From: a virus
Lineage: Duplodnaviria > Caudoviricetes
Length of the DNA stretch: 64,000 nt
Strand: one strand, 5' to 3'
IMG/VR virus record: IMGVR_UViG_3300028603_000017
Location: 160,001 to 224,000 of that record
In this document: positions 1 through 64,000 of the stretch, piece after piece
How the letters are laid out: the number at the start of each line of letters is the position of its first letter
Numbering within the stretch: the first letter of the stretch is position 1
The notes under the pieces: model-generated
The model's input: the letters and a program-made list of their open reading frames with translations, nothing else
Told to the model about the DNA's origin: nothing
The model's database searches: none
Program-made: the position numbers and the translations under genes

Positions 1-83
1 ACGCTGGCTATTACATTGATAGGATAGAGCCTATTGTAGTAGACCTAGCTCACTCTCACTATAGACTCCAACAAGAGTTTAAA

Positions 84-380
84 TTGCTCAATGCTTTAGA
101 CTATAAAGACAGAATCATAGCCAACTGCATGATCAAGTCTGTAGCTGAAGTATTTTGTCTACCAGTTATATATCCCAGACACAACATCATTAAAAACGAT
201 ATTTCTGAATTTGATCAGTATTTCTACAATAAAGTCAAAACACTATCTGATTTCTTGGTTTTTCAACATGTAGATCGTCAAAGCTTATCTATGTTCAATG
301 GAGACGAAGTGCTTTGTATATTGCACAATAGAGAGCTAATCCTTTTAAACCACAATGAGTCAATTCACCAGTCTGTCTGA
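84..380 (+). CDS. hypothetical protein (true 5' end may lie upstream or outside the window)
   Basis: 98-aa ORF from TTG, overlapping the next gene; no recognisable motif. Confidence 0.45.
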   Translation: MLNALDYKDRIIANCMIKSVAEVFCLPVIYPRHNIIKNDISEFDQYFYNKVKTLSDFLVFQHVDRQSLSMFNGDEVLCILHNRELILLNHNESIHQSV

Positions 381-1029
381 TATCTTAGTTGCCAATAGTC
401 ACATCATCCTGTCTTTAGGAGAAGTAGCTAGTTTCATAGAGAGAAAATATGCTAAGGTAATAAAACCTTATGCCAAAGGTATTTATAAGATCGGTGAGAG
501 ATATCCGTCTGTGGTCAGCGATGTAACTTATTTTGTTAAGGATACGCAAGATCATAATAAAGTTGAACAATTAACAGATATATCCAGTTTAACGGATACT
601 AGTTATATTGTTGATGAAAATAACTCTGTCGTTATAGATAATTTCTATATTAAGAACAGAGACTCAGCTTTATCTATGTCTCCATCTTTACCTATTCATG
701 GGTATGAAATAGCCAAACAAGCTATTGCTCACTACATAGGAAAAAGAAATCCCTATACAAGAGATGCTAGTACAGCTTTAAACCATATTAGCAAACTCCT
801 GATAGATGGCATCGACCATCAAGATGCTATTACCTTTATTCTAGACGAATGTGTATTTACGCCTGTGTATATGCAGATCGATAGTTTTATAGGTAAAGAT
901 ATCTATCATGTGTATTTTTATAAAACAGTTAGTATTTGCGATTTGGTCATTGAAAAAACCATTGACTGGAGAGCATACCAATGGCACTTAAACCAACAAG
1001 ATCAAGACAGTGAGCATCATTATCCTTGA
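355..1029 (+). CDS. hypothetical protein
   Basis: 224-aa ORF, first of a tightly overlapping operon. Confidence 0.75.
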   Translation: MSQFTSLSDILVANSHIILSLGEVASFIERKYAKVIKPYAKGIYKIGERYPSVVSDVTYFVKDTQDHNKVEQLTDISSLTDTSYIVDENNSVVIDNFYIKNRDSALSMSPSLPIHGYEIAKQAIAHYIGKRNPYTRDASTALNHISKLLIDGIDHQDAITFILDECVFTPVYMQIDSFIGKDIYHVYFYKTVSICDLVIEKTIDWRAYQWHLNQQDQDSEHHYP

Positions 1030-1462
1030 ACTTGAAAATTGTAGATCCAGATTTGAGAGCATAGTGAGGTCTTTAATTCAAGCAAAGGGTCTACAGTTTT
1101 CTGTAATTGATACATCTAAGATAGATTTAATTTACAATGAGATAGCACAACTGCTTACTAACAATATCTTAGAATCAATTAAAAATAAGAGTCTTAGCTA
1201 CACGATGCTAGACTCTGCCACAGCCAGTATTGACATTACATCTGTTGTCGATAGATTTAACTACCATTTGTTTAGTGAGTATTCGATAGATATCTCATTT
1301 GACTCTTTGTATCAGATGGTGTCAAATATTGAGATGTCTGTGATAAATGATATTGTTTATCATTTACCCAATATCGATAATAATGATTTAGAGATCGTAT
1401 CTCACCACTTTGAGCCTATTAACAACTTAGTAATTGAATACAATAATGTTGTTACTGCTTGA
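1010..1462 (+). CDS. hypothetical acidic protein (possible paralog-array member)
   Basis: 150-aa ORF overlapping both neighbours. Confidence 0.7.
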   Translation: MSIIILELENCRSRFESIVRSLIQAKGLQFSVIDTSKIDLIYNEIAQLLTNNILESIKNKSLSYTMLDSATASIDITSVVDRFNYHLFSEYSIDISFDSLYQMVSNIEMSVINDIVYHLPNIDNNDLEIVSHHFEPINNLVIEYNNVVTA

Positions 1463-1802
1463 CTATAATGAACTCAGATACAATTTCATGGCCTGTAAGC
1501 CTTTGTCAGACCATGTTGAGTTATCTGAGTTCATTGATATCCTACTTAAAAATAGTCCAGATCAAAGCGATAGGTATTTAAAAGCCAATCTTTGGCAAGC
1601 CATAGAGTCATCGACTGCATTTAGCAGCGATGATTTTATTATGTCTGTCAATGACGACTATTTAACAGCTATCGATGTATTGATAGAGACTTATGGTGAT
1701 TTTCTTTTTAACTTCATTAAGCAAAAGTCTGGAATTGATATCTTTGAAAAAAATATTAAAGGTATTCAATTCAATAGCGATAGCTTGATTATTCAACTAT
1801 GA
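1434..1802 (+). CDS. hypothetical acidic protein (possible paralog-array member)
   Basis: 122-aa ORF; ATGA overlap with the next gene. Confidence 0.7.
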   Translation: MNTIMLLLLDYNELRYNFMACKPLSDHVELSEFIDILLKNSPDQSDRYLKANLWQAIESSTAFSSDDFIMSVNDDYLTAIDVLIETYGDFLFNFIKQKSGIDIFEKNIKGIQFNSDSLIIQL

Positions 1803-2209
1803 CAAATGAATTACCTTATCAATATATCGTCGTCAATATTGATAAGTCTTATTCTAAACTCAAGAACTATCTAGAAGTATCTTGGCTACCCACTATTGAT
1901 ATAGAAGCGCTGCTCTCTATTATCTTTACTGTTTTTAGCAGAGTCTCTGAAGTAGAAACAACAACAGACAGAACTATTCAGGAACTACTGCTAGAAACCT
2001 TTGAATTCAAAGACAGCACTTTAGTCACTAACGTAGCATTTTCTCAATATATGACTAAAGTGCTGCAAGATGTTGTGCAAGATATTTATGATGAACTCCT
2101 GCATCAAGGATTCTTAATTTACGAAACATTTCCTTATGAATACCGACGCTCGCTACCAGACGGAAGCGTGGTGCTCGCCAAGATTGTTGATACTGGATCT
2201 ACAGTATGA
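1799..2209 (+). CDS. hypothetical acidic protein (possible paralog-array member)
   Basis: 136-aa ORF, translationally coupled to the previous gene. Confidence 0.75.
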   Translation: MTNELPYQYIVVNIDKSYSKLKNYLEVSWLPTIDIEALLSIIFTVFSRVSEVETTTDRTIQELLLETFEFKDSTLVTNVAFSQYMTKVLQDVVQDIYDELLHQGFLIYETFPYEYRRSLPDGSVVLAKIVDTGSTV

Positions 2210-2597
2210 TCATATATTGGTAGAGACTCTTCTAAATACCATAAATCCAGACGTTAAGCAAGAAGATATTCTTCTGACTATCTTTGCTGAACTATTATCT
2301 AAAAACAAAGACAAAATAGTAGATACTTATGCTTTTGCTGAATTTGTGGTAGCAATATGTGTAGATTCTCTAGAAATGATGGAGACTTATAAAGAAGAAG
2401 TCTTTATTCTACAAACGATCTTTGCCAATTGTGTTGAAGCTGTTGAGGACACTATATTCCCTTTTAATTTAACGGACTACCAAATGTTTGTAGACTGGGA
2501 TATTGGTCAGATCATGTTAATTCATCCTGAAGCAATAGATCAAATTCAAGAATGTTTTAATAATGCAAGCTACCAACCCATTGTTTCAGCCCAATAA
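2136..2597 (+). CDS. hypothetical acidic protein (start uncertain)
   Basis: 153-aa ORF within the operon. Confidence 0.65.
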   Translation: MNTDARYQTEAWCSPRLLILDLQYDHILVETLLNTINPDVKQEDILLTIFAELLSKNKDKIVDTYAFAEFVVAICVDSLEMMETYKEEVFILQTIFANCVEAVEDTIFPFNLTDYQMFVDWDIGQIMLIHPEAIDQIQECFNNASYQPIVSAQ

Positions 2598-2994
2598 ACT
2601 ACCTTTGTCTGAAATTGTTATTATTGAATCCTACGATATCTTTGAGTTATTCAATGCTTTAGAGTTTGAAGTATCTTGGAACTCACAACAAGAAATACTC
2701 AGACAAGCTTTTAAAGTGCTGGATGATCCTCAGCTAAAGTTAGGTACTCCTATTACAACAATAACAATGTCAGCTGGTATTGTTACTCGTTATTTGGTAG
2801 AGGAGTTTTCTATCAATCAAATGGTAGTGCTTAATGATCTGTTTAGGAAAATAATTTTAACGATCTACTTCAGATGTTATGAAAACAAATTGTTTGTAGG
2901 ATCAAATTATCCAACAGTACCAGCTTTTCCTTATTTCCTAGAGAATATAGATTTAGCTGGTTGTGTTCTTAGGTTGGATAGAACATATTTTTAG
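2563..2994 (+). CDS. hypothetical protein (possible paralog-array member)
   Basis: 143-aa ORF within the operon. Confidence 0.7.
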   Translation: MQATNPLFQPNKLPLSEIVIIESYDIFELFNALEFEVSWNSQQEILRQAFKVLDDPQLKLGTPITTITMSAGIVTRYLVEEFSINQMVVLNDLFRKIILTIYFRCYENKLFVGSNYPTVPAFPYFLENIDLAGCVLRLDRTYF

Positions 2995-3005
2995 GTTTGA
3001 CATAA

Positions 3006-3392
3006 ATGCTATCCATCAATTCCTATTATTCCTTTAATACCAAGGTACCAGGTATTTTAGGAGAATCATTTAATAATTTAAAATTGGTATCTGTTATGAC
3101 GTATGAGTTAGCTTCTAACTACATCAACGTTGTTTCAATGCATGCCAATATTTATCCAGCTTTACCGCAAGGTATTCCAGATAATCCTGAGAGTTATACT
3201 TATTATCTATTCAAAACAGAATCCAACACCAACGTGGTTTTGGCTGATGTGTGGATTGATGATAATACTATTACAGAAAAAGGCTCTCAATCGATGGTCG
3301 TTGAGATTCCTAGAGTAACCAACTCTGATATTGTCAGACTCAATACTGTTTTGAGAACAATGGGATTTAACTACACTTCTCGTGTGGTGTAA
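3006..3392 (+). CDS. conserved jumbo-phage hypothetical protein (phiKZ gp49-like by position)
   Basis: 128-aa ORF (HANIYPALP...YTYYLF...WID) upstream of the DNA polymerase gene, as in phiKZ-like phages. Confidence 0.65.
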   Translation: MLSINSYYSFNTKVPGILGESFNNLKLVSVMTYELASNYINVVSMHANIYPALPQGIPDNPESYTYYLFKTESNTNVVLADVWIDDNTITEKGSQSMVVEIPRVTNSDIVRLNTVLRTMGFNYTSRVV

Positions 3393-3419
3393 TAATTTAT
3401 TACTGTATATATTCTATGT

Positions 3420-3905
3420 GAAGTAATCACGAATAACAAAGATGTATCTAAATAACTAGGCTGGAGTAGTGAATAACACTCTGATCTGGTTATTGGATGT
3501 ATCTTTATGCGGTTATTTCCGTCGTTGTTGTGTTGTGAAGAGTCGAACCCTGTGAGTAATAGCGCTTACAGCCATAAATCTCCTTGTGCTTGATGCTTAC
3601 AAGGCTGTAATTGATTGCTATTTACTCACAGGGCTAGACCTAAAAGGTTTCGTAGTGTTGAAGTCGCTGAACCCACATACCTTAGAGCGAGCCCTACTCG
3701 GACTCTATTAATACTTCAACACGTTTTAGGGAGTGAGCAAAGCCGAGGGCGTCGGTTTCAAAGAAAAGTAAATGTTTGACAAAACTCTTTTTCTTTCCTT
3801 TTTCAGGTTTTGTCAAATGGTTCGGGCCATTGGTTGTGGAAGTCAGTGAAGTGATGGTGCTTTTCTTGTTGTTCACGAAACGAAACTAGGTATGTGGTGT
3901 TCTAT
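3420..3905 (+). ncRNA. candidate large structured non-coding RNA
   Basis: No credible ORF. Long stems with many G-U pairs: 3438-3449/3495-3506, 3548-3559/3622-3633, 3655-3664/3713-3722, 3761-3770/3858-3867, 3775-3786/3806-3817. Crossing pairings 3673-3682/3888-3897 and 3647-3653/3875-3881. TATATT promoter-like motif upstream and a palindrome downstream. Confidence 0.6.
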
Positions 3906-3913
3906 ACAAGCTG

Positions 3914-3949
3914 GTAGCTATTTCTGTCCAATTGGACAGAAATAGCTAC
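3914..3949. terminator. perfect 36-bp palindrome (intergenic hairpin family)
   Basis: gtagctatttctgtccaa/ttggacagaaatagctac followed by TATG. Confidence 0.6.
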
Positions 3950-4011
3950 TATGCTGCTAATTTTATTTTTTCACCATTATGTTGTGTTAATAGGTAGAAT
4001 TTAAAAAAGTA

Positions 4012-6141
4012 ATGCAAAACCCATTTATTCTCCCAGCAGAGCAATATAAAAGAACAATTGATCCTTTAGGAGACTATTTGAATCAAACAGCACATTACCT
4101 GAATATTTCTACAGGTAAAGCTTTTGATGAATGCAAAGAGTTTGTTAAAAAGAAACTCAAAGACGGCACTTTTCAAATAAAGATTCCACAAGTACAATAC
4201 ATGGAACGTCAAGAAAATGGCGACCGTGTATTGCTCAGAGGATCTTTATTAGGCTATATTCAGCAAACTGTTAAAAATGGTGATGTGATAGCTCCGTCTT
4301 TTACAACATATAAACATGCTGATAAATATGAATCTTTACTAGCTAGCTTCATTGATGGTAACGTAGCCGGTAGATCTAAAGCTAAAAAAGAAGAGTTTGC
4401 TGCTAAAGCTGCTGGTAAAAAAGACTTAGCACAATATAAAAACCTAGAGCAAACAGGCAGAAAGCTATCCAATAATGCTATTTCTGGTGCTCACGTATCA
4501 ACCAGTACGCCATTGGTCAATAAAACAGCTCATTCGTCTTTGACCAGTACATGTAGGGCAACATCTGGATACGGTAATGCCAATAACGAAAAACTCATGA
4601 CTGGCAATAGACATTACTGGAATCCTAATGTTACTTTAAACAATATAGTTTCTATCGTTACCCATACAGACTATGAGCTCTTACAATCTGTCGTAACAAA
4701 ATACAATATCCATCTTCCTACTGTGGAGGATACGATGGATTGTATTCAGTATTCTTCAGATATATATTGGAAAAATGAAGTAGCTATGAACCATATTTAT
4801 GAACTCGTAGCAAAACTCACTCCACTACAAAGAGCTGCTTTTGTTTATACAGGCGATCTTTATCATTTAAGAAAACACAACGATCAGCTCTTAAGAGTAT
4901 TCTTATCTCAGTTATCATCTAAGCACTACGAGATTGATGTAGAAGATACTTTTGATTTTGTTAAGAACTCTAGAGAAGATTATCTTAATTTAGCTCATCA
5001 GATATGTTCTGATGAAATGAGATCCAAAGGTAAAGATTATGTTGCTTTAAAAGGTACTACCAATTTAAAGACACTAGCTGCTACTACCAGAAATATTGAT
5101 TCAGTATTAACCAATTATGCTGATTTAATTAAAGCTATAATGGTTACTGAGAATATGCCTGCATCAGTAGCATATTTTCCTGAATCTGTCAGACGAGCTG
5201 CTCTGATGTCAGATACAGACTCTACTATCTTTACTGTAGAGGAGTGGGTACAATGGTATTGTGGTGATATTGGTTTTAAGCAAGAACATATGTCAATAGC
5301 AGCAAGCTGTATCTTTTTAGCAGCTCAAGCTATCACACATATTCTGGCTATGATGTCAGCTAACTTTAACGTACAGAAAAAACGTCTTTATCAAATTGCG
5401 ATGAAGAACGAATTCAAGTTTGATGTATTTGTACCAACCAATGTAGCCAAACATTATTTTGCCAGTATATCTTGCCAGGAAGGCAATATCTTAGCTGAAT
5501 CTGATGTAGAAATCAAAGGTGTTCACTTAAAGAACTCTAATTCTCCAAAATTCATTACGAGCAAAGCTTCAAAGATGATGGAAGAGATTATGAATACTAT
5601 TATGGATACAGGTAAGATATCTATTCTTAAGTATCTGAAAGAGATTGCTGATATTGAAAGAACTGTTTTTGATTCTATTAAAAATGGTAAACTGGAGTTC
5701 TTTAGATTAGGAGAAATCAAGCAGCCTCAAGCTTATGTCAGAAAACCTGAGGAATCTCCATATGTTTACAATATGCTTTGGGAACAAGTCTTTGCTCCTA
5801 AATATGGTCCAGCTCCTGCATTACCCTATCAAACATTAAGAGTAGCTACTACGATTGATAATCCTACAAAGACCAAGAAGTGGTTAGAGAGTATGGAAGA
5901 TAGAGAATTAGCTGAACGTATGAGAAACTGGTTAGGTGGATTAGGTAAAGTCAATTTACCGAGTTTAATGCTACCGGCAGAGATTACAACAACTAATGGT
6001 ATTCCTAAAGAGATTTTAGATATTATTGATACTAGAAAGATTGTGTATAATTTATGCAAGATTTTCTATTTGATATTAGAGACATTAGGTTTTTATATTT
6101 GTAATGATAATATTACTCGACTAGTATCTGACCAATATTGA
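4012..6141 (+). CDS. divergent B-family DNA polymerase, polymerase-domain subunit (phiKZ gp50-like)
   Basis: Motif B-like KLSNNAISG, motif C SDTDS, and KHYFA and EIKGV motifs; located just upstream of the chimallin block. Confidence 0.85.
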   Translation: MQNPFILPAEQYKRTIDPLGDYLNQTAHYLNISTGKAFDECKEFVKKKLKDGTFQIKIPQVQYMERQENGDRVLLRGSLLGYIQQTVKNGDVIAPSFTTYKHADKYESLLASFIDGNVAGRSKAKKEEFAAKAAGKKDLAQYKNLEQTGRKLSNNAISGAHVSTSTPLVNKTAHSSLTSTCRATSGYGNANNEKLMTGNRHYWNPNVTLNNIVSIVTHTDYELLQSVVTKYNIHLPTVEDTMDCIQYSSDIYWKNEVAMNHIYELVAKLTPLQRAAFVYTGDLYHLRKHNDQLLRVFLSQLSSKHYEIDVEDTFDFVKNSREDYLNLAHQICSDEMRSKGKDYVALKGTTNLKTLAATTRNIDSVLTNYADLIKAIMVTENMPASVAYFPESVRRAALMSDTDSTIFTVEEWVQWYCGDIGFKQEHMSIAASCIFLAAQAITHILAMMSANFNVQKKRLYQIAMKNEFKFDVFVPTNVAKHYFASISCQEGNILAESDVEIKGVHLKNSNSPKFITSKASKMMEEIMNTIMDTGKISILKYLKEIADIERTVFDSIKNGKLEFFRLGEIKQPQAYVRKPEESPYVYNMLWEQVFAPKYGPAPALPYQTLRVATTIDNPTKTKKWLESMEDRELAERMRNWLGGLGKVNLPSLMLPAEITTTNGIPKEILDIIDTRKIVYNLCKIFYLILETLGFYICNDNITRLVSDQY

Positions 6142-6149
6142 TGACATAT

Positions 6150-6182
6150 GTAGCTATAGGAGCAATAAGCTCCTATAGCTAC
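6150..6182. terminator. hairpin between convergent genes
   Basis: gtagctataggagc-aataa-gctcctatagctac, flanked by CATA and TATG. Confidence 0.65.
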
Positions 6183-7276
6183 TATGACGCAATTGTACTG
6201 AGAATCTCTTGTATTAAGAGCTTATTTTGTAATTGTGATCTAGAAGATAGAATCATATCCAAAGCTCTATCATTTTCATACAGCTTGAAATACCTCATGA
6301 TCATATTGTTGTTTGTCTTATCTAGCCTATTACCATGATCTTTAGCTATTTTAACTAAAAAGTCTAAAGCTGTTAATCTAGCGACTACGTTAGTCCAAAT
6401 AGATTGTTTGGTAGGAGCGTTATCTGGTAAAACTAAAGCTTTAGCAAAATCTCCAGCAGACGGTACTGGAAATCCTTGTAATATAGCTGAATACTTTCTA
6501 TCAGAGCCTTTATAGTAAGCGATAATGTTAGAATAGATATCGTCTATTCTAGAGCTATAATCTGTTATATGAAATACATGCTTTTTATAACTCAAACCCA
6601 TAGGTGAGTTATTTAAGAGATTATAAGCTCTGTTGAATAAAGCAATGTCCAAATGAGAATCTAACATATTAGGCAATACATACATGTGTATAAATTGCGC
6701 TACTGATTTAGGAGACTCTCCTTTTTCTAATACCTTTAGCTCTTCAAATAAAAAAGATCTAAACTGAACTGCTAATAAAGCAATATTAAGACCTATAACA
6801 GCTGTGCCTGATTCATTACCAATATATTTACCATTAGGCAATAATAGACTTAAATCTGATTTAGGATGGTATATGACTTTAACAGCTGAGAGAGTTTTCC
6901 AATTCTTTTGAGCTTCATATACATCAAAATAATCATCCATAGCCACAATAATCTCATCAATATCTCCACCATAAAAGATATCTCTGAATATATTGCCTCT
7001 ATAAATAGGAGAGGATATTTTTAGACCCATAGCCAAATGAAAGGCTTTGGCATCTATAATGTCTGCAAATCGTTCTAGGTTATAATTAAAAGGAACACCT
7101 AAGTTATTCAGTAGCCTAATGAGTAAATGATTAGACTTTACTGCAAAGGGTCTATCGTAGAAATAGTTCTTTACTTGTTCTAGATTTCTTTTTAAACCAT
7201 TTTCTACGTAAGGCCATCCAGCTGGACTTAGTGCTCCTTGAGTATAACCAATAGGAGAGTTAAATAATTCAATCAT
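6182..7276 (-). CDS. conserved jumbo-phage protein (phiKZ gp52-like, probably virion-associated)
   Basis: 364-aa minus-strand ORF between the DNA polymerase and chimallin genes, the conserved arrangement in phiKZ-like phages. Confidence 0.7.
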   Translation of the reverse strand: MIELFNSPIGYTQGALSPAGWPYVENGLKRNLEQVKNYFYDRPFAVKSNHLLIRLLNNLGVPFNYNLERFADIIDAKAFHLAMGLKISSPIYRGNIFRDIFYGGDIDEIIVAMDDYFDVYEAQKNWKTLSAVKVIYHPKSDLSLLLPNGKYIGNESGTAVIGLNIALLAVQFRSFLFEELKVLEKGESPKSVAQFIHMYVLPNMLDSHLDIALFNRAYNLLNNSPMGLSYKKHVFHITDYSSRIDDIYSNIIAYYKGSDRKYSAILQGFPVPSAGDFAKALVLPDNAPTKQSIWTNVVARLTALDFLVKIAKDHGNRLDKTNNNMIMRYFKLYENDRALDMILSSRSQLQNKLLIQEILSTIAS

Positions 7277-7479
7277 AATTAGTTATTTATGTATAACATA
7301 GAATAATCGCTTTATATAAAAGCTAAAAGTAAAAATTTATTTTATATTGCCTATGATATAGATAAAGATCTACGCTTCAATCTTACTCATTAGTGGGTAA
7401 GAGCGTAGAACTTATATCACGGACCTTTGATTTTGTAATGTTAATAAAAACTGTGTTTCAAAAAATCACAGTCACTTAT

Positions 7480-7487
7480 TATATTAC
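7480..7487 (+). promoter_or_regulatory. phiKZ-type early (virion RNAP) promoter motif TATATTAC upstream of chimallin
   Basis: Exact TATATTAC ~70 nt before the chmA ATG, followed by an AAAGGA RBS. Confidence 0.65.
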
Positions 7488-7553
7488 TGAATCGAAAGCA
7501 ATCGATTCATCAAAGCTTTGATAAACGCAATATTGTAATAAAGGAAACATAGC

Positions 7554-9440
7554 ATGGCTATTCATGACGGCACTTCACAACAAGCCGCACAACCTCAAGC
7601 AGCTACCCAAGCCGCATTTGATGCTCCTCTAGCAGCTACTGCAGCTGCACCTCAATCGCAAGCACAACAACAAAAAATGAACCAAACTTTCTCCTTTCAC
7701 TCCAACAGCGGTATCTTCGGCACGCCTATCGGTCGCACACCTGGCACGGAAGTGCTGGTGAGCCTGCAAGAAAAGCTCACCGAAATCTACAAGCAAGCCA
7801 AGGACAGTTCTTTTGAGTTTGCGCTCTTTCCTCTGGACAAGAACAACGAACAACAGCTGTATTTCTCAGCTCTGGTTGTTCTGGGTTTTGTACGTGGCGA
7901 TCGCAAGAACGCTGCCTACCACACCCTGATTCTGGAAGCTTCCAACGACGATCCAGGCTCTATCCATCAGCAAGTCCAAAACGACATGATCGAAGTGATT
8001 CGTGTTGCTTCGGATGCTTCGGATAACGAACTCAACAAGATCGCTGTGGAAAAGCTGACTCAAGCTTTCCCTGGCGTGCAGCTGTTTAACGCTGACTCTA
8101 TGGTTGTTCCTCGAAAGTTCAACCTGGAAGACAAGACAGCGGTGCACAATTTGGCACTGAACGCTGCTATGGCCAGTACCACGGAGCTGCGCAAGCGCAC
8201 TCCTGGTTATAGCGATCTGAATATGGCTGGCTTTGCTCGTGACTCTAGCCTGGTGGTAACACCTCGCTTTGAAACCAGCACTGTCAAGAACATTGATGAG
8301 CTGCCTCGTCGTCAAGACGTCAAGATCGTGTTTGGCTCTCAACAAGTCAAGCAACAAAACAACCAGTCTCTGAATTCAGGTGATCGTTCTGCTGCTCTGG
8401 CAGAGATCTCTGGCTATATTGACCTGCTGTGGGCTCCGGTTAATCCCGTGGCTCAATACGGTATGATGCCTGTGCCTGGCTATCAGATGCCTGCTCAAAA
8501 GTATGCAGCTAACCTGATCATTACCAACTTCTTCAGCCCTCGCCTGTCGACTCTGGCCGGTGTTCTGCTGGCTCTGACCACCGTCAAGGCTTTCTCCGAT
8601 CAGAACAACTGGTACGGTGCTTTCCGATCCAACGGCGTGCGTAGCAATATGCGCGATATTGGTTATCTGAACATCGAAGCCAATCTGGGTGGTGACCCGA
8701 ACCAGCCTGGCTCTCCTGTGGAAATCTCTATGGATTCCTACGGTGCGGCAGATCTGTATCGTTATCTGAACCAGCTGATCCGTCCGGGTCTGGCTATTTC
8801 GATTGACGTGCCTGAGTCTGGTCCTGAGTCCTGGCTGCTCTCAGTTCTGAGCGTAGCTGCCTCTGGCAGTGAGCACTCTGGTGATGCACAGCGCATGATC
8901 TTCAACGCTGCTCAAACGCTAACCAACGGTAACTTTGCGAATTTCTTCCCGCAAGGTGCATCCATGTTCGACAACGTTGGTAACCCTGTACATCTTGGTT
9001 ACTACGAGTCCGACAAGGATACCTACCGTGATATCCGTGATATCGACTACGTGGCTGTCGCTGCTCTGAGTCGTGATCTGGATAGCATCAAGCGCTGGTC
9101 TGATACCTGGACGGCTACGTCTGTTCCTCTGGGCAAGCGCATGGATACCCGTCAGCGCTTCATCCGTGATCTGACTGGTGGTAAGGCTGTGTTTACTGGT
9201 AAGGCTAACCGCGTTACCTTTAGCGCTGCTTTCATCGATGCTCTGGTCAAGGGCTGCGCGGCTGTGGGTGTTACGCCTCGTCTGGACGCCAATGGTCTGG
9301 GTAATGTGGTGGTGGATCGCGGCACCGCGTCCTTCATCGATCAAGCTCTGGTGGGTCCTGCACCTACTAACTTCTTCAGCTCCGGTATTGTGGGTGGCTA
9401 TACCAATAGCTATGCTCCCAACAACTTCCGTACCTGGTAA
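7554..9440 (+). CDS. chmA: chimallin, major phage nuclear shell protein (phiKZ gp54-like)
   Basis: 628 aa with a Q/A-rich flexible N-terminus, RDIGYLN and RDIRDIDYVAV motifs, GC-richer codon usage suggesting high expression, and position just upstream of the nvRNAP beta-prime gene. Confidence 0.85.
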   Translation: MAIHDGTSQQAAQPQAATQAAFDAPLAATAAAPQSQAQQQKMNQTFSFHSNSGIFGTPIGRTPGTEVLVSLQEKLTEIYKQAKDSSFEFALFPLDKNNEQQLYFSALVVLGFVRGDRKNAAYHTLILEASNDDPGSIHQQVQNDMIEVIRVASDASDNELNKIAVEKLTQAFPGVQLFNADSMVVPRKFNLEDKTAVHNLALNAAMASTTELRKRTPGYSDLNMAGFARDSSLVVTPRFETSTVKNIDELPRRQDVKIVFGSQQVKQQNNQSLNSGDRSAALAEISGYIDLLWAPVNPVAQYGMMPVPGYQMPAQKYAANLIITNFFSPRLSTLAGVLLALTTVKAFSDQNNWYGAFRSNGVRSNMRDIGYLNIEANLGGDPNQPGSPVEISMDSYGAADLYRYLNQLIRPGLAISIDVPESGPESWLLSVLSVAASGSEHSGDAQRMIFNAAQTLTNGNFANFFPQGASMFDNVGNPVHLGYYESDKDTYRDIRDIDYVAVAALSRDLDSIKRWSDTWTATSVPLGKRMDTRQRFIRDLTGGKAVFTGKANRVTFSAAFIDALVKGCAAVGVTPRLDANGLGNVVVDRGTASFIDQALVGPAPTNFFSSGIVGGYTNSYAPNNFRTW

Positions 9441-9470
9441 GTCAATAAAGCTCTCGTAGCTAACTAATAG

Positions 9471-9504
9471 TAATTCCCAGGAGTGTAAAAGCTCCTGGGA
9501 ATTA
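9471..9504 (+). terminator. hairpin terminator after chmA
   Basis: taattcccaggag...ctcctgggaatta, then TG and a T-rich tract. Confidence 0.7.
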
Positions 9505-9532
9505 TGTCCTCTTTTCTTTTATTTGATTAATT

Positions 9533-10012
9533 ATGATTGAAATAGAACAAAAATACTTAGACGCTATCAATCAAGACACTAAATCTGAATTTACATTACA
9601 AACAGCCGTAAAGTTGTTTGTAAGACTAATGTCTTTAGAAAATTCACACTATGTTGTTCCTGTAGCTAGAATAAATACTCAACTAAAACTAAGTAATGAA
9701 GAAATAGCTTATGTTTTGGAAGTATCTGAGAAAGTAGAAGAACACAATTTGTTTGCTTACTATATAGCCAATGAATTTGAATTTGATAATCCTGGTATTA
9801 TAGAAAAATTAATTATCAATACTTTTAAACATAAAGAAGATAATAAACAAATAAAGAGCTTTTTACAATTTATCTTTACTTTGTTTTGCTTAGGTATTTA
9901 TCAGATTCCTGGTAAGGATATAGATGCTGTATTTAAAGAATATAAGATTTGGATCCTAAGACAACTCGGTATGACTGAAGAAGTATCGCCTAAGATTATC
10001 TTACCTAACTGA
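9533..10012 (+). CDS. hypothetical protein
   Basis: 159-aa AT-rich ORF between chmA and the nvRNAP gene. Confidence 0.7.
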   Translation: MIEIEQKYLDAINQDTKSEFTLQTAVKLFVRLMSLENSHYVVPVARINTQLKLSNEEIAYVLEVSEKVEEHNLFAYYIANEFEFDNPGIIEKLIINTFKHKEDNKQIKSFLQFIFTLFCLGIYQIPGKDIDAVFKEYKIWILRQLGMTEEVSPKIILPN

Positions 10013-10086
10013 AATAATTACAGCAACATATAATCCATATAGAGCCTAATCCTGGGCTCTGAAATAAGGAAAAAAGGATAAAAGAA

Positions 10087-12045
10087 GTGGCTGTATCTGA
10101 AGAGTTAGTTAATTTCAACCAGCTATTTAATCAGCTAAAGCAACCTCCCTTGATTATCAACGATATTGTTGAGACATCAGCAGAGGAAAAAGATACACTG
10201 AAGAATCTGATATTTACTAAGTATGATTCTGATGTGATGAAAAACGTACCTAGCTGTGACTGTGGTAGTATCACAGGTGAATACAATATCGGTGTTCTAT
10301 GTAAAAACTGTGATACCGAAGTTGTATCAGCTGTAGATAAAGAGCTAGAGCCTATTCTTTGGGTAAGAGCGCCTAAGAATATTCATGCATTAATTAATCC
10401 TACTGTTTGGACTCAGTTATCTCTGAGATTCAAGAAGAGTAATTTTGATACTATTCGCTGGATTTGTGATACAACTTATAGAGTAGGACCTAATGATGGA
10501 GCTATTGTAGCTGAGCTGCAAGAAGCTGGTATTACCAGAGGTTACAATAACTTTATTGAAAACTTTTACGATATCATCAATCGCTTATTTGAGATGAGGA
10601 GTTTTTCCTCTAAATCAAGAGTGACTTATGATCTACTACCACAATTGCTGGTAGAAAATAAAGATTCAATATTCTCTCAATATCTACCACTGGTTAACAG
10701 AACCATGCTAGTAATTGAGTCTACGACTGTTGGTACATATGTCGATCCATTTGTACCTACTGCTATTGATGCTATTTTAACAGTAGCATCAATTGATGTG
10801 GATGAATCTAGGTTTTCTATTAGGACAAAGGAAAACAGAGTTGCTAAGTTCCTATCTGGAATCAGTAGTTATTACTATAACTTTGCGAAAAACAATCTAG
10901 GTAGAAAGTCAGGCACCTATAGGCAACACGTTTATGGATCACGATCTCACTTCTCATTTAGAGCGGTGGTGTCGTCTTTAACGGACGCTCACCAGTATGA
11001 TGAGATTCATATTCCGTGGGGTATCGGAATTACTATATTTCGATATCACATCATCAATAAACTCATTCGACGAGGATATACCGTCAATCAAGCGATATAT
11101 CTGATTAATGCACACGCAAAGGTATTTCATCCACTCATTAACGAGATCTTTAAAGAACTCATTGATGAATCACCTCGTAAAGGTGTCGATGTAACTATTA
11201 ATCGAAATCCCTCTTTGGTACGTGGATCTATTCAAAGAGTGAGGATTACTAAAGTCAAAGAAGATACCTCAATCAATACTGTTTCATTCAGCATTTTGAT
11301 TGTAGGTCCCATGAACGCTAAAGATTGGTGTTCTAAAAGCTCCTTAATTGCTGGGAACTCCTGTAAAGGACAATCAGCAGCTGATCCTAGATACATATCT
11401 AGGCGAGTTCAACGACTAGTCGAAAGACGTACAGCCAAGCGGCTGGAAACAGGAGCCAGTCTCTGAATAAGAGATGGAAGATATAGTCTGAACATCTGTG
11501 GTAACACAGAGCTGGATTCACTATCCGGGTAATGCGTAGCGAACATTGCTGAACATATTTGGATTTTGACGGTGGAAGCATTGCCGTCTCGAAAGCTTTT
11601 GAATTGCTGGGAACTCTCACACCGAGACAATCAGCAGCCAAGATCTTATTTGCTTACCGGTAAATAGGATAAGGTTCAACGACTATCCCGAAAGGGAGTA
11701 CAGCCAAGCGGCTGGAAGCGGAAGCCACCAAACCAGGTGAAGATATAGTCTGAACATCTATGGTGACATAGAGCGAAGCAGGTAATGCTGCGGGTTAGGA
11801 AATAGCGAGCCTAGCTGAACAATACGGATGCCCTTAATTTCACTTTGACTTTAGATAACGATTTGTCTGAAGAGCTCAAGCATCTTGATCCACATAAGAG
11901 CTGTTTTGAACTCGATGAACCTAGAACCATCTCTGGCAATCTCTCGATTCCCAAGACAGTTGTAGGCACAATTAGTAATTGGTTACATTTTGAAGAACCT
12001 GATAACACACCCACGGACTTTATGAAGTCTATTGCAATAGGTTAA
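10087..12045 (+). CDS. non-virion RNA polymerase beta-prime N-terminal/catalytic subunit (phiKZ gp55-56.1-like), spliced: join(10087..11319,11562..11573,11827..12045), 487 aa
   Basis: Zn-binding CDCG...CKNC, KSGTYRQHVYGSR, RAVVS and NRNPSL motifs; joining the three exons in frame restores GPMNA-DFDG-DALNF, i.e. the catalytic NADFDGD. Confidence 0.92.
11320..11561 (+). ncRNA. group I intron 1 (IA2-like, 242 nt, no homing endonuclease ORF)
   Basis: 5' exon ends in U and pairs with IGS GGUGUUC (U-G at the splice site); core elements P AAUUGCUGGGAA, Q AAUCAGCAGC, R GUUCAACGACUA, S AAGAUAUAGUCU; P7.1/P7.2-like hairpins; terminal G at 11561. Confidence 0.92.
11574..11826 (+). ncRNA. group I intron 2 (IA2-like, 253 nt, no homing endonuclease ORF)
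   Basis: Exon GACGGU pairs with IGS GCCGUC; P10 GCAUU pairs with 3' exon GAUGC; same P/Q/R/S cores; terminal G at 11826. Confidence 0.92.
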
Positions 12046-12050
12046 TTAGC

Positions 12051-12662
12051 ATGAGAGTAGTCTCTGGCGGTACTGCTGCCTGGAATGCGATAGCATACGG
12101 ACAGCAAAACCCTCTTAATCTTGGGTATTTTAAAAGTCAACTAGAGAACATTGGACAAAACCTGAATGAACAAGCCAAAATCTTTTATCAGGATGTCCAA
12201 AGTCTTTACGATAAGTTCAACAGCTCTGAGGCAATGCGCTTGATGCGCTCAGCCATGAAGTCTGCTGCATCACTGTTTAATGATAATATCATTAGACCAC
12301 TGACATCAACAGATGAGCTACAAAACGCATCTATACAAATGCAAAGATGGGTAATGGCTAATCCCGTTATTCGTCAGATGTACCACAATCAGGAATGTGA
12401 CGGGTATTCTGATACATATGTGGATATGGAGCCTGGCAAAATAGGTGAAGCTCATTACGACTATCGCAGGGTGATGGACGGCATTGTGGTGTGTGATGAG
12501 GATCAAGAGTCCTTTACACAGTACTTTGAAGATCTGCATGAAGGTGATAGAGATTTGATTCTCAGTGAGCAAAGCGATATTTTGACAACATGGTCTTTCA
12601 TGGAAGCTATGGTCAAAGCACTCAAAGATGATCCAACGTCTCAATATGGTGGTCAGCTTTAA
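12051..12662 (+). CDS. conserved Chimalliviridae core hypothetical protein (phiKZ gp59-like by position)
   Basis: 203 aa with a GYSDTY..PG..HYDYRRVMDG block, directly after the nvRNAP gene. Confidence 0.7.
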   Translation: MRVVSGGTAAWNAIAYGQQNPLNLGYFKSQLENIGQNLNEQAKIFYQDVQSLYDKFNSSEAMRLMRSAMKSAASLFNDNIIRPLTSTDELQNASIQMQRWVMANPVIRQMYHNQECDGYSDTYVDMEPGKIGEAHYDYRRVMDGIVVCDEDQESFTQYFEDLHEGDRDLILSEQSDILTTWSFMEAMVKALKDDPTSQYGGQL

Positions 12663-12672
12663 TTAACAGCAT

Positions 12673-12707
12673 AGATGGATTGGAGCTCACCAGGCTCCAA
12701 TCCATCT
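12673..12707. terminator. intergenic hairpin (CATA...TATG family)
   Basis: agatggattggagc/gctccaatccatct. Confidence 0.6.
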
Positions 12708-12727
12708 TATGTAATGTATAATTTTCT

Positions 12728-13150
12728 TTGAACACAATGAATAAAATCCCTGTTCCTACTATGTCTAGCGATGGTTGGGTCTTCGAATCCCTACATATGG
12801 CTGACTACTTAATGAGTGATTTCTTTTTATCAGAATATAGTCAAACTGCACTATATCCTAATACAATCACTTCTTTGCCATACATTATTGAAGCCAATAA
12901 AGAGTCTCCTGAGCGTATAGCTGAGAAGATGCAAGATGGTTTAGAAGTTTACTTTAGCAGATATTTTAATAACGTCATTGTACAAGCCAGTTATAGAGAT
13001 GATCCTGCATCAGGCTCTAAAGCTATCGTAGATGTTTTTATTGAATACGTAGATTCTGAAGGCAAAACACATTCTTTTGCTAAAGGAGCAGAAATCATTG
13101 ATGGTAAGTTTAACAAAATTGTTGAAATCAATAACTATTTAGGTGAATAA
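12728..13150 (+). CDS. conserved jumbo-phage hypothetical protein (ATG start probably 12737)
   Basis: VPTMSSDGWV...SEYSQT motif; core-block position. Confidence 0.7.
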   Translation: MNTMNKIPVPTMSSDGWVFESLHMADYLMSDFFLSEYSQTALYPNTITSLPYIIEANKESPERIAEKMQDGLEVYFSRYFNNVIVQASYRDDPASGSKAIVDVFIEYVDSEGKTHSFAKGAEIIDGKFNKIVEINNYLGE

Positions 13151-13152
13151 AT

Positions 13153-13692
13153 ATGTTCCAACCTGAAGGTCCAATGACTGAGGATATGCTAAACGGTATT
13201 ATTAACAGTCATGCCCAATTGCCAGAAACTATCTTTGTTAGAGATTTTCTACCTATATTTGCTGGTAAAGTCCCATTAGAAAAAGTAAAAGACTTTGTTC
13301 AAGTATGGATATCTATTTCTGGCTCTCCTACAGCAGCAGTTGATATTATTGATAGAAAAGGCAATACTTTATTTACTGTACCTGGTTTATTTGATACCAA
13401 TTTTATTGATCCATCTAAAAAAGATGGTTCTATGAATTTTGCTGAGATTGTTAGTTTTGCTAAACTACATAACGCTATTAGTCCAGAACTAGAAAAAAGA
13501 GTATTTGTAGAAAATGTACAAAAGAAACTAGACGTGATTCAAAAGAAATCACCTAGTTTTATCAAGAACGTACAAATATGGCAGGATATTTTCCAGCGTT
13601 ACGGAATTACTGATGAAAAGGAAGAAAAAACTACTGTATCTAATTCTACAGTAAAACAAACCAGTAATGTAACGGATGACGATTTCGAATGA
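13153..13692 (+). CDS. conserved jumbo-phage hypothetical protein
   Basis: 179 aa, PETIFVRDFLPIF and LFTVPGL segments, acidic tail. Confidence 0.7.
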   Translation: MFQPEGPMTEDMLNGIINSHAQLPETIFVRDFLPIFAGKVPLEKVKDFVQVWISISGSPTAAVDIIDRKGNTLFTVPGLFDTNFIDPSKKDGSMNFAEIVSFAKLHNAISPELEKRVFVENVQKKLDVIQKKSPSFIKNVQIWQDIFQRYGITDEKEEKTTVSNSTVKQTSNVTDDDFE

Positions 13693-14812
13693 TTTCGTAA
13701 ATATTGCTGTTATATCTGATATTCATTTAGGTCATAAAAACACCAAGACATTATCTATCATTAAAAATCTAGAAGATTTAATCTTTAAGGACCACTCTAA
13801 TAAAGATTTAGATATTCTATTTTTAGCTGGAGATGTATTTGATGGATTACTAGAGCTAAATGATGAAGATATAACGTATATTGATTTTTTTATTGAAGCA
13901 CTGCTTAGGTATTGTTATAAGAATGAAATAGCTTTAAGAATACTAGAGGGTACTCCCAGTCACGACTGGACTCAATCTATTCGTTTTATAACAATAGCTC
14001 AAATGCTAGAGTTAAAAGACTTAGATATTAAATACATTGATAATATTCATATTGAAATCAACGAAAAATTCAATATGAGTATTTTATATGTACCTGATGA
14101 AATACAGCCTACTACAGATAAGACTTTAAAATTAGTCAAACAAGCTATCTACGATGCAGGTTTAGATCAGGTAGATATTGCTATTATGCATGGACAGTTT
14201 GAGTATCAGCTGCCAGCAGGTATTAAAAATATTCCTAGACACTCTAGTGAGGAATATTTAAAGATAGTCAAAAAGCTAATAGCTATAGGGCATGTGCACA
14301 CGCATTCTTATTTAGATAGAATTGTAGCACAAGGATCTTTTGATCGTTTAAAACACGGTGAAGAAGAACCTAAAGGCTATATTAAAGCTAAAATATATAA
14401 AGATAGCTTCACTTTTGATTTTATAGAGAACAAAAACGCACAGATCTATAAGACAATAGAAATTAGTGACTTATCTTTAGAAGACACATTTAGGTATTTG
14501 GATGAAGTTACCAATACATATCCTAATTCTTTCATTAGATTAAAAGCTACTTATAATCACCCTATATTCGCTAATATGGGTGAAGTAGTGGCAAAATATC
14601 CTGGTATTACGTTTAGCAGATTGATCAAGGACAAGTCCGCTAATATAGATGAGCAGTATTCTGATCTAGAAATAGACACATCTGAATATACGCCAATTAC
14701 TTTAACAAAAGATAATATTCCTGACTTATTGAAACCTAAACTAATAATTAGGTTTGATAATAATGAGAGATTATTAAACAAGAGCTTAAACTTATTAGAG
14801 GAATGTCTATAA
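13676..14812 (+). CDS. SbcD/Mre11-like metallophosphoesterase nuclease (phiKZ gp65-like)
   Basis: SDIHLG, AGDVFD, GTPSHD, MHGQF and GHVH calcineurin-like motifs. Confidence 0.85.
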   Translation: MTISNDFVNIAVISDIHLGHKNTKTLSIIKNLEDLIFKDHSNKDLDILFLAGDVFDGLLELNDEDITYIDFFIEALLRYCYKNEIALRILEGTPSHDWTQSIRFITIAQMLELKDLDIKYIDNIHIEINEKFNMSILYVPDEIQPTTDKTLKLVKQAIYDAGLDQVDIAIMHGQFEYQLPAGIKNIPRHSSEEYLKIVKKLIAIGHVHTHSYLDRIVAQGSFDRLKHGEEEPKGYIKAKIYKDSFTFDFIENKNAQIYKTIEISDLSLEDTFRYLDEVTNTYPNSFIRLKATYNHPIFANMGEVVAKYPGITFSRLIKDKSANIDEQYSDLEIDTSEYTPITLTKDNIPDLLKPKLIIRFDNNERLLNKSLNLLEECL

Positions 14813-15673
14813 ATGTTTAGCATTATATCAGGCAGAGCTACCTCTGCCTTTCCTATTAGTGTTGGAACATCGCTGGCTTTTGAGTCAGCGATTGTTTCTA
14901 ACCAACCCTCTATAGATCCTGATCGTGTTATACCACAAAAGATCAATTTGAACGACTATGATGAAATCTGGATTAATATATCAACTTTATTTAGAAACTT
15001 AGTAGGCTCACTCACCAAGGATGACTCGCAAAGAGTTCATCCTGGTGAGTTGGCTGTTGGGTTGATGAATGAAATAGATATTATCAAAGAAATTGTCAAA
15101 GCTGATACATTAGATAAAGTAAAGGTGGTTTTCTACGTTTGTGACCATAGAGACTTAACCAAATCAAAATATCCATACGCTTTATTTAGAGTAGATTCTA
15201 CGCCAAAGCAGTTGTTGTACCGCTCTAATCACGATAAAGCGATTGCTGAGGTATTAAAGCAAAGATCTGTAGTGGATTCTATTAGAGTCTTTAATGGCTC
15301 TGAGATTACGTCTCCTAATTATAGAAACATTATTATCATTACACACATTGCTTTAGATCTGTGTAGTCAAAAGAATTTCAATAGATTTGATCTATTAGAA
15401 TCTCATACAGGTGTATTGAAAAAACCTCATCAATTCAATACCAAATACTTAGATGGTAAGAAGTATCCAATGCTACCCTTTAATAAAGGATTATTACAAA
15501 TCTTTGGAGATTCTGAGCATTTTAGACCTTACCCTATTAAAACTAGGGAAAATGTATTAGCTGTTGCTGAAAAATACAAATGGACACCAGCTACGACCAG
15601 AGATAAAATAAAGTATTCCATATCTAATATACCAGCAGCTTATGATAGGGAAATTTTACTGGGCTTAGTATAG
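14813..15673 (+). CDS. conserved core protein (phiKZ gp66-like; possible degenerate PIN/5'-nuclease-like fold)
   Basis: WINISTLFRN and LLESHTG motifs; sits between the SbcD-like and chmC-like genes. Confidence 0.6.
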   Translation: MFSIISGRATSAFPISVGTSLAFESAIVSNQPSIDPDRVIPQKINLNDYDEIWINISTLFRNLVGSLTKDDSQRVHPGELAVGLMNEIDIIKEIVKADTLDKVKVVFYVCDHRDLTKSKYPYALFRVDSTPKQLLYRSNHDKAIAEVLKQRSVVDSIRVFNGSEITSPNYRNIIIITHIALDLCSQKNFNRFDLLESHTGVLKKPHQFNTKYLDGKKYPMLPFNKGLLQIFGDSEHFRPYPIKTRENVLAVAEKYKWTPATTRDKIKYSISNIPAAYDREILLGLV

Positions 15674-15767
15674 CTGCTATTTGCTAAATTTACGTAGTAT
15701 ATCAATAATTTGTAAAACGCCTAATCTTTTAATCTTTGTTTAAATCCGACTTTCACTAGGAACTATC

Positions 15768-16478
15768 ATGGCTGACTTCCAAGCGCAACCCAGAAAAAAA
15801 ATCGCACTGGACAACTCTAAGCTTTCACTGCGTGCACCTAGCACAGCAGAAGGCAAGACCGCATCTTTGATCTGGATGCTTTATAAGAATAATCCCCGTA
15901 TTGTTGTTTGGACTCGTGATCCTCAAGATGAGACTGAGCGTAATAAGGGTGGTAAGATTCAAGCTGAGCTGAATTTGCCTATTATGTTCAGTATCCTTGA
16001 GAATCTGAACTTTGCTATTACTGCTGAGCCTGGCTGGCGAGCAAAGCTAGAAAACAAAAACTATACTTTCTTTGGTGGTAAGAAGTCTGACCAACCACAA
16101 GTCCTTACTGAAATTTGGGTAGGTAAAGATAAAGAAGGTTTTGTTTATATTTCTGTTACAGCACCTAACCGTCCGATTATTAAGTTCCGTATCCAGCCTG
16201 ATGATTTCCATTGCTGGTACGACGCTGATGGTCAAAAGACTGATCCTGCACGCCTGTCTGCTATTTACGTTAAAGGCTATGTAGATATTCTCAAAAGTAT
16301 TTACAGCCATCTAGCTATTACTGAATTCGTAGACATAGCTGCTGAGATGCGTGAAAAAGACAATAAGCGCCAAGGCGGTGGTGGTTGGAACAACAACCGT
16401 GGTGGTAATCAAGGTGGCGGTGGATACCAAAAGTCCAATGATTCCGGCTTTGGTGGTGGTGATGATCTACCCTTTTAA
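15768..16478 (+). CDS. chmC: ChmC-like nucleus-associated nucleic-acid (RNA)-binding protein (phiKZ gp67-like)
   Basis: Beta-rich core plus Gly/Asn-rich disordered tail ending DDLPF; immediately upstream of the gp68-like gene. Confidence 0.65.
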   Translation: MADFQAQPRKKIALDNSKLSLRAPSTAEGKTASLIWMLYKNNPRIVVWTRDPQDETERNKGGKIQAELNLPIMFSILENLNFAITAEPGWRAKLENKNYTFFGGKKSDQPQVLTEIWVGKDKEGFVYISVTAPNRPIIKFRIQPDDFHCWYDADGQKTDPARLSAIYVKGYVDILKSIYSHLAITEFVDIAAEMREKDNKRQGGGGWNNNRGGNQGGGGYQKSNDSGFGGGDDLPF

Positions 16479-16625
16479 TTAAATAATAAGATATGTCAGA
16501 GGTGAGTAGGCTAATGCCTACCATCTCTGGCTATCCACTCTAATTGCATTAGTGATGCAAAGATTTTTAGAAATATATCATAATGGTGAGGTTAGTTTCG
16601 TTAGGTCTGTAAACAAGGAAACGCA

Positions 16626-18155
16626 GTGAGAATAGAATTACTGGCAGACGGTATTTCAAAACCCAAAGTCCATATCTCTCATGGAGATGAGATTTTGGTT
16701 TGGGATGTGAGTATATTCGATAAGTCCAACTTTGCTGGACCCTTCGATATGTATCACTATAACAATCAGTTTTTGGCTAAGAAAACTGCTGAGGAGCAGC
16801 AACAGATATTCAATATTTTCAAGAGCATCAGAATTGCTTTTGATGAAATCAATGAATGGAAGCAACTATCAAAGACTTTACAGCCTTTGATTCATGATCT
16901 GTTTACTTATCACGAAATCAACACTGTTAAGAAATGGATCTTGTACCATTCAGATATTCAGTTTCCAACAGATTTGAAAGCTGAATATATTCAAAGCAAT
17001 GACAAAACTGGCTCTCGTGAGCAAACTTACATTATCTCAGACTATCAAAAGCTGATTGCTCTGACGTTCTGTTTAAGACTCATGATTCCTATTTGGGGTG
17101 AGTTTATTGCTCAGACCAGACGAGACACAGGCACTAGCTTTAAGGAGTATTATGCTTTCTTGCTGTTAGCCAAAACAGACTTGTTTGCATCAGAAGCTAT
17201 GGAAAAGTTAACTACCTATGTTAGCTACTCTATGCCTGATGAGAGATCTAATGCTACGGTGCTAGGCGGTATCAGCTCTGAAGACTATCCTTTATGGATC
17301 TTGTCTTTGGTAGTGATTCGCTGTATTTGTACCAAAGATATATCTGGTCATCAGCCAGATTTCTCACTTATCCCTTATATTTACAATCATGTAAAAGAAA
17401 GAGTAAAAAGATCAGACACATCTTTTGATGGTTTGGTCAAAGAAAAACGCATCAATGAAAATAGCTCTGACTCAGATGGTAGAACGTCTGGATTAGAAGA
17501 ATACAAGATTCGACAAGAAAACACCCCTGGTGATGTGGTCTTGGTCAATCATGCTATGCAGGATATTTTAGCAGCCACACTAAAAATTTATCCTGATATC
17601 GACCTTAACCTGTTTCACAACGCCATTGAAACAGCTAAAGCATTAGAAACAAGGAAAATCGAAGATCCACAGATTACTCTGGTTAAATGGATTTTCAAAC
17701 CATATATCTCTACTAGAGGTATCGATATGCTCAGCAAACCAACCATGGTTTGTGCTTTGGGAGCTACTCAAGCGATTCTTTGGCATAGACAGCACTATGT
17801 CCTATCTGCTTTATCGACAGCTATTGTAGCCAACGATGCAGACTATGGTGTTAGCTCCATTGAATCCAGAGCACGTATTCCTAAGCAGTATATCGAGGAA
17901 ATTCAAAAATACTACCCTTACACACAACGCACTCCCATTCGCCAAAGAAACGCAAAACCAACCAATTTGTGTTTACAAGCTATTGACAACATATGTGATG
18001 AATTCAGCTCTTATAACTGGATTGTCAGTATGGACAGAGAATTTTTAAAATATGTAACAGGCTCAGACGCTAACAGAACTCTAGTTATTCCTCACGATAT
18101 CAGGATCAGAGTCGCTCAACTGGTCTTAGATTTAGTTAACCGAGTGAACATTTAA
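16626..18155 (+). CDS. nvRNAP promoter-specificity (sigma-like) subunit (phiKZ gp68-like)
   Basis: 509 aa with a LRLMIPIWGEFI segment; gene order chmC-gp68-gp69-gp70-nvRNAP beta. Confidence 0.7.
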   Translation: MRIELLADGISKPKVHISHGDEILVWDVSIFDKSNFAGPFDMYHYNNQFLAKKTAEEQQQIFNIFKSIRIAFDEINEWKQLSKTLQPLIHDLFTYHEINTVKKWILYHSDIQFPTDLKAEYIQSNDKTGSREQTYIISDYQKLIALTFCLRLMIPIWGEFIAQTRRDTGTSFKEYYAFLLLAKTDLFASEAMEKLTTYVSYSMPDERSNATVLGGISSEDYPLWILSLVVIRCICTKDISGHQPDFSLIPYIYNHVKERVKRSDTSFDGLVKEKRINENSSDSDGRTSGLEEYKIRQENTPGDVVLVNHAMQDILAATLKIYPDIDLNLFHNAIETAKALETRKIEDPQITLVKWIFKPYISTRGIDMLSKPTMVCALGATQAILWHRQHYVLSALSTAIVANDADYGVSSIESRARIPKQYIEEIQKYYPYTQRTPIRQRNAKPTNLCLQAIDNICDEFSSYNWIVSMDREFLKYVTGSDANRTLVIPHDIRIRVAQLVLDLVNRVNI

Positions 18156-18166
18156 AGATTAAAGCA

Positions 18167-19690
18167 ATGATTCCTTTCGATACCTCGAACTCTCTGAGTG
18201 ATTCTGCGCATTTTCACAGACTCAGTGATTTTCGTGTGGAGAGTTTGCTGATTCAAAATACAGGGACGTTTAATCAACAGTTCCTAAGACCTTATGTGAC
18301 GAATTCGCATTTGAATAATAATGAGCTAACCACTATTGCGACCAGCATTATGGATAAAGTCCATCAAGGCAATATTGATGGACTGACTATTGCTGGTGTA
18401 GGTAATTCATTTTTGACCAGGTCTTCAGAGCCAGATGCCAGTGTCTTGATTCCTAATGGTTGGGATGTTCCTAGAGCACAATTCATCATGAAAATCGTGA
18501 TGACAAACTCTTTGGGACTATCCAATCCTTGTTTTGTGACAGGATATACAGACCACGCTGGCATTAATCCTGCTACAGGCACTATTGATCCTCGTATGAT
18601 CTTTATTGTCAACAGCATTACGCAGGCCAGGACTGTACAAATGAGGTCACCTGTAGGTGTTTCTCAAATGATCTCTCCGATTGGTACTCAGCAAATCATG
18701 GTGGATTTTTCTAACTCCAACATGCAGCCGACTTTTAACCACCAATACCAATACATGATGAAGCCTGACGATATCTTCAGGACCATCAATAACTCACCCA
18801 TGTATCGCAATGCTGATGATCCTACCGATCATAACTTTGTCAACGATACGACTATCAGGCTGGATGCCAGAGGAAAGTCTGGTTCTAAGCGGATCAATAA
18901 TCCCAATAACTATATTGCTGATGTCGTTAACTCGTGGGTAAATTCACCAGCCGATGAAGGCAGTACTCCTATTCAAAATGCTTTAAAGTATTACCGAAAT
19001 GTCAATACTTTTGAGAAAACAGATATTTGGAAGAATGAATTCTTCCAAGTCATCAACAGCAGAAGAACAGGATACTCCACATTTGGCAATAGCTTTACTT
19101 TCAAGGAACTATCTGATATTGACCCTAGTGTAATGAATGTCATTACGTTTGTGGACACACATTCTCACGAATTGCACCACACAGGTCAAACCATGCATTG
19201 GGGTGGGACAGATCTCAATACTGTTGCTGCTTCTATGCTAGCTAGTAGCGTGCCAGCACTGATGACTGAGCAGATGATTGCACAAATCGTCTTTAAGTCA
19301 ACCAACAACACTATCCATGGTCAGCCACAAACTGATATCATTGCTGGTGGTGGTTTTGACTCCAGTGTAGATATGCGACAAAACTATGAGAATTTCAAGC
19401 GTTTGTTTGAAATCATGGTCTTAAATGACATTACTTTCAATAACCAGATGGCTTACTTTCTGGAGATGAGGGTAGATATTTCTGGAGAATCTTGGATCAA
19501 AATCAAAATTGATAATGAACCTCTGATTGATTACGTTACACCAACTTTCTGTGATTCACTATTCTCACCTGTCATTACCACTCGAAAGACAAACCTGTTT
19601 CAAGTAACCAACGATATCGAATCCTTGATAGGATATGTAGATATGGCAAAGGAAGAGTCTAAATCTCATTACGGCAGCGCTGCCATTTAA
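18167..19690 (+). CDS. picA: nuclear import factor PicA/Imp1-like (phiKZ gp69-like)
   Basis: 507 aa with TGTFNQQFLRPY, IPNGW...R..F, GYTD and PTFCDSLFSPV segments; synteny. Confidence 0.7.
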   Translation: MIPFDTSNSLSDSAHFHRLSDFRVESLLIQNTGTFNQQFLRPYVTNSHLNNNELTTIATSIMDKVHQGNIDGLTIAGVGNSFLTRSSEPDASVLIPNGWDVPRAQFIMKIVMTNSLGLSNPCFVTGYTDHAGINPATGTIDPRMIFIVNSITQARTVQMRSPVGVSQMISPIGTQQIMVDFSNSNMQPTFNHQYQYMMKPDDIFRTINNSPMYRNADDPTDHNFVNDTTIRLDARGKSGSKRINNPNNYIADVVNSWVNSPADEGSTPIQNALKYYRNVNTFEKTDIWKNEFFQVINSRRTGYSTFGNSFTFKELSDIDPSVMNVITFVDTHSHELHHTGQTMHWGGTDLNTVAASMLASSVPALMTEQMIAQIVFKSTNNTIHGQPQTDIIAGGGFDSSVDMRQNYENFKRLFEIMVLNDITFNNQMAYFLEMRVDISGESWIKIKIDNEPLIDYVTPTFCDSLFSPVITTRKTNLFQVTNDIESLIGYVDMAKEESKSHYGSAAI

Positions 19691-19693
19691 CAA

Positions 19694-21136
19694 ATGACAC
19701 TCATTGAACTTTATACATCCATGCTAGCGGCTGCTGGCTTAACCGTAGACGATAACGGCTACGTTTCTGTCAATAACTCTTTATTCACAGGATCCAATAA
19801 AAATGAACCTGTTCTCGTAGACGGTAAGCGCTTAGTATTACCTACGCGAGAGCAATTGACAGATCCTGATCGAGAATCCAAGATTATCTTTCATCCATTG
19901 AGTGAAAATATCTTAAGAGGTGAATCGATTGTGGTGGCTAAGCTGCGCAGCATGTACGGTATTAGACTGAACTTTGCTGTAGCTGCTATTGTCTCTGGTC
20001 TGCTGGATCTGTGTGCCTCAGTAAATAAACATAAGCTACTCACACCAGATCAATCAGCGGTTCTTTCTGTAGCACCAAACTGCGATGAAACGACTGTTCG
20101 TGTATTTGCCAGTTTGATCAATAAAGTATTTGCTGATGAAAGTACATTCGTAAAACTGTATCTGCGCAGATCTGGCACTATCAAAGGTGTTAAATATTCC
20201 AGAGCAGGTATTATCAGCTTTCCGTTCTTTGAAGCGCTACAAGAAGCCAAAGATACTCTTTTTGGTGTAAAGCTGCGTAAAAAGGACAAGGAAGCCTTAC
20301 TGGCTATCTTTGAGTTTATTCTACCAAAAATAGGAGAAGCTGAAAGTTATAACCAAGGATCTGATTCAACAATAGCTCCGTTTACGGACGCTTTGATGAA
20401 AGCATTCATGGGAGTAGCAGGTAAACTCAATGATATCATCGATTTGTACAAAGACAAAATCGATGAGCTAGAAAAGCTCACCTTCGATGCTGATTGGGTA
20501 GATGCTTTCGAAGATCTGTCTGTAATGACATCTGAAATCCGTAGAGTACCTGCTCAAGCCGGTAATGAAGGAGAAGGAAAGAAAACAGACAGTATCCAGC
20601 AAGCTACTACACCCGTTACTAACTTGCAATACACACCACCGACAAACACTGCTCAATCTACTGCTTTGGCTCCCAATCCCGTAGCAGTACCTCAATATCA
20701 ACCACAGTATACACAAATGCCTGTGACTAATATTCCTCAAACTACTACAGCTCCTGTGCAAACTAAGACCTCTGAAGGCAAAGTTAAGCTGGGTGATTTG
20801 ATGAGCAAAACTGTCGCTATGCCTGCTGGTCCTATTCCTCCATCATTGATGGGAGAGATGAATCCTCAACTGGCTCAACAAATGGCTTATCAGCAGCAAA
20901 TGCAGCAGATGGCCATGATGCAGCAAGGTATGGTGCCTGGGATGCACCCAGGCTATCAAATGCCAATGGGTTACCCACAACAGATGCCTATGGGTTATCC
21001 TCAGCAAATGATGAACCAGCCTGGTATGCCTCGCTCAGCAGGCTCTGTCATGCCTAATAATCCAGTAGGTATGCCAAACCAAATGGGTTATCCCATGCAG
21101 CCTGGTATGATGCCTATGGGGTATCGACCTTTCTAA
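19694..21136 (+). CDS. conserved core protein (phiKZ gp70-like) with long Gln/Met/Pro-rich low-complexity C-terminus
   Basis: GKRLVLPT and FHPLSENILRGES N-terminal block; low-complexity tail. Confidence 0.7.
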   Translation: MTLIELYTSMLAAAGLTVDDNGYVSVNNSLFTGSNKNEPVLVDGKRLVLPTREQLTDPDRESKIIFHPLSENILRGESIVVAKLRSMYGIRLNFAVAAIVSGLLDLCASVNKHKLLTPDQSAVLSVAPNCDETTVRVFASLINKVFADESTFVKLYLRRSGTIKGVKYSRAGIISFPFFEALQEAKDTLFGVKLRKKDKEALLAIFEFILPKIGEAESYNQGSDSTIAPFTDALMKAFMGVAGKLNDIIDLYKDKIDELEKLTFDADWVDAFEDLSVMTSEIRRVPAQAGNEGEGKKTDSIQQATTPVTNLQYTPPTNTAQSTALAPNPVAVPQYQPQYTQMPVTNIPQTTTAPVQTKTSEGKVKLGDLMSKTVAMPAGPIPPSLMGEMNPQLAQQMAYQQQMQQMAMMQQGMVPGMHPGYQMPMGYPQQMPMGYPQQMMNQPGMPRSAGSVMPNNPVGMPNQMGYPMQPGMMPMGYRPF

Positions 21137-21146
21137 CGACATAAGT

Positions 21147-21175
21147 GCTACTAGGGACGAAAAGTCCCTAGTAGC
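21147..21175. terminator. bidirectional hairpin between convergent genes
   Basis: gctactagggac-gaaaa-gtccctagtagc. Confidence 0.7.
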
Positions 21176-21182
21176 CAATGTC

Positions 21183-21518
21183 TTAGGTTTTGTTTTTGGT
21201 TCTGTAAGCAGATAAGATTCTTTCTATCTCATTACCACCAGGTATTAATATATTCATCATCTCATGAGTATATTCTAAAGGCGATGACATATTGTTCATT
21301 CGCATAACGATATAATGATGATCTGCTCTGACATTCATAGCGGTTAGCAGTCCAAAGAAATCTCCTTCGTATTTATAAGCCAAACCCATATTAACAGGCA
21401 CTGATTGAGTGCTAGGTAGATTCTTTAAATACGTCATATGATCTTCTAATACGATCCTGAACTTAGAATCATAATAGAACTTTATACCAGGATTTAGTAA
21501 TAGTTCGTCAATTTTCAT
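21183..21518 (-). CDS. conserved small protein, possibly LysM/baseplate-wedge-like
   Basis: YKYEGDFFGLL...IVMRMNNMSSP...ILIP pattern reminiscent of LysM/tail-X folds. Confidence 0.55.
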   Translation of the reverse strand: MKIDELLLNPGIKFYYDSKFRIVLEDHMTYLKNLPSTQSVPVNMGLAYKYEGDFFGLLTAMNVRADHHYIVMRMNNMSSPLEYTHEMMNILIPGGNEIERILSAYRTKNKT

Positions 21519-21594
21519 TGTTAAATCAAAACTCTTTAGTTACATATTATCTTACTGAGTTGGTTTTTAAATGTTTGAATAAAGGAAAGCAAAC

Positions 21595-23709
21595 ATGAAT
21601 ATTCCTAGTCAGCTGCGTAGAGATCTATTATCTACTCTGGGTCTTAATCCATTTGTAGGCCATAACTCGTCTCCTCGCGCTCAAATGGATGCATCTCACC
21701 TAGGACAAAAGCTGGTCATAGCTAATCCTAGCCGTAAACGTATTAAGACAGGAATGGAGTATGAATTCGGAAAATACACATTCAGTGTCAAAACCGATAC
21801 TGATATCAATATTATCAAAACTATTCCCAGGTATCGACAAACTCTGGACAAAGATTCAATCAAGGACAACCCTGAGACGTTAGTTATCTACGAGGAAAAA
21901 AACTCTAACCGTATTGGAGTACTGAATCTCAAGAAGTATTGCTCTTATCACCAACACTTTGGCTTTGAATACAAAGAAAAAGATACGGTAGCTAAACTGT
22001 ATCGTGGTGCAGATATTCCTAAAGATACTATCCTGTTAGACTCTCCTGCTGTCACTGATGATGGTGACTATATGTATGGCAGAGAGCTTAATATAGCTTA
22101 CATGTCTCATCCTTCAGTATCTGAAGATGGGATTATGATCTGTGAGGATGTATTACCGTTCTTTAGATTCAAGACTTATGAAACCCGTGTCGTAGAGTGG
22201 GGAAATAAAAAGTTTCCTCTGAATCTATACGGTACTCATGAGGAATACAAAGCATTTCCTGATATTGGTGAGTATGTAAGAGACGATAATCTACTGATGG
22301 TAACCAGAACGTATGAAGACAATCTCGCTCCTGTTGAGATGAGTATTTATGACGTGATGATTCCTGACTTCATTGGAGATAAATGTGTTTATGCCAATGG
22401 TAAAGGTGGAAAGGTTATTGATATCAAGGTTTATACCTCTGATGCTACCTTGTTTGAAAACCATTCAAATATGGATACTCAGGTACAGAAATATTTGCAT
22501 GCTACCAAGAAGTTTCACCAAACCGTAGTACAGGAGTGGGAAAGGTTAAAGAAAGAAAGAGGTGCTAGTCTACAACTGACTCCTCGCTTTCAAAGACAAA
22601 TCGTAGAATCTTTAGCTTATATTGACTACGAATCTCCCTTTAGTAGAGGTAATGATGGTAAATCTAACCCTAGGATTACCAAGGAATACAGGAAGTCTCC
22701 TATCGATCACTACCGAGTAGAATTTGTGATTGAGTACGAGACAGAACCGGCCGATGGTTACAAATACACCGATCAACACGGAGGAAAAGGTGTAATTGTC
22801 CATATCGGTAAGCCTGAAGAATTTCCAGTAGATGCTGATGGAAACAGAGCAGATATCGTAATGGATGGTTATGCTACTGTTAACCGAATGAATACAGGTC
22901 GGATTTATGAGCAATATTTGAACGCTGCTTCTAGAGATGTAACAAAAAGAATACGTTCAATGATCGGTGTTGGAGAACACGACCCACATACTCAAGTCCA
23001 TATTGAGAATCTATTCCATACAGATCAGATAAAATTTGATCAAACTTATCGATATTTGATGGGATATTACGAGATTGTATCTCCACAAATGTTTAGATGG
23101 TTTGGGCAAGAAGCTGGTGTCGAGGAAAAGATCAATCACTTAGCTGCTGTGGTTTATGATGGTATCTATTTGTATTGCCCACCTGAGACGACAGTAGATT
23201 ATGCTACTGTCGTTAAGGAGTTAGAAAAACACTACAAACCAACTTATGGTCCAGTAACTTATAAAGGTTATTCTGGAAGAACAGTAACCACTAAAGAACC
23301 TGTCAGAATTGGTAGCGTCTACATGATGTTATTAGAAAAGACTGGTGATGATTGGGCTGCTGTATCTTCAGGAAAACTTCAACACTTTGGTATTTTGTCT
23401 CAAATTACCAGGAGTGATAAATATTCTAGTCCTACTAGAAACCAACCTGTGAGAGCTTGGGGTGAGTCTGAAGGTCGCATTATTGCTAGCTATGCTGGTG
23501 AAAAAGCGATTGCTGAGTTGATGGATAGGAATAACAATCCTCATACACACAAGCAAATTGTCTCATCTATTCTCTCAGCTGATAAACCTACCAATATTGA
23601 CCATGTTGTGGATAGGAGCAAATTGCACTATGGTGGCTCTAAACCACTGATTATTGCAAAACACGTATTGGAATGTGCTGGAATTCGATTTGTTTACCAT
23701 AAGACCTGA
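21595..23709 (+). CDS. non-virion RNA polymerase beta subunit, C-terminal part (phiKZ gp71-73-like), uninterrupted
   Basis: SSPRAQM, EDGIMI, GYKYTDQHGGKGV, NRMNTGRIYE and WGESE motifs of the RNAP beta subunit. Confidence 0.9.
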   Translation: MNIPSQLRRDLLSTLGLNPFVGHNSSPRAQMDASHLGQKLVIANPSRKRIKTGMEYEFGKYTFSVKTDTDINIIKTIPRYRQTLDKDSIKDNPETLVIYEEKNSNRIGVLNLKKYCSYHQHFGFEYKEKDTVAKLYRGADIPKDTILLDSPAVTDDGDYMYGRELNIAYMSHPSVSEDGIMICEDVLPFFRFKTYETRVVEWGNKKFPLNLYGTHEEYKAFPDIGEYVRDDNLLMVTRTYEDNLAPVEMSIYDVMIPDFIGDKCVYANGKGGKVIDIKVYTSDATLFENHSNMDTQVQKYLHATKKFHQTVVQEWERLKKERGASLQLTPRFQRQIVESLAYIDYESPFSRGNDGKSNPRITKEYRKSPIDHYRVEFVIEYETEPADGYKYTDQHGGKGVIVHIGKPEEFPVDADGNRADIVMDGYATVNRMNTGRIYEQYLNAASRDVTKRIRSMIGVGEHDPHTQVHIENLFHTDQIKFDQTYRYLMGYYEIVSPQMFRWFGQEAGVEEKINHLAAVVYDGIYLYCPPETTVDYATVVKELEKHYKPTYGPVTYKGYSGRTVTTKEPVRIGSVYMMLLEKTGDDWAAVSSGKLQHFGILSQITRSDKYSSPTRNQPVRAWGESEGRIIASYAGEKAIAELMDRNNNPHTHKQIVSSILSADKPTNIDHVVDRSKLHYGGSKPLIIAKHVLECAGIRFVYHKT

Positions 23710-23711
23710 TT

Positions 23712-25712
23712 GTGAAAATACTAGCAAAGACTCTTAATCAATATACAACAGACCAGTTATGGGATAATCTAAGAGGTAACTTTACGTTGGTATTTGATGA
23801 TGGAGAAATCCAAACCAATGCCAAGATGACTATATACTCCCACTATGCGTGGGAGTTTCACCGCAGGTATAGTCAAGTACCTTTGCTGGTAAGCCATCAC
23901 GTACAGTCTATCTTAAAAGGATCTACTCTAGGAGCTAAAACCCATATTAGCTTATTAGAGAGGATTCTTTGGGATACCTTTGATAAATATCCCAATGCTA
24001 ATAAAGTACAGTTTGTGGATGAATTGGCTAAACTAGCTTATTTCATTACAAACCAATACTACTATAACGAATTAACATATAGAACAGAACCTTATGTTAA
24101 TTCGTTGGATATCGTTGACTTTATTGAAGTCATGGACAATAAAGACGTAAAGTCTGTCTTGTCTTCAGTAGAGGCTACAGAATACGGTATTTCACAAGCT
24201 TATAATGCTATTAGTTATGCATTAAAGAAAGAGCCTACATTAGCTAATAATCCCTTGTCAAAAGGGATGAGATCAAAGTTGGTTAAAGAAGGACAAGTAT
24301 TACAATGTTTAGGTCCTAGAGGTAAAGTCACAGATATTGACTCTAACTATTTTAACAAACCTATTATGGTTGGTTATGTAGGAGGATTTAAGAACCTATA
24401 TGACTCCATGATTGAGTCTAGATCAGCAGCTAAAGCTCTTTACTTTTCTAAGAAAGAATTGCAAGACGCTGAATATTTCTCAAGAAAGCTGCAACTGCTT
24501 TGTCAAACAGTTAAGAACTTACATCACGGAGATTGTGGTAGTAAGAACTATTTGAGCTGGCATGTTAAGCCTCCTATCATTGAAAATGGTGAAATAGTAT
24601 CTGGTGGGGACCTACAGTACCTGATAGGCAAATACTATTTAGATACTGAAACCAATAAACTAAAGATTATTACTAAGGATGATAAACATCTAGAAGATAA
24701 AACCATTAAAATCAGATCTGTAGTAGCAGGCTGTAATCATCCAGATCCATATGGAATATGCTCTGTATGTTTTGGACAAATGGCTGATGTGATTCCTGAG
24801 AGAACCAATATTGGTCAATACACCTCTACCACACTGACACAAAAGTCTTCACAATCAATTCTATCGACTAAGCACCATGATGGCTCTAGCTCTTCTGAAT
24901 CTATTCAACTAACGCCTGAAGAAAAGAAGTTCTTTAAGACAGCTTCAGATGGAGTTAGTTATCTCCTATCTGAAAATCTTAAAGGAAAGAAAGTCAAAGT
25001 CATTATAGCTAGTCATGAAGCTCAAGGTTTAACGGATATTACTTTCGTAGATGATGTCCATAAACTAGCTATGACTCGGGTATCTGAAATTACAGATATG
25101 GGCTTTGTAGTAGAACACAGGGATATTGAAAAGACAGATTATTTCACCGTTAGTCGTGGAAAGCGATACGCTAGTCTGACATACGCAGCCCTTGACTATA
25201 TCCGTAAACACGGATGGACAGTTGATGATAAACGAAATTTTATCATTGATTTAGGTCAATGGAACTTCTCTGAAAAGTTCTTATCTATTCCAGCCAGACA
25301 TTTCAATATGTCTGATGTGACGCAATCCATTGCTCAAATGCTGGAATCTAATATGAAGGAGATCAAAAATGCTGAGGAGATGAAAGATCCTGAAGCTATA
25401 CTCGTTGAGTTATTTGATCTGGTAACGAAACACCTGAGCATCAATATCTGTGTACTAGAAGTCACCTTACTAGGCGCTATGGTGATCAGTAACTCAGGTA
25501 GAGACTTTCGTATTCCTAAGGCTTACACCACCAGAGAGATGGGAGCTAGTAAACAAACTATTCCTAATCGCTCTATGGGCGCAGCTATGGCGTACGAGTA
25601 TCATGTTAATACGATCTTCGATCCTGCTAGCTTCTTTAAGGCCAACAGACCAGATCATCAGTTTGATGTAATGCTCTGTCCTCAAGAAGTTTTACAAGGA
25701 ACACAACGCTAA
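23712..25712 (+). CDS. non-virion RNA polymerase beta-prime subunit, C-terminal part (phiKZ gp74-like)
   Basis: QCLGPRG, ESRSAAKAL, AEYFSRKLQ (bridge helix), DCGS, C..PDPYGICSVCFG Zn site, QSILSTKH (trigger loop). Confidence 0.9.
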   Translation: MKILAKTLNQYTTDQLWDNLRGNFTLVFDDGEIQTNAKMTIYSHYAWEFHRRYSQVPLLVSHHVQSILKGSTLGAKTHISLLERILWDTFDKYPNANKVQFVDELAKLAYFITNQYYYNELTYRTEPYVNSLDIVDFIEVMDNKDVKSVLSSVEATEYGISQAYNAISYALKKEPTLANNPLSKGMRSKLVKEGQVLQCLGPRGKVTDIDSNYFNKPIMVGYVGGFKNLYDSMIESRSAAKALYFSKKELQDAEYFSRKLQLLCQTVKNLHHGDCGSKNYLSWHVKPPIIENGEIVSGGDLQYLIGKYYLDTETNKLKIITKDDKHLEDKTIKIRSVVAGCNHPDPYGICSVCFGQMADVIPERTNIGQYTSTTLTQKSSQSILSTKHHDGSSSSESIQLTPEEKKFFKTASDGVSYLLSENLKGKKVKVIIASHEAQGLTDITFVDDVHKLAMTRVSEITDMGFVVEHRDIEKTDYFTVSRGKRYASLTYAALDYIRKHGWTVDDKRNFIIDLGQWNFSEKFLSIPARHFNMSDVTQSIAQMLESNMKEIKNAEEMKDPEAILVELFDLVTKHLSINICVLEVTLLGAMVISNSGRDFRIPKAYTTREMGASKQTIPNRSMGAAMAYEYHVNTIFDPASFFKANRPDHQFDVMLCPQEVLQGTQR

Positions 25713-25762
25713 TTAAATAGAGACTACGGCATAAACTCCGTAGTCTCTATATCTAAGGAGCT

Positions 25763-25816
25763 ATGATGCTAAACCCTTTAGATATAGAGACTACAACAAA
25801 TAAGGTTGTACAATGA
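25763..25816 (+). other. putative 17-codon leader ORF coupled to the helicase gene
   Basis: AAGGAG RBS, ATG at 25763, and TGA overlapping the helicase ATG (ATGA). Confidence 0.35.
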
Positions 25817-27363
25817 ATGAGTATTTGATGACGATTACCAAAGGTAGTCATTTCTTTAAAATAAATAATTTTGATGAACGTATTAAAGGAATTATCTTTA
25901 AATTCCTACATAAAAACATTAGATATGGGTTAGAAAAGATTCCAGGTAGCAATAGATACAGGAAAGTCGCTACAGGTATATTTGCTGCAGCTACTAAAGA
26001 TCGCAGTGAAATCCGTATCCATATTAACCAATGGGACGACTTTATTCGTCACTTAGGTTTAGAGTTTGTAGATCTTAAAAGAGTATTGATTCAAGAGCTA
26101 GAGCCTTATGAGCCACTACCTTTAGGAACTATTCTTAAAGATGAATGGATAGATGCTGAAAGAGATAACCAAAAACCTGTAATTGAGTATTTAGATGATG
26201 AAACTAATACTCAACGTAAGTTTATAGGTATGGCAACAGGCTTCGGAAAAGGCATGACTTGTATGGTGGGAGCATCCCATTATGGAAAACGTCTTGCTCT
26301 TGTGTTAAGACCTATGTTTATCCATAAGTGGATTGAAGATTTACAAAAGTATCTAAAGATCACACCTGAAGAGATTATGGTCATTCAGGGTAACGCTCAT
26401 TTAAAGATGCTTTTAGAGCAACAAAGACAAGGACTGCTATCAGATATCAAAGCTTTTATATTCAGTAATAAAACCTTACAAATGTGGTTTAAAGAATATA
26501 CTGAATATAAAGAAGATATCAGAGATATGGGTTATGGAATTACTCCTGAAGAGTTATTTCCATTTTTAAAAATAGGTCTTAGGATTATTGATGAAGTCCA
26601 TATGGATTTTCACCTTAACTTTAAGATAGATCTATTTACACATGTACCTAAAGCTATTTCGTTATCTGCGACATTAGAGAACAATGATCCGTTCCTAATG
26701 CAGATGTATGATATTGCGTACCCTATTAGAGATAGATATAAGTCTCCTCCTCCAGATAAGTACTCTGTAGCCAGATGTGTCCTGTACCATATAAAGGGGG
26801 CTCCTTATGTCAAAATTAAAACAACTGAGTATGGAGCTAAAAACTATTCTCATAACGCCTTTGAGGACTTTATATTCAAAAATGAAAACAGACTAGACAA
26901 TTACTTAAGACTCATTAAGTATTCTGTTGATGTTGGTTTCATGAATGATTATAAACCAGGTGAAAAGCTGGTCATATTTGCTTTTAAGAAAGAGATGTGT
27001 ACTAGAATAGTAGAGTATCTATTAGAATGGTATCCTCGTCTTGATATACGCAGGTATGTCTCTGAAGATCCTCCTGAGAATATGTACGAGCCTGTCATAC
27101 GGGTAACTACGTTAGGTTCTGGCTCTACTGCTCACGATATAGCTAGATTGAAAACAGCTATTATGACAGTTAACGTCGAGAGCTTACAAGCTAATGTACA
27201 GGCTTTTGGACGCTTGAGAAAGATACCTGATTTACAAACCAGGTTCTACTACTTTATCTGTGCCGATGTAGATAAACACATGAGATACCATAAAGCCAAA
27301 ATGGAACTTTTATCCAATAGAGCTACTAATTTTAATATTATTCACGCACCTTTTGCAGTCTAG
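25813..27363 (+). CDS. superfamily 2 (DExH) helicase (phiKZ gp75-like)
   Basis: ATGFGKG (motif I), DEVH (II), SAT (III), QAFGRLR (VI). Confidence 0.9.
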   Translation: MNEYLMTITKGSHFFKINNFDERIKGIIFKFLHKNIRYGLEKIPGSNRYRKVATGIFAAATKDRSEIRIHINQWDDFIRHLGLEFVDLKRVLIQELEPYEPLPLGTILKDEWIDAERDNQKPVIEYLDDETNTQRKFIGMATGFGKGMTCMVGASHYGKRLALVLRPMFIHKWIEDLQKYLKITPEEIMVIQGNAHLKMLLEQQRQGLLSDIKAFIFSNKTLQMWFKEYTEYKEDIRDMGYGITPEELFPFLKIGLRIIDEVHMDFHLNFKIDLFTHVPKAISLSATLENNDPFLMQMYDIAYPIRDRYKSPPPDKYSVARCVLYHIKGAPYVKIKTTEYGAKNYSHNAFEDFIFKNENRLDNYLRLIKYSVDVGFMNDYKPGEKLVIFAFKKEMCTRIVEYLLEWYPRLDIRRYVSEDPPENMYEPVIRVTTLGSGSTAHDIARLKTAIMTVNVESLQANVQAFGRLRKIPDLQTRFYYFICADVDKHMRYHKAKMELLSNRATNFNIIHAPFAV

Positions 27364-27376
27364 TTATTAAAATATC

Positions 27377-27631
27377 ATGATTATTCCTGAATCAAGAATA
27401 CAGCGCATAGCTTCGAAGATAGCAATCGCCATGATAGCTACGGCTGCTGGCTTACTATTATTCTTTGTTGTTCTTTACATTTTTGTTTCGCCTGTGACTA
27501 TCATATTTCCTGCTTTTATACCAATTTATGAATTCGTATTAGCTTATAGTTTCTTTGGTGCTTTTGTAATATCTATCTCAAGTTTGATTCCATTAACAGT
27601 TTCTATAGCTGCATGTAAAGGCACAGTATAA
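27377..27631 (+). CDS. small membrane protein (2 TM)
   Basis: Two hydrophobic segments. Confidence 0.55.
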   Translation: MIIPESRIQRIASKIAIAMIATAAGLLLFFVVLYIFVSPVTIIFPAFIPIYEFVLAYSFFGAFVISISSLIPLTVSIAACKGTV

Positions 27632-27700
27632 CTACGAATATCAATATAAAGAAATACATACAAAAATCAACTAATTTTGATTTAGCAATTCAGATAAATA

Positions 27701-27925
27701 ATGAAGACAATTAAATATCTCCTGATTACCGCTTTTGTTTGTTTTATTGGAGCTTGTTATTTAATGACAACTAACATATCTCCAATTCTCTCAGTAGCTG
27801 TTGGAGTATTGGCTATGTGTTTTGTAGGCACAGCTTGCCATATATACGAGCAAAACATATCAACCAGATATCACAGTACCAGTCATTCCGTTAATAAACA
27901 CGGAATGGTTGAAGGCTTTAGATAA
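27701..27925 (+). CDS. small membrane protein (2 TM)
   Basis: Two hydrophobic segments. Confidence 0.6.
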   Translation: MKTIKYLLITAFVCFIGACYLMTTNISPILSVAVGVLAMCFVGTACHIYEQNISTRYHSTSHSVNKHGMVEGFR

Positions 27926-27934
27926 AACGACATA

Positions 27935-27972
27935 CATAGCTCCCACTAGCCATTAGGCTAGTGGGAGCTATG
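27935..27972. terminator. bidirectional hairpin (CATA...TATG family)
   Basis: catagctcccactagcc-atta-ggctagtgggagctatg. Confidence 0.7.
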
Positions 27973-27980
27973 CTGTTTAT

Positions 27981-28490
27981 TTATTTTTTTGTAGCTGAAT
28001 TGATTTGATTTGTAATTTCTTGAGCTTTCTTAGCTTCCTTATGTAGTATATTTTCTATTTTCTCAAAGATAATAGTAATATACTCTCTAGGATATGCTAA
28101 GAATTCATGGAGTTTTAAACCCGTGTGTTTAAATACTTCTTTTTCAAAATAGTGATCTATTGTAAAATATAAATCACTACTCTTACAAATATCTTCTGCC
28201 TCGTGCAGAGCTACCGCTGCCAATGGTCTGGATTTGTCTCCAGAGCTCACTCCACTTAAATGATCATAAATACCAAAGTAGGTTTCATAAATATCAGTTA
28301 AAGCTATTTTAATATCAATATAACTGGTTTTAGGTAATTTCTCAGCTAACCTAGATATCTCTTCACTGATATTAATAAACTCTTTGGTAATTCCAGCATC
28401 AGTTTTTATAGACTGAATACCAAATTCATGATCATTTATATGTTTTTTTAGCGGTTTGTTATCTTGATGACGCGCTGCACGAGAGGGATA
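27981..28490 (-). CDS. -1 frame extension of the upstream gene (probable programmed frameshift product, 169 added residues)
   Basis: Frame open from 28508 to 27981 with no ATG/GTG/TTG until 28250; overlaps the end of the 509-aa gene across a T TTT TTT heptamer at 28496-28490. Confidence 0.6.
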   Translation of the reverse strand, partial: YPSRAARHQDNKPLKKHINDHEFGIQSIKTDAGITKEFINISEEISRLAEKLPKTSYIDIKIALTDIYETYFGIYDHLSGVSSGDKSRPLAAVALHEAEDICKSSDLYFTIDHYFEKEVFKHTGLKLHEFLAYPREYITIIFEKIENILHKEAKKAQEITNQINSATKK

Positions 28491-29977
28491 AAAAAAGTAT
28501 TGTAAACATCAATTGGAATAATGTTTACAAATTTAGGTAGAGTATTACCAGCTTCATCTTGAGGTTTACCACAAGACGGACAATCGTAGCTAGGCACACC
28601 AATTAAGCTGATGACAGTATCATCAATATAGTCACGAATCTTTTTGATGAATTCTTCACGCACATAATCATCAGAAGACAAAGAACCGATAATAGCTTCA
28701 ATGGTTTCTTTCTTCTTAACTGTGTTGGTATCTATCTCGACTTCTTCTACCCAATGAGAGTATTGCTGTAAAGCTGAAGCTTTAGCGCTATTGAGAATAT
28801 GTCTATTTCTCTCATTGATATTGGTAGACTCACTAAAGCTGGCAGTAATTGTTTCAACAATACTATTAATCCAGCTAGTGCCTTCATTAATCCATTCTAG
28901 TGCAGTAGGTACTTTGAGTTTAAATGAGATTTCACTCTCATCCTTTTTGATCTTAACCAGACGAGGTTGGTTATTGAGCAGCTCTTTACGATATCTAATA
29001 ACGTCTTCTTCAGTTACAGAGCTGGCTGATCGATTGAGCATCAAAGATTTTTGCCAAGCATTTAAAGGCACTTTATTGATCCATAAAAGCTTGGATAGAT
29101 TAATAAGTTCAGTAGCAATATGGTTGCATTCGCCAGGATTATGCACACAAGCTCTAGAATATTTAAATCCATTAGGCCAAATAGCGCAAGCTATACCCCA
29201 AATTAAGATAGGCACATCATGAGAATAGATAAACTCACGGATGTCTTTATTGGTTTTGATGCTATAACTGTGAATATTGTTTAAAGCAAAATCTAATAGA
29301 CGATTGACAAAGAAAACAACTTGGTTACTGAAAGCCAAACCATAAGTAGCTCTGCCTAATTCTATCTTGTCTTGTGTAATTTGTCTATGTAGCTCTAGAA
29401 TTTCATTTTCACTAGGAGCTTTTAGTGTAACCCAAAAACCTGAGTGAAATAAAGGAATCTGAACATAACCGCCTAGACCAAAAGCTGCTTTGACCATCAT
29501 CAAAGCTTTTTCACCTTCAATTTCTTGATTAGAAACTGACTTTAGTCTAGAAGGACGAATACCTAGTTTATCACCATTGACTTCCAGATGTTGAACAAAG
29601 TCAGCATCTGGATCAGATAGCGGTTTGGTAAATTGAGAATCATAACTAGCAGTTTGTGCACCATGAGAAACGGTTTGTGCCCATTCTACAGTATCGTCTT
29701 CGTTATTGAGGACCTTACCTTCTAGTCTAGGAGGAATATTGTCATTGTAGTCAGATGGACCAATAACTGTTTCTAGTAATTCATGTTTAGATTCATCTAC
29801 GCTAGAGAAGATTTGTTCTTCTTGAGCAAACTTCTTGGTTTTAATAGGTAGGTCTAAAGGTTTAGACTCATTAACAGGTTGTTCTACAGGCGTAGATTCT
29901 TTAGATTCATATTGAATCTCATCTACTGGATCTGGAATAATGTCTTTATTTTCTTCACTCATTGGTTTGGCTTTCAA
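28448..29977 (-). CDS. conserved protein with C-terminal CxxC, baseplate-hub/tail assembly chaperone-like (phiKZ gp77-like by position)
   Basis: QIPLFHSGFWVTLKAP, C..NPGEC and CPSCG motifs. Confidence 0.65.
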   Translation of the reverse strand: MKAKPMSEENKDIIPDPVDEIQYESKESTPVEQPVNESKPLDLPIKTKKFAQEEQIFSSVDESKHELLETVIGPSDYNDNIPPRLEGKVLNNEDDTVEWAQTVSHGAQTASYDSQFTKPLSDPDADFVQHLEVNGDKLGIRPSRLKSVSNQEIEGEKALMMVKAAFGLGGYVQIPLFHSGFWVTLKAPSENEILELHRQITQDKIELGRATYGLAFSNQVVFFVNRLLDFALNNIHSYSIKTNKDIREFIYSHDVPILIWGIACAIWPNGFKYSRACVHNPGECNHIATELINLSKLLWINKVPLNAWQKSLMLNRSASSVTEEDVIRYRKELLNNQPRLVKIKKDESEISFKLKVPTALEWINEGTSWINSIVETITASFSESTNINERNRHILNSAKASALQQYSHWVEEVEIDTNTVKKKETIEAIIGSLSSDDYVREEFIKKIRDYIDDTVISLIGVPSYDCPSCGKPQDEAGNTLPKFVNIIPIDVYNTFFIPLVQRVIKITNR

Positions 29978-30518
29978 CAGTTATTTCTATAGCTTGTTCG
30001 GGTTGCTCTATAATAACTGCGTCAGATACAACATTAGGATCAGTAATACTTTCTTTGTTTTGTTCAGCCTGCACAATCTCTTGCACTTTAGCAACAGCTT
30101 GATCGTAGTGCTGTGTAATGGTTTGGACATTAGGCAGGATAACGCCTTCGAACTTTACCTTAAAAGAATTATAAGCTTCAATAAAGGTAAGAGATTGGAT
30201 AAAGTCATCGTCATCTACAGCTTTGCCAGACCTGTGTTTATGACCAGCAGCAATTTCTTCTAGCTCTTGATTCATTTGAGCAATATCTGCTTGCATACAC
30301 CGAATCAAATCAGCTGTTAGCTTAGGATTTTCCATGAAGTTACCTATCTTCTCTACTGAGAATAAATAAAGTATTTGTGCAGGTACTTCTTGGAGCATTG
30401 CTTTATTAGCACGATAAACATCCATGAGATCATCCCATGGATTAGCTTCTCTTTTAAATTGTTCTAATTCTTTTTTGGCTTCGTCTCTAGCAAGACGGGC
30501 AGCAGATTTTTTCGTCAT
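29955..30518 (-). CDS. hypothetical alpha-helical protein
   Basis: 187-aa ORF, coiled-coil-like. Confidence 0.7.
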   Translation of the reverse strand: MTKKSAARLARDEAKKELEQFKREANPWDDLMDVYRANKAMLQEVPAQILYLFSVEKIGNFMENPKLTADLIRCMQADIAQMNQELEEIAAGHKHRSGKAVDDDDFIQSLTFIEAYNSFKVKFEGVILPNVQTITQHYDQAVAKVQEIVQAEQNKESITDPNVVSDAVIIEQPEQAIEITVESQTNE

Positions 30519-30644
30519 TGAGGTTGTCCTGAGCTTAAATCATTTGAATAAATAAAAATAAGACTATTTATAATTAGTTGTAAATGGTCCTACACAATAA
30601 AAACAGGCTATATTTTTTTACTCTATTTACTGGGATAATTCATA

Positions 30645-31730
30645 ATGCGTGAAGAATTGGCAATGTTTGTCAACGATAATTATCCACCTGTTAAAGTAAT
30701 TGAATTTAACAGAGCTTTTGAGATATTTGACGACTACGGAATTGAAGACTATGATACGCCTTTCATGGATATGTTAGGTGTATTTGATAATTCAGACTAT
30801 TCTAGCTTTATTTCAGAATTTGAATCTAAGATATCTAATACCTTATTGTCTATCATAAAAGACCACGGCATTACTTTAGTAGAAGATATCCGTATTGATC
30901 AAATTAACAATATTGCTCAAGCTTTACTAGATATCCAATATTACGAAGATAAAGACTCTATTGCTAGAATACTAGAGACTCACTACGATGATGATCATGA
31001 AAAACTAGCTGAGTTATTAAATTTAGCAGTACCTGGCGATATCCAGTCTACTGCTATTTTGATTGAAGAGATGAATGATAATCTTTTTAATAAGCTAGAA
31101 CTCTATATATCTGATGCAACAACAGATTCATCTGAAGCTATAGAGTCGTCTGATTCTGACAAACTGATTATAGCTAACTTAAAGAACTACAGAAGCTTTA
31201 TTAATAGAGATGAAAAACTAATTGTCTTTAAAGTTATTGAAATGGGCTTTACTGTAGGTCTAGATTTTGATGTCTACGGCAGATATCTTAAGAGATATGT
31301 TCAAGATTTCTCAGATATCAGAAAAGCAGCTGAAGAATACTTTGCAACATTATTGGCTGCAAAACAAAGCCATAACTCTCCACTTAATTACTATAGAAAA
31401 ATTAGCTCTGAATATATTGATGATTTAGAGATAATCTCTAAAATGGATGTAGAGCTATCTAAAATCTATAATGAGTTTGATAAATTCAAAACCAAAATGA
31501 TTGAATTATCAGCTAATGTTAAAGAGTATTACTATTATGGGCCTACAGCTACTGGTGTGCCTGCTGGTCAATATGAGGGTAAAGCCTCAGGCTATGATGT
31601 GGTATTTAGATACAACGGTCAAGACTATGTGATCTCTAGCAACGAAAGAGGTGTTAAGGGTAAGGATATAGCTTGTACTGTCAAAAAGCATCCATCAGGC
31701 TACTTTACTGTGGAGTTCAATCGTGCATAA
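30645..31730 (+). CDS. probable virion protein (phiKZ gp79-like by position)
   Basis: 361-aa acidic ORF directly before the vRNAP beta-prime gene. Confidence 0.6.
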   Translation: MREELAMFVNDNYPPVKVIEFNRAFEIFDDYGIEDYDTPFMDMLGVFDNSDYSSFISEFESKISNTLLSIIKDHGITLVEDIRIDQINNIAQALLDIQYYEDKDSIARILETHYDDDHEKLAELLNLAVPGDIQSTAILIEEMNDNLFNKLELYISDATTDSSEAIESSDSDKLIIANLKNYRSFINRDEKLIVFKVIEMGFTVGLDFDVYGRYLKRYVQDFSDIRKAAEEYFATLLAAKQSHNSPLNYYRKISSEYIDDLEIISKMDVELSKIYNEFDKFKTKMIELSANVKEYYYYGPTATGVPAGQYEGKASGYDVVFRYNGQDYVISSNERGVKGKDIACTVKKHPSGYFTVEFNRA

Positions 31731-33033
31731 GTTAGAATACTTTATAAAAGCTATTAAAGCAAAGGCTTTTATTAAAAACCATTGGGTATTTACTTGTTTT
31801 TCTATTACGCATGAAAATGCTGATGATTACAAAAAAGATCCTTATCCTTACAGGCTAATACAAACACCTACTGGTTTTTTGTTTATTGATCCTGAAAACA
31901 ATAACGACTTAACACCAATAGAAGGTATTGTCAAAGGCTCTCCTGCTTTTACATTTCAAGACAGAATAGAGTTAAAAGCAAAAGATATTGATAATTTAGA
32001 TACCGATATCGTATCTACGACAGGTAATGTCTTATTTAACGTTATTTGTTTGGTCAATGCTTTTGGAGATAAAGTCAAGTATATCAACAAAAGAATTACA
32101 TCTATCAGATCTATAGAGGACATGATTGCTTCTAGAATTGAAGATACGCCTGAGGAGGGAGCTGTCAGAGATCCTAAGTACATTTATGTAGATGAATATA
32201 TTAAATTCGTAGATTCAGTATTTCATCTGACTAACTTTTCACAGTTGTGTGTATGGGGAGCTACGGAGAAAGTGATTACTCCTCCCCCAGGTATTGCTGA
32301 ATTCAAAGCCAAGGTAATTGAAAAGTACAAGGATTCTTTAACAGATTCTACTACTTTGGCTAGAATAGATAAAGAGCTCATTGAGTTTGATGCTAAATAT
32401 CTAGAAGGTGATCCAGGACTAAACTTCTTACTTTCTAGTAAATCTAGAAATATTGTTCGTAAGAAAAAGTACTTGTTCTACGGTGCTGAACCTGGTTTGA
32501 CTGATTCTGTTAAGCTCCAACCTGTATTAAACAGTCTAGATGAAGGCTGGGATCTTAAAGCTTTCCCACAGCTCAACGATGCTTTGAGAGCAGGTTCATT
32601 TAACCGTGGTGCACAAACTGAATTAGGTGGTGTGTCTGTTAAATGGCTATTAAGAGCATCGTCAAACATTGTTGTAGCTAGTAAAGACTGTGGAACAACA
32701 ATGGGTGAAGATATTCTAATTACACCTGAAAACCACAAAACTCTAATAGATTTTAGTATTGTGACTAAAGATGGTCCTAAGCTAATTGAATCAGAAGAAG
32801 AATCAGGCACCTATATTGGTAAAGTTGTTCGTATGAGAACACCTATGTATTGCAATATGGAATTAACTGATTATTGTGAGGTTTGTGTGGGTAAGAAACT
32901 AGGCAGAAACCCCACAGGTCTATCTTTGACGATTTCAGAGTATGGTTCAGCTTTCCTTGGGATCTTCATGTCTGCTGCTCACGCTAAGCAACTACAGCTA
33001 CAAAAAGCAGATTTGAAAAAGATTATCTCTTAA
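31723..33033 (+). CDS. virion RNA polymerase beta-prime subunit, middle/C-terminal part (phiKZ gp80-like)
   Basis: NSLDEG, RAGSFNRGAQTELGG (bridge-helix region), DCGT, RTPMYC...YCEVCVG Zn site, FMSAAH. Confidence 0.88.
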   Translation: MHKLEYFIKAIKAKAFIKNHWVFTCFSITHENADDYKKDPYPYRLIQTPTGFLFIDPENNNDLTPIEGIVKGSPAFTFQDRIELKAKDIDNLDTDIVSTTGNVLFNVICLVNAFGDKVKYINKRITSIRSIEDMIASRIEDTPEEGAVRDPKYIYVDEYIKFVDSVFHLTNFSQLCVWGATEKVITPPPGIAEFKAKVIEKYKDSLTDSTTLARIDKELIEFDAKYLEGDPGLNFLLSSKSRNIVRKKKYLFYGAEPGLTDSVKLQPVLNSLDEGWDLKAFPQLNDALRAGSFNRGAQTELGGVSVKWLLRASSNIVVASKDCGTTMGEDILITPENHKTLIDFSIVTKDGPKLIESEEESGTYIGKVVRMRTPMYCNMELTDYCEVCVGKKLGRNPTGLSLTISEYGSAFLGIFMSAAHAKQLQLQKADLKKIIS

Positions 33034-33062
33034 GTAAATATTTACATTAGGAAAAAATTAAT

Positions 33063-33830
33063 ATGGCTCGTAAACGCAAAGGAAAGACGAACATGTCTGA
33101 ACAAAATCAACCTGGTCAAGAAGATCAAAATCAAAAATCTACTCAAGAGCAAGAAACTCAACCTGTGGTAGACGAAGTAACTTTAGAAGAAGATATTGTA
33201 AAAGATCCTACATCTTTTATTCCTCCAGAAGTTATCCAAACTCCTGCTGCTCAAGAAGTTAAGTTGGGTTCTGTTGTACAAAACACCAATGCTCCTTTAG
33301 GTAAATCTGTAACTCCAGCTGCTGCTAAGAAGATTTTAGCACAGCCTAGTAAATCTGTAGCTCCTACTCTATCAGCTTGGGATCAACGTCTAGAAAATCT
33401 CCTGACCAATGGTTCTGTTTTTCAGCAATCTATGGTAGGGGTGCTAAAGCGCTATAATGACGAAATGCATCCTAATAAGCCTGTTGATATTGCTACTGCA
33501 CGCACTCAGCAAAGAGCACTGTACAATATCATCGTTAAGGTAATGGATACCGATGAGAACTTCCAAGATAACTGGAGGACTGTCATTGGTTTCTTTAGGG
33601 AATACAAAAAGTCTACTTATGGTGATAAGTATGTTAATCGGTTTATGGATCTTTTGAATAACTTCCGTGGTGAAGAAAGACAAGTATTTCAAAACCTATT
33701 AGCATTGCTTTCTATTACTGCTGGTCTAAATAACCACAAACAAGTTAGTAAGTACTATATGTTGGATAAAGGACTAGTTCCTCCTTTGAAACCAGCTTCT
33801 ATTCAAAGAGTGATTAACTACTACGCTTAA
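33063..33830 (+). CDS. conserved hypothetical protein
   Basis: 255 aa; disordered N-terminus and helical C-terminal domain; internal ATG at 33093 may be the true start. Confidence 0.7.
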   Translation: MARKRKGKTNMSEQNQPGQEDQNQKSTQEQETQPVVDEVTLEEDIVKDPTSFIPPEVIQTPAAQEVKLGSVVQNTNAPLGKSVTPAAAKKILAQPSKSVAPTLSAWDQRLENLLTNGSVFQQSMVGVLKRYNDEMHPNKPVDIATARTQQRALYNIIVKVMDTDENFQDNWRTVIGFFREYKKSTYGDKYVNRFMDLLNNFRGEERQVFQNLLALLSITAGLNNHKQVSKYYMLDKGLVPPLKPASIQRVINYYA

Positions 33831-33844
33831 AAAGCAACATAATG

Positions 33845-33870
33845 GCAGACAGGGATAATACCCTGTCTGC
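33845..33870. terminator. intergenic hairpin (CATA...TATG family)
   Basis: gcagacaggg/ccctgtctgc. Confidence 0.6.
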
Positions 33871-33900
33871 TTATGTTATTGTTTACGATTGGAAAAAATT

Positions 33901-34692
33901 ATGCAAATCCTCAAATATGGTTCTAGAGGTGAAGAAGTCAGGTTACTACAAAGAGCTTTGAATCAAATCTTACACAAATCTATTAAACCTGACGGTGATT
34001 TTGGTAAACTCACCGAAGAGCTACTTAGAGCTTATCAGAAAAAAGAAGGTTTAACTGTAGACGGCGTTTATGGTCAACAATGCTTTAATAAGCTAGATCC
34101 TTTTATTTCCTACAAGTATTTACGGATCTCAGATATTGATAAGGCTGCTAATGTAGCCAGACTACCTTCCAATATCCTCAAAGCTTTCAGAGTAGTAGAA
34201 GCTAAGGGTGATGGTTTCTTGCCTGATGGCAGAGTCGTTATTCTGTTTGAAAGACATAAGTTCTATCAATACTTGTCTTCTGCCAGAGGAAAAGCTTTTG
34301 CTGATGCTACAGTTAAAAAGCATCCTTCTATTTGTAATCCTGCCAGAGGTGGTTATCTAGGTAATGAAAAAGAATACATTAGGATAGAAAGAGCAGCAGC
34401 TATTGACCGCAATTGCGCTTTAATGTCAGCTAGCTACGGTTTATTCCAAATTATGGGTTTTAACCATAAGGCAGCAGGCTATAACGATGTTACTAATTAT
34501 GTCAAAGCCATGGAGGCAAATGAACATAATCATTTGGATGCCGTAATAAGCTTTATTAAAAAGAATAGAAACTTACATAACGCTATATTGGCTAAAGACT
34601 TTAAAAATATTGCTTATTATTACAATGGTTCAGCCTATGCTGAACATGGATACGACAAAAGGTTAAGAGATGCAGCAAGACAGTTTAGTTGA
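33901..34692 (+). CDS. modular endolysin: peptidoglycan-binding domain plus DUF3380-type N-acetylmuramidase
   Basis: LKYGSRGEEVRLLQ..L...DGDFG..T and DGVYG (PG_binding_1); VEAKG.GF, ILFERHKF, SYGLFQIMGFN, YNG..Y (muramidase). Confidence 0.9.
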   Translation: MQILKYGSRGEEVRLLQRALNQILHKSIKPDGDFGKLTEELLRAYQKKEGLTVDGVYGQQCFNKLDPFISYKYLRISDIDKAANVARLPSNILKAFRVVEAKGDGFLPDGRVVILFERHKFYQYLSSARGKAFADATVKKHPSICNPARGGYLGNEKEYIRIERAAAIDRNCALMSASYGLFQIMGFNHKAAGYNDVTNYVKAMEANEHNHLDAVISFIKKNRNLHNAILAKDFKNIAYYYNGSAYAEHGYDKRLRDAARQFS

Positions 34693-36055
34693 TACCAAAT
34701 CTTTAAAAGAAGTATTAACCATCATTACTATCAGTAAGTCTTTAATAAAAAGAAATGACTTATACGGCTTACCATATATTTGTCATTTAGCTGAATACAC
34801 TACCCAAAGATCTTGGTATAAGGCTTATAAAAATGCTGTCAATAAAGTAAAAACCAAATACTTCTTACTTATTGATGATAATGATAGTTTACCTGAACAA
34901 TTAGCTGTACCAGACGATGAATTCGGTATGGTCTATGGTGATTATTGGGTAAAAGAATTTAAGCGTGAATTCACCCGTCCTATACCTTTGTGGCATAAGC
35001 CAAATACTGATCATTCGCCTATACTGCTTAATAGACCTATTTTAAATACAGAAAAGACTAAAGCTATTCTATCTGTATTTAATGGGGATAACGTTATTAA
35101 CTCAGCCGTAATCTATCATTTAGTAAATAGATTATTTAAGGCCCAGTACAATAGTAAGCTTAAGATTGTTTGGAATAAAGACAAAACTGATAGCTTTTAT
35201 AAATACAGTAGAGAACTAATTAATAATACTTCTTCATTTATAAAGTCTGACATATCTCCTATTTTAAAAGCTTTCAAAGCTAAAAAAGAAGAGGATAGAC
35301 TAAATAGATTAACGCCTATTTCTGAGCTATCAGATAAACTAACGGTTGTAACACTATCTAAAGAACCCTTTACTAGAGACGATATAGGTGATCTACAATA
35401 CGTTAACTACAATAGCACTTTTGATAGTCTCTCAGGCTTTTTCCTAGCTATTAAGGCAGCAACACGTATGGTAAATACTCCATATCTTGTATTTGTGGAT
35501 GTGGACGATAAGATAGAAGACAGGTTAACTCTACCAAATGATGACGTTGGTTTGGTTTACGGTGACTTTTATTTAAGTGTAAATGATGTCGTCAAGCGTA
35601 TTTATACAGGTGAATTTTCTGAAGAAGTATTTGCCACTAAGCCATGGATGCTGCATAAACCTGTTCTAAATACAGCTAAATTCAGATCTGTAGTAGAAAA
35701 GATGCCGTTAGAAAATCTAGATATCCAATCTGTTCTTTACTACTTTGTAGCTAAGATATATGGCGCTCAATACAACGAAGATCTAAAGTTAGTCTGGAAG
35801 AAAAAGATTAGAGTTAATCCTGAGGCCAGACAAAAAAGACGCGAGCGTAACAATAGAAGAATAGATATCGATAGTTATCGTAGACAAAACTCTAAACAAA
35901 ACTCTAAAGAGCTGCCTGATAGTGATGAGCCGCTTCACTCAAAAGCTTTCAAAGTTAAGGATAAGTCCCTTACTTTCATTAAAGAAAACCAAGAAGCACT
36001 AATTAGATCTATTACTGGACAGCCAGCAAATCCTATAGAAATTACGTATGTTTAA
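34670..36055 (+). CDS. putative glycosyltransferase with two tandem GT-A-like domains
   Basis: Internal duplication, each half with T.Y..(L/F)xDxxD and G.VYGD motifs. Confidence 0.55.
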   Translation: MQQDSLVDTKSLKEVLTIITISKSLIKRNDLYGLPYICHLAEYTTQRSWYKAYKNAVNKVKTKYFLLIDDNDSLPEQLAVPDDEFGMVYGDYWVKEFKREFTRPIPLWHKPNTDHSPILLNRPILNTEKTKAILSVFNGDNVINSAVIYHLVNRLFKAQYNSKLKIVWNKDKTDSFYKYSRELINNTSSFIKSDISPILKAFKAKKEEDRLNRLTPISELSDKLTVVTLSKEPFTRDDIGDLQYVNYNSTFDSLSGFFLAIKAATRMVNTPYLVFVDVDDKIEDRLTLPNDDVGLVYGDFYLSVNDVVKRIYTGEFSEEVFATKPWMLHKPVLNTAKFRSVVEKMPLENLDIQSVLYYFVAKIYGAQYNEDLKLVWKKKIRVNPEARQKRRERNNRRIDIDSYRRQNSKQNSKELPDSDEPLHSKAFKVKDKSLTFIKENQEALIRSITGQPANPIEITYV

Positions 36056-36058
36056 GCT

Positions 36059-36610
36059 ATGTCTAATACAGATCTGAGTTTTAATAGAGATCGCTTAATA
36101 GGTATCTTTCTTAGGGTAAATAATCTATCTTCCAGTATATTGATTTCTGAGTTTGATGATCATTTTTACTTCGAAGATCCACTAGGGCTAGAAGTAGATC
36201 CCATTATCTCCTTCTATAAGAAGACACCTAATAAGTCCAGATTAGAAAAGAATACCAAGATATATGTTAGAACAAAACCTAGTTCCCCTTATTTTGGTAG
36301 GAAAAGAGTTAAGTACAACAGAATATCTGTAGCAGATATGCCTGAGATCATTATCAATATTGAAGATGAGACGACTACTCATGAACTCATTGATAAAATC
36401 AATGCTAAGTACAGACTGTATTTAACAACCCACGATATACAAGATACTCCTGTATCAGGTTCTGGTGATACATTAATAGATCTCGTATTTAAGCCTACTT
36501 CCTTGATCTTTAATGATCAGATTCTTATTAATTTAACAATTGATGGTGGTGACACATCTACAGTGTATGGTCCCCAAGACTATGTAGGTGGCTCAAACGC
36601 CTCAGACTAA
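36059..36610 (+). CDS. probable virion structural (tail-associated) protein, paralog of the next gene
   Basis: NT.(I/V)...Y.G.K...YNRI...IN.KY.LYL..DI pattern shared with 36588-37052. Confidence 0.6.
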   Translation: MSNTDLSFNRDRLIGIFLRVNNLSSSILISEFDDHFYFEDPLGLEVDPIISFYKKTPNKSRLEKNTKIYVRTKPSSPYFGRKRVKYNRISVADMPEIIINIEDETTTHELIDKINAKYRLYLTTHDIQDTPVSGSGDTLIDLVFKPTSLIFNDQILINLTIDGGDTSTVYGPQDYVGGSNASD

Positions 36611-37052
36611 AGGACTATTTATGGCAGATCCATATAACGCTAAAGATGTAATCCTAGAATACATCAGGAATAATGAAGGCTTAGACGTATATCTCGACGA
36701 TGTTGAGTTCTCTAACCCTGTTAAATCCCCTACCTCACCGATTCCCCTTAGAAACACATCCGTTACCATTACACCCACTACCATCAGTGGTTTTTATGGT
36801 AAAAAGATATTTCATTACAATAGAATCCATATTTCTGAGTTAGGTACTATTACAGTAGAAAAAGGCTCTGCTACCAACCATGAGCAGCTCCTACCTGCGA
36901 TTAACCTAAAATACGGTCTATACTTAGTGCCAGATGATATCATTAACCAATCTATATCTCCTATGCTCACAGGTGAAATAGAAGTAGATTTGGTAATTAA
37001 TCCTAATTCTTTAACCTGGTACGATGGTCCTATTATAGAGACTTCAGAATAA
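36588..37052 (+). CDS. probable virion structural (tail-associated) protein (ATG start probably 36621)
   Basis: Paralogous to the preceding ORF; AAGGA RBS before ATG 36621. Confidence 0.6.
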   Translation: MAQTPQTKGLFMADPYNAKDVILEYIRNNEGLDVYLDDVEFSNPVKSPTSPIPLRNTSVTITPTTISGFYGKKIFHYNRIHISELGTITVEKGSATNHEQLLPAINLKYGLYLVPDDIINQSISPMLTGEIEVDLVINPNSLTWYDGPIIETSE

Positions 37053-37065
37053 AATCAACATACGA

Positions 37066-37095
37066 CTCCTGTACTGGTATTAGCCAGTACAGGAG
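37066..37095. terminator. intergenic hairpin (CATA...TATG family)
   Basis: ctcctgtactgg/ccagtacaggag. Confidence 0.65.
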
Positions 37096-37099
37096 CTAT

Positions 37100-37940
37100 G
37101 ATGCTGAATTATTGAATATAAACTATATTTCTATTTTACTCGATTTAAACCATTTAAACTACTTACCCTACCCTACCCCTTATCTTCCTCATTTAATCGT
37201 CTCTACGAGCCTATAATCGCTTCCTAGATCCATCCCCTCATCCCACACCTTTCAACCTAGCTTCGCCCTCTATTAAAAGGTTTAACGTCTAGCGACGATA
37301 TTAAAACTATGTTAGTAGTTTTAATGGAGGAGCAGTTAAACCAATAGATATCAAAACTTTAGTTTTGTCTATCTCAATAGTTTATTTATTATTAGTAATA
37401 AGTATATTTATCGTCATAAATCCAGGTAGTTTCTTACTACCTGGATATGTTATTGGTTGATTTATTTAATAGTAATATAATTAGTGGTACGTAGTTAAAT
37501 TCTTATTTGTAATTTTTATATTTATTTTTAATATTACGTACCACGTCATTAGCTCTTATTATTAATGGGGGGCTTCGCCCCCCTTAGCGTAAGCTAATAG
37601 AGTTAATATTACTACTAATAACTAGTGTTATTAGTCTATATAAACTATTAGGTAGAATCTGAAGTTATGGAGTAACTGAAGATTATACTTATGTCTATAT
37701 ACTGGAGCATAGCGGAAGTATATCACTTATTCCTAAGATCTAGTACTGCCTAGTGCACAGGCCAAAAGTTTTTGTAATAAAACAAGACTAGACCCTGTGA
37801 GCTTCCAGCCTTAATAACTTCTGACATAACATATAAGGATAATAAAATAATTAATTACTTAAACTATTCTTAGACCTATATTACTAAAAGGAGTTAATTC
37901 TAAGAATTAACTAAACCTTTATCAATAAGCTCAGGAGTTA
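37100..37940. other. ~0.85-kb non-coding region with AT-rich tracts and many inverted repeats (candidate replication origin)
   Basis: No ORF; inverted repeats such as gtggtacgta/tacgtaccac around an A/T tract and ggggggc-ttc-gcccccc; C-rich skewed segment. Confidence 0.35.
37877..37884 (+). promoter_or_regulatory. early promoter motif TATATTAC
   Basis: Exact match to the phiKZ early consensus. Confidence 0.55.
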
Positions 37941-37945
37941 AAGTA

Positions 37946-38071
37946 ATGCAATCCAATACAGAAGTAGCTCCAGTAGGATCTATTGTACGTATGACTAGTC
38001 AGTATCCAGATGAAAGGAATTATATCTGGGTAAAGCAAGTTAATGGTTATTGGATAGATGAAGCTGTTTAA
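37946..38071 (+). CDS. small hypothetical protein (41 aa, not in the ORF track)
   Basis: AGGAG RBS; MQSNTEVAPVGSIVRM...WIDEAV; flanked by a promoter motif and a hairpin. Confidence 0.55.
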   Translation: MQSNTEVAPVGSIVRMTSQYPDERNYIWVKQVNGYWIDEAV

Positions 38072-38085
38072 AACATAAATAGATA

Positions 38086-38113
38086 CTCCCAGTAGGTATT
38101 AGCCTACTGGGAG
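38086..38113. terminator. intergenic hairpin (CATA...TATG family)
   Basis: ctcccagtagg/cctactgggag. Confidence 0.65.
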
Positions 38114-38145
38114 CTATGCTTGTCTAAATAAAATAGTTTCAGCCT

Positions 38146-38153
38146 TATATTAC
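38146..38153 (+). promoter_or_regulatory. early promoter motif TATATTAC
   Basis: Exact match ~60 nt before a gene with an AAAGGA RBS. Confidence 0.6.
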
Positions 38154-38212
38154 TAGGGTGATAACAATCTTTAGGTAAATCAACCAATCAGTGAAATAAA
38201 GGAAGAAGTATC

Positions 38213-39172
38213 ATGAGTGTTCGCATCATCTTCAATTCGTACAACATCGAGTCTATGCTGGCTACGTGTGTGCTGATCAACCGTTTGAAAAAGACCATAC
38301 CAGGCGTACAAATTGAAACCATTGGTCACACAGCTGGTATGGCCATGAAAAACAAAGAAGTCGATATTACTTTCTGTATTGGCACCAATATGTCCAATAT
38401 GGAGCTAGTAGAAGAGATCAGTTTGACCAATAGCTTCTTTCTGATCGTTAGTAAGAATGGTTCTAAGTACTTGGAACTCTTGGGTGATAAGGGACAAGTC
38501 TTTTCTTCTGACTACATGTGGGGAGAAGCTATTGAAGAGCACGATAAGCAATTCTCGCCTTCTTTGTCTAAATTGACCTATCAGGTATTGAGGCGCTATT
38601 TCACCATCGCAGATGAAGTCCAAGAAGAAGTGGAAGACAATCCCAATTGTGCCCAATACTTTAAATCTCACCCAAAATCTCCTGAGCTCAGGATGATGAA
38701 TGCGGTGGAGAAGTTTTGCTGGATGCAAAACCCTTCCATTGTGGATATCTACAATGTCCACAATCACTTGGATAAGATCCATGAAGGAGCTTTTAACGGT
38801 ACTGGCTGTGAATACAATATGTTGGAAAGGGATTCTGATCTGACCAGTAACACACCTCGTATCACGGTAGTGCGCAATATCATCAAGAAAGCTCTAGCAG
38901 GTCACGTCTATGGCAAGCAAAACAATAGCTACGTAGTGCAAACCATCAACTGCTCTGAGGAGTACCTCTACGATATCGTCAGACTGGTATCATATGCTTA
39001 CGAGTCTGTGATTGTCTACAATGACTTCAAACATTACAGACAGTGGTGGGTGTATGCTAAAAATCCTGAGCTGATGGAAAAGATTGCTAACACCATTCCT
39101 TTTCATGAAAAGCATTACGATGGCAAGATGATCTATCTGATCTCTGATATGCCTAGACTTCAGGATAAGTAA
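38213..39172 (+). CDS. hypothetical early protein, possibly a degenerate DHH-phosphoesterase fold
   Basis: N-terminal beta-alpha pattern resembles DHH motif I, but the catalytic D/H residues are absent. Confidence 0.5.
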   Translation: MSVRIIFNSYNIESMLATCVLINRLKKTIPGVQIETIGHTAGMAMKNKEVDITFCIGTNMSNMELVEEISLTNSFFLIVSKNGSKYLELLGDKGQVFSSDYMWGEAIEEHDKQFSPSLSKLTYQVLRRYFTIADEVQEEVEDNPNCAQYFKSHPKSPELRMMNAVEKFCWMQNPSIVDIYNVHNHLDKIHEGAFNGTGCEYNMLERDSDLTSNTPRITVVRNIIKKALAGHVYGKQNNSYVVQTINCSEEYLYDIVRLVSYAYESVIVYNDFKHYRQWWVYAKNPELMEKIANTIPFHEKHYDGKMIYLISDMPRLQDK

Positions 39173-39264
39173 TTAAATACTTAACAGCATAATTCTTTTG
39201 ATACTCTCAGACCTATCTGTGTCTGAGAGCTTTCCTTTATTTTTTTTTTTTTTGGATAAATATC

Positions 39265-39792
39265 GTGGTATTCTCAGATTACGCTGAAAAGATAATGGCT
39301 ACTGGTCCTAAAGATCCTACAGCCTATCTGCAAATGAATAAAATCCTAGCTAAGACTTTGGCTGACGGTATCGTTGAATATATCAAATCAAAAGAAAATG
39401 GTGCTAGTATCAGTACCAAAAACATAAAACTGTCTGTCGTAGAAGTCAAGAGTCCTAATGCAGAAAGCTCCGCTATGTATTCAGGTATCAATTATAGGCG
39501 TTTAAAGAACTATATTGAGTTTTATAATACACAGCTCAATAAAGCCGTACGTATTGTAATTTCTACCACAGGTGAGAGAAGCTTTCTAATTGGTTATTAC
39601 AATAACTATAAGAAAACTGCATCTAATAATCACTTCTCAAAAGAAACTATAGCTGTTAATGAGTTTTATGCTCCTATTGCTCTACTAAATACCACAGACT
39701 TGATTGGTCAGACAGCTAACTTCTTGATGGGTTCTGAGTCTTCACCATTTGTGAATAAAGAGCCTAACGCTATACAAACTGAGCTGCATTGA
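39265..39792 (+). CDS. hypothetical protein
   Basis: 175-aa ORF. Confidence 0.7.
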   Translation: MVFSDYAEKIMATGPKDPTAYLQMNKILAKTLADGIVEYIKSKENGASISTKNIKLSVVEVKSPNAESSAMYSGINYRRLKNYIEFYNTQLNKAVRIVISTTGERSFLIGYYNNYKKTASNNHFSKETIAVNEFYAPIALLNTTDLIGQTANFLMGSESSPFVNKEPNAIQTELH

Positions 39793-40313
39793 TGGACGAG
39801 CGTTTCTATGCTGGTATAGGCTCTAGAAAGACCCCTGAATGGGTTTTGGCTAAGATGACCTATATAGCTAATAAATTAGCTTTAGCAGGCTATACACTCA
39901 ATTCTGGTGGAGCTGATGGTGCTGATACTGCATTTGAGCTAGGAGCCGGTAGTAAAAAGCAAATCTTTATTCCTTGGAATGGATACAATGATAAGAACCT
40001 CATTTATCCTATTCATAAAGAGTGTTATGAAATAGCTGCTGAGTTTCATCCTGCCTGGGATAGACTCTCAGGTGGTGCTAGAGCTTTAATGGCTAGAAAC
40101 GTACTACAAGTACTGGGTAAGGATCTTGATGAGCCTGTGGACTTTGTGGTGTGTTGGACGCCTGACGCAGTATACAGACGCAAAGACAGAACAGTTGCAA
40201 CAGGTGGTACAGGTTTAGCTATATCTGTGGCTGACACCAATGGTATTCCTATATTTAACCTAGCTGATGATTTTCATCGTGAATTCGTATTAGATTTCAT
40301 AGAGCGATTATGA
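39789..40313 (+). CDS. SLOG-superfamily (DprA/Smf-like Rossmann fold) protein
   Basis: YAGIGSRKTP, SGGADGAD, ARN..QVLG and GGTG motifs. Confidence 0.8.
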   Translation: MMDERFYAGIGSRKTPEWVLAKMTYIANKLALAGYTLNSGGADGADTAFELGAGSKKQIFIPWNGYNDKNLIYPIHKECYEIAAEFHPAWDRLSGGARALMARNVLQVLGKDLDEPVDFVVCWTPDAVYRRKDRTVATGGTGLAISVADTNGIPIFNLADDFHREFVLDFIERL

Positions 40314-40927
40314 ATATCTCTCTGTCTGATAAAAGATTAAAAGATTTGGTCACTATAGTGACTATGTCCAAAGAACCCTTTACTAGAGATGATGTTGGTG
40401 AATGTAGATATGTAAACCATGTATCTACTTTTATTACAGGTATTGACGAAATTGTTCAGAGATATATAGCGCTAGATACCGTAAAGACACCTTATGTGTT
40501 CTATTGTGATTACGATGATCCTATACCTGAGAATTTTACAATAGTTGACGCTGGTATGATTTATGGTGATTTTAATATATTGACCAATGGCGTTAATAAT
40601 CCAATTAAATTAAAACCATTTGATCAACTCAATTATAAACAAAAGATCCGTTATATTCATAATCCTTTTTATAATACCGCTCAGTTAAAAAAATTAATGG
40701 AAATTACTATTGGACATATTAGGTTGCATAGTTGCTTTGATTTGATGTTTCAAAGAGTAATTCCATTTTTAATGGGTTATACTTACAATAGTTATTATGA
40801 TCCTAGCTTTAAAGCTTATTGGGATAAGAAAGATACAGGTAGACATTTGGAACTAAAGATTTATCCATCTTTACATACTTGGTTGCCTCAATTCAAAGAT
40901 AAAATAAAGAACGCGTGTTTAAACTAA
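40310..40927 (+). CDS. putative GT-A-like glycosyltransferase, paralog of 34670-36055
   Basis: SKEPFTRDD.G, TPYVFYCDYDD and GMIYGDF shared with the second domain of that gene. Confidence 0.55.
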   Translation: MNISLSDKRLKDLVTIVTMSKEPFTRDDVGECRYVNHVSTFITGIDEIVQRYIALDTVKTPYVFYCDYDDPIPENFTIVDAGMIYGDFNILTNGVNNPIKLKPFDQLNYKQKIRYIHNPFYNTAQLKKLMEITIGHIRLHSCFDLMFQRVIPFLMGYTYNSYYDPSFKAYWDKKDTGRHLELKIYPSLHTWLPQFKDKIKNACLN

Positions 40928-40948
40928 TATTTAGTTATTGAAAAAGAA

Positions 40949-41983
40949 ATGATTACCGATACCGATCTTCAAAAACGACTAATTTATCTATTAGAGCTAA
41001 GTAATATAGATCTCTTTAACACTGTAGCTTGTAAGCTCTATGATAATCCCGTTTGCTGTAAAACACACTTTAAACAAAAGTTAATTATAATCCGAGATGC
41101 TGGTGGTGACAAAGCAGTTGTGGAGAATTCTGAAGTCAAAGCTTTTGTCAATAAAGATCATCTGGTGACGAACTTCATTAATAGTGATTTTATTAGCGAG
41201 CTGTTTAGTATCCATAATGAAGACATTATTAAAATCAAAGGCTCAGATGTAGCTAGACATCTGACTTATGGTATTTCTACAGAAGAAGGTGTGTTTATTT
41301 CTAACCTAGAGATAATACTTACCTATCTTAAGTCGTTTGTTATTTTAGGCTATACGGCTATAGCTGAGCCATTAATTGACTTGATTCAAGAGCTGAAATT
41401 AAATTACAAATCTCAGTGTATTGTTTATAGACCTGTTTTTACAAATCCTACCAACCATCAAACTTATCAAGCTATCAATAAAGCTATTCGCACTATTTTG
41501 GTTGATGACAATAACGCAGGTTATATTGTTAATCTCATTTTAGAAGCATATATCTTTAATAACCCAAGCTATAAAGGTAAAGTGGATTGGCTGGTTGAAC
41601 AAGCAAACTATATTTCCTATCTTGCTTCTAAGTATTCTCATTATCGATTCCTACAGATTCATCACTCTACACAAAAGGCTGTAGATATCAATCCTGAGCT
41701 ACATGCGGTATTTCAATTTGATAAATCTGTTACAGATATAAAGCTAGTTAAGTGGTATACGACAGAATTCGTAGAATACCATGCTGCTAGGGCTGTTTCT
41801 TCTGAAAAACACTCTATTCGTGATATAGGTAGGTTTGAGAGAACTACTATTGGTAAGATTATCAATGAATGTCAGGAATTGGCAATAGATTCTCCTGATC
41901 ATCCTAAATTTGAAGAATTTATGAATACTGTTTATAGTCTGATAGACGATCGTTTATCTCTTAAACAGAAGTATCACAACTAA
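40949..41983 (+). CDS. hypothetical protein
   Basis: 344-aa ORF. Confidence 0.75.
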   Translation: MITDTDLQKRLIYLLELSNIDLFNTVACKLYDNPVCCKTHFKQKLIIIRDAGGDKAVVENSEVKAFVNKDHLVTNFINSDFISELFSIHNEDIIKIKGSDVARHLTYGISTEEGVFISNLEIILTYLKSFVILGYTAIAEPLIDLIQELKLNYKSQCIVYRPVFTNPTNHQTYQAINKAIRTILVDDNNAGYIVNLILEAYIFNNPSYKGKVDWLVEQANYISYLASKYSHYRFLQIHHSTQKAVDINPELHAVFQFDKSVTDIKLVKWYTTEFVEYHAARAVSSEKHSIRDIGRFERTTIGKIINECQELAIDSPDHPKFEEFMNTVYSLIDDRLSLKQKYHN

Positions 41984-42081
41984 AGTTAAGAGATCAAATC
42001 GTATGGTTCTAGGGAGTCTCTAAGGAGACTCCCTATATTCCCTTGAAATTCTAAAACAGGTATTTTAGAGGTCTTAAAACA

Positions 42082-44382
42082 ATGCTAAAGACGATTATTA
42101 AGCGTGGTGGGTACACCGAGCCTTATACCCCTAGTAAGATCAATAATTGGGGTGAGTGGGCTGCTCAAAAGCTAGGAGATCGAGTTGATTGGTCTTCCGT
42201 AGTTATGGATGCAGTCAAGCAATTCGGTGAAACTGCTGATTCTCAGGCTCTACAGCGAGAACTCATCAACCAATGCCTGTACCGCAAAGACTGGCCTCAT
42301 AACCTCATGGCAGGGCGCCTGTATGCTGCTACCCTTAGAAAAGAGCTGTATGATGAATTTATTCCATCTATTAAGGCTCTAGTCAGAAAACTAGAAAAAC
42401 TAGGACTCATGAAACATCTGGATTATTCAGATGAAGATTTCGCTATTGCTGAAGGCATTATCGATCATGATCGTGATTTCGATATGTCTCATATGCAAAT
42501 CCAGCAGATTCGTAAAAAGTACGCTATTCAAAATAGAAATACTAAGCAGGAATACGAAACACCACAATTCACATATATGCGCATGGCTTTACATCTGTCA
42601 GAAGATGAGCCTAAAGATGTGCGTATGGAGCATGTAAAGAATTTCTACAATCATTTTTCCTTTAACCGTATTAATGCGCCGTCTCCTAACTACATTAATC
42701 TAGGTACTAATCATAGAGGCTTTGCTTCTTGTAACCTATATACTACTTCAGACACAGCAGACTCTTTAGCAGTAGGTGATCACATTGCTTATAAGATGAC
42801 CGTAATGTCAGCTGGTATTGGTGGTTTTATTAATACACGCTCAATTGGTGATCCTATTCGTGGTGGCGCTATTGTTCACCAAGGTAAGATGCCTTACTTC
42901 AAAGCTGTTGCTGGTGCAGTAACTGCTAATATTCAAGCCGGTCGCGGCGGTGCGTGTACGCAATACTATTCAGCCTATGATCCTGAAGCTCAAGATATTG
43001 CTGTAGCACAAAATCCTCGCACACCTGCTGGTCGTCAGCAACGAGATATTCATTTCGCTTTCCAATTTAATAGACTCTTACTTAAGAAGATAAACAAGAA
43101 AGAGAAAGTCTTTAAATTTACCGTATATTCAGCTCCAGACCTCATGGACGCTATGTTCTCAGCAGATCAAGATCTTTTTGAGCAACTCTACGAAAAGTAT
43201 GAAAATGATCCTACTTTTCAAAAAGACTATGTGGATGCTGAAGAATTGATCGGAACACTACTACAACAGTCTTTTGAAGTCTCTACCCATTACTGGATAA
43301 ATATTGGTGAAGTAAATAGACATACGTCATATAAAGAAACTATTTACTCATCCAACTTATGTATGGAAGTCTGTCAACCTACTAAAGCGTATGAAGACAT
43401 TAGAGACCTTTATCTTGAAGAAGACCATGGGCGTGGTGAAGTATCTTTATGTTCATTAGCAGGTATTGTAGAAACCAATATCAAGTCTGACGAAGAATAT
43501 GAAGATGCGGCGTACTATGCACTAAAAATGATTGATAAGTGTATTCATATTAGCGAATACACTTTGCCTCACGTAGGTTTTACAGCTAAAAAACGTCTTA
43601 ACGCTGGTATTGGCTTACTAGGTGTTGCATACTCTCTGGCTAAAAAGGGTATTCGCTATTCTTCAGACGAAGGTCTTATAGAACACCACAAGATCGCAGA
43701 ACGTCATGCTTATTGGTGTATCCGTGCTTCTCTTCGATTAGGTAAAGAACTAGGTAATGCTCCTTGGATTCATAAGACCAAATGGCCTGAAGGTTGGCTG
43801 CCTATTGATACCTATAAAAAGACGCTAGATAAAGTCATTGGTTTTGATATTCCTAATCAATACGACTGGGAAACTCTAAGATCTGAGATTATTGCTAATA
43901 AAGGTATTCGTAATTCGTCAGTTGTGGCCTTAATGCCTACAGAAAGTTCTAGTAAAGCCAGCGGTATTCCGAATTGTATTTATCCTGTGCGTGAACTCTC
44001 CTTGAAAAAGTCTGACCAGTCTAATGTCTTAGATTGGGTAGCTCCAGATTCAGATATTATTGGCGAGCACTATGAATTAGCTTGGAATATTCCTAGTAAA
44101 CGTATGATTACAATTTACGGTATTTATCAGAAGTTTACTGACCAAGCTATTTCAGCAGATCTTTGGAAAGATAGATCAAAGAATCCATCCTTATCTAAGA
44201 AAGAAATCATTGAGGAATTCCTACACGCTGGTATGGTAGGTATGAAAACTCGCTATTATCAAAATATCAAGACCAGTAAACAACAAAATAAGCAAGAAGA
44301 ACAACCTTTAGCTGATTCTTTCGTAGAAGAAATCCTAGATGATGATTCTCGTGGCTGTGCTGGTGGCGCCTGTACTCTTTAA
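42082..44382 (+). CDS. nrdA: ribonucleotide reductase class Ia, alpha subunit
   Basis: N-terminal ATP-cone-like IIKR, ETPQ..YMR, ASC, SNLCME, CSL, MPTESSS, KTRYY and C-terminal CAGGAC. Confidence 0.95.
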   Translation: MLKTIIKRGGYTEPYTPSKINNWGEWAAQKLGDRVDWSSVVMDAVKQFGETADSQALQRELINQCLYRKDWPHNLMAGRLYAATLRKELYDEFIPSIKALVRKLEKLGLMKHLDYSDEDFAIAEGIIDHDRDFDMSHMQIQQIRKKYAIQNRNTKQEYETPQFTYMRMALHLSEDEPKDVRMEHVKNFYNHFSFNRINAPSPNYINLGTNHRGFASCNLYTTSDTADSLAVGDHIAYKMTVMSAGIGGFINTRSIGDPIRGGAIVHQGKMPYFKAVAGAVTANIQAGRGGACTQYYSAYDPEAQDIAVAQNPRTPAGRQQRDIHFAFQFNRLLLKKINKKEKVFKFTVYSAPDLMDAMFSADQDLFEQLYEKYENDPTFQKDYVDAEELIGTLLQQSFEVSTHYWINIGEVNRHTSYKETIYSSNLCMEVCQPTKAYEDIRDLYLEEDHGRGEVSLCSLAGIVETNIKSDEEYEDAAYYALKMIDKCIHISEYTLPHVGFTAKKRLNAGIGLLGVAYSLAKKGIRYSSDEGLIEHHKIAERHAYWCIRASLRLGKELGNAPWIHKTKWPEGWLPIDTYKKTLDKVIGFDIPNQYDWETLRSEIIANKGIRNSSVVALMPTESSSKASGIPNCIYPVRELSLKKSDQSNVLDWVAPDSDIIGEHYELAWNIPSKRMITIYGIYQKFTDQAISADLWKDRSKNPSLSKKEIIEEFLHAGMVGMKTRYYQNIKTSKQQNKQEEQPLADSFVEEILDDDSRGCAGGACTL

Positions 44383-44394
44383 CTTGAAAAAGAT

Positions 44395-45498
44395 ATGTTA
44401 GATAAAAATATTTTCAATACTGAAAAAACAGATTATGAAAAACCGAGTTTATTTCTAGGTCAGGAAATGGGTCTACTGGATACTGTTAATAGACATTATC
44501 CTAAACTCTTTGACAATTATAAACTCATGAAATCTCTAGATTGGGATGAACTTGAGTTTGATTTTGATACCTGTAAAGTAGATTTTAAGACCTGCGATCG
44601 TAATACTTACGACATGATGATCAGAACTCTAGCTTGGCAGTGGGAGGCTGATTCTGTAGCTTCGAGATCTATTACGCCTATCGTTGCACCTTTTTGCTCT
44701 AGCAGTGATTTATGGGTAGCTCAACTGCGTATTTCAGACAACGAATCAATTCACGGTTATTGTTATTCTGAAATTATTCGAAATAGCTTTGATAATCCGA
44801 CAGAAGTACTCTCAGATATTCTAGCTGTAAAGCCGTCACTAGAGCGATTAAGTACGATCAGTAAAGTCTTTGCTGATGCTTATCAGACATCACATAAGTT
44901 AGCTCTAGGATTGGTTCCTAAGAATCAAGATACTTACGATAAGGTATTCTTACTTTATTGTGCACTCTTGTGTCTAGAGCGTATTCAATTCATGTCTAGT
45001 TTTGCAGTAACGTTCGCTATTGCAAATACTGGTCTATTTAATCAAATTGGTAAAGCTGTTCAGAAGATCTGTCAAGATGAATTTGAAGTACATGCTGAAT
45101 TTGATAAGATTATTCTAGATTATGAAATGCAAAATGAAATGGGTCTAATGGCTTTCAATCGCAATCGTGATCTGATTAAGAAAATGATTGATGAAACTGT
45201 TGAGACTGAATTCAATTGGAATAAGTATCTATTCTCAGAAGGTCGTGAATTAACTGGTGTGACTATGGCAGGCTTGAATAACCAAGTCTTGTGGTCAGCT
45301 GGTGACGTTTATGATTTCTTTAGGATTAAGTCAGATTACGATATTCCTAAGAAGATGCCTTTAGGCTATATGACAGAATGGATGAATATCAACGCTATTC
45401 AGGCTGCTCCTCAAGAAGAAAGATTTGGTGCATACATGCTGGGTCAAGTAGAAAATGATACGCTGGATGTAACGGATTATGGATTTAACTTTGAATGA
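44395..45498 (+). CDS. nrdB: ribonucleotide reductase class Ia, beta subunit
   Basis: WEADS, ESIH..CY, LERIQF.SSF, DE..VH and APQE..Y di-iron/tyrosyl motifs. Confidence 0.95.
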   Translation: MLDKNIFNTEKTDYEKPSLFLGQEMGLLDTVNRHYPKLFDNYKLMKSLDWDELEFDFDTCKVDFKTCDRNTYDMMIRTLAWQWEADSVASRSITPIVAPFCSSSDLWVAQLRISDNESIHGYCYSEIIRNSFDNPTEVLSDILAVKPSLERLSTISKVFADAYQTSHKLALGLVPKNQDTYDKVFLLYCALLCLERIQFMSSFAVTFAIANTGLFNQIGKAVQKICQDEFEVHAEFDKIILDYEMQNEMGLMAFNRNRDLIKKMIDETVETEFNWNKYLFSEGRELTGVTMAGLNNQVLWSAGDVYDFFRIKSDYDIPKKMPLGYMTEWMNINAIQAAPQEERFGAYMLGQVENDTLDVTDYGFNFE

Positions 45499-45572
45499 GG
45501 TTTAATATCCAGTATGAAGGATGGGGTCTAATTAGACTGTGTGAAGGCTGGGATGATTAACTAAGCAGCATA

Positions 45573-45602
45573 GCTCCAGGTAGGGTAATCCCTACCTGGA
45601 GC
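45573..45602. terminator. intergenic hairpin (CATA...TATG family)
   Basis: gctccaggtaggg/ccctacctggagc. Confidence 0.65.
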
Positions 45603-45698
45603 GTATGTTGCAAATTGGATTCAAAATAATCTCAACCATATATTGTAACAATGAATAGGAAACATTGATGTTTCTTAATAATCCATGAAAGGTTCGCT

Positions 45699-46037
45699 AT
45701 GCTTTTTGTCAATAGCTTTTCTTTGAACATGCTCCAAGAAGTGCCAGCGGAGCTGTATATAGAGCAAATCTCCCTGGAAGAAGCCAGGGAGATTATCGCA
45801 GAAGAACTGGAAGCACTACCGCTGTCTGGCTTCAAGTCAGCGATCGGCCATGCCGATACGGCTGTTATCCTGAGCGACATGCTCGGGATTCACATTCCCT
45901 TCAACCGGGAATCTGTCACTATCCATCCGGGTGGTGAAATTCTAGTGGCTCAGTATTCGGGTCCCAGGCTGAACGAGGGGACCACGGTCTTACCTGAGGG
46001 AGCATCCATCAAGTGGATGCTTATCAGCGTAAGCTGA
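45699..46037 (+). CDS. acrIII-1: AcrIII-1 family (DUF1874 / YddF / STIV B116-like) cA4 ring nuclease, anti-type III CRISPR
   Basis: NSFSLNML, SAIGHADT (catalytic GH), FNR and PRLNEG match the conserved H/R/R/E residues of SIRV1 gp29 as I recall them. Confidence 0.85.
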   Translation: MLFVNSFSLNMLQEVPAELYIEQISLEEAREIIAEELEALPLSGFKSAIGHADTAVILSDMLGIHIPFNRESVTIHPGGEILVAQYSGPRLNEGTTVLPEGASIKWMLISVS

Positions 46038-46093
46038 GCTGAGAATTACCCAAACTACTAGGGTTTGTATAGTAGAGTTAAACTAGAAAAGGA

Positions 46094-46342
46094 ATGATTA
46101 AGAAAGAAGTTGAAACCACCAACAAAGCTGGTATTATACTGGCGGTTGGTAAAGTCAACTATGTGTTGCAATTCGGTAAGTTCTTCACTCCGGAACAAAG
46201 CCGTGGCGACATTGTGAAGTTTAGCAATGTCCTGCGGTCTTTGCCTATTGGTACGCTGGTCCACACAGCTAACGGTGTATTTGTCACATTGCGTGACGAA
46301 CGCTGGCAAAAGCTGGAAGGGACTTACAGCGCAGTAGAGTGA
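46094..46342 (+). CDS. hypothetical protein
   Basis: 82 aa, AAAGGA RBS. Confidence 0.6.
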   Translation: MIKKEVETTNKAGIILAVGKVNYVLQFGKFFTPEQSRGDIVKFSNVLRSLPIGTLVHTANGVFVTLRDERWQKLEGTYSAVE

Positions 46343-46508
46343 AGAACTCTACCAACATCGCTCGATCTAGAGCCTTTGCCTTGGATGTTGGCATAGCCTA
46401 TACGACTATGAGATAAAGGGATTAATGAAAATAAAGAACACTTAATGTTTCTCCCACTACCTTAGTATTGGTAGTGGGAGAGGTGCAGGTGTTTTTTTTT
46501 TTTGAATA

Positions 46509-47018
46509 TTAAGCTTCATTTACAGATAATCCACCAGCTACTTCTAGACGAGGTAGCTTGGTATATCCATTTTGAGGCAATGGATAATCTCTAGGCCAGT
46601 AATATCCAAATACTCTATTAGGATCAAATTTAGCTATGTTAACCATGTTGGATTGGTTTCCACCTAAAACAACTAACTCATTTCTAGCTGTAACTCCTAA
46701 TACAAAACCTACGTGACCTCCACCTTTTCTCTCAAAGACGACTACACAGCCAGGTACTGGAGTTGATAGTCTGGTGCCCCAGCCATTACCCCATTCTTTA
46801 GCTCTCATCCATAGTTTTGGAATTTTCAATCCAACAGCATCAAAACACCACGCTATTAGCAGGCCGCACCAAGGAGTTTCATCATCAGACCACCACGCTT
46901 TTAGTTTATGTAACCACATGACAAGAGTGGGGTTATGTTTAGGACCAGGTACTTCTTTCAAACCAATATACTTATAACCTTCTTGTATCCACGGATACAT
47001 CAGAGCTGGAGTATTCAT
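46509..47018 (-). CDS. TIGR02594-family NlpC/P60/CHAP-like peptidoglycan hydrolase
   Basis: DETPWCG, GGHVGFV, LGGNQ. Confidence 0.85.
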   Translation of the reverse strand: MNTPALMYPWIQEGYKYIGLKEVPGPKHNPTLVMWLHKLKAWWSDDETPWCGLLIAWCFDAVGLKIPKLWMRAKEWGNGWGTRLSTPVPGCVVVFERKGGGHVGFVLGVTARNELVVLGGNQSNMVNIAKFDPNRVFGYYWPRDYPLPQNGYTKLPRLEVAGGLSVNEA

Positions 47019-47079
47019 AAAAGTCTCTTACAAAAAATAATAAACCTACATTATTACAATGTAATATAAGGAGCTTCAT

Positions 47080-47298
47080 ATGTCTGAAGAATATCCAGTC
47101 AAAGAAGTTTGTAAATCTATAGAAAAAGGTTTATGACCTTTTCCTACTAACCAACTATATCCACAATTGAAGGAATCTGAAATTTACTTTCAATTTAAAC
47201 AAAAACTAGAAGCAAAGAAAGCTAACTTAGAAGCTAAGAAGAAAGTCTTTTTAGCTAATCGAAATAAACTCAATAAAGCCAAGAGAGTTAAGAAATGA
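47080..47298 (+). pseudogene. 72-codon basic ORF interrupted by one in-frame TGA (47134-47136)
   Basis: AAGGAG RBS; the frame continues after TGA (GL*PFPT) to a stop overlapping the next ATG. Confidence 0.45.
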
Positions 47299-47798
47299 CT
47301 ATTTTTGAAGATAACTTTAAAATAGAGTCTAAGCCTTATGGTACTGGAGTGGTTCATAAGAACTATCCTAAATTAGTTCTAGGTACTCCTAAGCTATATG
47401 TAGAAGATTATGAAAGTAATGTCAGAATAGTCCTAATGGATACAGGGCTACTTTACTATAGGTACTTGACTTATGATAAGAATTCTCCCTATGGTTATAG
47501 TCCTTTACATGAAAAGTATATTCCTTCAGGAGTAGGTAAAAAGAAGTATGAGGAATTTGAGTCTCTCATTAAGTACGAGATTTTAATCCATACAGCCAAT
47601 CTCAGAGGAGGCTATTTACATGAATACGGTACTTTAATTTATAAAAAGGGTGTTGAATTGCTAATTAAACAATTCAATGAAAAGCAAAAAGCTACTTACT
47701 TATCTACTTACGATATTGATAACGGTAAGACTTTCAATGCTTTTAATAGAGATATTCAATTCTTAGAAGAGTTTGGACTAGACGGACAATACATGTAG
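47295..47798 (+). CDS. hypothetical protein
   Basis: 167-aa ORF. Confidence 0.7.
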   Translation: MTIFEDNFKIESKPYGTGVVHKNYPKLVLGTPKLYVEDYESNVRIVLMDTGLLYYRYLTYDKNSPYGYSPLHEKYIPSGVGKKKYEEFESLIKYEILIHTANLRGGYLHEYGTLIYKKGVELLIKQFNEKQKATYLSTYDIDNGKTFNAFNRDIQFLEEFGLDGQYM

Positions 47799-47869
47799 CT
47801 TGAATAAATATTATAGCAAGTTATTCAGAGCTCACTGAATAATACTACTATATATTTTAAAGGTTACTT

Positions 47870-48646
47870 ATGAGTGTAAAGAAAACTCTATTTGGCTTTT
47901 TCAAGCTAAATGATGAAGGCATTAAGTTCAAGCTATATCGTTCTGAGATTACTTTTCCTGAAAAGACAGAACTAGAAAAGTTTCCTGATGAGAGCATTAT
48001 TGAAATTGGTTCTAATGCTTACGATGCTTTTGTGGACGGTTTTGTAGACATTATCGCTAATAATGAACTCATGCCTGTGGATGAGCTATCTGATGAAGTC
48101 TTTAACAATCTAGATAATCTATTTACTACTACCTACGAACTAGTAAAAGAAGGTGGTCAGTATTATGGTAAGGAAGCTACTGTTTTACTACAGTTGGTGC
48201 AGGAGGACAAAGGTCCTTTAGCGGGTGTTCCTACTATGAGGACAAAGGTACGTATTGGTAAATACCGTCCTGCTCCTGGTAATGTAATTGTGCGTTTAGA
48301 GGATGAACAAGCAGATGAACCCAGTGGTCCTCCTGACGCAATGTCTTCATCTATGTGGACAATTAGTGCTGATGACGGATTATCGATTAATCTAACGATT
48401 AATGAATTTCCTGAAGGTGGATATCCTGCTACCAGTTTAATTGTTAGAGCTTACCTCACAGGCGAGACTACTGTAGTTAGTGAGCACACCTATTCTGTTG
48501 GCGATATTGAGCTTGGTTCTAGTTTCAATGTGAATAATGATTTAGAACTTGATGCTGGTCAAGAGTTTGACATTGTGCTAACGTTAGCTAATGTTGACGG
48601 TCAAAGCGATCCTTCAGACATTAAGTCGATTACTCCTTTTAATTAA
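47870..48646 (+). CDS. acidic protein with C-terminal FN3/Ig-like domain (probable virion decoration protein)
   Basis: P..GG.P.T and L.AGQEFDI.L...N..GQS.PS pattern typical of FN3. Confidence 0.55.
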   Translation: MSVKKTLFGFFKLNDEGIKFKLYRSEITFPEKTELEKFPDESIIEIGSNAYDAFVDGFVDIIANNELMPVDELSDEVFNNLDNLFTTTYELVKEGGQYYGKEATVLLQLVQEDKGPLAGVPTMRTKVRIGKYRPAPGNVIVRLEDEQADEPSGPPDAMSSSMWTISADDGLSINLTINEFPEGGYPATSLIVRAYLTGETTVVSEHTYSVGDIELGSSFNVNNDLELDAGQEFDIVLTLANVDGQSDPSDIKSITPFN

Positions 48647-48656
48647 CCGCCATATA

Positions 48657-48683
48657 CTCCAGGTAGTTTATCACTACCTGGAG
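48657..48683. terminator. intergenic hairpin (CATA...TATG family)
   Basis: ctccaggtagt/actacctggag. Confidence 0.6.
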
Positions 48684-48740
48684 CTATGTTGATAAAATAT
48701 TTTTATATCTAATTTCTTAGAGCATCTAGGAGATTGTATA

Positions 48741-49247
48741 ATGAAACAATATGTATTAGGCTTTGCCTTATATCAAACAAAGATTCTTTTGATACTTAAA
48801 GCCAGACCTGAATTTCAAAAGGGCTTTCTAAATGGTGTTGGTGGTTCTATTGAAGTTGGTGAAACGCCTGAAAAAGCTATGGCTCGTGAATTCAAAGAAG
48901 AAACCAACATCTTCATTAGTCAGTCGAGTTGGAATTCATTAGGTTTGTTATTAGATCCACATATCGATATATTACCTGATGTATATTGTTTTTATGCTTT
49001 CTTGAGAAAATATGAATATATCCAACTGTGTGATTATATAAATTCTGGTACTACTTTCTCAGAAGGTGAACCATTAATTTTTCTTGATATCTATAAGAAT
49101 CTAGAAAAGTTTCACAATACAAATAAGTTAATGTACAATATCTTTGATATTGTGATTGATATGGTTGACAGACTTTACCCAAGATATCAAAAAATTGTTA
49201 CAGACCATCAACCAATCAAGAGACTCAGATCAATTGAAGGAAACTGA
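48741..49247 (+). CDS. Nudix hydrolase
   Basis: Nudix box GGSIEVGETPEKAMAREFKEET. Confidence 0.9.
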   Translation: MKQYVLGFALYQTKILLILKARPEFQKGFLNGVGGSIEVGETPEKAMAREFKEETNIFISQSSWNSLGLLLDPHIDILPDVYCFYAFLRKYEYIQLCDYINSGTTFSEGEPLIFLDIYKNLEKFHNTNKLMYNIFDIVIDMVDRLYPRYQKIVTDHQPIKRLRSIEGN

Positions 49248-49435
49248 TGCAATATGTTTTAATGTTAGTATTGGGATTTACCACGCCTACTGGTGGATTT
49301 AATACTCAAAAATTTGAAGTAGCTGGCTTTAAATCAGAATCTCAATGTCAATCTGAGATAGCTAGATTAAGAGTAAATAACTTTAAGCAAGACAACGGTG
49401 TGACAATTATTTTCTCACATTGTCTAAAAAAGTAA
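49247..49435 (+). CDS. small hypothetical (possibly exported) protein
   Basis: 62 aa, hydrophobic N-terminus, two Cys. Confidence 0.6.
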   Translation: MQYVLMLVLGFTTPTGGFNTQKFEVAGFKSESQCQSEIARLRVNNFKQDNGVTIIFSHCLKK

Positions 49436-49456
49436 TTATTCAAATAGGAGACTGTA

Positions 49457-49594
49457 ATGATTAATATTAGCAAGGAAACTATAAATAATATTATTTACTT
49501 TCTTATTTGTTGTGTTATCGTTTATGGTTTTCTATATATCTGTATTAGTCTTTTACAAATAGTTTCTATATTTTTAAGCTCTTATCCAATATGA
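49457..49594 (+). CDS. small membrane protein (45 aa, not in the ORF track)
   Basis: AGGAG RBS, one TM segment, ATGA overlap with the next gene. Confidence 0.45.
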   Translation: MINISKETINNIIYFLICCVIVYGFLYICISLLQIVSIFLSSYPI

Positions 49595-49797
49595 ATCCCT
49601 ACGAATATGCTCGTCATTTAGCTTCCAAAGTCGTTATGACTGGAGCTGATAAACAAAAAAGAATTGATATCTGTAATGCTTGTGATCAGCGTAAAGTAGA
49701 AGCTTTTACAGGTACAGTTCTTTGTAACAAATGCGGATGTGTTATTTCTTGGAAAACATCCTTAGTAGATCAATCTTGTCCATTAGGAAAATGGTAG
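49591..49797 (+). CDS. small Cys-rich Zn-binding protein (DUF6171-like)
   Basis: R..IC..C, C.KCGC and CPLGKW. Confidence 0.75.
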   Translation: MNPYEYARHLASKVVMTGADKQKRIDICNACDQRKVEAFTGTVLCNKCGCVISWKTSLVDQSCPLGKW

Positions 49798-50285
49798 AGA
49801 AATTACATATATTTAATTGGAGAAGGTATGATGGATACGAAGTATCTTCTAAGGGAGATTCTAGGTTTTCAGCTCTGAATGCTAGATTTCCTATCGAGTA
49901 TCTAGGTGGTAGAACAATAGAGCAGATCTATCAGTGTTGCGTGAAGCAGTTTAATCCAGGTGGAACAAACTGGAAAGATTATAAAGGTAAACCACCTTTA
50001 GATCCAGTTGTTGATCTTTGGAAAGAGTATCTGAGTCTTTGGAGATTGTGGTCTCATCTAAACATTGATCTCATGAGAGAGCTTTATGCAAATGCGTCAT
50101 ATGGTGGACAGCATTATCTTTCAGATATGTTTGCCAATACTTCAATTAGTCAAGCTAGAGCTTTAGCTAGTTGTCTTAATGAGCTTCTTTCATTTAAAGG
50201 TCCTAATCCAGACGTAATAACTGCTTTAGAATCTGTTACATATAAACAACTAATTTACCCTATTGGTAAATTAAAGGAATTTTAA
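49791..50285 (+). CDS. NADAR-like protein (putative ADP-ribose glycohydrolase)
   Basis: YEVSSKGD.RFSALNA...TIEQIYQ..VK resembles DarT1-associated NADAR-type proteins; start reassigned to ATG 49791 after AGGA. Confidence 0.45.
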   Translation: MVEKLHIFNWRRYDGYEVSSKGDSRFSALNARFPIEYLGGRTIEQIYQCCVKQFNPGGTNWKDYKGKPPLDPVVDLWKEYLSLWRLWSHLNIDLMRELYANASYGGQHYLSDMFANTSISQARALASCLNELLSFKGPNPDVITALESVTYKQLIYPIGKLKEF

Positions 50286-50821
50286 TGAATCCTCATCCTT
50301 TTATCCATATTTTGAGTTTATTTGTTCTGAAACACTTTGTAGTAGATTTTTTACTACAAAACAAATTTCAATTGAATAATAAGGGAGACTATTTGCACTT
50401 TGGAGGCATTTTACATTCCTTACTGCACGGTATAGCTACAGCAGCAATTGTTTACTACATGACTTATAAAGTCTTTATATTTGCTTTTGATTTGGCTGTT
50501 GTATTAGGTTTTATCGATTATGTAATCCACTATCACATTGATTGGGCTAAAGTAAATATCAATAAGAAATTTAACTTTCATCCAGGAACATCTGAGTTTT
50601 GGGTATTGCTTGGATTAGATCAATTATTACATTACTTTACATATATCCTGATTATATTGTTGGTATTTAGTGGACACTATGATTGGATGGTAGAAATCTC
50701 CACTATCGTAATTTATTTAATTGGACTGTCTTTGTTCTTAAGCGTTATTGATTTAATGGCATGCAAGACTGATGATTACTACCGTAATAAGAAGTCGTCT
50801 ATCTCGGAGAATAAAATATGA
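50285..50821 (+). CDS. DUF3307-family membrane protein
   Basis: KHF..DF.LQ, HS..HG, HY.ID..K and DQ.LH motifs. Confidence 0.8.
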   Translation: MNPHPFIHILSLFVLKHFVVDFLLQNKFQLNNKGDYLHFGGILHSLLHGIATAAIVYYMTYKVFIFAFDLAVVLGFIDYVIHYHIDWAKVNINKKFNFHPGTSEFWVLLGLDQLLHYFTYILIILLVFSGHYDWMVEISTIVIYLIGLSLFLSVIDLMACKTDDYYRNKKSSISENKI

Positions 50822-51084
50822 GCGATAAAGATAGCGATCATATTTTAGATAAAGCCAGTGTTGCTGCGGCTAAAATTAATCAAACTAATATTCAAAGGAA
50901 GATTGAGTATTATCAAGCTGCCAACAAGTTATGGTATTGGAGAGTAAGAGCTGCCTCGAACGGTAAGGTTACTCAAACGGGAGCTGAAGGATACGTCAGT
51001 AAAGGAAATGTTTTAAGAGCTATTGCTAAAGAATCTAGCTTCTGGAATAAAAACTATTACTCGAACCCTATGCAAACCAAGTAA
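50818..51084 (+). CDS. YegP/DUF1508-like protein
   Basis: WYWRVRA.NG.....EGY.SK.N..RAI. Confidence 0.7.
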   Translation: MSDKDSDHILDKASVAAAKINQTNIQRKIEYYQAANKLWYWRVRAASNGKVTQTGAEGYVSKGNVLRAIAKESSFWNKNYYSNPMQTK

Positions 51085-51587
51085 TGATTAAGACTGTTAA
51101 GGGAAATCTGCTTTCAGTCACTGAGGGTATTATTTTACATGGTGTAAACTGTCAGGGTGTTATGGGTTCTGGTATAGCCTTACAAATCAGAAACAAATAC
51201 CCTGTTGTTTACCATAATTACACTTCTCTTTTTAATAAACTCAAAGAACAAAAGATTGATAAAGCTACACTGTTAGGCTCTATTCAAGAAGTAATAATAA
51301 ATAAAGATCTTTCTATTATTAATTGTTTTACTCAACTTTATTATGGTAGAGATCCTAAGGTGCGCTATATTGATTATGTAGCATTAGAAAGATGTTTAGA
51401 ATTGGTGATACAGCTTTTTAATACTAAAAAGCTGACCAATTCTGACTTCAAGCCTTTAATTGCTTTTCCTAGAATAGGTGCAGGGTTAGCTAATGGTGAT
51501 TGGTCTGTTATTGAAAACATTATAGAGAAAACGCTTGGAAAATATTCTCATGCTGTATCTCTAGAGCTATACGACATAAAGCAGTAG
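51084..51587 (+). CDS. macrodomain protein (Poa1p/TARG1/DarG-like ADP-ribose processing)
   Basis: VKGNLL, HGVNC.GVMGSGIA and FPRIGAGLANGDW. Confidence 0.88.
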   Translation: MIKTVKGNLLSVTEGIILHGVNCQGVMGSGIALQIRNKYPVVYHNYTSLFNKLKEQKIDKATLLGSIQEVIINKDLSIINCFTQLYYGRDPKVRYIDYVALERCLELVIQLFNTKKLTNSDFKPLIAFPRIGAGLANGDWSVIENIIEKTLGKYSHAVSLELYDIKQ

Positions 51588-51616
51588 GTAGATAGGATGT
51601 CTCCTATCTACCTACT
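51583..51616. terminator. intergenic hairpin
   Basis: agtaggtagatagga/tcctatctacctact, then ATG. Confidence 0.6.
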
Positions 51617-51705
51617 ATGACACCATTTTAATTAAAAATATTTCAATAACATATTGTAGACATGGGAATTAATAGTGATTCCCATAAAAAAGGAAGTGTT
51701 CTACC

Positions 51706-51984
51706 ATGTCTGAAAACAATCAACAACTCCAAGAAATGTTCTTCGAAGTGCAGCGTATGTTGCGCTATTTGCGCAATGTGCGTATCCAGGTGACCCAAAT
51801 GGGTCTGAACAACACCAAAAACAAGACAGCTCGTATCAAGGTGTTGGAAGAGCAGCTGTCGACACTGCTCCAGCAAAACCCCAGGAATAACATCCTTATC
51901 GATGACGTTCTCGAAGAACTCGGTGAGTTGATCGTGATCAAGAGCGAGTATCACAAGATCGCTCAGGAACAAAACGTTATTTAA
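51706..51984 (+). CDS. hypothetical early coiled-coil protein
   Basis: AAAGGA RBS, upstream CATATTG promoter-like motif, GC-richer codons. Confidence 0.7.
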   Translation: MSENNQQLQEMFFEVQRMLRYLRNVRIQVTQMGLNNTKNKTARIKVLEEQLSTLLQQNPRNNILIDDVLEELGELIVIKSEYHKIAQEQNVI

Positions 51985-52056
51985 ACGGTTTTAGATAGTA
52001 GTACAGATTAATCTGTACTACTATTAATGTTATTCGTTGAAATAAGGAAATCTACC

Positions 52057-52911
52057 ATGTCTAACCAAATAAAGTTCCACACCCATCACTTCCCTGTCGG
52101 CACTCTCTTTCGTTTGAAGGAGAGCGTCTGTTTCGCACTTGTAGGTGAAGACCTGGATGAAGTCTTTGAGGTCAAAGACATTGTTCGCAACGGTGAACAG
52201 AGCTTTTGCATCAGAACGACCACAGCTGACGAAAGCTTTGCATTCAAAGGCTCGGATATGCTCAAGAGTTACAACATCGTGCACGTTCGAGAAATCGTAA
52301 AGCGTGGTGATGGCGATATCGTTATCTGTCAGCAATACCATGATCATATCGATCAGATGATCGAACATACTTTCGATAGTCTCGATTGCTTTCGTCGAGC
52401 AGCTCTGAATGCTGCGTCTATCAAGATTAAGAAAACAGACATCTGTTTTACTGATGGCTACGAAATTTCTACTCTGGCTTGGCTTTACAGCCAGCTGGAC
52501 GATAGTTGCATGACTATGTGTGATAGGAAGGTTTTGCAATTGTTCTACAAGTCTGCTCTTTCTTACAAAAGAGTTCAGGTTCGTGGATACGGCAATATTT
52601 ACATCGTCAACAAAAAGCGTTTCAAGAAGTGGGTGATGCAGAATCGTAACCGTTTCTTAACTTCTGTGTCAAAAGCTCAGAAGGAAAGCGATGATGTGAT
52701 GAACGAAGCTTTGGAGAGAGCCTTCGACAGCTATATCGACGACAAGTATCCTGAGACTGTCGACAAATCTCAAGATAGCTGCTATGTTGATGATTACGAT
52801 AGCTATGTGGATCATGATGACTATCGGAGCAAGCAATTTCGTCAGCTTCTCACGGACTCTGAACAAGCACCAACTGACGATGGATTGATCAATAAGATCG
52901 ATAACAATTAA
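52057..52911 (+). CDS. hypothetical protein
   Basis: AAGGA RBS before ATG 52057 (the track starts at 52027). Confidence 0.7.
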   Translation: MSNQIKFHTHHFPVGTLFRLKESVCFALVGEDLDEVFEVKDIVRNGEQSFCIRTTTADESFAFKGSDMLKSYNIVHVREIVKRGDGDIVICQQYHDHIDQMIEHTFDSLDCFRRAALNAASIKIKKTDICFTDGYEISTLAWLYSQLDDSCMTMCDRKVLQLFYKSALSYKRVQVRGYGNIYIVNKKRFKKWVMQNRNRFLTSVSKAQKESDDVMNEALERAFDSYIDDKYPETVDKSQDSCYVDDYDSYVDHDDYRSKQFRQLLTDSEQAPTDDGLINKIDNN

Positions 52912-52964
52912 TCAACCTGAAATAGGTGAGCTTGTGTTCACCTATTTCTTTTTAGGATAAAATT

Positions 52965-53297
52965 ATGATGGAACTCAACAACTGGTATACCCACATGCAA
53001 AGTGTGTCTAGTGTGCTGGATGATCCATTCAAGGCACCACAACAAGTCCAGCCAGCTATTGGTATCTCAGGCACCGTAACTGGTCATCCGGATTTCGAAG
53101 ATGGTGATGAAATCATAACGTCCAAAATTATCGATGTTTACGAACATGATGGAGATGTCTATGTGCGGACTTTCTCTGGAAGTCTGTACAAACTCTTGGA
53201 GCCTAAGGCTTCTTACGAACAATACGTGCTGAACGCTAAGCAGCGTTTGGTCGATACCTTCAAAAACGCTAAGTGTAAGGTAAGTCATGACTCATGA
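52965..53297 (+). CDS. hypothetical protein
   Basis: G.V.GHP.F.DG..I.TS...T.SG..Y.L motif common in phage proteins. Confidence 0.7.
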   Translation: MMELNNWYTHMQSVSSVLDDPFKAPQQVQPAIGISGTVTGHPDFEDGDEIITSKIIDVYEHDGDVYVRTFSGSLYKLLEPKASYEQYVLNAKQRLVDTFKNAKCKVSHDS

Positions 53298-53586
53298 TAA
53301 TACTGCACCATTGACAGCACTTCAGTGGTTGATCAATATGCATAAAGTGTGTCGCTTTATGTCTATCGAAAATACCAAGGATAAGCTCGCTCCTGCAACC
53401 AACGGTGAGCTCAGGCGCTGGATTACCCAAGGTGCACTTGAAGTCAATTTCGAGAAGATCGCTATCAACGATCCTTGGCCACCAGTCATCAAATCTGTGG
53501 TTTTGTTTCCGAAAAGCCAAAAGCGTCGTTGTACGCTATTCTTCGATAACGATATCACACTCATCCAAGTGAAGGAAACCGCATGA
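53287..53586 (+). CDS. hypothetical protein
   Basis: 99-aa ORF coupled to its neighbours. Confidence 0.65.
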   Translation: MTHDNTAPLTALQWLINMHKVCRFMSIENTKDKLAPATNGELRRWITQGALEVNFEKIAINDPWPPVIKSVVLFPKSQKRRCTLFFDNDITLIQVKETA

Positions 53587-54068
53587 TTTCAAAATTACTT
53601 AATATTCTTTTTCCTAAAACGATGCTCTCTGTCTTCAATGATGGTGTGAGAGAAGGAGAAGCAAACATCGTTGATAAGATCACAGTTGAGCGAGAGCTTG
53701 CTACCAAACAAAATCGGGTATTCGAGATCGAAGATCTGATGTATAAGCCTGTTATTGTAATCAGTAACGAGTGGGAAGATATGGGTTTGGGAATTGTCTG
53801 TGGTATTGAGTATATCACAAAAGCACAAAATCCTGTACCTGTTGTTCATTTTTTCGACACAGATGAAAAACTGATCTGTCTTTCCAAGATTGTTCCTTTC
53901 AGCTACGATTTATTCGTAATTCTGGAGCAACTTACCCCTTATCAACGCTGGGCCATTCTGACAGGTGATTGGCATTATATGGACAAGAGTGCTCCTGAAA
54001 ATGCCAAGGAACTCAAGTCATTTGAGTATTATAAGAAGATTATCTACGAAGCCATAGTCATAAGCTGA
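53583..54068 (+). CDS. hypothetical protein
   Basis: 161-aa ORF with ATGA overlap. Confidence 0.7.
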   Translation: MISKLLNILFPKTMLSVFNDGVREGEANIVDKITVERELATKQNRVFEIEDLMYKPVIVISNEWEDMGLGIVCGIEYITKAQNPVPVVHFFDTDEKLICLSKIVPFSYDLFVILEQLTPYQRWAILTGDWHYMDKSAPENAKELKSFEYYKKIIYEAIVIS

Positions 54069-54076
54069 CAACATTG

Positions 54077-54103
54077 CTCCCAGTGCCTGATAGGCACTGG
54101 GAG
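54077..54103 (+). terminator. hairpin terminator
   Basis: ctcccagtgcct/aggcactgggag, T-rich tract downstream. Confidence 0.65.
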
Positions 54104-54125
54104 AATTTCTTAATTCTTTTTTCTT

Positions 54126-54569
54126 TTGAATAAAATGTGGATGAACGAGACACCTGACTTTTCTATAGTAGAAAAAGATTACGATTGGTTAAAATCTTAC
54201 TGTATTGATCAATACAGTAAGATAATTACACCTACATCGGTTTACTGGGAAAGATATGCTCTGACTTGCTATGATGAGTTTGAGATGACTTACCATATCT
54301 ATTCCATTATCTTGAATAATGAAGATATAGGTTACGCCATAGTACCTAAGTACATGCCTGAAGTACTTAAGAGCTTATTTATCACACCTAGATTTAGGCG
54401 ACAAGGTATTGGCAGTAAAGTAACCAATATGCTGAAAATAGAAAAACTCTCTTGCATAGCTGATAACCAAAATGCTTTGAGAGTTTATCAAAGACTCGGT
54501 TTTCAGACTGTTATTACTAAAGATCCAAATCAAGGATCTTTAATGTTGGAGAGAAAGTTATGTCCTTAA
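54126..54569 (+). CDS. GNAT-family acetyltransferase
   Basis: LFITPRFRRQGIGS (motif A) and N..ALRVYQRLGF (motif B). Confidence 0.88.
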   Translation: MNKMWMNETPDFSIVEKDYDWLKSYCIDQYSKIITPTSVYWERYALTCYDEFEMTYHIYSIILNNEDIGYAIVPKYMPEVLKSLFITPRFRRQGIGSKVTNMLKIEKLSCIADNQNALRVYQRLGFQTVITKDPNQGSLMLERKLCP

Positions 54570-54886
54570 TGTGTATGTTGGGTTTTCACAAATACGATAA
54601 TGGATTTGTGAAATTTACTGAACCTTTAAAAGCCGGTAGGTTTGATGAAGTATCACACAAAGTACAATATGTGCAAAATTGTGTTATGTGTGGTAAAACA
54701 AAAACAACAGATACTTATATCTTTACTGAAGAGGATTTCAATCTAATTCCTAGAAAAGAAATAAGTATTGCTATAAATACTAGAATTAAAAACCTAATAA
54801 AAGACGGGTTTAGTAATAAAGAGATAGTTGAAGAAACAGGTGTTTCATTAGCTACTGTAAAGCGTAGACGAAAAGAATTTCAATAA
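54560..54886 (+). CDS. small protein with Cys/His N-terminal module and C-terminal HTH
   Basis: C.LGFHKY...C..CG and GFSNKEIVEETGVSLATVKR. Confidence 0.7.
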   Translation: MSLMCMLGFHKYDNGFVKFTEPLKAGRFDEVSHKVQYVQNCVMCGKTKTTDTYIFTEEDFNLIPRKEISIAINTRIKNLIKDGFSNKEIVEETGVSLATVKRRRKEFQ

Positions 54887-54930
54887 CATAAATGATTTGT
54901 TTTTCTATTTTGAAATAATAAATTCTATCT

Positions 54931-54969
54931 ATACTACCTACCTGAGTATTTAGCTCAGGTAGGTAGTAT
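54931..54969. terminator. intergenic hairpin
   Basis: atactacctacctgag/ctcaggtaggtagtat. Confidence 0.6.
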
Positions 54970-55027
54970 GTTATTGAAATATTTACAGATTATGATAATC
55001 TAATGTTTAATACATACATCTTAAATC

Positions 55028-55366
55028 ATGACTCAGCTTTATTCTTTTACAGCAGAATTACAAAAGGTTTGGGATGATTTCGTGGCTACTCGTCCTGATG
55101 CTATCAAAAAACTCTGTGAAAGATTAAAACCCAATCATCTTTATAAGTATAAGAAAACAAATCAATTGGTGGTCATTAATTCTTTTACTGAGGAAGATGA
55201 CGGTAGAATAACCATTACAGTAACAATACCTAGATCTCTTAATGGTAGAATATTTCCTACTAAATCAGTATTTGGCGTAGATCCTGATGATTTGGTAGAC
55301 GCAGTTATTCCAGAAGGTATTGTTTGTAGAAATGTAGATGATTTTGAAGATTTGATTTATGGATAA
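55028..55366 (+). CDS. hypothetical protein
   Basis: 112-aa ORF. Confidence 0.7.
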   Translation: MTQLYSFTAELQKVWDDFVATRPDAIKKLCERLKPNHLYKYKKTNQLVVINSFTEEDDGRITITVTIPRSLNGRIFPTKSVFGVDPDDLVDAVIPEGIVCRNVDDFEDLIYG

Positions 55367-55766
55367 TAATAGATTTAGGATATTAACACGAAAATACACT
55401 TGGTTACTTCAAAGAACACAAAGTGATTTCGAATCAATACTCTCACTTACATCTAAAGAAGTTCCAATCTACTATTACAATAAAGTAGGTAAAGCATTTA
55501 ATCAATTACCTCAAACAGAACCAATAGGCGTAGCTGATTCACTGGATATTTCTTATTCAGATAGTTATCCAGATCCAGATTATTTTAATACAGGTATTTA
55601 TGCCAATATTAAGTTTTTTGAATCTGATGACGTAAAAAAGAAATTATTGAATAATGAATTTGGCTCAATGTTAAATTCAGTCACAATATCGTCTCCAATT
55701 AATTCTTTTTCTAAAGAGAAGATTCTCTACGTTGTGTTTGGTCCAAAAGAGTTGTTTAGAGGTTAA
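55359..55766 (+). CDS. hypothetical protein
   Basis: 135-aa ORF. Confidence 0.65.
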   Translation: MDNNRFRILTRKYTWLLQRTQSDFESILSLTSKEVPIYYYNKVGKAFNQLPQTEPIGVADSLDISYSDSYPDPDYFNTGIYANIKFFESDDVKKKLLNNEFGSMLNSVTISSPINSFSKEKILYVVFGPKELFRG

Positions 55767-55769
55767 GAT

Positions 55770-55940
55770 ATGAAATGTGTTCATTGCTGCTATGGTTTGG
55801 ATAAAGGACCACTGTTTAGGATCAATCATAAAGGTGAGTCAGGCATTTGGACACATTCCCAATGCCAGCAACAAACTATTGATCCTGAAGTCCAGACTAT
55901 AGTTGATATTATTGAAGCAGACAAACAAATAAAACATTAA
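55770..55940 (+). CDS. small putative Zn-finger protein (56 aa, not in the ORF track)
   Basis: MKCVHC...LFRIN.KGE.GIW.H..C; fills the gap between two genes exactly; GAGG RBS. Confidence 0.6.
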   Translation: MKCVHCCYGLDKGPLFRINHKGESGIWTHSQCQQQTIDPEVQTIVDIIEADKQIKH

Positions 55941-55941
55941 A

Positions 55942-57150
55942 ATGTTAGTACATTTACAAGAATTTTATACCAGGTATTCTGAATTCACTTCTTCAAACCA
56001 AATGCTTGGAGCAGTAGTAGCTGGTCTAGCTGTTACTGCGTTTGGTTTTATCTTTAAGTCTATTCCTAATAAAATCTGGAACGCTTTTAAGAAAGTGGCT
56101 GTAGCTTCTGTGGAATTTAATTCACAAGCCAGCTGGAGAGACGCCATTGGGTGCGATAAGTTAGCTCTATGGGCTAATAAAAACAAAACTATTTTTTCTT
56201 CTAAATCTTGTATTCCTGTATTTGACTCAGATACTGAACAGTTTGGTATTGGAATTGGTATTGGTAAAAATCTTGTTAGAGACGGATTTAACTTTTATAT
56301 CGTAGATATGAAGCTAGAAAAAGCTCAGCAAACGATGAAAGTTAATTACAATATCACTGTTTCTACCCTTTGGTATAAAAAGAAATCTTTAGAAACCTTA
56401 CTTAACTTTATTTTCAACACCAAAAGAAAAAAAGGTTTATCTATTTACGAATACGACGATGAGCAAGAATGGATTGAGAAAACGATTCCTGAGAGAAAAC
56501 TCAGTACGGTTGTAACTACCGACAATGTAGGGCAACAAATTCTTTCAGCATGTAAAAGCTTTGTTGAAAATAAAGATTGGTATACCAAAGCAGCTATTTC
56601 TCATAAATTAGGAATTATGCTCTATGGCTCTCCTGGTACAGGTAAAACCAGTTTGATCAAGGCTTTAGCGTCTGAACTCAATAGGGATCTGTATATCCTC
56701 AATCTACCTACTGCTTTTGATAAATCTTTTGTAAAAGCTGTACGTAATCTAAAGGCTGGATGTATTTTGTCTTTAGAGGATATTGATTGTGTGGATGGTA
56801 CGCATTCCAGAGAAGAAGAAAAGTACAGTAGAAGAGCTGGGTTTAATCTAGCTACCATTCTTAACGTCTTAGATGGATTGATTCCCTTAAATGACGTCAT
56901 TGTGATTATGTCTACCAACCATATCCAAAAGATTGATCCAGCACTGCTTAGGAAAGGTAGATCTGATTTGATGATAGAGGTTAAACCTCTAGACAGCAAA
57001 GCTGTTAATCAATACTCTCAGATTGTTTACAATAAAGATGTTGAATTTAATGGTGAAATAAAGGGATGTGATCTACAAGCTATTGTTTTAGAACATATGA
57101 CTGATTACGATGGTTTTTCTAATGCTTTAAAGGCTATAGAGAAATCATAA
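55942..57150 (+). CDS. BCS1-like AAA+ ATPase with N-terminal TM helix
   Basis: LYGSPGTGKTS, LEDID, LNVLDG, STNH and DPALLRKGR.D. Confidence 0.88.
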   Translation: MLVHLQEFYTRYSEFTSSNQMLGAVVAGLAVTAFGFIFKSIPNKIWNAFKKVAVASVEFNSQASWRDAIGCDKLALWANKNKTIFSSKSCIPVFDSDTEQFGIGIGIGKNLVRDGFNFYIVDMKLEKAQQTMKVNYNITVSTLWYKKKSLETLLNFIFNTKRKKGLSIYEYDDEQEWIEKTIPERKLSTVVTTDNVGQQILSACKSFVENKDWYTKAAISHKLGIMLYGSPGTGKTSLIKALASELNRDLYILNLPTAFDKSFVKAVRNLKAGCILSLEDIDCVDGTHSREEEKYSRRAGFNLATILNVLDGLIPLNDVIVIMSTNHIQKIDPALLRKGRSDLMIEVKPLDSKAVNQYSQIVYNKDVEFNGEIKGCDLQAIVLEHMTDYDGFSNALKAIEKS

Positions 57151-57154
57151 CCTT

Positions 57155-57297
57155 TTTGGGTGGCTTAGCAGTAAATGCTCAAAGTACTTTCACCAACTAT
57201 TTTAACCAGAGGTTATGGATAGGGCAAGCGGTAGTAAGTGCGACAGTTTCACATCCATTCTAACCATATCGCTGGTTAGGCTGTTAAGTCACCCAAA
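57155..57297 (+). ncRNA. candidate ~145-nt structured small RNA
   Basis: 17-bp closing stem with G-U pairs (57155-57171/57281-57297); inner stems 57203-57209/57272-57278, 57211-57215/57261-57265, 57216-57220/57253-57257. Confidence 0.4.
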
Positions 57298-57303
57298 TTC
57301 ATA

Positions 57304-57331
57304 CTCCCAGCAGGTATTAACCTGCTGGGAG
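57304..57331. terminator. intergenic hairpin (CATA...TATG family)
   Basis: ctcccagcaggt/acctgctgggag. Confidence 0.65.
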
Positions 57332-57398
57332 CCTATGTTCTATTTTTATTTTAGTTAAAATCACATGAGTTGAGTGTTATTTGTTTAAAGGAAGATAT

Positions 57399-57653
57399 AT
57401 GGCAATCCGAATTACTGTAGATGGCGATGATCACGATCTTAATGTTGCAATAAGTGCTTTAATACATAGTAAGCTATCAGGTCTCAATATTCATCCTAAA
57501 ATAGATGAGGACATTAAACAAGAGGTGTTAGACACTACAGTGTTTATGGCTGTAACCAAGATTGAAAATCATCTTAAGTTATCTGAGATCGATATAGTGA
57601 TTCATGAAGGCAATATCTCAAAGACTTTGCAAGAGTTTGGTCCTTTAGCTTAA
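57399..57653 (+). CDS. hypothetical protein
   Basis: AAAGGA RBS before ATG 57399. Confidence 0.65.
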   Translation: MAIRITVDGDDHDLNVAISALIHSKLSGLNIHPKIDEDIKQEVLDTTVFMAVTKIENHLKLSEIDIVIHEGNISKTLQEFGPLA

Positions 57654-57771
57654 AGTTGAATCAAAATAATCTTAAATATACATAATAGAATTGAGTTAAG
57701 GGTAAATAATACCACTAACTTAAATTCCTTGAGCTACCAGTAGCTCTAGTTCAACTCTATAGGAAACCATT

Positions 57772-58509
57772 ATGAAAAAGACTTTGATCTCCTTGGCTGC
57801 CCTGACGGCTTTCGCAATCGGCTCCGCTCACGCTACCGGCTACGGCAATCAATCTGTCAGCTCCTCCATCGCCAACAGCGGTGGTGTGCACAACAGCATT
57901 TCCACCAGCGCTGCTGTCAAGGGTGTTGGTTCGTCGTTCTCCAGCGCTACCAGCGAAGCTGGCTCCAAGGCCTGGGGTACCACCCAAACCACGACCGTCA
58001 ACTGTGGTAATTGTGGTGAAGTCTCCGGCACCGTCAAGATCACCGGTGGTACTGAGACCTACACCCAAGGTACGGCTTTCAATGTCTCCAATGGCAAGCA
58101 CGCCACTGGCTCGGCCAGTGCTCAGGGTAATGCCTGGGCTGACGTGAATGCCAACGCCAAGTACACTGGTCCTGGCCAAAACACCAACGTCTATGGTCAC
58201 AGCGGTGACGAGTCCAACTTCAAGGTCAATGCCTCGAAGAATACGGGTGGTTTCGCTTCTGCTGGCACTGACGGTAGCTTTGAAGTCATTGGCAATGTGG
58301 GCTCCAAGGTCTGCACGGGTGGTTCTGCCTGTGGTGGCAAGGTAACCACCAAAGAAGTGTGGGGTTCGGTGACGGATACCAAGACCTCCAACAGCTACGC
58401 CAATACCGGCTCCATGACGGTGGATGGAAAACTGCTGAACCAATCCGTGGTTAATGCCAGCGCCAACCAGAATGTCAACGCTGGCGGTAACTTCTACGAT
58501 CCGCAGTAA
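57772..58509 (+). CDS. secreted Gly/Ser/Thr/Asn-rich beta-strand protein (candidate fibre/amyloid-like subunit)
   Basis: Sec signal peptide ending AHA, small-residue alternation, two Cys pairs, GC-rich codons. Confidence 0.7.
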   Translation: MKKTLISLAALTAFAIGSAHATGYGNQSVSSSIANSGGVHNSISTSAAVKGVGSSFSSATSEAGSKAWGTTQTTTVNCGNCGEVSGTVKITGGTETYTQGTAFNVSNGKHATGSASAQGNAWADVNANAKYTGPGQNTNVYGHSGDESNFKVNASKNTGGFASAGTDGSFEVIGNVGSKVCTGGSACGGKVTTKEVWGSVTDTKTSNSYANTGSMTVDGKLLNQSVVNASANQNVNAGGNFYDPQ

Positions 58510-58536
58510 TTTCACCGCATTAACAAAACGCTCGAA

Positions 58537-59196
58537 ATGAAAAAGGTTCTTTTTGTCGCGGGCTGTTTGTTTGGTATGTCTGCTATGGCAGGTGAGGCAG
58601 CTCCAGCTCCTACGCCTGTCAAGCCGGGCACCAGTGTCCAAAACGACACCAAACAACAGCAAGGTCAACATCAGTCTTCGGACTCTACCGCTATGGCCGT
58701 AGGTGGTGGTGGTGGCCAAGGGGGAGCTGCGATCAATGCTGGTAATAACCAGTACGTGGTCTTTAACTCTCCTGAGGAACAAACCTCTCACACCAACGTG
58801 CATTATTCTGGTTCCCAAAAGATCCATAATGTGCCCAGCGTTGGTGGTCCTCCTCTGATTTCATCCAACGACACCTGCATGGGTTCTACGTCAGGCAGTG
58901 TTAACGTGGCTGGCTTTGGTGGCAGTTATGGCACGACCTGGACAGATGAAAACTGCGTGATGCTCAAGAATTCCCGTGAAATGTGGAATATGGGTTTTCG
59001 CGCAGCAGCACTGGCTCGTATGTGTATGGACAGGATGAACCGTGAAGCTTTCGAGCTGACGGACCTGGAATGCCCTCAAGCCAAGAAGGAGCGTGAAACC
59101 AGTCAAGCACGTACTGCTGTCAATGCAAACGTCGAAGAACCTGGTCTGACGGACCCCATTGCTCGTCGTCGTTTGGGTTACAAGCCCTTGCAATAA
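58537..59196 (+). CDS. secreted protein with Cys-containing domain
   Basis: Signal peptide ending AMA; DTCMGS.SG....GFG.S.G.T..DENC...ARMC. Confidence 0.7.
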   Translation: MKKVLFVAGCLFGMSAMAGEAAPAPTPVKPGTSVQNDTKQQQGQHQSSDSTAMAVGGGGGQGGAAINAGNNQYVVFNSPEEQTSHTNVHYSGSQKIHNVPSVGGPPLISSNDTCMGSTSGSVNVAGFGGSYGTTWTDENCVMLKNSREMWNMGFRAAALARMCMDRMNREAFELTDLECPQAKKERETSQARTAVNANVEEPGLTDPIARRRLGYKPLQ

Positions 59197-59197
59197 C

Positions 59198-59602
59198 ATG
59201 AAGAAAATTGCTGCCATTATGTTGGTAGCAGCTGGTGTTGGTGCTCAGGCTCAGGATGGAAGACTCACAGTTGAGAACTCTATCCTGGGCTCAGGCGTTA
59301 ACAACGTAGGTAATTCATTGGCAGTTGAGGTTCATCATGGTGTATTTCATGTGCTTCAATATATGCCAGGGTTTCCTACAGCTGCTACGCTGTGGCCTAC
59401 TGTGATCAAACACAACTGCAATATCCCTAACAAGGATTGTGAGCTGTTTGATTACAAGCCCAGCTATGGCAGGGCAGAGTATCTCTTTTTCCGACCCTTT
59501 GAAGAAAAAGAGCCACCTGTTCCTGTCGTTAACTGCTGTGAAAAAGATCGCAATCCTATTGTGATCTACAAAGAAGTACCTGTTAAGCCCATCAAGCAAT
59601 AA
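59198..59602 (+). CDS. secreted protein
   Basis: Signal peptide MKKIAAIMLVAAGVGAQA; QYMPGFPTAATLWP...YGRAEYLFFRP. Confidence 0.7.
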   Translation: MKKIAAIMLVAAGVGAQAQDGRLTVENSILGSGVNNVGNSLAVEVHHGVFHVLQYMPGFPTAATLWPTVIKHNCNIPNKDCELFDYKPSYGRAEYLFFRPFEEKEPPVPVVNCCEKDRNPIVIYKEVPVKPIKQ

Positions 59603-59946
59603 TGGTTACTATCTTCCTATCGTCAGCTGTGCTGTGTATAGGGAATATTTGCTCACCAGTCCTGGTAGGAAAGGATACCCCTACAGGGCAATTCGTTCTA
59701 TATCAGAGATTGGTGAGTGATCCTCTTTATGCTGGCTCTGTGCTTCAGTTTAAAGAAACTGAGGATTATGTCTTTGCTATTCATCGTATTTGGAGAGGAA
59801 AGCCTGAGCAGCAAAGAGATAAAAGAATAAAATCTAACTCAGCAGCTAAGAGATTTATCACGTCTGGATGCATTAATGTAGAGGATAAACTATATGAGCA
59901 ACTCTTGGAGTGCTGCCAGAACAAAACTATTCGTATTGTTCGTTAG
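59602..59946 (+). CDS. YkuD-type L,D-transpeptidase-like protein
   Basis: G..TP.G.F and AIH...TSGCIN catalytic His/Cys motif. Confidence 0.75.
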   Translation: MVTIFLSSAVLCIGNICSPVLVGKDTPTGQFVLYQRLVSDPLYAGSVLQFKETEDYVFAIHRIWRGKPEQQRDKRIKSNSAAKRFITSGCINVEDKLYEQLLECCQNKTIRIVR

Positions 59947-60319
59947 CATTGTTTTGGTAGGATGTGCTACAAACGAAACAGTTAAAGTACAACAAAAACC
60001 ATATGTTTCACCTCAATGTGAGAATTCAGCCAAATATGCTAGATCCATAGGTGTACTTAAAGCAGCAGGTATTCCAGTTGATGAGCTGGATCAATACATG
60101 ACCAATCCTGTTGTCACTAATATTCCTATGAGGGATATCCAGAACTTTGCTATGTTCTTCAAAGGAAATCCTAATGAATTGTACGATACTGTGGCAAAGC
60201 TGTGTATGCACAGTGGTTGGACAGCATTGGGTCCACAATTGCGAGGCAATACTCCGGCGACAATTGGTGGATTAAGACTTACTCATCAACTCAAATCAAT
60301 TCCAACAGTTTCTAAATAA
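59894..60319 (+). CDS. putative lipoprotein
   Basis: Lipobox LVGC. Confidence 0.6.
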   Translation: MSNSWSAARTKLFVLFVSIVLVGCATNETVKVQQKPYVSPQCENSAKYARSIGVLKAAGIPVDELDQYMTNPVVTNIPMRDIQNFAMFFKGNPNELYDTVAKLCMHSGWTALGPQLRGNTPATIGGLRLTHQLKSIPTVSK

Positions 60320-60326
60320 ACATAAG

Positions 60327-60352
60327 CTCTAGCACCTGTTATGGTGCTAGAG
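60327..60352 (+). terminator. hairpin terminator
   Basis: ctctagcacc/ggtgctagag, TATG, then a T-run. Confidence 0.65.
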
Positions 60353-60379
60353 TATGTTCTGTATTTTTTTTTTTGTATT

Positions 60380-60982
60380 ATGGCAAATGTTAGACCAGTT
60401 AAAATAGTAGATATAGGTGAAGGTCAAGCAGAATTTCATGAATTTGGTGATGGTGATTTACTTGAAATAATAGAAAACATTATACATAAAACATCGTCGA
60501 ATAAGGCAATAAGCCAGTATGTTGAAATTGATGATGTGCTAAGATGGAATATTGCGCTAGCTACTCAAGACGCTGGTGCATACGCAATCCATAGACATAA
60601 TTCATCGGGAACTTATATTGATAGTCCATTTGCAATTGATTTAACTAATGGAGATCTTTGGCATAAGGGTGATAAACTCATTGATATGGGGGTAAATGCT
60701 AACGGCTTTTATGCAAGATTTGCTAATGGTATCCAGATTTGTGGAAGAACTGGTTTTTCAATAAGTTCGTCAGGTAACCAGTGGTGGACTTACCCGGCAG
60801 CTTTTGCTTATGCTATCGATCATGGTGGGTTTGCAATTTCTCCGTGGGGTCATAGTGGAGGCAGAGGTTTTGTATCAAACGGTGGTTCAGGCACTTCTGT
60901 TGCGGTGTCATATGTTAACGGCAGTGGATCACTAGTATCTGGCATGGTTAGTATGTTAGCTTTTGGAACATGGAAGAGCTAA
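60380..60982 (+). CDS. short tail-fibre-like protein (C-terminal tail-fibre domain)
   Basis: NANG.Y.RFANG.QIC...WTYPAAF...AFG.WK; start reassigned to ATG 60380. Confidence 0.7.
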   Translation: MANVRPVKIVDIGEGQAEFHEFGDGDLLEIIENIIHKTSSNKAISQYVEIDDVLRWNIALATQDAGAYAIHRHNSSGTYIDSPFAIDLTNGDLWHKGDKLIDMGVNANGFYARFANGIQICGRTGFSISSSGNQWWTYPAAFAYAIDHGGFAISPWGHSGGRGFVSNGGSGTSVAVSYVNGSGSLVSGMVSMLAFGTWKS

Positions 60983-61735
60983 ATGAAATTACGTTTGATT
61001 CCCCAAAGAAGTGATAGCAAACTTAATGTTAGTGTTCTGCTAGAAACAAATACCATCTATATTAACGACAAGTATTACGATTTAACTCCTCTATTAGAAA
61101 ACGTTCGCGTACATTTCGATATGGCTTCTGCTTATTATGAAGATGAGCAAATTGTGGTAGAGCTGCCTATGCCATATAAACAAAACACTTCTATTGATGT
61201 CATGCAAATACATGAAATCATAGTAGAAGAAGACGGCATAGTTAGTATACCTGAGCAAACATACGAAGCGCCAGAATCCGTTACTGAAGGCATTATTGAG
61301 TGGCCTGAAATTGTATCTATAGAGAAAAGACGTGAAACTAAATGGAGAGAAGTAGAAGCATATAGAAATAACCTAATGCAAAAAGGTGGGTTTCCTATAC
61401 TCGATAATAGTTATTGGTTACATTCTGATTTATTATCTAGATTTCAGCAATTAGGATTAATTGAATTAGGTAAGAAAGCTCTAGCAGCCGGTGTATTACC
61501 TGACCAAAATATTCCAAATGCTCCTGCTTGGCGTACTATGTCGGGAGAATATGTTCCACTAACACCACAATTAACAGAATCTTTAGTAGGAGCTTTTCTT
61601 TTACAAGAAGCTTCTATATTTGCTGTAGGTGATTATTGGAGAAACCAGATTAATATATCTGATAATCCAGAATCTATTGATTTAACTTCTGAAACATTTA
61701 TCAATAGCTGGCCAGCCACTTACCAAAATAGTTAA
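60983..61735 (+). CDS. tail fibre assembly chaperone-like protein (DUF4376-like C-terminus)
   Basis: MKL.L.PQRSD..L N-terminus; GG....W.HSD..SR.Q, WRTM.G and WP..Y. Confidence 0.7.
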   Translation: MKLRLIPQRSDSKLNVSVLLETNTIYINDKYYDLTPLLENVRVHFDMASAYYEDEQIVVELPMPYKQNTSIDVMQIHEIIVEEDGIVSIPEQTYEAPESVTEGIIEWPEIVSIEKRRETKWREVEAYRNNLMQKGGFPILDNSYWLHSDLLSRFQQLGLIELGKKALAAGVLPDQNIPNAPAWRTMSGEYVPLTPQLTESLVGAFLLQEASIFAVGDYWRNQINISDNPESIDLTSETFINSWPATYQNS

Positions 61736-61813
61736 TTGTTTTAATAATTAGGAACTTTAATTGTGTGGTGTAGACGTACACCGGTATCAATTAATCCTTC
61801 GAAGGTATTTTTA

Positions 61814-62290
61814 ATGAGAAATATGAAGTCAAATGTACAGCTAGTAGCTCTAGCTGTATCTGCTTTTGTTATGGCTGGCTGTTCAGCCACTAGCTACAAT
61901 AAAGGTGTAGACGCTAATGTAACTGGTAATACCCAGTATATGGATCTACAAAAACAACAGCTAAACGCTATTCAGCAATGCTATATGTTTTCCAAAGACA
62001 CTGCGCACTGCTCTATTTTAGCTGCTGGCACTAATGCTACTCAGATCCTAGGTGGCAGACCTACTCCTATTCGTATTGCTAAGTCTCCTGGTGAAATCTT
62101 TGAGACTGTAGCTACTAAGGGTCTACAAGCTGCTGTAATGCTCTACGGTATTGATGCGGTATCTAAGACATTACAAGCTGCTAACGCTGAAGCTGGTAAA
62201 ACGCTCGTTGTTCAGCCTGAAGTTGTGAGACCAGAAGTCGTAAATCCAGTTATCGTACATGCCCCTGCGGGCGCTGCTGTAGCACCTTAA
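61814..62290 (+). CDS. putative lipoprotein
   Basis: Lipobox MAGC; C-terminal VV.PEVV.P repeats; start at 61814 or 61823. Confidence 0.65.
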   Translation: MRNMKSNVQLVALAVSAFVMAGCSATSYNKGVDANVTGNTQYMDLQKQQLNAIQQCYMFSKDTAHCSILAAGTNATQILGGRPTPIRIAKSPGEIFETVATKGLQAAVMLYGIDAVSKTLQAANAEAGKTLVVQPEVVRPEVVNPVIVHAPAGAAVAP

Positions 62291-62303
62291 TTAAGTCGTC
62301 ATA

Positions 62304-62333
62304 GCTCCAGGTAGGACTAGTCCTACCTGGAGC
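62304..62333. terminator. perfect 30-bp palindrome (CATA...TATG family)
   Basis: gctccaggtaggact/agtcctacctggagc. Confidence 0.6.
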
Positions 62334-62502
62334 GTATGTCGTTAATAAATAATTTCTGATGGATTAAAATTTTCTAAATATCTACCAACACCTTTTGTTA
62401 CTCTTATTAGATGGCGTATCTAGATACATTGCCCATATTCTTTAATCCATTAATTTATGATCATAAAATTCTGTGGTTTAAATACAAAATAGGAATTAGA
62501 TT

Positions 62503-63168
62503 ATGAAATTATCACAAAGACTCAGACGAGGGGATGGGGGTAACACTAGTAATAGTGAGACAGATCCGTTTTATAATGATACTATAGTTATATTCAATTT
62601 TAATGATCCTGATGATACAACTAATTATTTAAATGAAGCCAATAACCCAATAACTCCTAGTGTGAATTCTGGTTGTTCAGTACAAAACAAATATCTAACA
62701 AATACACCAAACAATAATCGTTTAGGATTTCCCAGTAGTGAGCATTTTAATAGAGCTATTTCTTATACTTACGAGGCTTACGTAGAATTTTTTGATAATC
62801 CTGGTAAGGTAGACGATTTTTGTACATATAGCTCAGATAACGCTAGAACACTATATCGTAATGACAGTAACTGGCTTGAAAATAGTTATTCTCAAGATAA
62901 AGTAACTATTAATAAAAACATACTTTATCATTATGCGGTCAGTAATGATCTTATTGGTGGTCGTTATAGGATTTTTAGAGACGGCGTAGTTGTTATAGAT
63001 AGAGGTGCTACTGGTACTAATCAAAATTCAAACTTTGCAATATTAGGTAATAGTAGTTACAATTGGATCTATGGACCATATTGTAGAATTAAAGCTTTTA
63101 GATACACCAAAGCAACTAGGTATACCTCTAACTTTACTCCTCCTACATTACCTTTTCCTAATAAGTAA
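62503..63168 (+). CDS. LamG/concanavalin A-like lectin-domain virion protein
   Basis: DPFY..T, YTYEAYV, YHYAV, RIFRDG and RYT..FTPPT.PF patterns. Confidence 0.7.
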   Translation: MKLSQRLRRGDGGNTSNSETDPFYNDTIVIFNFNDPDDTTNYLNEANNPITPSVNSGCSVQNKYLTNTPNNNRLGFPSSEHFNRAISYTYEAYVEFFDNPGKVDDFCTYSSDNARTLYRNDSNWLENSYSQDKVTINKNILYHYAVSNDLIGGRYRIFRDGVVVIDRGATGTNQNSNFAILGNSSYNWIYGPYCRIKAFRYTKATRYTSNFTPPTLPFPNK

Positions 63169-63169
63169 A

Positions 63170-63209
63170 CATATACTCCTAGGTGGATTAATCCACCTAG
63201 GAGTATATG
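63170..63209. terminator. perfect 40-bp palindrome (CATA...TATG family)
   Basis: catatactcctaggtggatt/aatccacctaggagtatatg. Confidence 0.6.
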
Positions 63210-63520
63210 ACTATATTATCTTAATCCAAAATATTTCAAACTGATATTATTTCTATGGCATTAAGTATAGGGAATTATCTAAGAGTCTGAAAAACTCCTG
63301 GATAATATAGGGATTTTTTATTTTTGATCTCTATTATTTGTACTAGAAAGCAAATAAATGATCTATGGTACCATTACTCCATTTAGAGATCTAGTTGATA
63401 AAATAAAAGAACATAAAACTTAATCTTCTTTTGAAGATTAAGAGTTAATTCTAATTATTTTCAATAATATATCCTGTAATTGAGACTACAGTAGAAATAT
63501 TGTAGTTTACTCTAAAACAT

Positions 63521-63597
63521 CCGGCCGTAACTCAGCGGATAGTAGTAATCCCCTTCTAAGGGATAAGTCGGGGGTTCGAATCCCTCCGGCCGGACCA
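63521..63597 (+). tRNA. tRNA-Arg (anticodon TCT)
   Basis: Acceptor ccggccg/cggccgg, anticodon arm atccc-cttctaa-gggat, GTTCGAAT T-loop, encoded CCA. Confidence 0.9.
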
Positions 63598-63624
63598 TAA
63601 ATCTTTAATAGTTTTCTTAATAGT

Positions 63625-63713
63625 GCCCGGATGGTGAAATTGGTAGACACAACGGACTTAAAATCCGTCGGCCTTAACGGGTCGTACCGGTTCGATTCCG
63701 GTTCTGGGCACCA
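63625..63713 (+). tRNA. tRNA-Leu (anticodon TAA)
   Basis: Anticodon arm acgga-cttaaaa-tccgt, long variable arm, GTTCGATT, A73, encoded CCA. Confidence 0.93.
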
Positions 63714-63736
63714 TTAAGAAAATTACAACAAAATAC

Positions 63737-63836
63737 TTCCAGTGAGATTAGGATAGTAGGTCATAGGTCGACAATAGTTGATACTGGCTTAGAACTGAAG
63801 CTAGATGGTGTAGTCGTTCGATTCAGCCACTGGAAA
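63737..63836 (+). ncRNA. tRNA-like structured element or pseudo-tRNA
   Basis: Terminal stem ttccagtg/cactggaa, internal hairpin ctggct/agctag, GTTCGATTC; no canonical cloverleaf and no CCA. Confidence 0.4.
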
Positions 63837-63879
63837 CTAATTCATAAAGAATATAAAATGAAAAATTGGTAAGATTAAT

Positions 63880-63964
63880 GGGTGTGTGGCCGAATGGTTA
63901 GGCAGCGGCCTCATAAGCCGTGAGGGAAACCTCTAAGTAGGATCGTGACCTATCGCACCCACCA
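63880..63964 (+). tRNA. tRNA with anticodon CAT (Met or Ile2) on a class II, long-variable-arm body
   Basis: Acceptor gggtgtg/cgcaccc, anticodon arm gcggc-ctcataa-gccgt, variable arm gagg-gaaa-cctc, atypical T-loop ATCGTGA, A73, encoded CCA. Confidence 0.8.
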
Positions 63965-64000
63965 TAATAAAATATATGAAAAAGAAAAGATATTTAAATG

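What the first reader, a model, noticed from the sequence alone, without database searches (positions are those of the whole stretch)
3400..3950. ~500-nt highly structured, pseudoknotted candidate ncRNA upstream of the DNA polymerase gene
The 620-bp gap has no credible ORF but folds into four long domains. A: 3430-3517 (aaagatgtatct/ggatgtatcttt, aataactagg/tctggttatt, tggagt/actctg). B: 3548-3633 (ccctgtgagtaa/ttactcacaggg, ttacagcc/ggctgtaa). C: 3639-3730 (cctaaaa/ttttagg, gtgttgaagt/acttcaacac). D: 3761-3867 (aagaaaagta/tgcttttctt, tttgacaaaact/ggttttgtcaaa). Mismatches within the stems are mostly G-U, which points to RNA-level structure on the + strand. Unpaired parts of domain C pair with the 3' tail in crossing order (gtttcgt 3647-3653 with acgaaac 3875-3881; ccacatacct 3673-3682 with aggtatgtgg 3888-3897), giving a double pseudoknot. 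A TATATT early-promoter-like motif (~3408) precedes it and a 36-bp palindrome follows it, so it looks like its own transcription unit. I do not recognise it as tmRNA, RNase P or an intron. It may be an undescribed large phage RNA.
Basis: partly seen in the sequence, partly recalled or inferred. Interest (0 to 1): 0.8.

Follow-up and report, generated by a model that had tools for sequence, protein, structure and literature searches.

The report
Conserved pseudoknotted RNA in jumbo phages
Between a baseplate gene and the DNA polymerase gene of a nucleus-forming giant phage lies a gene for a roughly 550-base non-coding RNA whose folds, one long-range knot and a ribosome-like pyrimidine loop are kept in a dozen distant relatives; it matches no described RNA family and its role is still unknown.

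Summary
All eleven helices are at the stated coordinates. The 619-nt gap (3393-4011) folds far better than shuffles (z -7.4), has no conserved ORF under any code, and matches nothing in Rfam 15.

The same gene-free gap lies after the gp49-like gene in 11 other uncultured chimalliviruses (polymerase identity 90-56%). A covariance model found four of them blind. Base pairing is kept through compensatory changes: 96% of cells paired, 32 of 33 pairs with double changes. The long-range pairing 3673-3682/3888-3897 covaries on a sequence-only alignment.

- The conserved partner of 3647-3652 is 3881-3886, not 3875-3881.
- Helix C1 is not conserved, so there is one pseudoknot, not two.
- The palindrome is the phage's standard terminator.
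- Domain A occurs only in close relatives.

The most conserved unpaired element is a pyrimidine hairpin loop with an anti-Shine-Dalgarno-like core. It is found in 46 of 86 chimallivirus loci, against about 10 in shuffles. Across lineages it matches the cognate polymerase ribosome-binding site better than non-cognate ones (p 0.003), but not in this window's own clade.

Verdict: a real, undescribed structured phage RNA. Its mechanism, probably SD-directed riboregulation, is inferred only.

The parts
3006..3392 (+). Upstream gene: gp49-like SH3-fold protein (Pfam SH3DP)
   Evidence: Pfam PF20287, E 5e-28. It matches PDB chain 9xqs_M 'PHIKZ049', a baseplate ring protein of phiKZ (PMC13250141). The RNA directly follows this gene in all relatives.
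3406..3423 (+). Conserved promoter-like box TATATATTCTATGTGAAG; the 5' end of the RNA is inferred to lie here
   Evidence: Conserved in alignment A2 across relatives. A similar TATGTGAAT box precedes the polymerase gene in the phiKZ-like phage SL2 and in PhiPA3. The transcription start is not mapped. It is not a sigma-70 site.
3438..3506 (+). Domain A, a long imperfect hairpin with five G-U pairs
   Evidence: Helices verified. A hairpin at the equivalent place is predicted only in window, L009, L010, L011 and L012, so it is a clade-specific addition.
3548..3633 (+). Domain B, a long hairpin (12-bp perfect closing stem, 8-bp inner stem) preceded by UGUGAAGAGUCGAA
   Evidence: A long hairpin immediately 5' of the core is present in 11 of 12 members, with unrelated stem sequences. 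The UGAAGAG-type leader is shared with the FLC9 group and L043.
3647..3652 (+). P_a 5' strand (GUUUCG), closing helix of the core
   Evidence: Pairs with 3881-3886. Kept with different sequences in L012, L013, L014 and L098, up to 9 bp. Weak in L015, L099, L100 and L101.
3655..3722 (+). P_b hairpin (3655-3664 with 3713-3722) enclosing the PK2 5' strand and P_c (3683-3691 with 3697-3707)
   Evidence: All 10 P_b pairs and all 8 modelled P_c pairs show changes on both sides; 98% and 96% of cells are paired. P_b also holds on the MAFFT-only alignment.
3673..3682 (+). PK2 5' strand (CCACAUACCU) in the internal loop of P_b
   Evidence: Pairs with 3888-3897. On the sequence-only alignment A10, 7 of 10 pairs have changes on both sides and 89% of cells are paired. 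Fully compensated examples occur in L012, L015 and L099.
3743..3755 (+). P_d, a small hairpin of the three-way junction
   Evidence: 3 of 4 pairs have changes on both sides.
3761..3867 (+). Domain D: helix D1 (3761-3770 with 3858-3867) enclosing hairpin P_e (3775-3785 with 3807-3817) and a variable hairpin
   Evidence: D1 is recovered in about 10 of 12 members with different sequences, for example 15 bp in L015. All 11 P_e pairs have changes on both sides.
3786..3806 (+). Conserved pyrimidine apical loop UCUUUUUCUUUCCUUUUUCAG with an anti-SD-like core UUUCCUU
   Evidence: It is the most conserved unpaired sequence. It is complementary to the genome's enriched ribosome-site words AAGGAAA and AGGAAAC. 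Equivalent loops occur in 46 of 86 chimallivirus loci, against 9.8 +/- 2.9 in shuffles.
3881..3886 (+). P_a 3' strand (CGAAAC, second copy)
   Evidence: L009 keeps only this copy; it aligns with the single copy in all relatives.
3888..3897 (+). PK2 3' strand (AGGUAUGUGG)
3914..3971 (+). Phage-type terminator: 36-bp perfect palindrome 3914-3949, then TATGCTGC (3950-3957) and a T-rich run (3961-3971)
   Evidence: All 12 members have a perfect 13-20-bp hairpin of different sequence followed by UAUG and a U-rich run. The genome holds about 98 intergenic hairpin+TATG sites. phiKZ terminators are described as a hairpin followed by TTATKYYGT (PMC10914365).
3978..3990 (+). Second conserved box TATGTTGTGTTAA, 22 nt upstream of the polymerase start; possibly the polymerase gene's own promoter
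   Evidence: TATA(A/T)TGTG-like in most relatives. Its function is not tested.
4012..6141 (+). Downstream gene: divergent family B DNA polymerase
   Evidence: Pfam PF20286, E 4e-247; PHROG 2927. Its ribosome-binding region in this window has no recognisable SD.

Best explanation
Window 3406-3971 encodes a discrete, stable, non-coding RNA of about 550 nt on the + strand. It belongs to a previously undescribed family found in a clade of nucleus-forming jumbo phages (Chimalliviridae).

Transcription is inferred to start at a conserved TATG-containing box just after the gp49-like baseplate gene. It ends at the phage's standard hairpin+TATG terminator, about 40 nt before the DNA polymerase gene.

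Shown by covariation:
- One or two long 5' hairpins.
- A core in which helix P_a closes a three-way junction of P_b/P_c, P_d and D1/P_e.
- A pseudoknot that locks the core by pairing the internal loop of P_b with the 10 nt immediately 3' of P_a.
- This scaffold displays a 17-21-nt single-stranded pyrimidine loop whose core resembles the anti-Shine-Dalgarno tail of 16S rRNA.

Most likely mechanism (inferred, not shown): the loop pairs with purine-rich ribosome-binding regions of phage mRNAs. The polymerase mRNA is the best-supported target in several lineages. The RNA would then act as a riboregulator of translation or mRNA stability, either in trans or in cis on read-through transcripts. Such a device fits a phage that makes its mRNA in a ribosome-free compartment.
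For: Real structured RNA:
- z -7.4 on the + strand, which is 34 kcal/mol better than the - strand.
- 12 members at 100-56% polymerase identity share the core. Four were found blind by model R2, at E 1e-29 to 1e-5.
- 96.4% of cells are paired; 32 of 33 pairs have changes on both sides; 0 of 500 shuffles reach this; slid controls give 32-41%.
- PK2 holds on a MAFFT-only alignment: 7 of 10 pairs with double changes.
- P_a, D1 and domain B are kept with unrelated sequences.
- 23 G-U cells fit only the + strand.
- There is no conserved ORF. The RNA is single copy.

Transcription unit:
- Standard phage terminator (PMC10914365).
- Conserved 5' box.

Mechanism:
- The loop is the most conserved unpaired element and complements the genome's SD words.
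- Anti-SD-like pyrimidine hairpin loops follow the gp49-like gene in 46 of 86 loci, against 9.8 +/- 2.9 in dinucleotide shuffles. They include CCUCCUU-type loops in GC-rich phages.
- Pairing of the loop with the cognate polymerase ribosome site is stronger than with non-cognate sites at group level (-7.70 vs -6.68 kcal/mol, p 0.003, 20 groups).
- The control with gp49 ribosome sites shows nothing (p 0.63).
- Lineage-specific matches extend beyond the SD core in the FLC9 group, L069, L074, L023 and L015.
Against: - No transcript data exist for any member. The 5' end and the promoter are inferred.
- In this window's own clade the polymerase ribosome site lacks an SD and ranks 18 of 20 for loop pairing.
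- In the window's genome the loop pairs with start regions only marginally better than with intragenic sequence (median -6.5 vs -6.0 kcal/mol, p 0.02). The polymerase ranks 118-174 of 265.
- One loop per 550 nt is a poor stoichiometric sponge.
- A/U-rich low-complexity pairing is easy to find by chance.
- The CM-fitted alignment leans towards the modelled structure, although PK2 and P_b were confirmed without fitting.
- The broader 'family' beyond about 56% polymerase identity rests mainly on the loop hairpin. The full core is not detected there.
Confidence: 0.4

Rival explanations
1. Cis-acting leader (attenuator) of the DNA polymerase operon. The structured RNA is the 5' leader, and the terminator at 3914-3971 is a regulated stop. 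A protein such as the polymerase itself, or a small ligand, would control read-through and so set polymerase expression inside the ribosome-free phage nucleus.
For: - The RNA is always upstream of, and co-oriented with, the polymerase or an operon that contains it.
- The 5' box resembles the box upstream of the polymerase gene in phiKZ-like SL2 and in PhiPA3. There a short leader carries a hairpin plus a U/pyrimidine run.
- ONT-cappable-seq of phiKZ gave 17 candidate ncRNAs derived from 5'UTRs, apparently by premature termination (PMC10914365).
- The 3' strands of P_a and PK2 lie 13-16 nt before the terminator, as in riboswitch expression platforms.
Against: - No conserved alternative (antiterminator) pairing links the switch region and the terminator arm: cognate -7.55 vs non-cognate -7.89 kcal/mol.
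- The terminator is an ordinary, very strong genome-wide type.
- A second conserved promoter-like box lies between the terminator and the polymerase start.
- In L020, L024 and L045 other genes separate the RNA from the polymerase.
- No riboswitch family matches.
Confidence: 0.2
2. Protein-binding scaffold or decoy. The pseudoknotted core presents the pyrimidine loop, a mimic of the 16S 3' tail, to a protein. Candidates are ribosomal protein S1, Hfq, a cold-shock protein, an rRNA-tail-directed nuclease, or a phage RNA-binding protein. The RNA would sequester or recruit that protein.
For: - A long single-stranded pyrimidine loop on a rigid stem is conserved in sequence while all stems drift.
- Specific RNA targets are weak in the window's own genome.
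- S1, Hfq and cold-shock proteins prefer U/pyrimidine-rich single strands (own knowledge, not tested).
Against: - No partner protein is identifiable from the neighbourhood. The adjacent gp49-like protein is a baseplate component.
- Co-variation of the loop with the polymerase ribosome site is not expected for a pure protein site.
Confidence: 0.15
3. A long structured 3' UTR of the late baseplate-gene operon, co-transcribed with genes 355-3392. It would stabilise or localise that mRNA and would not be an independent gene.
For: - No terminator lies between the gp49-like stop (3392) and the RNA in this clade.
- The RNA stays attached to the 3' side of the gp49-like gene even when other genes are inserted before the polymerase.
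Against: - In phiKZ-like SL2 and in PhiPA3 a terminator directly follows gp49, before the conserved box.
- A terminator hairpin alone normally gives 3' protection. A covarying three-way junction, a pseudoknot and a sequence-conserved loop are not needed for that.
Confidence: 0.1
4. A replication pre-primer, as ColE1 RNA II is for its plasmid. Chimalliviruses have no identified primase and carry an RNase H-clamp subunit (Rhc) on their polymerase. The structured transcript would form a hybrid with the DNA and be processed into a primer at an origin next to the polymerase gene.
For: - Its size and multi-hairpin architecture resemble RNA II (own knowledge).
- No primase or clamp has been identified in chimalliviruses. 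[quoted passage not shown]
- It lies in the replication-gene neighbourhood.
Against: - The RNA ends at a strong standard terminator rather than running into an origin.
- The conserved tract is pyrimidine-rich in the RNA, which gives weak RNA:DNA hybrids.
- Cumulative GC skew shows no feature at this locus.
- The compact pseudoknotted fold argues for a free RNA.
Confidence: 0.06
5. Not an RNA gene: DNA-level inverted repeats (a protein-binding or recombination site), or a decayed mobile element or intron.
For: - There are several long perfect inverted repeats.
- The - strand also folds better than shuffles (z -7.2).
- Group I introns exist elsewhere in the window.
Against: - G-U pairs are tolerated only on the + strand.
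- A long-range pseudoknot and a junction covary.
- No intron or other ribozyme family matches even at E<=10.
- The flanking genes are complete and separate.
- The RNA is single copy in the genome.
Confidence: 0.03

Closest known systems
Staphylococcus aureus RNAIII and other riboregulators with C/U-rich loops (RsaE, RoxS)
   Same: A large multi-hairpin regulatory RNA (RNAIII is 514 nt) with pyrimidine-rich apical loops complementary to Shine-Dalgarno regions of target mRNAs (own knowledge). This RNA likewise has a conserved anti-SD-like apical loop, and across lineages that loop matches the cognate polymerase ribosome site.
   Different: There is no sequence or Rfam relationship. It is encoded by a phage. 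It has a pseudoknot-locked three-way junction. The loop is U-rich (UUUCCUU) in this clade. Targets are unproven, and the match is weak in the window's own phage.
phiKZ 5'UTR-derived ncRNA candidates and phiKZ-type terminators (Putzeys et al. 2024, PMC10914365)
   Same: Same virus family. The same terminator grammar, a hairpin followed by TTATKYYGT, ends the RNA. A TATGTGAA-type box precedes the polymerase gene in phiKZ-like SL2 and in PhiPA3.
   Different: The phiKZ-like and PhiPA3 gaps are only about 185-200 nt and lack the P_a/P_b/PK2 core; models R2 and R3 do not match them. The reported candidates are short. I could not check whether one lies upstream of gp050, because the supplements are not held.
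ROOL, GOLLD and OLE: large structured bacterial or phage ncRNAs of unknown or partly known function
   Same: Several hundred nucleotides long, intricate covarying structure with pseudoknots, often phage-borne, discovered by comparative genomics (own knowledge).
   Different: No match to these Rfam models at E<=10. The architecture and genomic context differ: here the RNA lies between the gp49-like gene and the polymerase gene of chimalliviruses. No evidence on multimerisation.
ColE1 RNA II replication pre-primer
   Same: A structured transcript of about 550 nt next to replication functions. Chimalliviruses lack an identified primase and have an RNase H-clamp subunit.
   Different: It ends at a standard terminator. 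There is no sign of an origin. Its conserved tract is pyrimidine-rich in the RNA.

Membership tests
Any Rfam 15 family (including ROOL, GOLLD, OLE, tmRNA, RNase P, 6S, group I/II introns, riboswitches) | A covariance-model match at or near the family's gathering score | tested here: not met
   There are no gathering-level hits in 3393-4011. At E<=10 the only matches are hairpin-only miRNA-type matches on the terminator palindrome, 14-23 bits against cut-offs of 34-140. There are no hits in 20 homologous loci. ARAGORN finds no tRNA or tmRNA.
Chimallivirus (phiKZ-type) transcription terminator | A stable hairpin immediately followed by a (T)TATG-YYG motif and a T-rich tail, used genome-wide | tested here: met
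   The 3914-3949 palindrome is followed by TATGCTGC and a T-run. The same grammar is found in all 12 members and at about 98 intergenic sites in this genome. The motif is described for phiKZ in PMC10914365.
SD-targeting riboregulators (RNAIII/RsaE type) | A pyrimidine-rich apical loop complementary to Shine-Dalgarno sequences | tested here: met
   The loop at 3786-3806 contains UUUCCUU, the complement of the genome's enriched AAGGAAA. CCUCCUU- and CUCCUU-type loops occur in other lineages. Enrichment is 46 of 86 loci against 9.8 in shuffles.
SD-targeting riboregulators (RNAIII/RsaE type) | Specific pairing with the ribosome-binding region of defined target mRNAs | tested here: inconclusive
   Cognate pairing with the polymerase site beats non-cognate pairing across 20 lineage groups (p 0.003; control gene p 0.63). 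There is no special target in the window's own genome or clade.
SD-targeting riboregulators (RNAIII/RsaE type) | A discrete trans-acting transcript | not testable with these tools
   All members come from metagenomes; no expression data are available.
Transcription-attenuating riboswitch or leader | Mutually exclusive terminator and antiterminator pairings conserved across members | tested here: not met
   The duplex between the switch region and the terminator arm is no better for cognate than for non-cognate pairs: -7.55 vs -7.89 kcal/mol.
ColE1 RNA II-like pre-primer | The transcript continues into an origin and forms a persistent hybrid there | tested here: not met
   The transcript meets a strong standard terminator. 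There is no skew feature at the locus. Hybrid formation cannot be tested here.

The most novel reading that the evidence does not exclude
A phage-encoded mimic of the 16S rRNA 3' tail. A pseudoknot-locked RNA scaffold displays an anti-Shine-Dalgarno-like loop that engages the ribosome-binding sites of phage mRNAs, or a factor that recognises the 16S tail. This would give nucleus-forming phages, whose transcription and translation are physically separated, an RNA-based way to time or license translation of the DNA polymerase and perhaps many other genes.
Probability: 0.2. Interest if true: 0.9.

Novelty: new variant of a known kind. Interest (0 to 1): 0.78.

Why it matters
Large RNAs with complex, covarying folds are rare, and almost every such class has turned out to do something fundamental.

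This one is conserved in a lineage of nucleus-forming jumbo phages. Their RNA biology is barely explored: mRNA export, translation control without coupling to transcription, and replication without an identified primase.

It gives a concrete, testable object: a defined secondary structure, one pseudoknot, and a conserved anti-SD-like loop next to the polymerase gene.

If the loop does target ribosome-binding sites, it would be the first large riboregulator described for chimalliviruses. If it does not, it is still a new structured RNA class for structural and functional study.

Tried and rejected
- Nucleotide searches of cultured-phage records with the window RNA and with three distant homologues found nothing. 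The family is known only from metagenomes.
- The nearest cultured relatives carry divergent or much shorter versions: FLC9, RP12, pVa-21, Xoo-sp14, RTH11, phiKZ-like SL2 and PhiPA3.
- Model R3, built from 12 members, did not extend the full core beyond L043/L044 and L042.
- A genome-wide search for the 5' box as a general promoter failed. The motif is rare, and one apparent second site is part of a terminator hairpin. The sigma-70 scan is not meaningful for this phage.
- GC skew follows gene orientation and gives no clue to an origin.
- Conserved antiterminator pairing was not found.
- A specific target of the loop in the window's genome was not found. Chimallin start regions pair best among neighbouring genes, but chimallin ranks only 49 of 265 genome-wide, so this reflects its canonical SD.
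- Whole-RNA duplex scans against the polymerase start region gave only uninterpretable long-loop duplexes.
- Coding potential under code 11 and under single-stop reassignments was rejected.
- Helix C1 (3639/3724) was rejected as a conserved element by inspection of A2, A9 and A10.
- Literature searches for a described chimallivirus structured ncRNA found none.
Full report
**Context.** The window is bases 160001-224000 of a 261,198-bp IMG/VR virus record. The phage is a chimallivirus.
- Chimallin is at 7554-9440.
- The divergent family B DNA polymerase is at 4012-6141.
- An 'SH3DP' protein is at 3006-3392.
- The finding covers the 619-nt gene-free gap between the last two genes.

**Observation.** Their imperfections are G-U pairs on the + strand.
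- The + strand folds to -199.9 kcal/mol, against -151.7 +/- 6.5 for dinucleotide shuffles (z -7.4).
- The - strand reaches only -165.8 kcal/mol.
- No ORF longer than 63 codons is open in the gap.
- Across 12 homologous gaps the longest open stretches differ in strand, frame and place, also with TGA, TAG or TAA reassigned.

**Not a known RNA.**
- Rfam 15 gives nothing at gathering thresholds in the gap.
- At E<=10 it gives only hairpin-type miRNA matches on the terminal palindrome.
- It gives nothing in 20 homologous loci.
- ARAGORN finds no tRNA or tmRNA.
- blastn against 50,697 phage records finds nothing.
- Three literature searches returned no described chimallivirus structured RNA.

**Homologues.** The polymerase has a graded series of metagenomic relatives. 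For eleven of them (90, 71, 70, 68, 65, 64, 63, 61, 61, 58 and 56% identity) I fetched the DNA.
- Wherever the contig reaches that far, the order is kept: gp49-like gene, then a gene-free gap of about 360-620 nt, then the polymerase. In most, a 364-aa gene and chimallin follow.
- A covariance model built from the window and its 90% relative found the next six.
- The model rebuilt from eight members found the four newly fetched loci blind, at E 1e-29, 2e-8, 9e-6 and 1e-5.
- The RNA is single copy in its genome.

**Structure shown by covariation.** On the model-fitted alignment of 12 sequences:
- 96.4% of 358 cells form standard pairs.
- 32 of 33 pairs show changes on both sides.
- No shuffle out of 500 reaches any of the measures.
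- Sliding the partners by 1-3 columns drops pairing to 32-41%.

That alignment leans towards the model. I therefore tested the long-range pairing, which the model does not contain, on a plain MAFFT alignment. There 3673-3682 with 3888-3897 keeps 89% of cells paired, and 7 of 10 pairs change on both sides. L012, L015 and L099 show fully compensated variants.

Other helices:
- Helix P_a (3647-3652 with 3881-3886) recurs with different sequences in most members, up to 9 bp in L014 and L098. It is weak in L015, L099, L100 and L101.
- Helix D1 (3761-3770 with 3858-3867) recurs with different sequences in most members, up to 15 bp in L015.
- A long hairpin equivalent to domain B precedes the core in 11 of 12 members, with unrelated stem sequences. 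Domain A exists only in the five closest.
- The 23 G-U cells would be A-C mismatches on the other strand.

**Resulting architecture** (window coordinates):
- Conserved box, 3406-3423.
- Domain A, 3438-3506.
- Domain B, 3548-3633.
- A core closed by P_a that contains P_b (3655-3722, with P_c inside), P_d (3743-3755) and D1/P_e (3761-3867).
- Directly 3' of P_a, the strand 3888-3897, which reaches back into the internal loop of P_b.

- The conserved partner of 3647-3652 is the second CGAAAC copy (3881-3886). L009 has lost the first copy.
- Helix C1 (3639/3724) is not conserved. P_a is therefore a nested closing helix, and the RNA has one pseudoknot rather than two.

**Ends of the RNA.**
- The 36-bp palindrome (3914-3949) is followed by TATGCTGC and a T-run.
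- All 12 members have a perfect 13-20-bp hairpin of different sequence followed by UAUG and a U-rich run.
- The genome contains about 98 intergenic sites with the same grammar.
- For phiKZ, terminators were described as hairpins followed by TTATKYYGT (PMC10914365). The 3' end is thus the phage's ordinary terminator.
- At the 5' side a TATA..TATGTGAA box is conserved in relatives. It resembles a box upstream of the polymerase gene in phiKZ-like SL2 and in PhiPA3.
- That this box is the promoter is an inference. The motif is too rare in the genome to be a general promoter, and no transcript data exist.
- A second conserved box (3978-3990) lies between the terminator and the polymerase start.

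**Neighbourhood.**
- The upstream 'SH3DP' protein matches the PDB chain of phiKZ gp49. That protein forms a ring in the phiKZ baseplate (PMC13250141). The Pfam name reflects gene neighbourhood only.
- In more distant phages (L020, L024, L045) other genes are inserted before the polymerase. The structured region still follows the gp49-like gene directly.
- Of 86 chimallivirus loci, about half have 300 nt or more without a 60-codon or longer ORF after that gene.

**The conserved loop.** The strongest primary-sequence conservation is the apical loop of P_e (3786-3806), pyrimidine-rich with the core UUUCCUU.
- This is the complement of the words most enriched upstream of genes in this genome (AAGGAAA, AGGAAAC).
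- Hairpins with a pyrimidine loop carrying UCCU, CUCC or CCUU follow the gp49-like gene in 46 of 86 loci.
- The controls give 6 on the reverse strand, 2 in coding sequence and 9.8 +/- 2.9 in dinucleotide shuffles.
- In GC-richer lineages the loop reads CCUCCUU, as in the 16S rRNA tail (FLC9 group, L024, L040, L073).

**Is there a target?**
- Grouping the loci into 20 lineages, the loop pairs better with the ribosome-binding region of its own polymerase gene than with those of other lineages: -7.70 vs -6.68 kcal/mol, permutation p 0.003.
- The same test on the gp49-like gene's start region shows nothing (p 0.63).
- Matches that extend beyond the SD core occur in the FLC9 group, L069, L074, L023 and L015.
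- The signal is heterogeneous. The window's own clade ranks 18 of 20, and its polymerase start region has no SD.
- Genome-wide, the loop pairs with start regions only slightly better than with intragenic sequence. Neither the polymerase nor chimallin stands out.
- I found no conserved antiterminator pairing and no sign of an origin in GC skew.

**Interpretation.**
- That this is a genuine, conserved, structured non-coding RNA of an undescribed family I hold at about 0.9.
- Its function is not shown.
- The best-supported mechanism is riboregulation through the anti-SD-like loop, with the polymerase mRNA as the likely target in several lineages. I give this about 0.4 including the cis variant. 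It would work like RNAIII-type regulators without being related to them.
- Rivals are listed separately with their evidence: a regulated leader of the polymerase operon, a protein decoy or scaffold, a structured 3' UTR, and an RNA II-like pre-primer. The last is attractive because chimalliviruses lack an identified primase and carry an RNase H-clamp subunit (PMC13648687).

**Earlier notes of this scan.** The same stretch had been flagged from an overlapping window. Another first-stage note pointed to anti-SD-like loops. I tested the latter here, with mixed results.

**Novelty.** The RNA family is new. The likely mode of action has precedents. Hence 'new variant of a known kind', with high interest because of the strength of the comparative evidence and the biology of its hosts.

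Noticed in passing
window 11309-11773: Two adjacent group I intron matches (RF00028, 78.9 and 93.7 bits), 30 nt apart on the + strand.
   Followed up: no
window 63521-63961: A cluster of three tRNA genes (Rfam RF00005, 45-58 bits).
   Followed up: no
whole genome G000 (e.g. genome 7246/7282, 19102/19136, 83845/83880): About 98 intergenic perfect 9-20-bp palindromes are followed by TATG(Y)(Y)G. Many are flanked by the motif on both strands, so they may act as bidirectional terminators. Several share a CTCCAGGTAGG core.
   Followed up: partly
window 3985-4014: The polymerase gene of this phage and of L010, L011 and L012 has no recognisable Shine-Dalgarno sequence. More distant relatives have AGGAG or AAGGAAA there.
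   Followed up: partly
window 3891-3901 and 3978-3988: The sequence around the PK2 3' strand (TATGTGGTGTT) recurs with one mismatch just after the terminator (TATGTTGTGTT), followed by AATAGGTAG, which resembles ACTAGGTATG. In L011 the post-terminator box can pair 8 bp with the PK2 5' strand region. This may be an alternative partner on read-through transcripts, or chance.
   Followed up: partly
window 3006-3392: Pfam names this family 'SH3 fold domain associated with phage DNA polymerases'. Its phiKZ homologue gp49 is resolved as a baseplate ring protein (PDB 9XQS). A separate ASO screen reports that it is needed for plaque formation (PMC12571901).
   Followed up: partly
L004 (Burkholderia phage FLC9) 2453-2988 and L026/L027 group: The FLC9-group gap has two hairpins with CCUCC-type loops (GCGG-UUCCUCCUC-CCGC and GGGG-UUUCCUCCUUGUUUC-CCCC). 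The second is complementary over 8 nt to the polymerase ribosome site ACAAGGAG.
   Followed up: partly
window 3531-3547: The motif UGUGAAGAGUCGAA before domain B resembles the 5' box (UAUGUGAAGUAAUC). It corresponds to the region that directly follows the box in members without domain A (L013, L014, L098). This suggests that domain A plus a second box arose by insertion or duplication.
   Followed up: no

Follow-up and report, generated by a model that had tools for sequence, protein, structure and literature searches.

Two predicted group I introns, 12 nt apart, interrupt the catalytic motif of the non-virion RNA polymerase of a nucleus-forming jumbo phage

INTRODUCTION

How does a phage obtain an active RNA polymerase from a gene in which the codons of the catalytic motif NADFDGD are broken apart? 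The question is raised by a 261,198-bp virus genome, judged 95% complete (IMG/VR record IMGVR_UViG_3300028603_000017), of which we analysed bases 160001-224000. This stretch of 64,000 nt is called the window, and positions are counted from its first base unless the record is named. Across the gene in question, the called ORFs are one of 459 aa (10087-11466) and one of 66 aa (11845-12045). An earlier note, made from the window's sequence alone, had predicted that automated annotation would yield just such a truncated protein and orphan ORF, and had proposed that two group I introns surround a 12-nt exon at the active site of the polymerase.

Single introns in chimallivirus polymerase genes are known, and for one of them a part in competition between phages has been established. 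This is the gp210 intron of PhiPA3, located in the gene for the virion RNAP beta subunit; the nicking HNH endonuclease that it encodes is active and acts in phage competition (Birkholz 2024, PMC11620839). Like the introns described here, it belongs to group I and interrupts a catalytic motif of a chimallivirus RNAP; unlike them, it is a single intron, lies in another gene and encodes an endonuclease, whereas the introns of the window are ORF-less. The multi-intron pattern reported below appears to be undescribed.

RESULTS

A split gene for the beta'-N subunit of the non-virion RNA polymerase

The features of the gene and its neighbor are as follows.

7554-9440: chimallin (nuclear shell) gene, upstream of the polymerase gene
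10087-12045, + strand: gene for the N-terminal beta' subunit (beta'-N) of the non-virion RNA polymerase (nvRNAP), a phiKZ gp55 homolog, split by two group I introns
10087-11319, + strand: exon 1, GTG start, 411 codons, ending ...GPMNA (ATG AAC GCT)
11320-11561, + strand: intron 1, group I, 242 nt, ORF-less, between the A and D codons, last base G
11562-11573, + strand: micro-exon GATTTTGACGGT, encoding D-F-D-G and with it two of the three Mg-binding aspartates
11574-11826, + strand: intron 2, group I, 253 nt, ORF-less, between the G and D codons, last base G
11827-12045, + strand: exon 3, starting GAT GCC CTT, 72 codons plus stop, DALNFTLTLDN...SIAIG

Exon 1 matches PHROG 2987 ('RNA polymerase beta subunit', phrog_2987) at E 2.9e-137 and has 34.8% identity to PHIKZ055 by tblastn; the best cultured relative of the gene is gp381 of Burkholderia phage FLC9, at 48% identity (tblastn). 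On the strength of these matches and of the adjoining chimallin gene, we assign the gene to the N-terminal beta' subunit of the nvRNAP of a nucleus-forming jumbo phage. It is a single-copy gene, next to chimallin, and part of the chimallivirus core. The earlier note had reasoned that an intact copy elsewhere in the genome would tell against its reading; a six-frame search with exon 1 found no second gp55-like copy in the 95%-complete genome, so that the missing 5% of the record is where an intact one might, strictly, still lie.

All exon and intron coordinates proposed in the earlier note agreed to the base with our check of the sequence. When the exons are joined they read ...GPMNA-DFDG-DALNF..., which restores NADFDGD, and both introns are in phase 0. 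The joined product has 411 + 4 + 72 = 487 aa, and an intact homolog at 71% identity is also 487 aa long. Exon 1 covers positions 1-417 of the phrog_2987 profile and exon 3 positions 422-475 (E 1e-7); exactly four profile positions are thus absent between the two, which fits the DFDG of the micro-exon. Exon 3 in turn matches the C-terminal tails of intron-less homologs (tblastn), and the motif is uninterrupted in FLC9 (LNADFDGDQLNF), in FLC4-3B (LNCDFDGDALQF) and in 56 intron-less IMG/VR loci. As to an intron-borne endonuclease, there is no + strand ORF of at least 40 aa inside either intron, read-through from exon 1 aside, and the minus-strand ORFs of both introns are without a Pfam match.

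Two complete group I ribozyme cores

Both introns are matched by the Rfam group I model RF00028 well above its gathering score of 50: intron 1 at 11309-11511 (78.9 bits, E 2e-18) and intron 2 at 11541-11773 (93.7 bits, E 8e-23). These bear out the proposed pair of group I introns, and no further Rfam intron match lies in the 64-kb window. The same two matches are found in an independent assembly (L107). The pairings predicted around the splice sites are listed here.

11313-11333, + strand: P1 of intron 1, GAACGCU (11313-11319) with GGUGUUC (11327-11333), 7 bp, U11319.G11327 at the splice site
11321-11326, + strand: P10 guide of intron 1, AAGAUU, pairing with GAUUUU (11562-11567), 6 bp of which 2 are G.U
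11568-11588, + strand: P1 of intron 2, GACGGU (11568-11573) with GCCGUC (11583-11588), 6 bp, U11573.G11583 at the splice site
11578-11582, + strand: P10 guide of intron 2, GCAUU, pairing with GAUGC at the start of exon 3, 5 bp

The local folds of the two P1 helices have energies of -8.7 kcal/mol (intron 1) and -8.3 kcal/mol (intron 2), and the P1 sequence of intron 2 recurs in the G|D-site introns of locus L059 and of Serratia phage 2050HW (the bar marks the insertion point within the motif). The terminal guanosines are G11561 and G11826. Each intron has the U-G 5' splice site, terminal G and P/Q/R/S core that the earlier note had ascribed to it. The micro-exon is divided between the two ribozymes: its first 6 nt form the P10 of intron 1, its last 6 nt enter the P1 of intron 2, and the two halves do not overlap.

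Intron 1 can be folded into P3, P4, P5 (with a GUAA loop), P6, P7, P7.1, P7.2, P8, P9, P9.1 and P9.2. Covariation was counted over P3, P4, P5, P7, P7.1, P7.2 and P9 in three sequences, introns 1 and 2 and a paralog from the same genome (intron Z, see below). All 101 of 101 cells in the 34 core pairs are paired, including the P3/P7 pseudoknot, and 10 of the 34 pairs have changed on both sides; when the 3' partners were shifted by 1-3 columns as a control, 30-48% were paired and at most two pairs were doubly changed. With three sequences this is modest but consistent support. P6, P8, P9.1 and P9.2 were not kept in register by MAFFT, and each intron forms them from different sequence; for intron 2, P8 was recognized by eye and is absent from the local fold. 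The presence of P7.1 and P7.2 points to subgroup IA, which is typical of phage introns. Because the introns are adjacent, with a 12-nt coding exon between them and each core complete, the arrangement is not a twintron.

Near-identical contigs with and without intron 1

Contigs from four read sets, SRR6484323, SRR35904054, SRR7082979 and SRR35904055, encode an identical 459-aa read-through protein. In the first three the whole twin structure is present at 99.1-100% identity, with all three junction strings intact; the SRR35904055 contig stops inside intron 2. Over 10087-12100, the two variant contigs show 13 differences apiece from the window sequence. Among the strain variants there is 1 change per 495 intron nt, against 10-12 per 1452 exon nt. 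The sole intron change at this level, 11764 T>C in intron 2, turns the P9 loop from GUGA to GCGA, both of which are GNRA. Exact scans for the exon-3 start pattern gave zero matches in IMG/VR or JGI metagenome contigs, those for the exon-1 end pattern gave zero matches in JGI metagenome contigs, and an exact look-up of the 66-aa exon-3 ORF returned no record.

A further contig, IMGVR_UViG_3300014206_000091, is 99.74% identical to the window over 12,745 bases. In it AACGCT is joined directly to GATTTTGACGGT, and there the contig ends, perhaps through polymorphism of intron 2, low coverage or repeats. As a natural allele without intron 1, it confirms the borders of that intron to the base. The rest of this allele is 99.7% identical, so that intron 1 was recently either gained or precisely lost. 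Presence and absence of introns are thus polymorphic at the motif, for intron 1 among near-identical contigs and also between L115, which has the A|D intron only, and L114, which has both.

Micro-exons in distant relatives

In three distant lineages (L111, L114 and L116) introns again occupy both A|D and G|D, on either side of a 12-nt exon, and other combinations of introns are found at the same motif.

L111 (ENA, 54% protein identity): A|D and G|D, micro-exon GATTTCGATGGT, RF00028 84.0 and 90.9 bits
L114 (209-kb contig): A|D and G|D, micro-exon GATTACGATGGT
L116 (216-kb contig): A|D and G|D, micro-exon GATTTCGACGGT
L115: A|D intron only, with the intron start and last-exon sequence in common with L114
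L059: NAD|YDG|DQLN, 9-nt exon, two cores of 58.8 and 49.5 bits
L057: NAD|FDGD|ELN, 75.4 and 61.9 bits, 5' border of the micro-exon uncertain by 1-2 nt
L073: three introns, APN|AD|FDGD|ALIL, exons of 6 and 12 nt
Goslar (cultured E. coli phage; NC_048170.1, gp247 and gp185): exon 1 ending ...NAD-TT, an intron with HNH gp186, then an island CGACGGTGAC(GCT)

The twin architecture is kept in lineages that are only 47-54% identical in protein. In L116 an ORF with a weak LAGLIDADG-like match lies between the micro-exon and the last exon. The three cores of L073 were recognized in different ways, the first by Rfam, the second by eye from its motifs and the third by our own nhmmer profile.

The cultured phage Goslar resembles the window in that two group I cores flank an island of 10-13 nt, encoding (F)DGD(A), at the same motif. 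It differs in its sites, since the first intron interrupts the F codon and the second follows the motif, and in that its first intron carries the HNH ORF gp186. Its annotation shows one intron only, the HNH-bearing one: the island is followed by a second intron core and then by ATG AAC AAC..., the start of a last exon that is labelled hypothetical protein gp185. The predicted joins are ...GCCGACTT|CGACGGTGAC(GCT)|ATGAACAAC, giving the peptide NADFDGDAMNNH (NC_048170.1 167600-169700). The second core was detected with our own nhmmer profile (E 2e-10), on which this intron rests, and its P7, GAAUA/UAUUC, is a compensated variant of GACUA/UAGUC. No P1 was found for this second intron, which leaves a micro-exon of either 10 or 13 nt. 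RF00028 misses it, as it does the second and third introns of L073.

The earlier note had known of no described twin-intron micro-exon at this active site. That statement stands as far as publication is concerned, for the searchable literature, which omits most subscription journals, holds no description of tandem introns or micro-exons at this motif; the arrangement itself is not unique, being present in L111, L114 and L116 and, at other sites, in Goslar.

At least nine insertion positions at one motif

The insertion-site survey in Chimalliviridae that the earlier note had suggested was run. A scan of IMG/VR with a nine-sequence profile gave 80 loci, 56 of them uninterrupted at the motif and 24 broken in the motif or upstream of it. 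The junctions of the interrupted loci were read by eye after tblastn of C-terminal tails; a brute-force search for single introns was dropped because it became too loose once exon 1 held most of the motif. Together with the cultured phages, the sites are as follows.

N|A: phiKZ, U5, L048, L053
A|D: this window
D|F: L062, L100, L020
within the F codon, phase 1: L039, L054
within the F codon, phase 2: Goslar
D|G: L096
G|D: this window, L023, L032, L035, L060, L077, L094, Serratia phage 2050HW
after DFDGD: phage PA7, L095
one codon further: Goslar, if its micro-exon is 13 nt

With at least nine positions in use, the NADFDGD motif would seem to be a homing hot spot in Chimalliviridae. Of the 120 nearest clusters of homologous proteins, 41 pass a simple motif test as intact. 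The remaining 79 (about two thirds) break off in or close to the motif, most often at G|D or D|F and in about a dozen cases at A|D, these counts being of truncated called proteins.

The gp55/gp56 intron of phiKZ was predicted by Mesyanzhinov 2002, as cited in PMC10914365, and the earlier note's mention of a single intron in this phiKZ gene was correct: it lies at N|A and carries the HNH ORF gp56. The gene and the motif are the same as here and the intron is related, with a common 3' end (...CUGAACAAUACG) and P3-P9 core, and our intron profile matches the phiKZ intron at E 9e-30 (nhmmer). In contrast to the window, phiKZ has one intron of ~1.4 kb, whose insertion point at N|A precedes that of intron 1 by 3 nt, and no micro-exon. 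Mature phiKZ gp55 contains 417-DFDGD-421 in the enzyme of solved structure (PMC8287921); its two exons must therefore be joined, because the residues after DFDGD are encoded solely downstream.

Relationship of the two introns

RF00028 matches three further introns in the genome. They lie beyond the window, each in a gene of the virion RNA polymerase.

record 130220-130661: intron X, splitting LGAD|FDGD of the virion beta'-like gene
intron Y: after 'SDSDD' in the virion beta-like gene
intron Z: in the GDRLG|KGVF motif of the same beta-like gene as intron Y

Apart from the nvRNAP gene, DFDGD is encoded only in the virion beta' gene split by intron X, so that the phage has no DFDGD gene that does not depend on introns. 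The site of intron Y may be the two-aspartate site of the PhiPA3 gp210 intron.

Introns 1 and 2 share long identical stretches. By blastn they are each other's best match, with introns Z and Y of the same genome next. In global pairwise comparison introns 1 and 2 are 76% identical; each is 71-72% identical to its positional counterpart in L111, and the cross pairs reach 67-69%. Introns 1 and 2 are not sisters in a tree of 27 cores, which was built from a poor alignment (1472 columns, 307 kept) and has no branch supports. Orthology by site combined with some intragenomic homogenization fits these values best; the two copies may also have arisen by recent duplication, by gene conversion or by separate acquisition. 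The two ORF-less introns most likely descend from mobile introns, since G|D introns of some relatives carry HNH or LAGLIDADG ORFs, among them an HNH ORF in the G|D intron of L023. No homolog of the L023 endonuclease is encoded in the genome studied here.

DISCUSSION

Very probably, two ORF-less self-splicing introns of IA type, 12 nt apart, interrupt the NADFDGD codons of the essential nvRNAP beta'-N gene. That the introns are catalytic, the order in which they splice and the history of the copies are what we infer from the sequence. Removal of both from the pre-mRNA would yield the 487-aa subunit with its three catalytic aspartates. Because P10 of intron 1 takes the 5' half of the micro-exon and P1 of intron 2 the 3' half, the two ribozymes would not compete for exon bases, and for the same reason either order of splicing should be possible. 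Intron 1 could finish co-transcriptionally before the core of intron 2 has been made, so that co-transcriptional folding would favor intron 1 first. Two cores only 12 nt apart might interfere sterically.

There are other possible readings of the locus. A metagenome assembler might have stitched two strain variants of one intron in tandem, an idea suggested by the long stretches that the introns share and by the related contig that breaks exactly at the micro-exon. We regard this as scarcely credible: each intron's guide matches its own 5' exon, the 12-nt spacer is exactly the DFDG that would otherwise be absent, the same structure was assembled from four independent read sets, and the complete genome of a cultured phage, Goslar, has an analogous pair. 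It is also conceivable that one or both introns have decayed and no longer splice autonomously, in which case the gene would be a pseudogene or would depend on a protein cofactor. Any endonuclease ORF is indeed gone from both, and a long-read (ONT) transcriptome reported no evidence of splicing for the phiKZ introns under its conditions (PMC10914365). Decay is nevertheless improbable, given cores that are intact and show compensatory changes, introns that are better conserved than exons among strain variants, an architecture that persists in lineages at 47-54% protein identity, and a gene that is single-copy and belongs to the chimallivirus core.

Somewhat less improbable, though still unlikely, is that alternative splicing sometimes skips the micro-exon, in addition to normal splicing, and produces an in-frame dead subunit without DFDG that tunes or poisons polymerase assembly. 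The phase of both introns would allow it, and exon 3 starts with GAU, as the micro-exon does, so that three of the six P10 pairs of intron 1 could also form with exon 3. Exon skipping is reported for a gene with three similar group I introns in Staphylococcus phage Twort (Landthaler & Shub 1999, via PMC3073962). The Twort gene is like the present one in having several similar group I introns in one phage gene, and it has alternative joining; its introns are not described, in that secondary account, as clustered in one catalytic motif. The micro-exon is nonetheless the better partner for the P10 of intron 1 (6 bp, against 3 bp with exon 3), there is no sign of selection for a skipped product, and the exons of relatives, at 6, 9 and 10-13 nt, would not always be skipped in frame. 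Very short exons bounded by group I introns have also been reported in mitochondrial cox1, for example of placozoans (PMC5436844), which is an organelle genome rather than, as here, a phage.

One may ask why several introns should gather at a single motif. One tentative suggestion, which we consider possible rather than probable, is that the NADFDGD codons (21-24 nt) are a contested homing site and that multiple introns have been selected as a stacked immunity. Each occupied site would destroy the target of a different homing endonuclease from a co-infecting phage, which would extend the interference competition shown for PhiPA3 gp210. A 12-nt exon would then be the smallest spacing that can give one ribozyme its P10 and the next ribozyme its P1.

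Finally, we note what the arrangement would mean for these phages. The catalytic centre of an essential phage polymerase appears to hang on two accurate ribozyme reactions, and in relatives on up to three, with exons of 6-13 nt. In the window, in Goslar and in most of the close homologs surveyed, gene callers cut the subunit short and leave its last exon as an orphan. The locus offers a natural test of the packing limit of group I ribozymes, of splicing order and of exon skipping, and with Goslar in culture these questions are experimentally accessible now. Taken with the work on endonuclease weapons in PhiPA3, so dense and varied a set of introns at a single motif suggests that nucleus-forming phages are in ongoing conflict when they co-infect.

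Introns in the catalytic motifs of polymerase genes

The NADFDGD catalytic motif codons of the nvRNAP beta' gene are interrupted more than once in relatives of this phage. In one 220 kb relative (IMGVR_UViG_3300037502_002993, L073:4749-6158), the same motif holds three introns, separated by the micro-exons GCGGAT (6 nt, AD) and TTTGATGGTGAT (12 nt, FDGD); of the three cores, the first alone reaches the Rfam threshold. Escherichia phage Goslar (NC_048170.1, L102:3216-5023) has one Intron_gpI annotated in RefSeq and its last exon (gp185) labelled as a hypothetical protein, and its sequence contains a second intron core together with an island of 10-13 nt that codes for (F)DGD(A).

Three additional introns matching the Rfam group I model RF00028 lie outside the window in the phage's own genome (G000:C1), every one in virion RNA polymerase genes:

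G000:C1:130220-130661, intron X, interrupting LGAD|FDGD of the beta'-like gene
G000:C1:~134007-134310, intron Y, directly after 'SDSDD' in the beta-like gene
G000:C1:~135300-135559, intron Z, at GDRLG|KGVF

Intron Y may occupy the two-aspartate site at which the PhiPA3 gp210 intron is inserted. Each of this phage's five introns lies in a polymerase catalytic motif.

Immediately ahead of the 3′ splice site, both window introns carry a conserved terminal hairpin whose loop is UA(A/G)CGA and which is followed by CUGAACA...G:

11529-11561, 3′ end of intron 1
11793-11826, 3′ end of intron 2

The hairpin occurs at the 3′ intron ends of many relatives, being common to phiKZ, Goslar, the polymerase loci L048 and L053, and this phage's own introns X and Z.

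The same gene is also interrupted further upstream in four relatives (L077, L044, L056 and L094) and in protein clusters P0086, P0090, P0091, P0109 and P0110, at sites that include the conserved segments QRN|PSL and 'ES(R/P)DKC'. Three cores were found in L044 with our nhmmer profile, and two each in L077 and L094 with Rfam. Downstream of the polymerase gene, a strain variant (SRR35904054 contig, L108:2922-3125) carries an additional 67-aa ORF with an HTH_OrfB_IS605 match, which is not present in the window.

A candidate mobilizing endonuclease

The window ends in a tRNA cluster (RF00005, 45-58.5 bits), adjoined 69 bases beyond the window by a free-standing endonuclease ORF:

63521-63594, tRNA gene
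63625-63710, tRNA gene
63880-63961, tRNA gene
G000:C1:224069-224188, HNH_3 endonuclease ORF, 40.5 bits, in an open frame of 198 aa

The HNH_3 protein is a candidate for mobilizing ORF-less introns in trans, a role that T4 MobE plays for I-TevIII.

What the first reader, a model, noticed from the sequence alone, without database searches (positions are those of the whole stretch)
11562..11573. The micro-exon is fully used as guide substrate, and skipping it would give an in-frame dead polymerase
The first 6 nt (GAUUUU) pair with intron 1's P10 guide (AAGAUU, just 5' of IGS GGUGUUC). The last 6 nt (GACGGU) pair with intron 2's P1 guide (GCCGUC). So 12 nt may be near the minimum spacing for two adjacent ribozymes, and may impose a splicing order. 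Both introns are phase 0 and both 3' exons begin with GAU. Mis-splicing from the intron 1 5' site to the intron 2 3' site would delete DFDG in frame (NA-DALNF), giving a near-full-length, catalytically dead subunit. That would allow bacterial-type alternative splicing or a timing switch for the early-to-late transition.
Basis: inference. Interest (0 to 1): 0.7.

Follow-up and report, generated by a model that had tools for sequence, protein, structure and literature searches.

The report
Twelve-base exon between two phage introns
In an uncultured nucleus-forming giant phage, two small self-splicing introns sit 12 bases apart inside the codons for the RNA polymerase's metal-binding loop, but near-identical phages carry none, one or a different intron there, so this looks like stacked selfish elements at a favoured insertion spot and not a splicing switch.

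Summary
Two ORF-less group I introns (11320-11561 and 11574-11826; Rfam 78.9 and 93.7 bits) split the NADFDGD codons of a phiKZ gp55-like non-virion RNA polymerase beta'-N gene. They leave a 12-nt exon, GATTTTGACGGT (DFDG). Its first 6 nt pair with intron 1's P10 guide and its last 6 nt with intron 2's P1 guide. Skipping it is in frame.

- Public assemblies of near-identical phages hold four alleles: intronless (ORF identical to the predicted spliced product), intron 2 only, both introns, and one different HNH-bearing intron at NAD|FDGD. The arrangement is therefore optional.
- The two guides use non-overlapping halves of the exon, so pairing forces no splicing order.
- The splice-site duplexes are well differentiated, which in published model work suppresses exon skipping.
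- Shorter exons between group I introns are known (1 nt in placozoan cox1), and exon skipping by tandem phage introns is already described (Twort).

The same 12-nt exon recurs in a distant phage lineage, and phage Goslar has a 13-nt one. Earlier notes of this scan report such micro-exons in at least 35 other genomes. No RNA evidence was obtained. Verdict: a real, tidy new member of a known kind, of moderate interest.

The parts
7554..9440 (+). Chimallin (phage nuclear shell) gene. Context that identifies the phage as a nucleus-forming jumbo phage, in the same gene order as phiKZ gp54-gp55.
   Evidence: Pfam PF25677, E 1.1e-34; PHROG 4795; phiKZ gene order.
10087..11319 (+). Exon 1 of the nvRNAP beta'-N (phiKZ gp55-like) gene. 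It ends ...GPMNA.
   Evidence: PHROG 2987, E 5.5e-137; tblastn to phiKZ gp55 and FLC9 gp381; the intronless allele matches PDB 7OGP chain A, E 1.5e-99.
11313..11319 (+). 5' strand of P1 of intron 1 (GAACGCU). Its last U forms the U.G pair at the splice site.
   Evidence: Pairs with 11327-11333: 7 bp, -8.3 kcal/mol.
11320..11561 (+). Intron 1: ORF-less group I intron of 242 nt, inserted NA|DFDGD, phase 0. P10 guide AAGAUU is 11321-11326, IGS GGUGUUC is 11327-11333, and the terminal G is 11561.
   Evidence: RF00028 at 78.9 bits. Precisely absent in alleles L020, L023, L024, L025 and L027. Compensatory pairs against intron 2.
11562..11573 (+). Micro-exon GATTTTGACGGT (D-F-D-G). Nt 1-6 pair with intron 1's P10 guide and nt 7-12 with intron 2's IGS.
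   Evidence: Contiguous with both flanking exons in the intronless alleles.
11574..11826 (+). Intron 2: ORF-less group I intron of 253 nt, inserted DFDG|D, phase 0. P10 guide GCAUU is 11578-11582, IGS GCCGUC is 11583-11588, and the terminal G is 11826.
   Evidence: RF00028 at 93.7 bits. Present alone in L020 and L023, absent in L024, L025 and L027. 82% identical to intron 1 over 223 nt.
11827..12045 (+). Exon 3 (DALNFTLTLDN...IAIG, then the stop codon).
   Evidence: Translation; aligns with phiKZ gp56.1 and the FLC9 C-terminus.

Best explanation
**What it is.** The window comes from an uncultured, chimallin-encoding (nucleus-forming) jumbo phage. Its non-virion RNA polymerase beta'-N gene is a phiKZ gp55 homologue. 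Two small, related, ORF-less group I introns have invaded it at two separate sites 12 nt apart (NA|DFDG|D), inside the codons of the universal Mg-binding loop NADFDGD.

**How it works.** Each intron carries its own internal guide. Intron 1 recognises the end of exon 1 through P1 and the first half of the micro-exon through P10. Intron 2 recognises the second half of the micro-exon through P1 and the start of exon 3 through P10. Two independent self-splicing reactions, in either order, would therefore rebuild NADFDGD.

**Why the exon is 12 nt.** The micro-exon is simply the interval between two insertion sites in a hot spot for mobile introns. It is not a device. The introns are optional, present or absent among co-circulating, near-identical phages, and behave as selfish elements or their endonuclease-less remnants.

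**Shown and inferred.** Shown: the anatomy, the exact boundaries, the allele series and the recurrence of the hot spot. Inferred: that both introns actually self-splice in vivo.
For: **Intron identity and boundaries.**
- Both introns exceed the Rfam cut-off.
- Both have a U.G-closed P1, a P10 and a terminal G.
- They differ by 6 compensatory pairs in P3, P5, P7.1 and P9, with the core strands conserved.
- The predicted spliced ORF of 487 aa is identical to the ORF of the intronless allele L025.
- That ORF aligns through NADFDGD with PDB 7OGP chain A, which is PHIKZ055 fused to PHIKZ056.1, the spliced phiKZ protein.

**Allele series in independent public assemblies** (more than 99.5% identical flanks).
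- Intronless: L024, L025, L027, L159.
- Intron 2 only: L020, L023, and run X6.
- Both introns: the window, L021, L026, L162, L164, and runs X4 and X10.
- A single 1474-nt intron at NAD|FDGD carrying a NUMOD1/I-HmuI-like endonuclease ORF: L022.
- Flanking SNPs show recombinant haplotypes.

**Insertion hot spot.**
- phiKZ: N|A, with HNH gene gp56.
- L019 and this genome's own virion-RNAP paralogue: D|F.
- L018: D|G.
- L010: G|D.
- Goslar: within the F codon, and after GDA.
- The same A|D plus G|D pair, with the identical 12-nt exon, recurs in a lineage only 27% identical in protein, G001/G002.
Against: - There is no RNA evidence for splicing in this phage. The RNA-labelled runs that were laid carried the unspliced or genomic forms.
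- All allele evidence comes from assembled contigs, which can be chimeric, although the same forms recur in several samples.
- Neither intron carries an endonuclease, so how they spread is not shown.
- An intron-1-only allele was not seen. Intron 1 may therefore depend on intron 2 in some way, or it may simply be younger.
Confidence: 0.85

Rival explanations
1. One reading: the tight tandem arrangement is used for alternative splicing. Exon 1 is joined directly to exon 3, which produces a near-full-length beta'-N lacking DFDG. This dead or dominant-negative subunit would time the early-to-late switch.
For: - Skipping is in frame, giving 483 aa reading ...MNA-DALNF.
- The two introns are 82% identical and IA2-like. 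This matches Twort orf142 introns 2 and 3, which skip a 23-nt exon (PMC10136302, PMC3073962).
- Both 3' exons start with GAU, and the introns' 3' ends are similar.
Against: - Near-identical phages lack one or both introns, so no essential control can rest on them.
- Intron 1's P10 guide pairs with exon 3 over only 3 bp, at +0.8 kcal/mol.
- Cross-pairing of IGS and exon is -1.2 and -1.8 kcal/mol, against -8.3 and -9.6 for the cognate pairs. A chimeric P3 is -5.7 against -10.3.
- Differentiated splice sites suppressed skipping in the Tetrahymena tandem model (PMC10136302).
- No exon-skipped contig was seen, although none would be expected from this kind of data.
Confidence: 0.04
2. The ORF-less introns are kept because they protect the phage. 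By splitting the NADFDGD-coding DNA they destroy the recognition sites of homing or nicking endonucleases. Such enzymes are carried by introns of competing strains (for example the D|F HNH intron of allele L022) or of co-infecting jumbo phages. Stacking two introns would be the product of an arms race at this site.
For: - An endonuclease-bearing intron occupies a site between the two ORF-less introns in a sister allele, and is never seen together with them.
- At least 6 insertion sites lie within about 24 nt across lineages.
- PhiPA3 gp210, an intron HNH enzyme, nicks the intron-free RNAP gene of phiKZ and gives a competitive advantage (PMC11620839).
Against: - No cleavage data exist and the endonuclease's target is unknown.
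- Intronless alleles persist in several samples.
- The pattern is equally expected from purely selfish gain and loss.
Confidence: 0.25
3. Artefact: the tandem introns are an assembly duplication of one intron, or the two elements are one composite intron (a twintron) with no real exon between them.
For: The two introns are 82% identical.
Against: - The same arrangement is found in at least 4 independent samples.
- Each unit has its own IGS and P10 matching its own flanks.
- Intron 2 occurs alone, and both are absent at exact boundaries in other alleles.
- The 12 nt are needed to restore DFDG.
Confidence: 0.01

Closest known systems
phiKZ gp55 / gp56 / gp56.1 (group I intron with an HNH endonuclease in the nvRNAP beta'-N gene; predicted by Mesyanzhinov et al. 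2002 as cited in PMC10914365; spliced protein solved in PDB 7OGP)
   Same: Same gene, next to chimallin. Same catalytic motif is interrupted. The intron family is related: the 3' end CTGAACAATACG is identical to that of intron 2 here.
   Different: phiKZ has one intron, at N|A, and it carries an endonuclease gene. Here there are two ORF-less introns, at A|D and G|D, with a 12-nt exon between them.
Twort orf142 introns 2 and 3 (Landthaler & Shub 1999; described in PMC10136302 and PMC3073962)
   Same: Phage gene with tandem, highly similar IA2 group I introns flanking a short exon. [quoted passage not shown]
   Different: The Twort exon is 23 nt against 12 nt here. Skipping was shown by RT-PCR in Twort and is untested here. 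The splice-site guides here are clearly differentiated. The original paper is not held in the library and could not be read.
Escherichia phage Goslar gp55 homologue (MK327938, Goslar_00188/00185, with an annotated Intron_gpI and an HNH gene)
   Same: A cultured chimallivirus in which the NADFDGD codons are cut twice, leaving a 13-nt exon CGACGGTGACGCT.
   Different: The insertion sites differ: inside the F codon, and after GDA. The first intron carries an HNH gene. The second intervening sequence is unannotated, and Rfam did not score it at E <= 0.001, so I read it as group-I-like by eye only.
PhiPA3 gp210 intron in the virion RNAP beta gene (Birkholz et al. 2024, PMC11620839)
   Same: A mobile group I intron at conserved catalytic-region residues of a chimallivirus RNAP gene. 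It shows that such elements take part in phage-phage competition.
   Different: A different subunit and motif. It is endonuclease-bearing and single.
Placozoan cox1 1-nt exon between two group IB introns (PMC5436844); Ophiostoma cob tandem introns with 6-nt and 18-nt pseudo-exons (PMC12308204)
   Same: Very short exons flanked by two independent group I introns, explained by a second intron inserting next to a resident one.
   Different: These are organellar and probably protein-assisted, and are not phage genes. They show that 12 nt is not a lower limit.

Membership tests
Group I self-splicing intron (Rfam RF00028) | Covariance-model score above the curated gathering cut-off | tested here: met
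   78.9 bits (intron 1) and 93.7 bits (intron 2) against a cut-off of 50.
Group I self-splicing intron (Rfam RF00028) | 5' exon ends in U, paired with G of an internal guide sequence (P1); the intron ends in G | tested here: met
   GAACGCU/GGUGUUC and GACGGU/GCCGUC, both closed by U.G. Terminal G at 11561 and 11826.
Group I self-splicing intron (Rfam RF00028) | Precise excision restores the host reading frame | tested here: met
   The predicted spliced ORF is identical, 487 of 487 residues, to the ORF of the intronless allele L025.
Group I self-splicing intron (Rfam RF00028) | Conserved helices supported by compensatory change | tested here: met
   6 pairs changed on both sides between intron 1 and intron 2, in P3, P5, P7.1 and P9. 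This rests on only two sequences.
Group I self-splicing intron (Rfam RF00028) | Guanosine-dependent self-splicing of the RNA | not testable with these tools
   The contigs laid from RNA-labelled runs carried unspliced or genomic forms.
Mobile intron with its own homing endonuclease | Endonuclease ORF inside the intron | tested here: not met
   Introns 1 and 2 are 242 and 253 nt, with no room for such an ORF. The sister allele L022 does carry a 356-aa NUMOD1/I-HmuI-like ORF.
Exon-skipping tandem group I introns (Twort orf142 type) | Two similar introns flanking a short exon | tested here: met
   82% identity over 223 nt; 12-nt exon.
Exon-skipping tandem group I introns (Twort orf142 type) | An exon-skipped RNA product is observed | not testable with these tools
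   No RNA reads of this phage were available. The energetics argue against efficient skipping.
Chimallivirus nvRNAP beta'-N subunit (phiKZ gp55) | Sequence homology through the NADFDGD loop, and position next to chimallin | tested here: met
   E 1.5e-99 to 7OGP chain A, aligned across NADFDGD. The chimallin gene lies directly upstream.

The most novel reading that the evidence does not exclude
Stacked introns in the NADFDGD codons are the visible record of an ongoing contest between co-circulating strains of one jumbo phage. Each intron, with or without its endonuclease, removes the target site of the others. The two-intron allele would then be a doubly shielded form of the catalytic-loop DNA, immune to the HNH enzyme of the D|F intron carried by a sister strain. 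A small amount of exon skipping could occur as a cost.
Probability: 0.25. Interest if true: 0.6.

Novelty: new member of a known kind. Interest (0 to 1): 0.38.

Why it matters
This is a clean natural example of how selfish ribozymes pile up on the most conserved few codons of an essential enzyme. Five codon junctions of the NADFDGD codons are used as insertion sites across jumbo phages, with two further sites read by eye in Goslar, and up to two are occupied at once here. Four alleles of one gene can be recovered from public metagenomes of near-identical phages. That gives a ready-made series (0, 1, 2 introns, or an endonuclease-bearing intron) for three tests: whether tandem group I introns with a 12-nt exon splice independently, whether they ever skip the exon, and whether ORF-less introns protect against intron endonucleases. 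For annotation, gp55-like genes of chimalliviruses will be mis-called as truncated ORFs unless such micro-exons are looked for.

Tried and rejected
- **RNA evidence.** One search for sequencing runs and one laying of reads were allowed. The runs labelled RNA (X10, X13) gave long contigs carrying introns, that is genomic-like forms, so they say nothing about splicing or skipping. Because intronless DNA alleles exist, spliced-looking reads in metatranscriptomes would be ambiguous anyway.
- **More alleles.** An exact-pattern scan of metagenome contigs for the end of exon 1 found nothing, and the same scan of viral contigs found only the known fragment. The look-up with the upstream 159-aa ORF found nothing.
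- **Twort paper.** Landthaler & Shub 1999 is not held. Its content is cited second-hand.
- **Literature search.** Searching 'DFDGD' with 'group I intron' returned no paper.
- **Rfam misses.** Rfam did not recognise the third intervening sequence of G002 even at E = 10, nor the second one of Goslar at E <= 0.001. I read both as group-I-like from their IGS, P10, terminal G and core-like motifs only.
- **Other phages checked.** Klebsiella phage Eowyn proved intronless. Serratia phage KpGz_1 was fetched but its record is unannotated and I did not examine its sequence, so they gave no independent test of the earlier Klebsiella note.
- **Rejected readings.** Assembly artefact or twintron, and 12 nt as a minimum spacing. 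See the rival explanations.

Full report
**What is there.**
The window is part of a 261-kb IMG/VR virus record. It encodes chimallin at 7554-9440. Directly downstream, as in phiKZ (gp54 then gp55), lies a homologue of the non-virion RNA polymerase beta'-N subunit (PHROG 2987, E 5.5e-137).

The gene reads ...GPMNA up to 11319 and then breaks. Rfam finds two group I introns, at 78.9 and 93.7 bits against a cut-off of 50. Reading the sequence gives these parts:
- Intron 1: 11320-11561.
- Micro-exon: 11562-11573, GATTTTGACGGT.
- Intron 2: 11574-11826.
- Exon 3: from 11827 (DALNF...).

**The pairings.**
I checked each helix.

| Helix | Pairing | Length | Energy (kcal/mol) | Chance |
|---|---|---|---|---|
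| P1, intron 1 | GAACGCU/GGUGUUC | 7 bp, closing U.G | -8.3 | not computed |
| P10, intron 1 | GAUUUU/AAGAUU | 6 bp, two G.U | -1.9 | about 0.006 |
| P1, intron 2 | GACGGU/GCCGUC | 6 bp | -9.6 | not computed |
| P10, intron 2 | GAUGC/GCAUU | 5 bp | -5.0 | about 0.015 |

So the 12 nt are indeed shared 6+6 between the P10 of the upstream ribozyme and the P1 of the downstream one. The two halves do not overlap, so pairing alone imposes no order. Steric crowding of two ribozyme cores on adjacent helices may still favour sequential splicing, but that is inference.

The introns are 82% identical over 223 nt and are each other's best match among the ten introns compared. They differ by six fully compensatory pairs in P3, P5, P7.1 and P9, and have quite different P6 and P8. 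Both therefore look like working ribozymes. The hairpins between P7 and P3' indicate subgroup IA2. That assignment is my reading and not a tool result.

**Boundaries proven by natural alleles.**
The downstream ORF (12051-12662) was used to fetch public contigs of near-identical phages. Together with the laid contigs and further look-ups, they fall into four alleles.

| Allele | Content | Seen in |
|---|---|---|
| 0 | Intronless | L024, L025, L027, L159 |
| B | Intron 2 only | L020, L023, run X6 |
| A | Both introns | window, L021, L026, L162, L164, runs X4 and X10 |
| C | One 1474-nt group I intron at NAD\|FDGD | L022 |

- In allele 0, AACGCT-GATTTTGACGGT-GATGCC is contiguous. The 487-aa ORF is identical to the predicted spliced product.
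- The allele C intron scores 79.5 bits. It carries a 356-aa NUMOD1/I-HmuI-like endonuclease ORF.
- Flanks differ by a handful of SNPs over 2.5 kb, in recombinant combinations.
- An intron-1-only allele was not seen.
- Intron 2 starts GGAAGC in allele A and AAAGC in allele B. This is the only difference that tracks the presence of intron 1. The other variable position, 11764, does not.
- The intronless ORF matches PDB 7OGP chain A, named PHIKZ055 plus PHIKZ056.1, at E 1.5e-99 and aligns through NADFDGD. The spliced form of the phiKZ homologue is therefore the real protein.

**A hot spot, not a one-off.**
Insertion sites found in or next to the NADFDGD codons:

| Source | Insertion site | Notes |
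|---|---|---|
| phiKZ | N\|A | one intron, with HNH gene gp56 |
| This phage | A\|D and G\|D | two ORF-less introns |
| L010 (50% identical relative) | G\|D | intron with an ORF |
| L018 | D\|G | |
| L019, allele C, and this genome's own virion-RNAP beta' paralogue (GAD\|FDGD) | D\|F | |
| Goslar | inside the F codon, and after GDA | leaves a 13-nt exon |

- For Goslar, Rfam scored only the first intron, at 46.9 bits, which is below the cut-off.
- A pattern scan found the identical 12-nt exon, again between an A|D intron and a G|D intervening sequence, in two large contigs whose gp55 homologue is only 27% identical to ours.
- The downstream element there is not recognised by Rfam. It does have the IGS GCCGUC, the P10 guide CUCGUU matching its 3' exon, and a terminal G.
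- Earlier notes of this scan report micro-exons of 9 to 21 nt in this motif in at least 35 other genomes. Apart from my look at Goslar, I did not check them.

**The interpretation.**
Skipping the micro-exon is in frame (483 aa). It removes two of the three aspartates that hold the catalytic Mg2+, which is established knowledge for multisubunit RNA polymerases. The product would therefore be inactive.

A programmed switch is unlikely for three reasons.
1. The introns are optional among near-identical phages.
2. The features that drive skipping in known cases are weak here. According to PMC10136302, Twort skips a 23-nt exon and Coxiella a 34-nt one. The routes are either one large chimeric ribozyme, or stepwise use of the first junction as an alternative 5' splice site, and differentiating the splice sites suppresses skipping. 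Here:
   - Intron 2's IGS binds the end of exon 1 at -1.8 kcal/mol, against -9.6 for its own site.
   - Intron 1's IGS binds the end of the micro-exon at -1.2, against -8.3.
   - A chimeric P3 is -5.7, against -10.3.
   - Intron 1's P10 guide matches exon 3 over 3 bp only.
3. The idea of a minimum spacing fails against the 1-nt exon of placozoan cox1 (PMC5436844) and the shorter phage exons noted above.

Low-level skipping cannot be excluded, and no RNA data could be obtained.

**What is known.**
- Introns with endonucleases in phiKZ gp56, gp72 and gp179 were predicted in 2002 (cited in PMC10914365).
- The PhiPA3 gp210 intron endonuclease gives a competitive advantage (PMC11620839, PMC12908238).
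- I found no paper describing tandem introns or micro-exons in the NADFDGD codons.

The case is a new member of a known kind. Its value lies in the natural allele series.

**Verdict.**
The mechanistic description of the guides is correct. The regulatory reading is not supported, at about 4%. The best explanation is two independently acquired, optional selfish introns at a homing hot spot (0.85). It is open whether they also shield the site from intron endonucleases (about 0.25).

Noticed in passing
outside the window: G000:C1:126000-139000 (locus L029), introns near L029 4221-4662, 8008-8311 and 9248-9511: The genome's other three group I introns all sit in virion RNA polymerase genes. One splits GAD|FDGD of the paralogous beta' gene (PHROG 2986). 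This is the same codon junction as the endonuclease-bearing intron of allele L022, and the 3' ends are similar. Two more lie in the PHROG 3148 beta-like gene, one of them next to a GDRLG...KGV motif.
   Followed up: partly
L152 3007-~3290 (G002 = IMGVR_UViG_3300045988_166019): An intervening sequence of about 285 nt follows the same 12-nt micro-exon. It has a convincing IGS (GCCGUC), a P10 guide (CUCGUU) and a terminal G. No Rfam family recognises it, even at E = 10. It may be an unmodelled or degenerate group I intron.
   Followed up: partly
L022 2794-4267 (Logan contig from SRR30104876): A sister allele of the same phage carries a single 1474-nt group I intron at NAD|FDGD. Its 356-aa ORF has NUMOD1 and I-HmuI-like domains. 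This intron was never seen together with introns 1 or 2.
   Followed up: yes
window 11574-11575: Intron 2 begins GGAAGC in every two-intron contig and AAAGC (one base shorter) in every intron-2-only contig. This is the only difference that tracks the presence of intron 1. It may be a co-conversion mark of the event that brought intron 1, or an adaptation.
   Followed up: partly
L158 (Goslar MK327938, 166500-171000), minus strand: GenBank annotates one Intron_gpI and an HNH gene. The sequence reads exon | intron | 13-nt CGACGGTGACGCT | second intervening sequence | ATGAACAAC. The 'hypothetical protein' Goslar_00185 is therefore the last exon of the beta'-N gene.
   Followed up: partly
L009 / L028 (IMGVR_UViG_3300014206_000091) contig end: A 20-kb contig of the same phage ends exactly after GATTTTGACGGT. 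An intronless 1.2-kb contig (L027) comes from the same metagenome. The assembly appears to break at the polymorphic intron site, so mixed alleles within one sample are likely.
   Followed up: no
L152 1200-1975: In the distant lineage G002, the gp55 homologue has a further group I intron (74.7 bits) after ...GRNPTFI. This lies inside another conserved beta' motif, so that gene has three intervening sequences.
   Followed up: partly
window 63521-63961: Three tRNA genes at the end of the window (Rfam, 45-58.5 bits).
   Followed up: no
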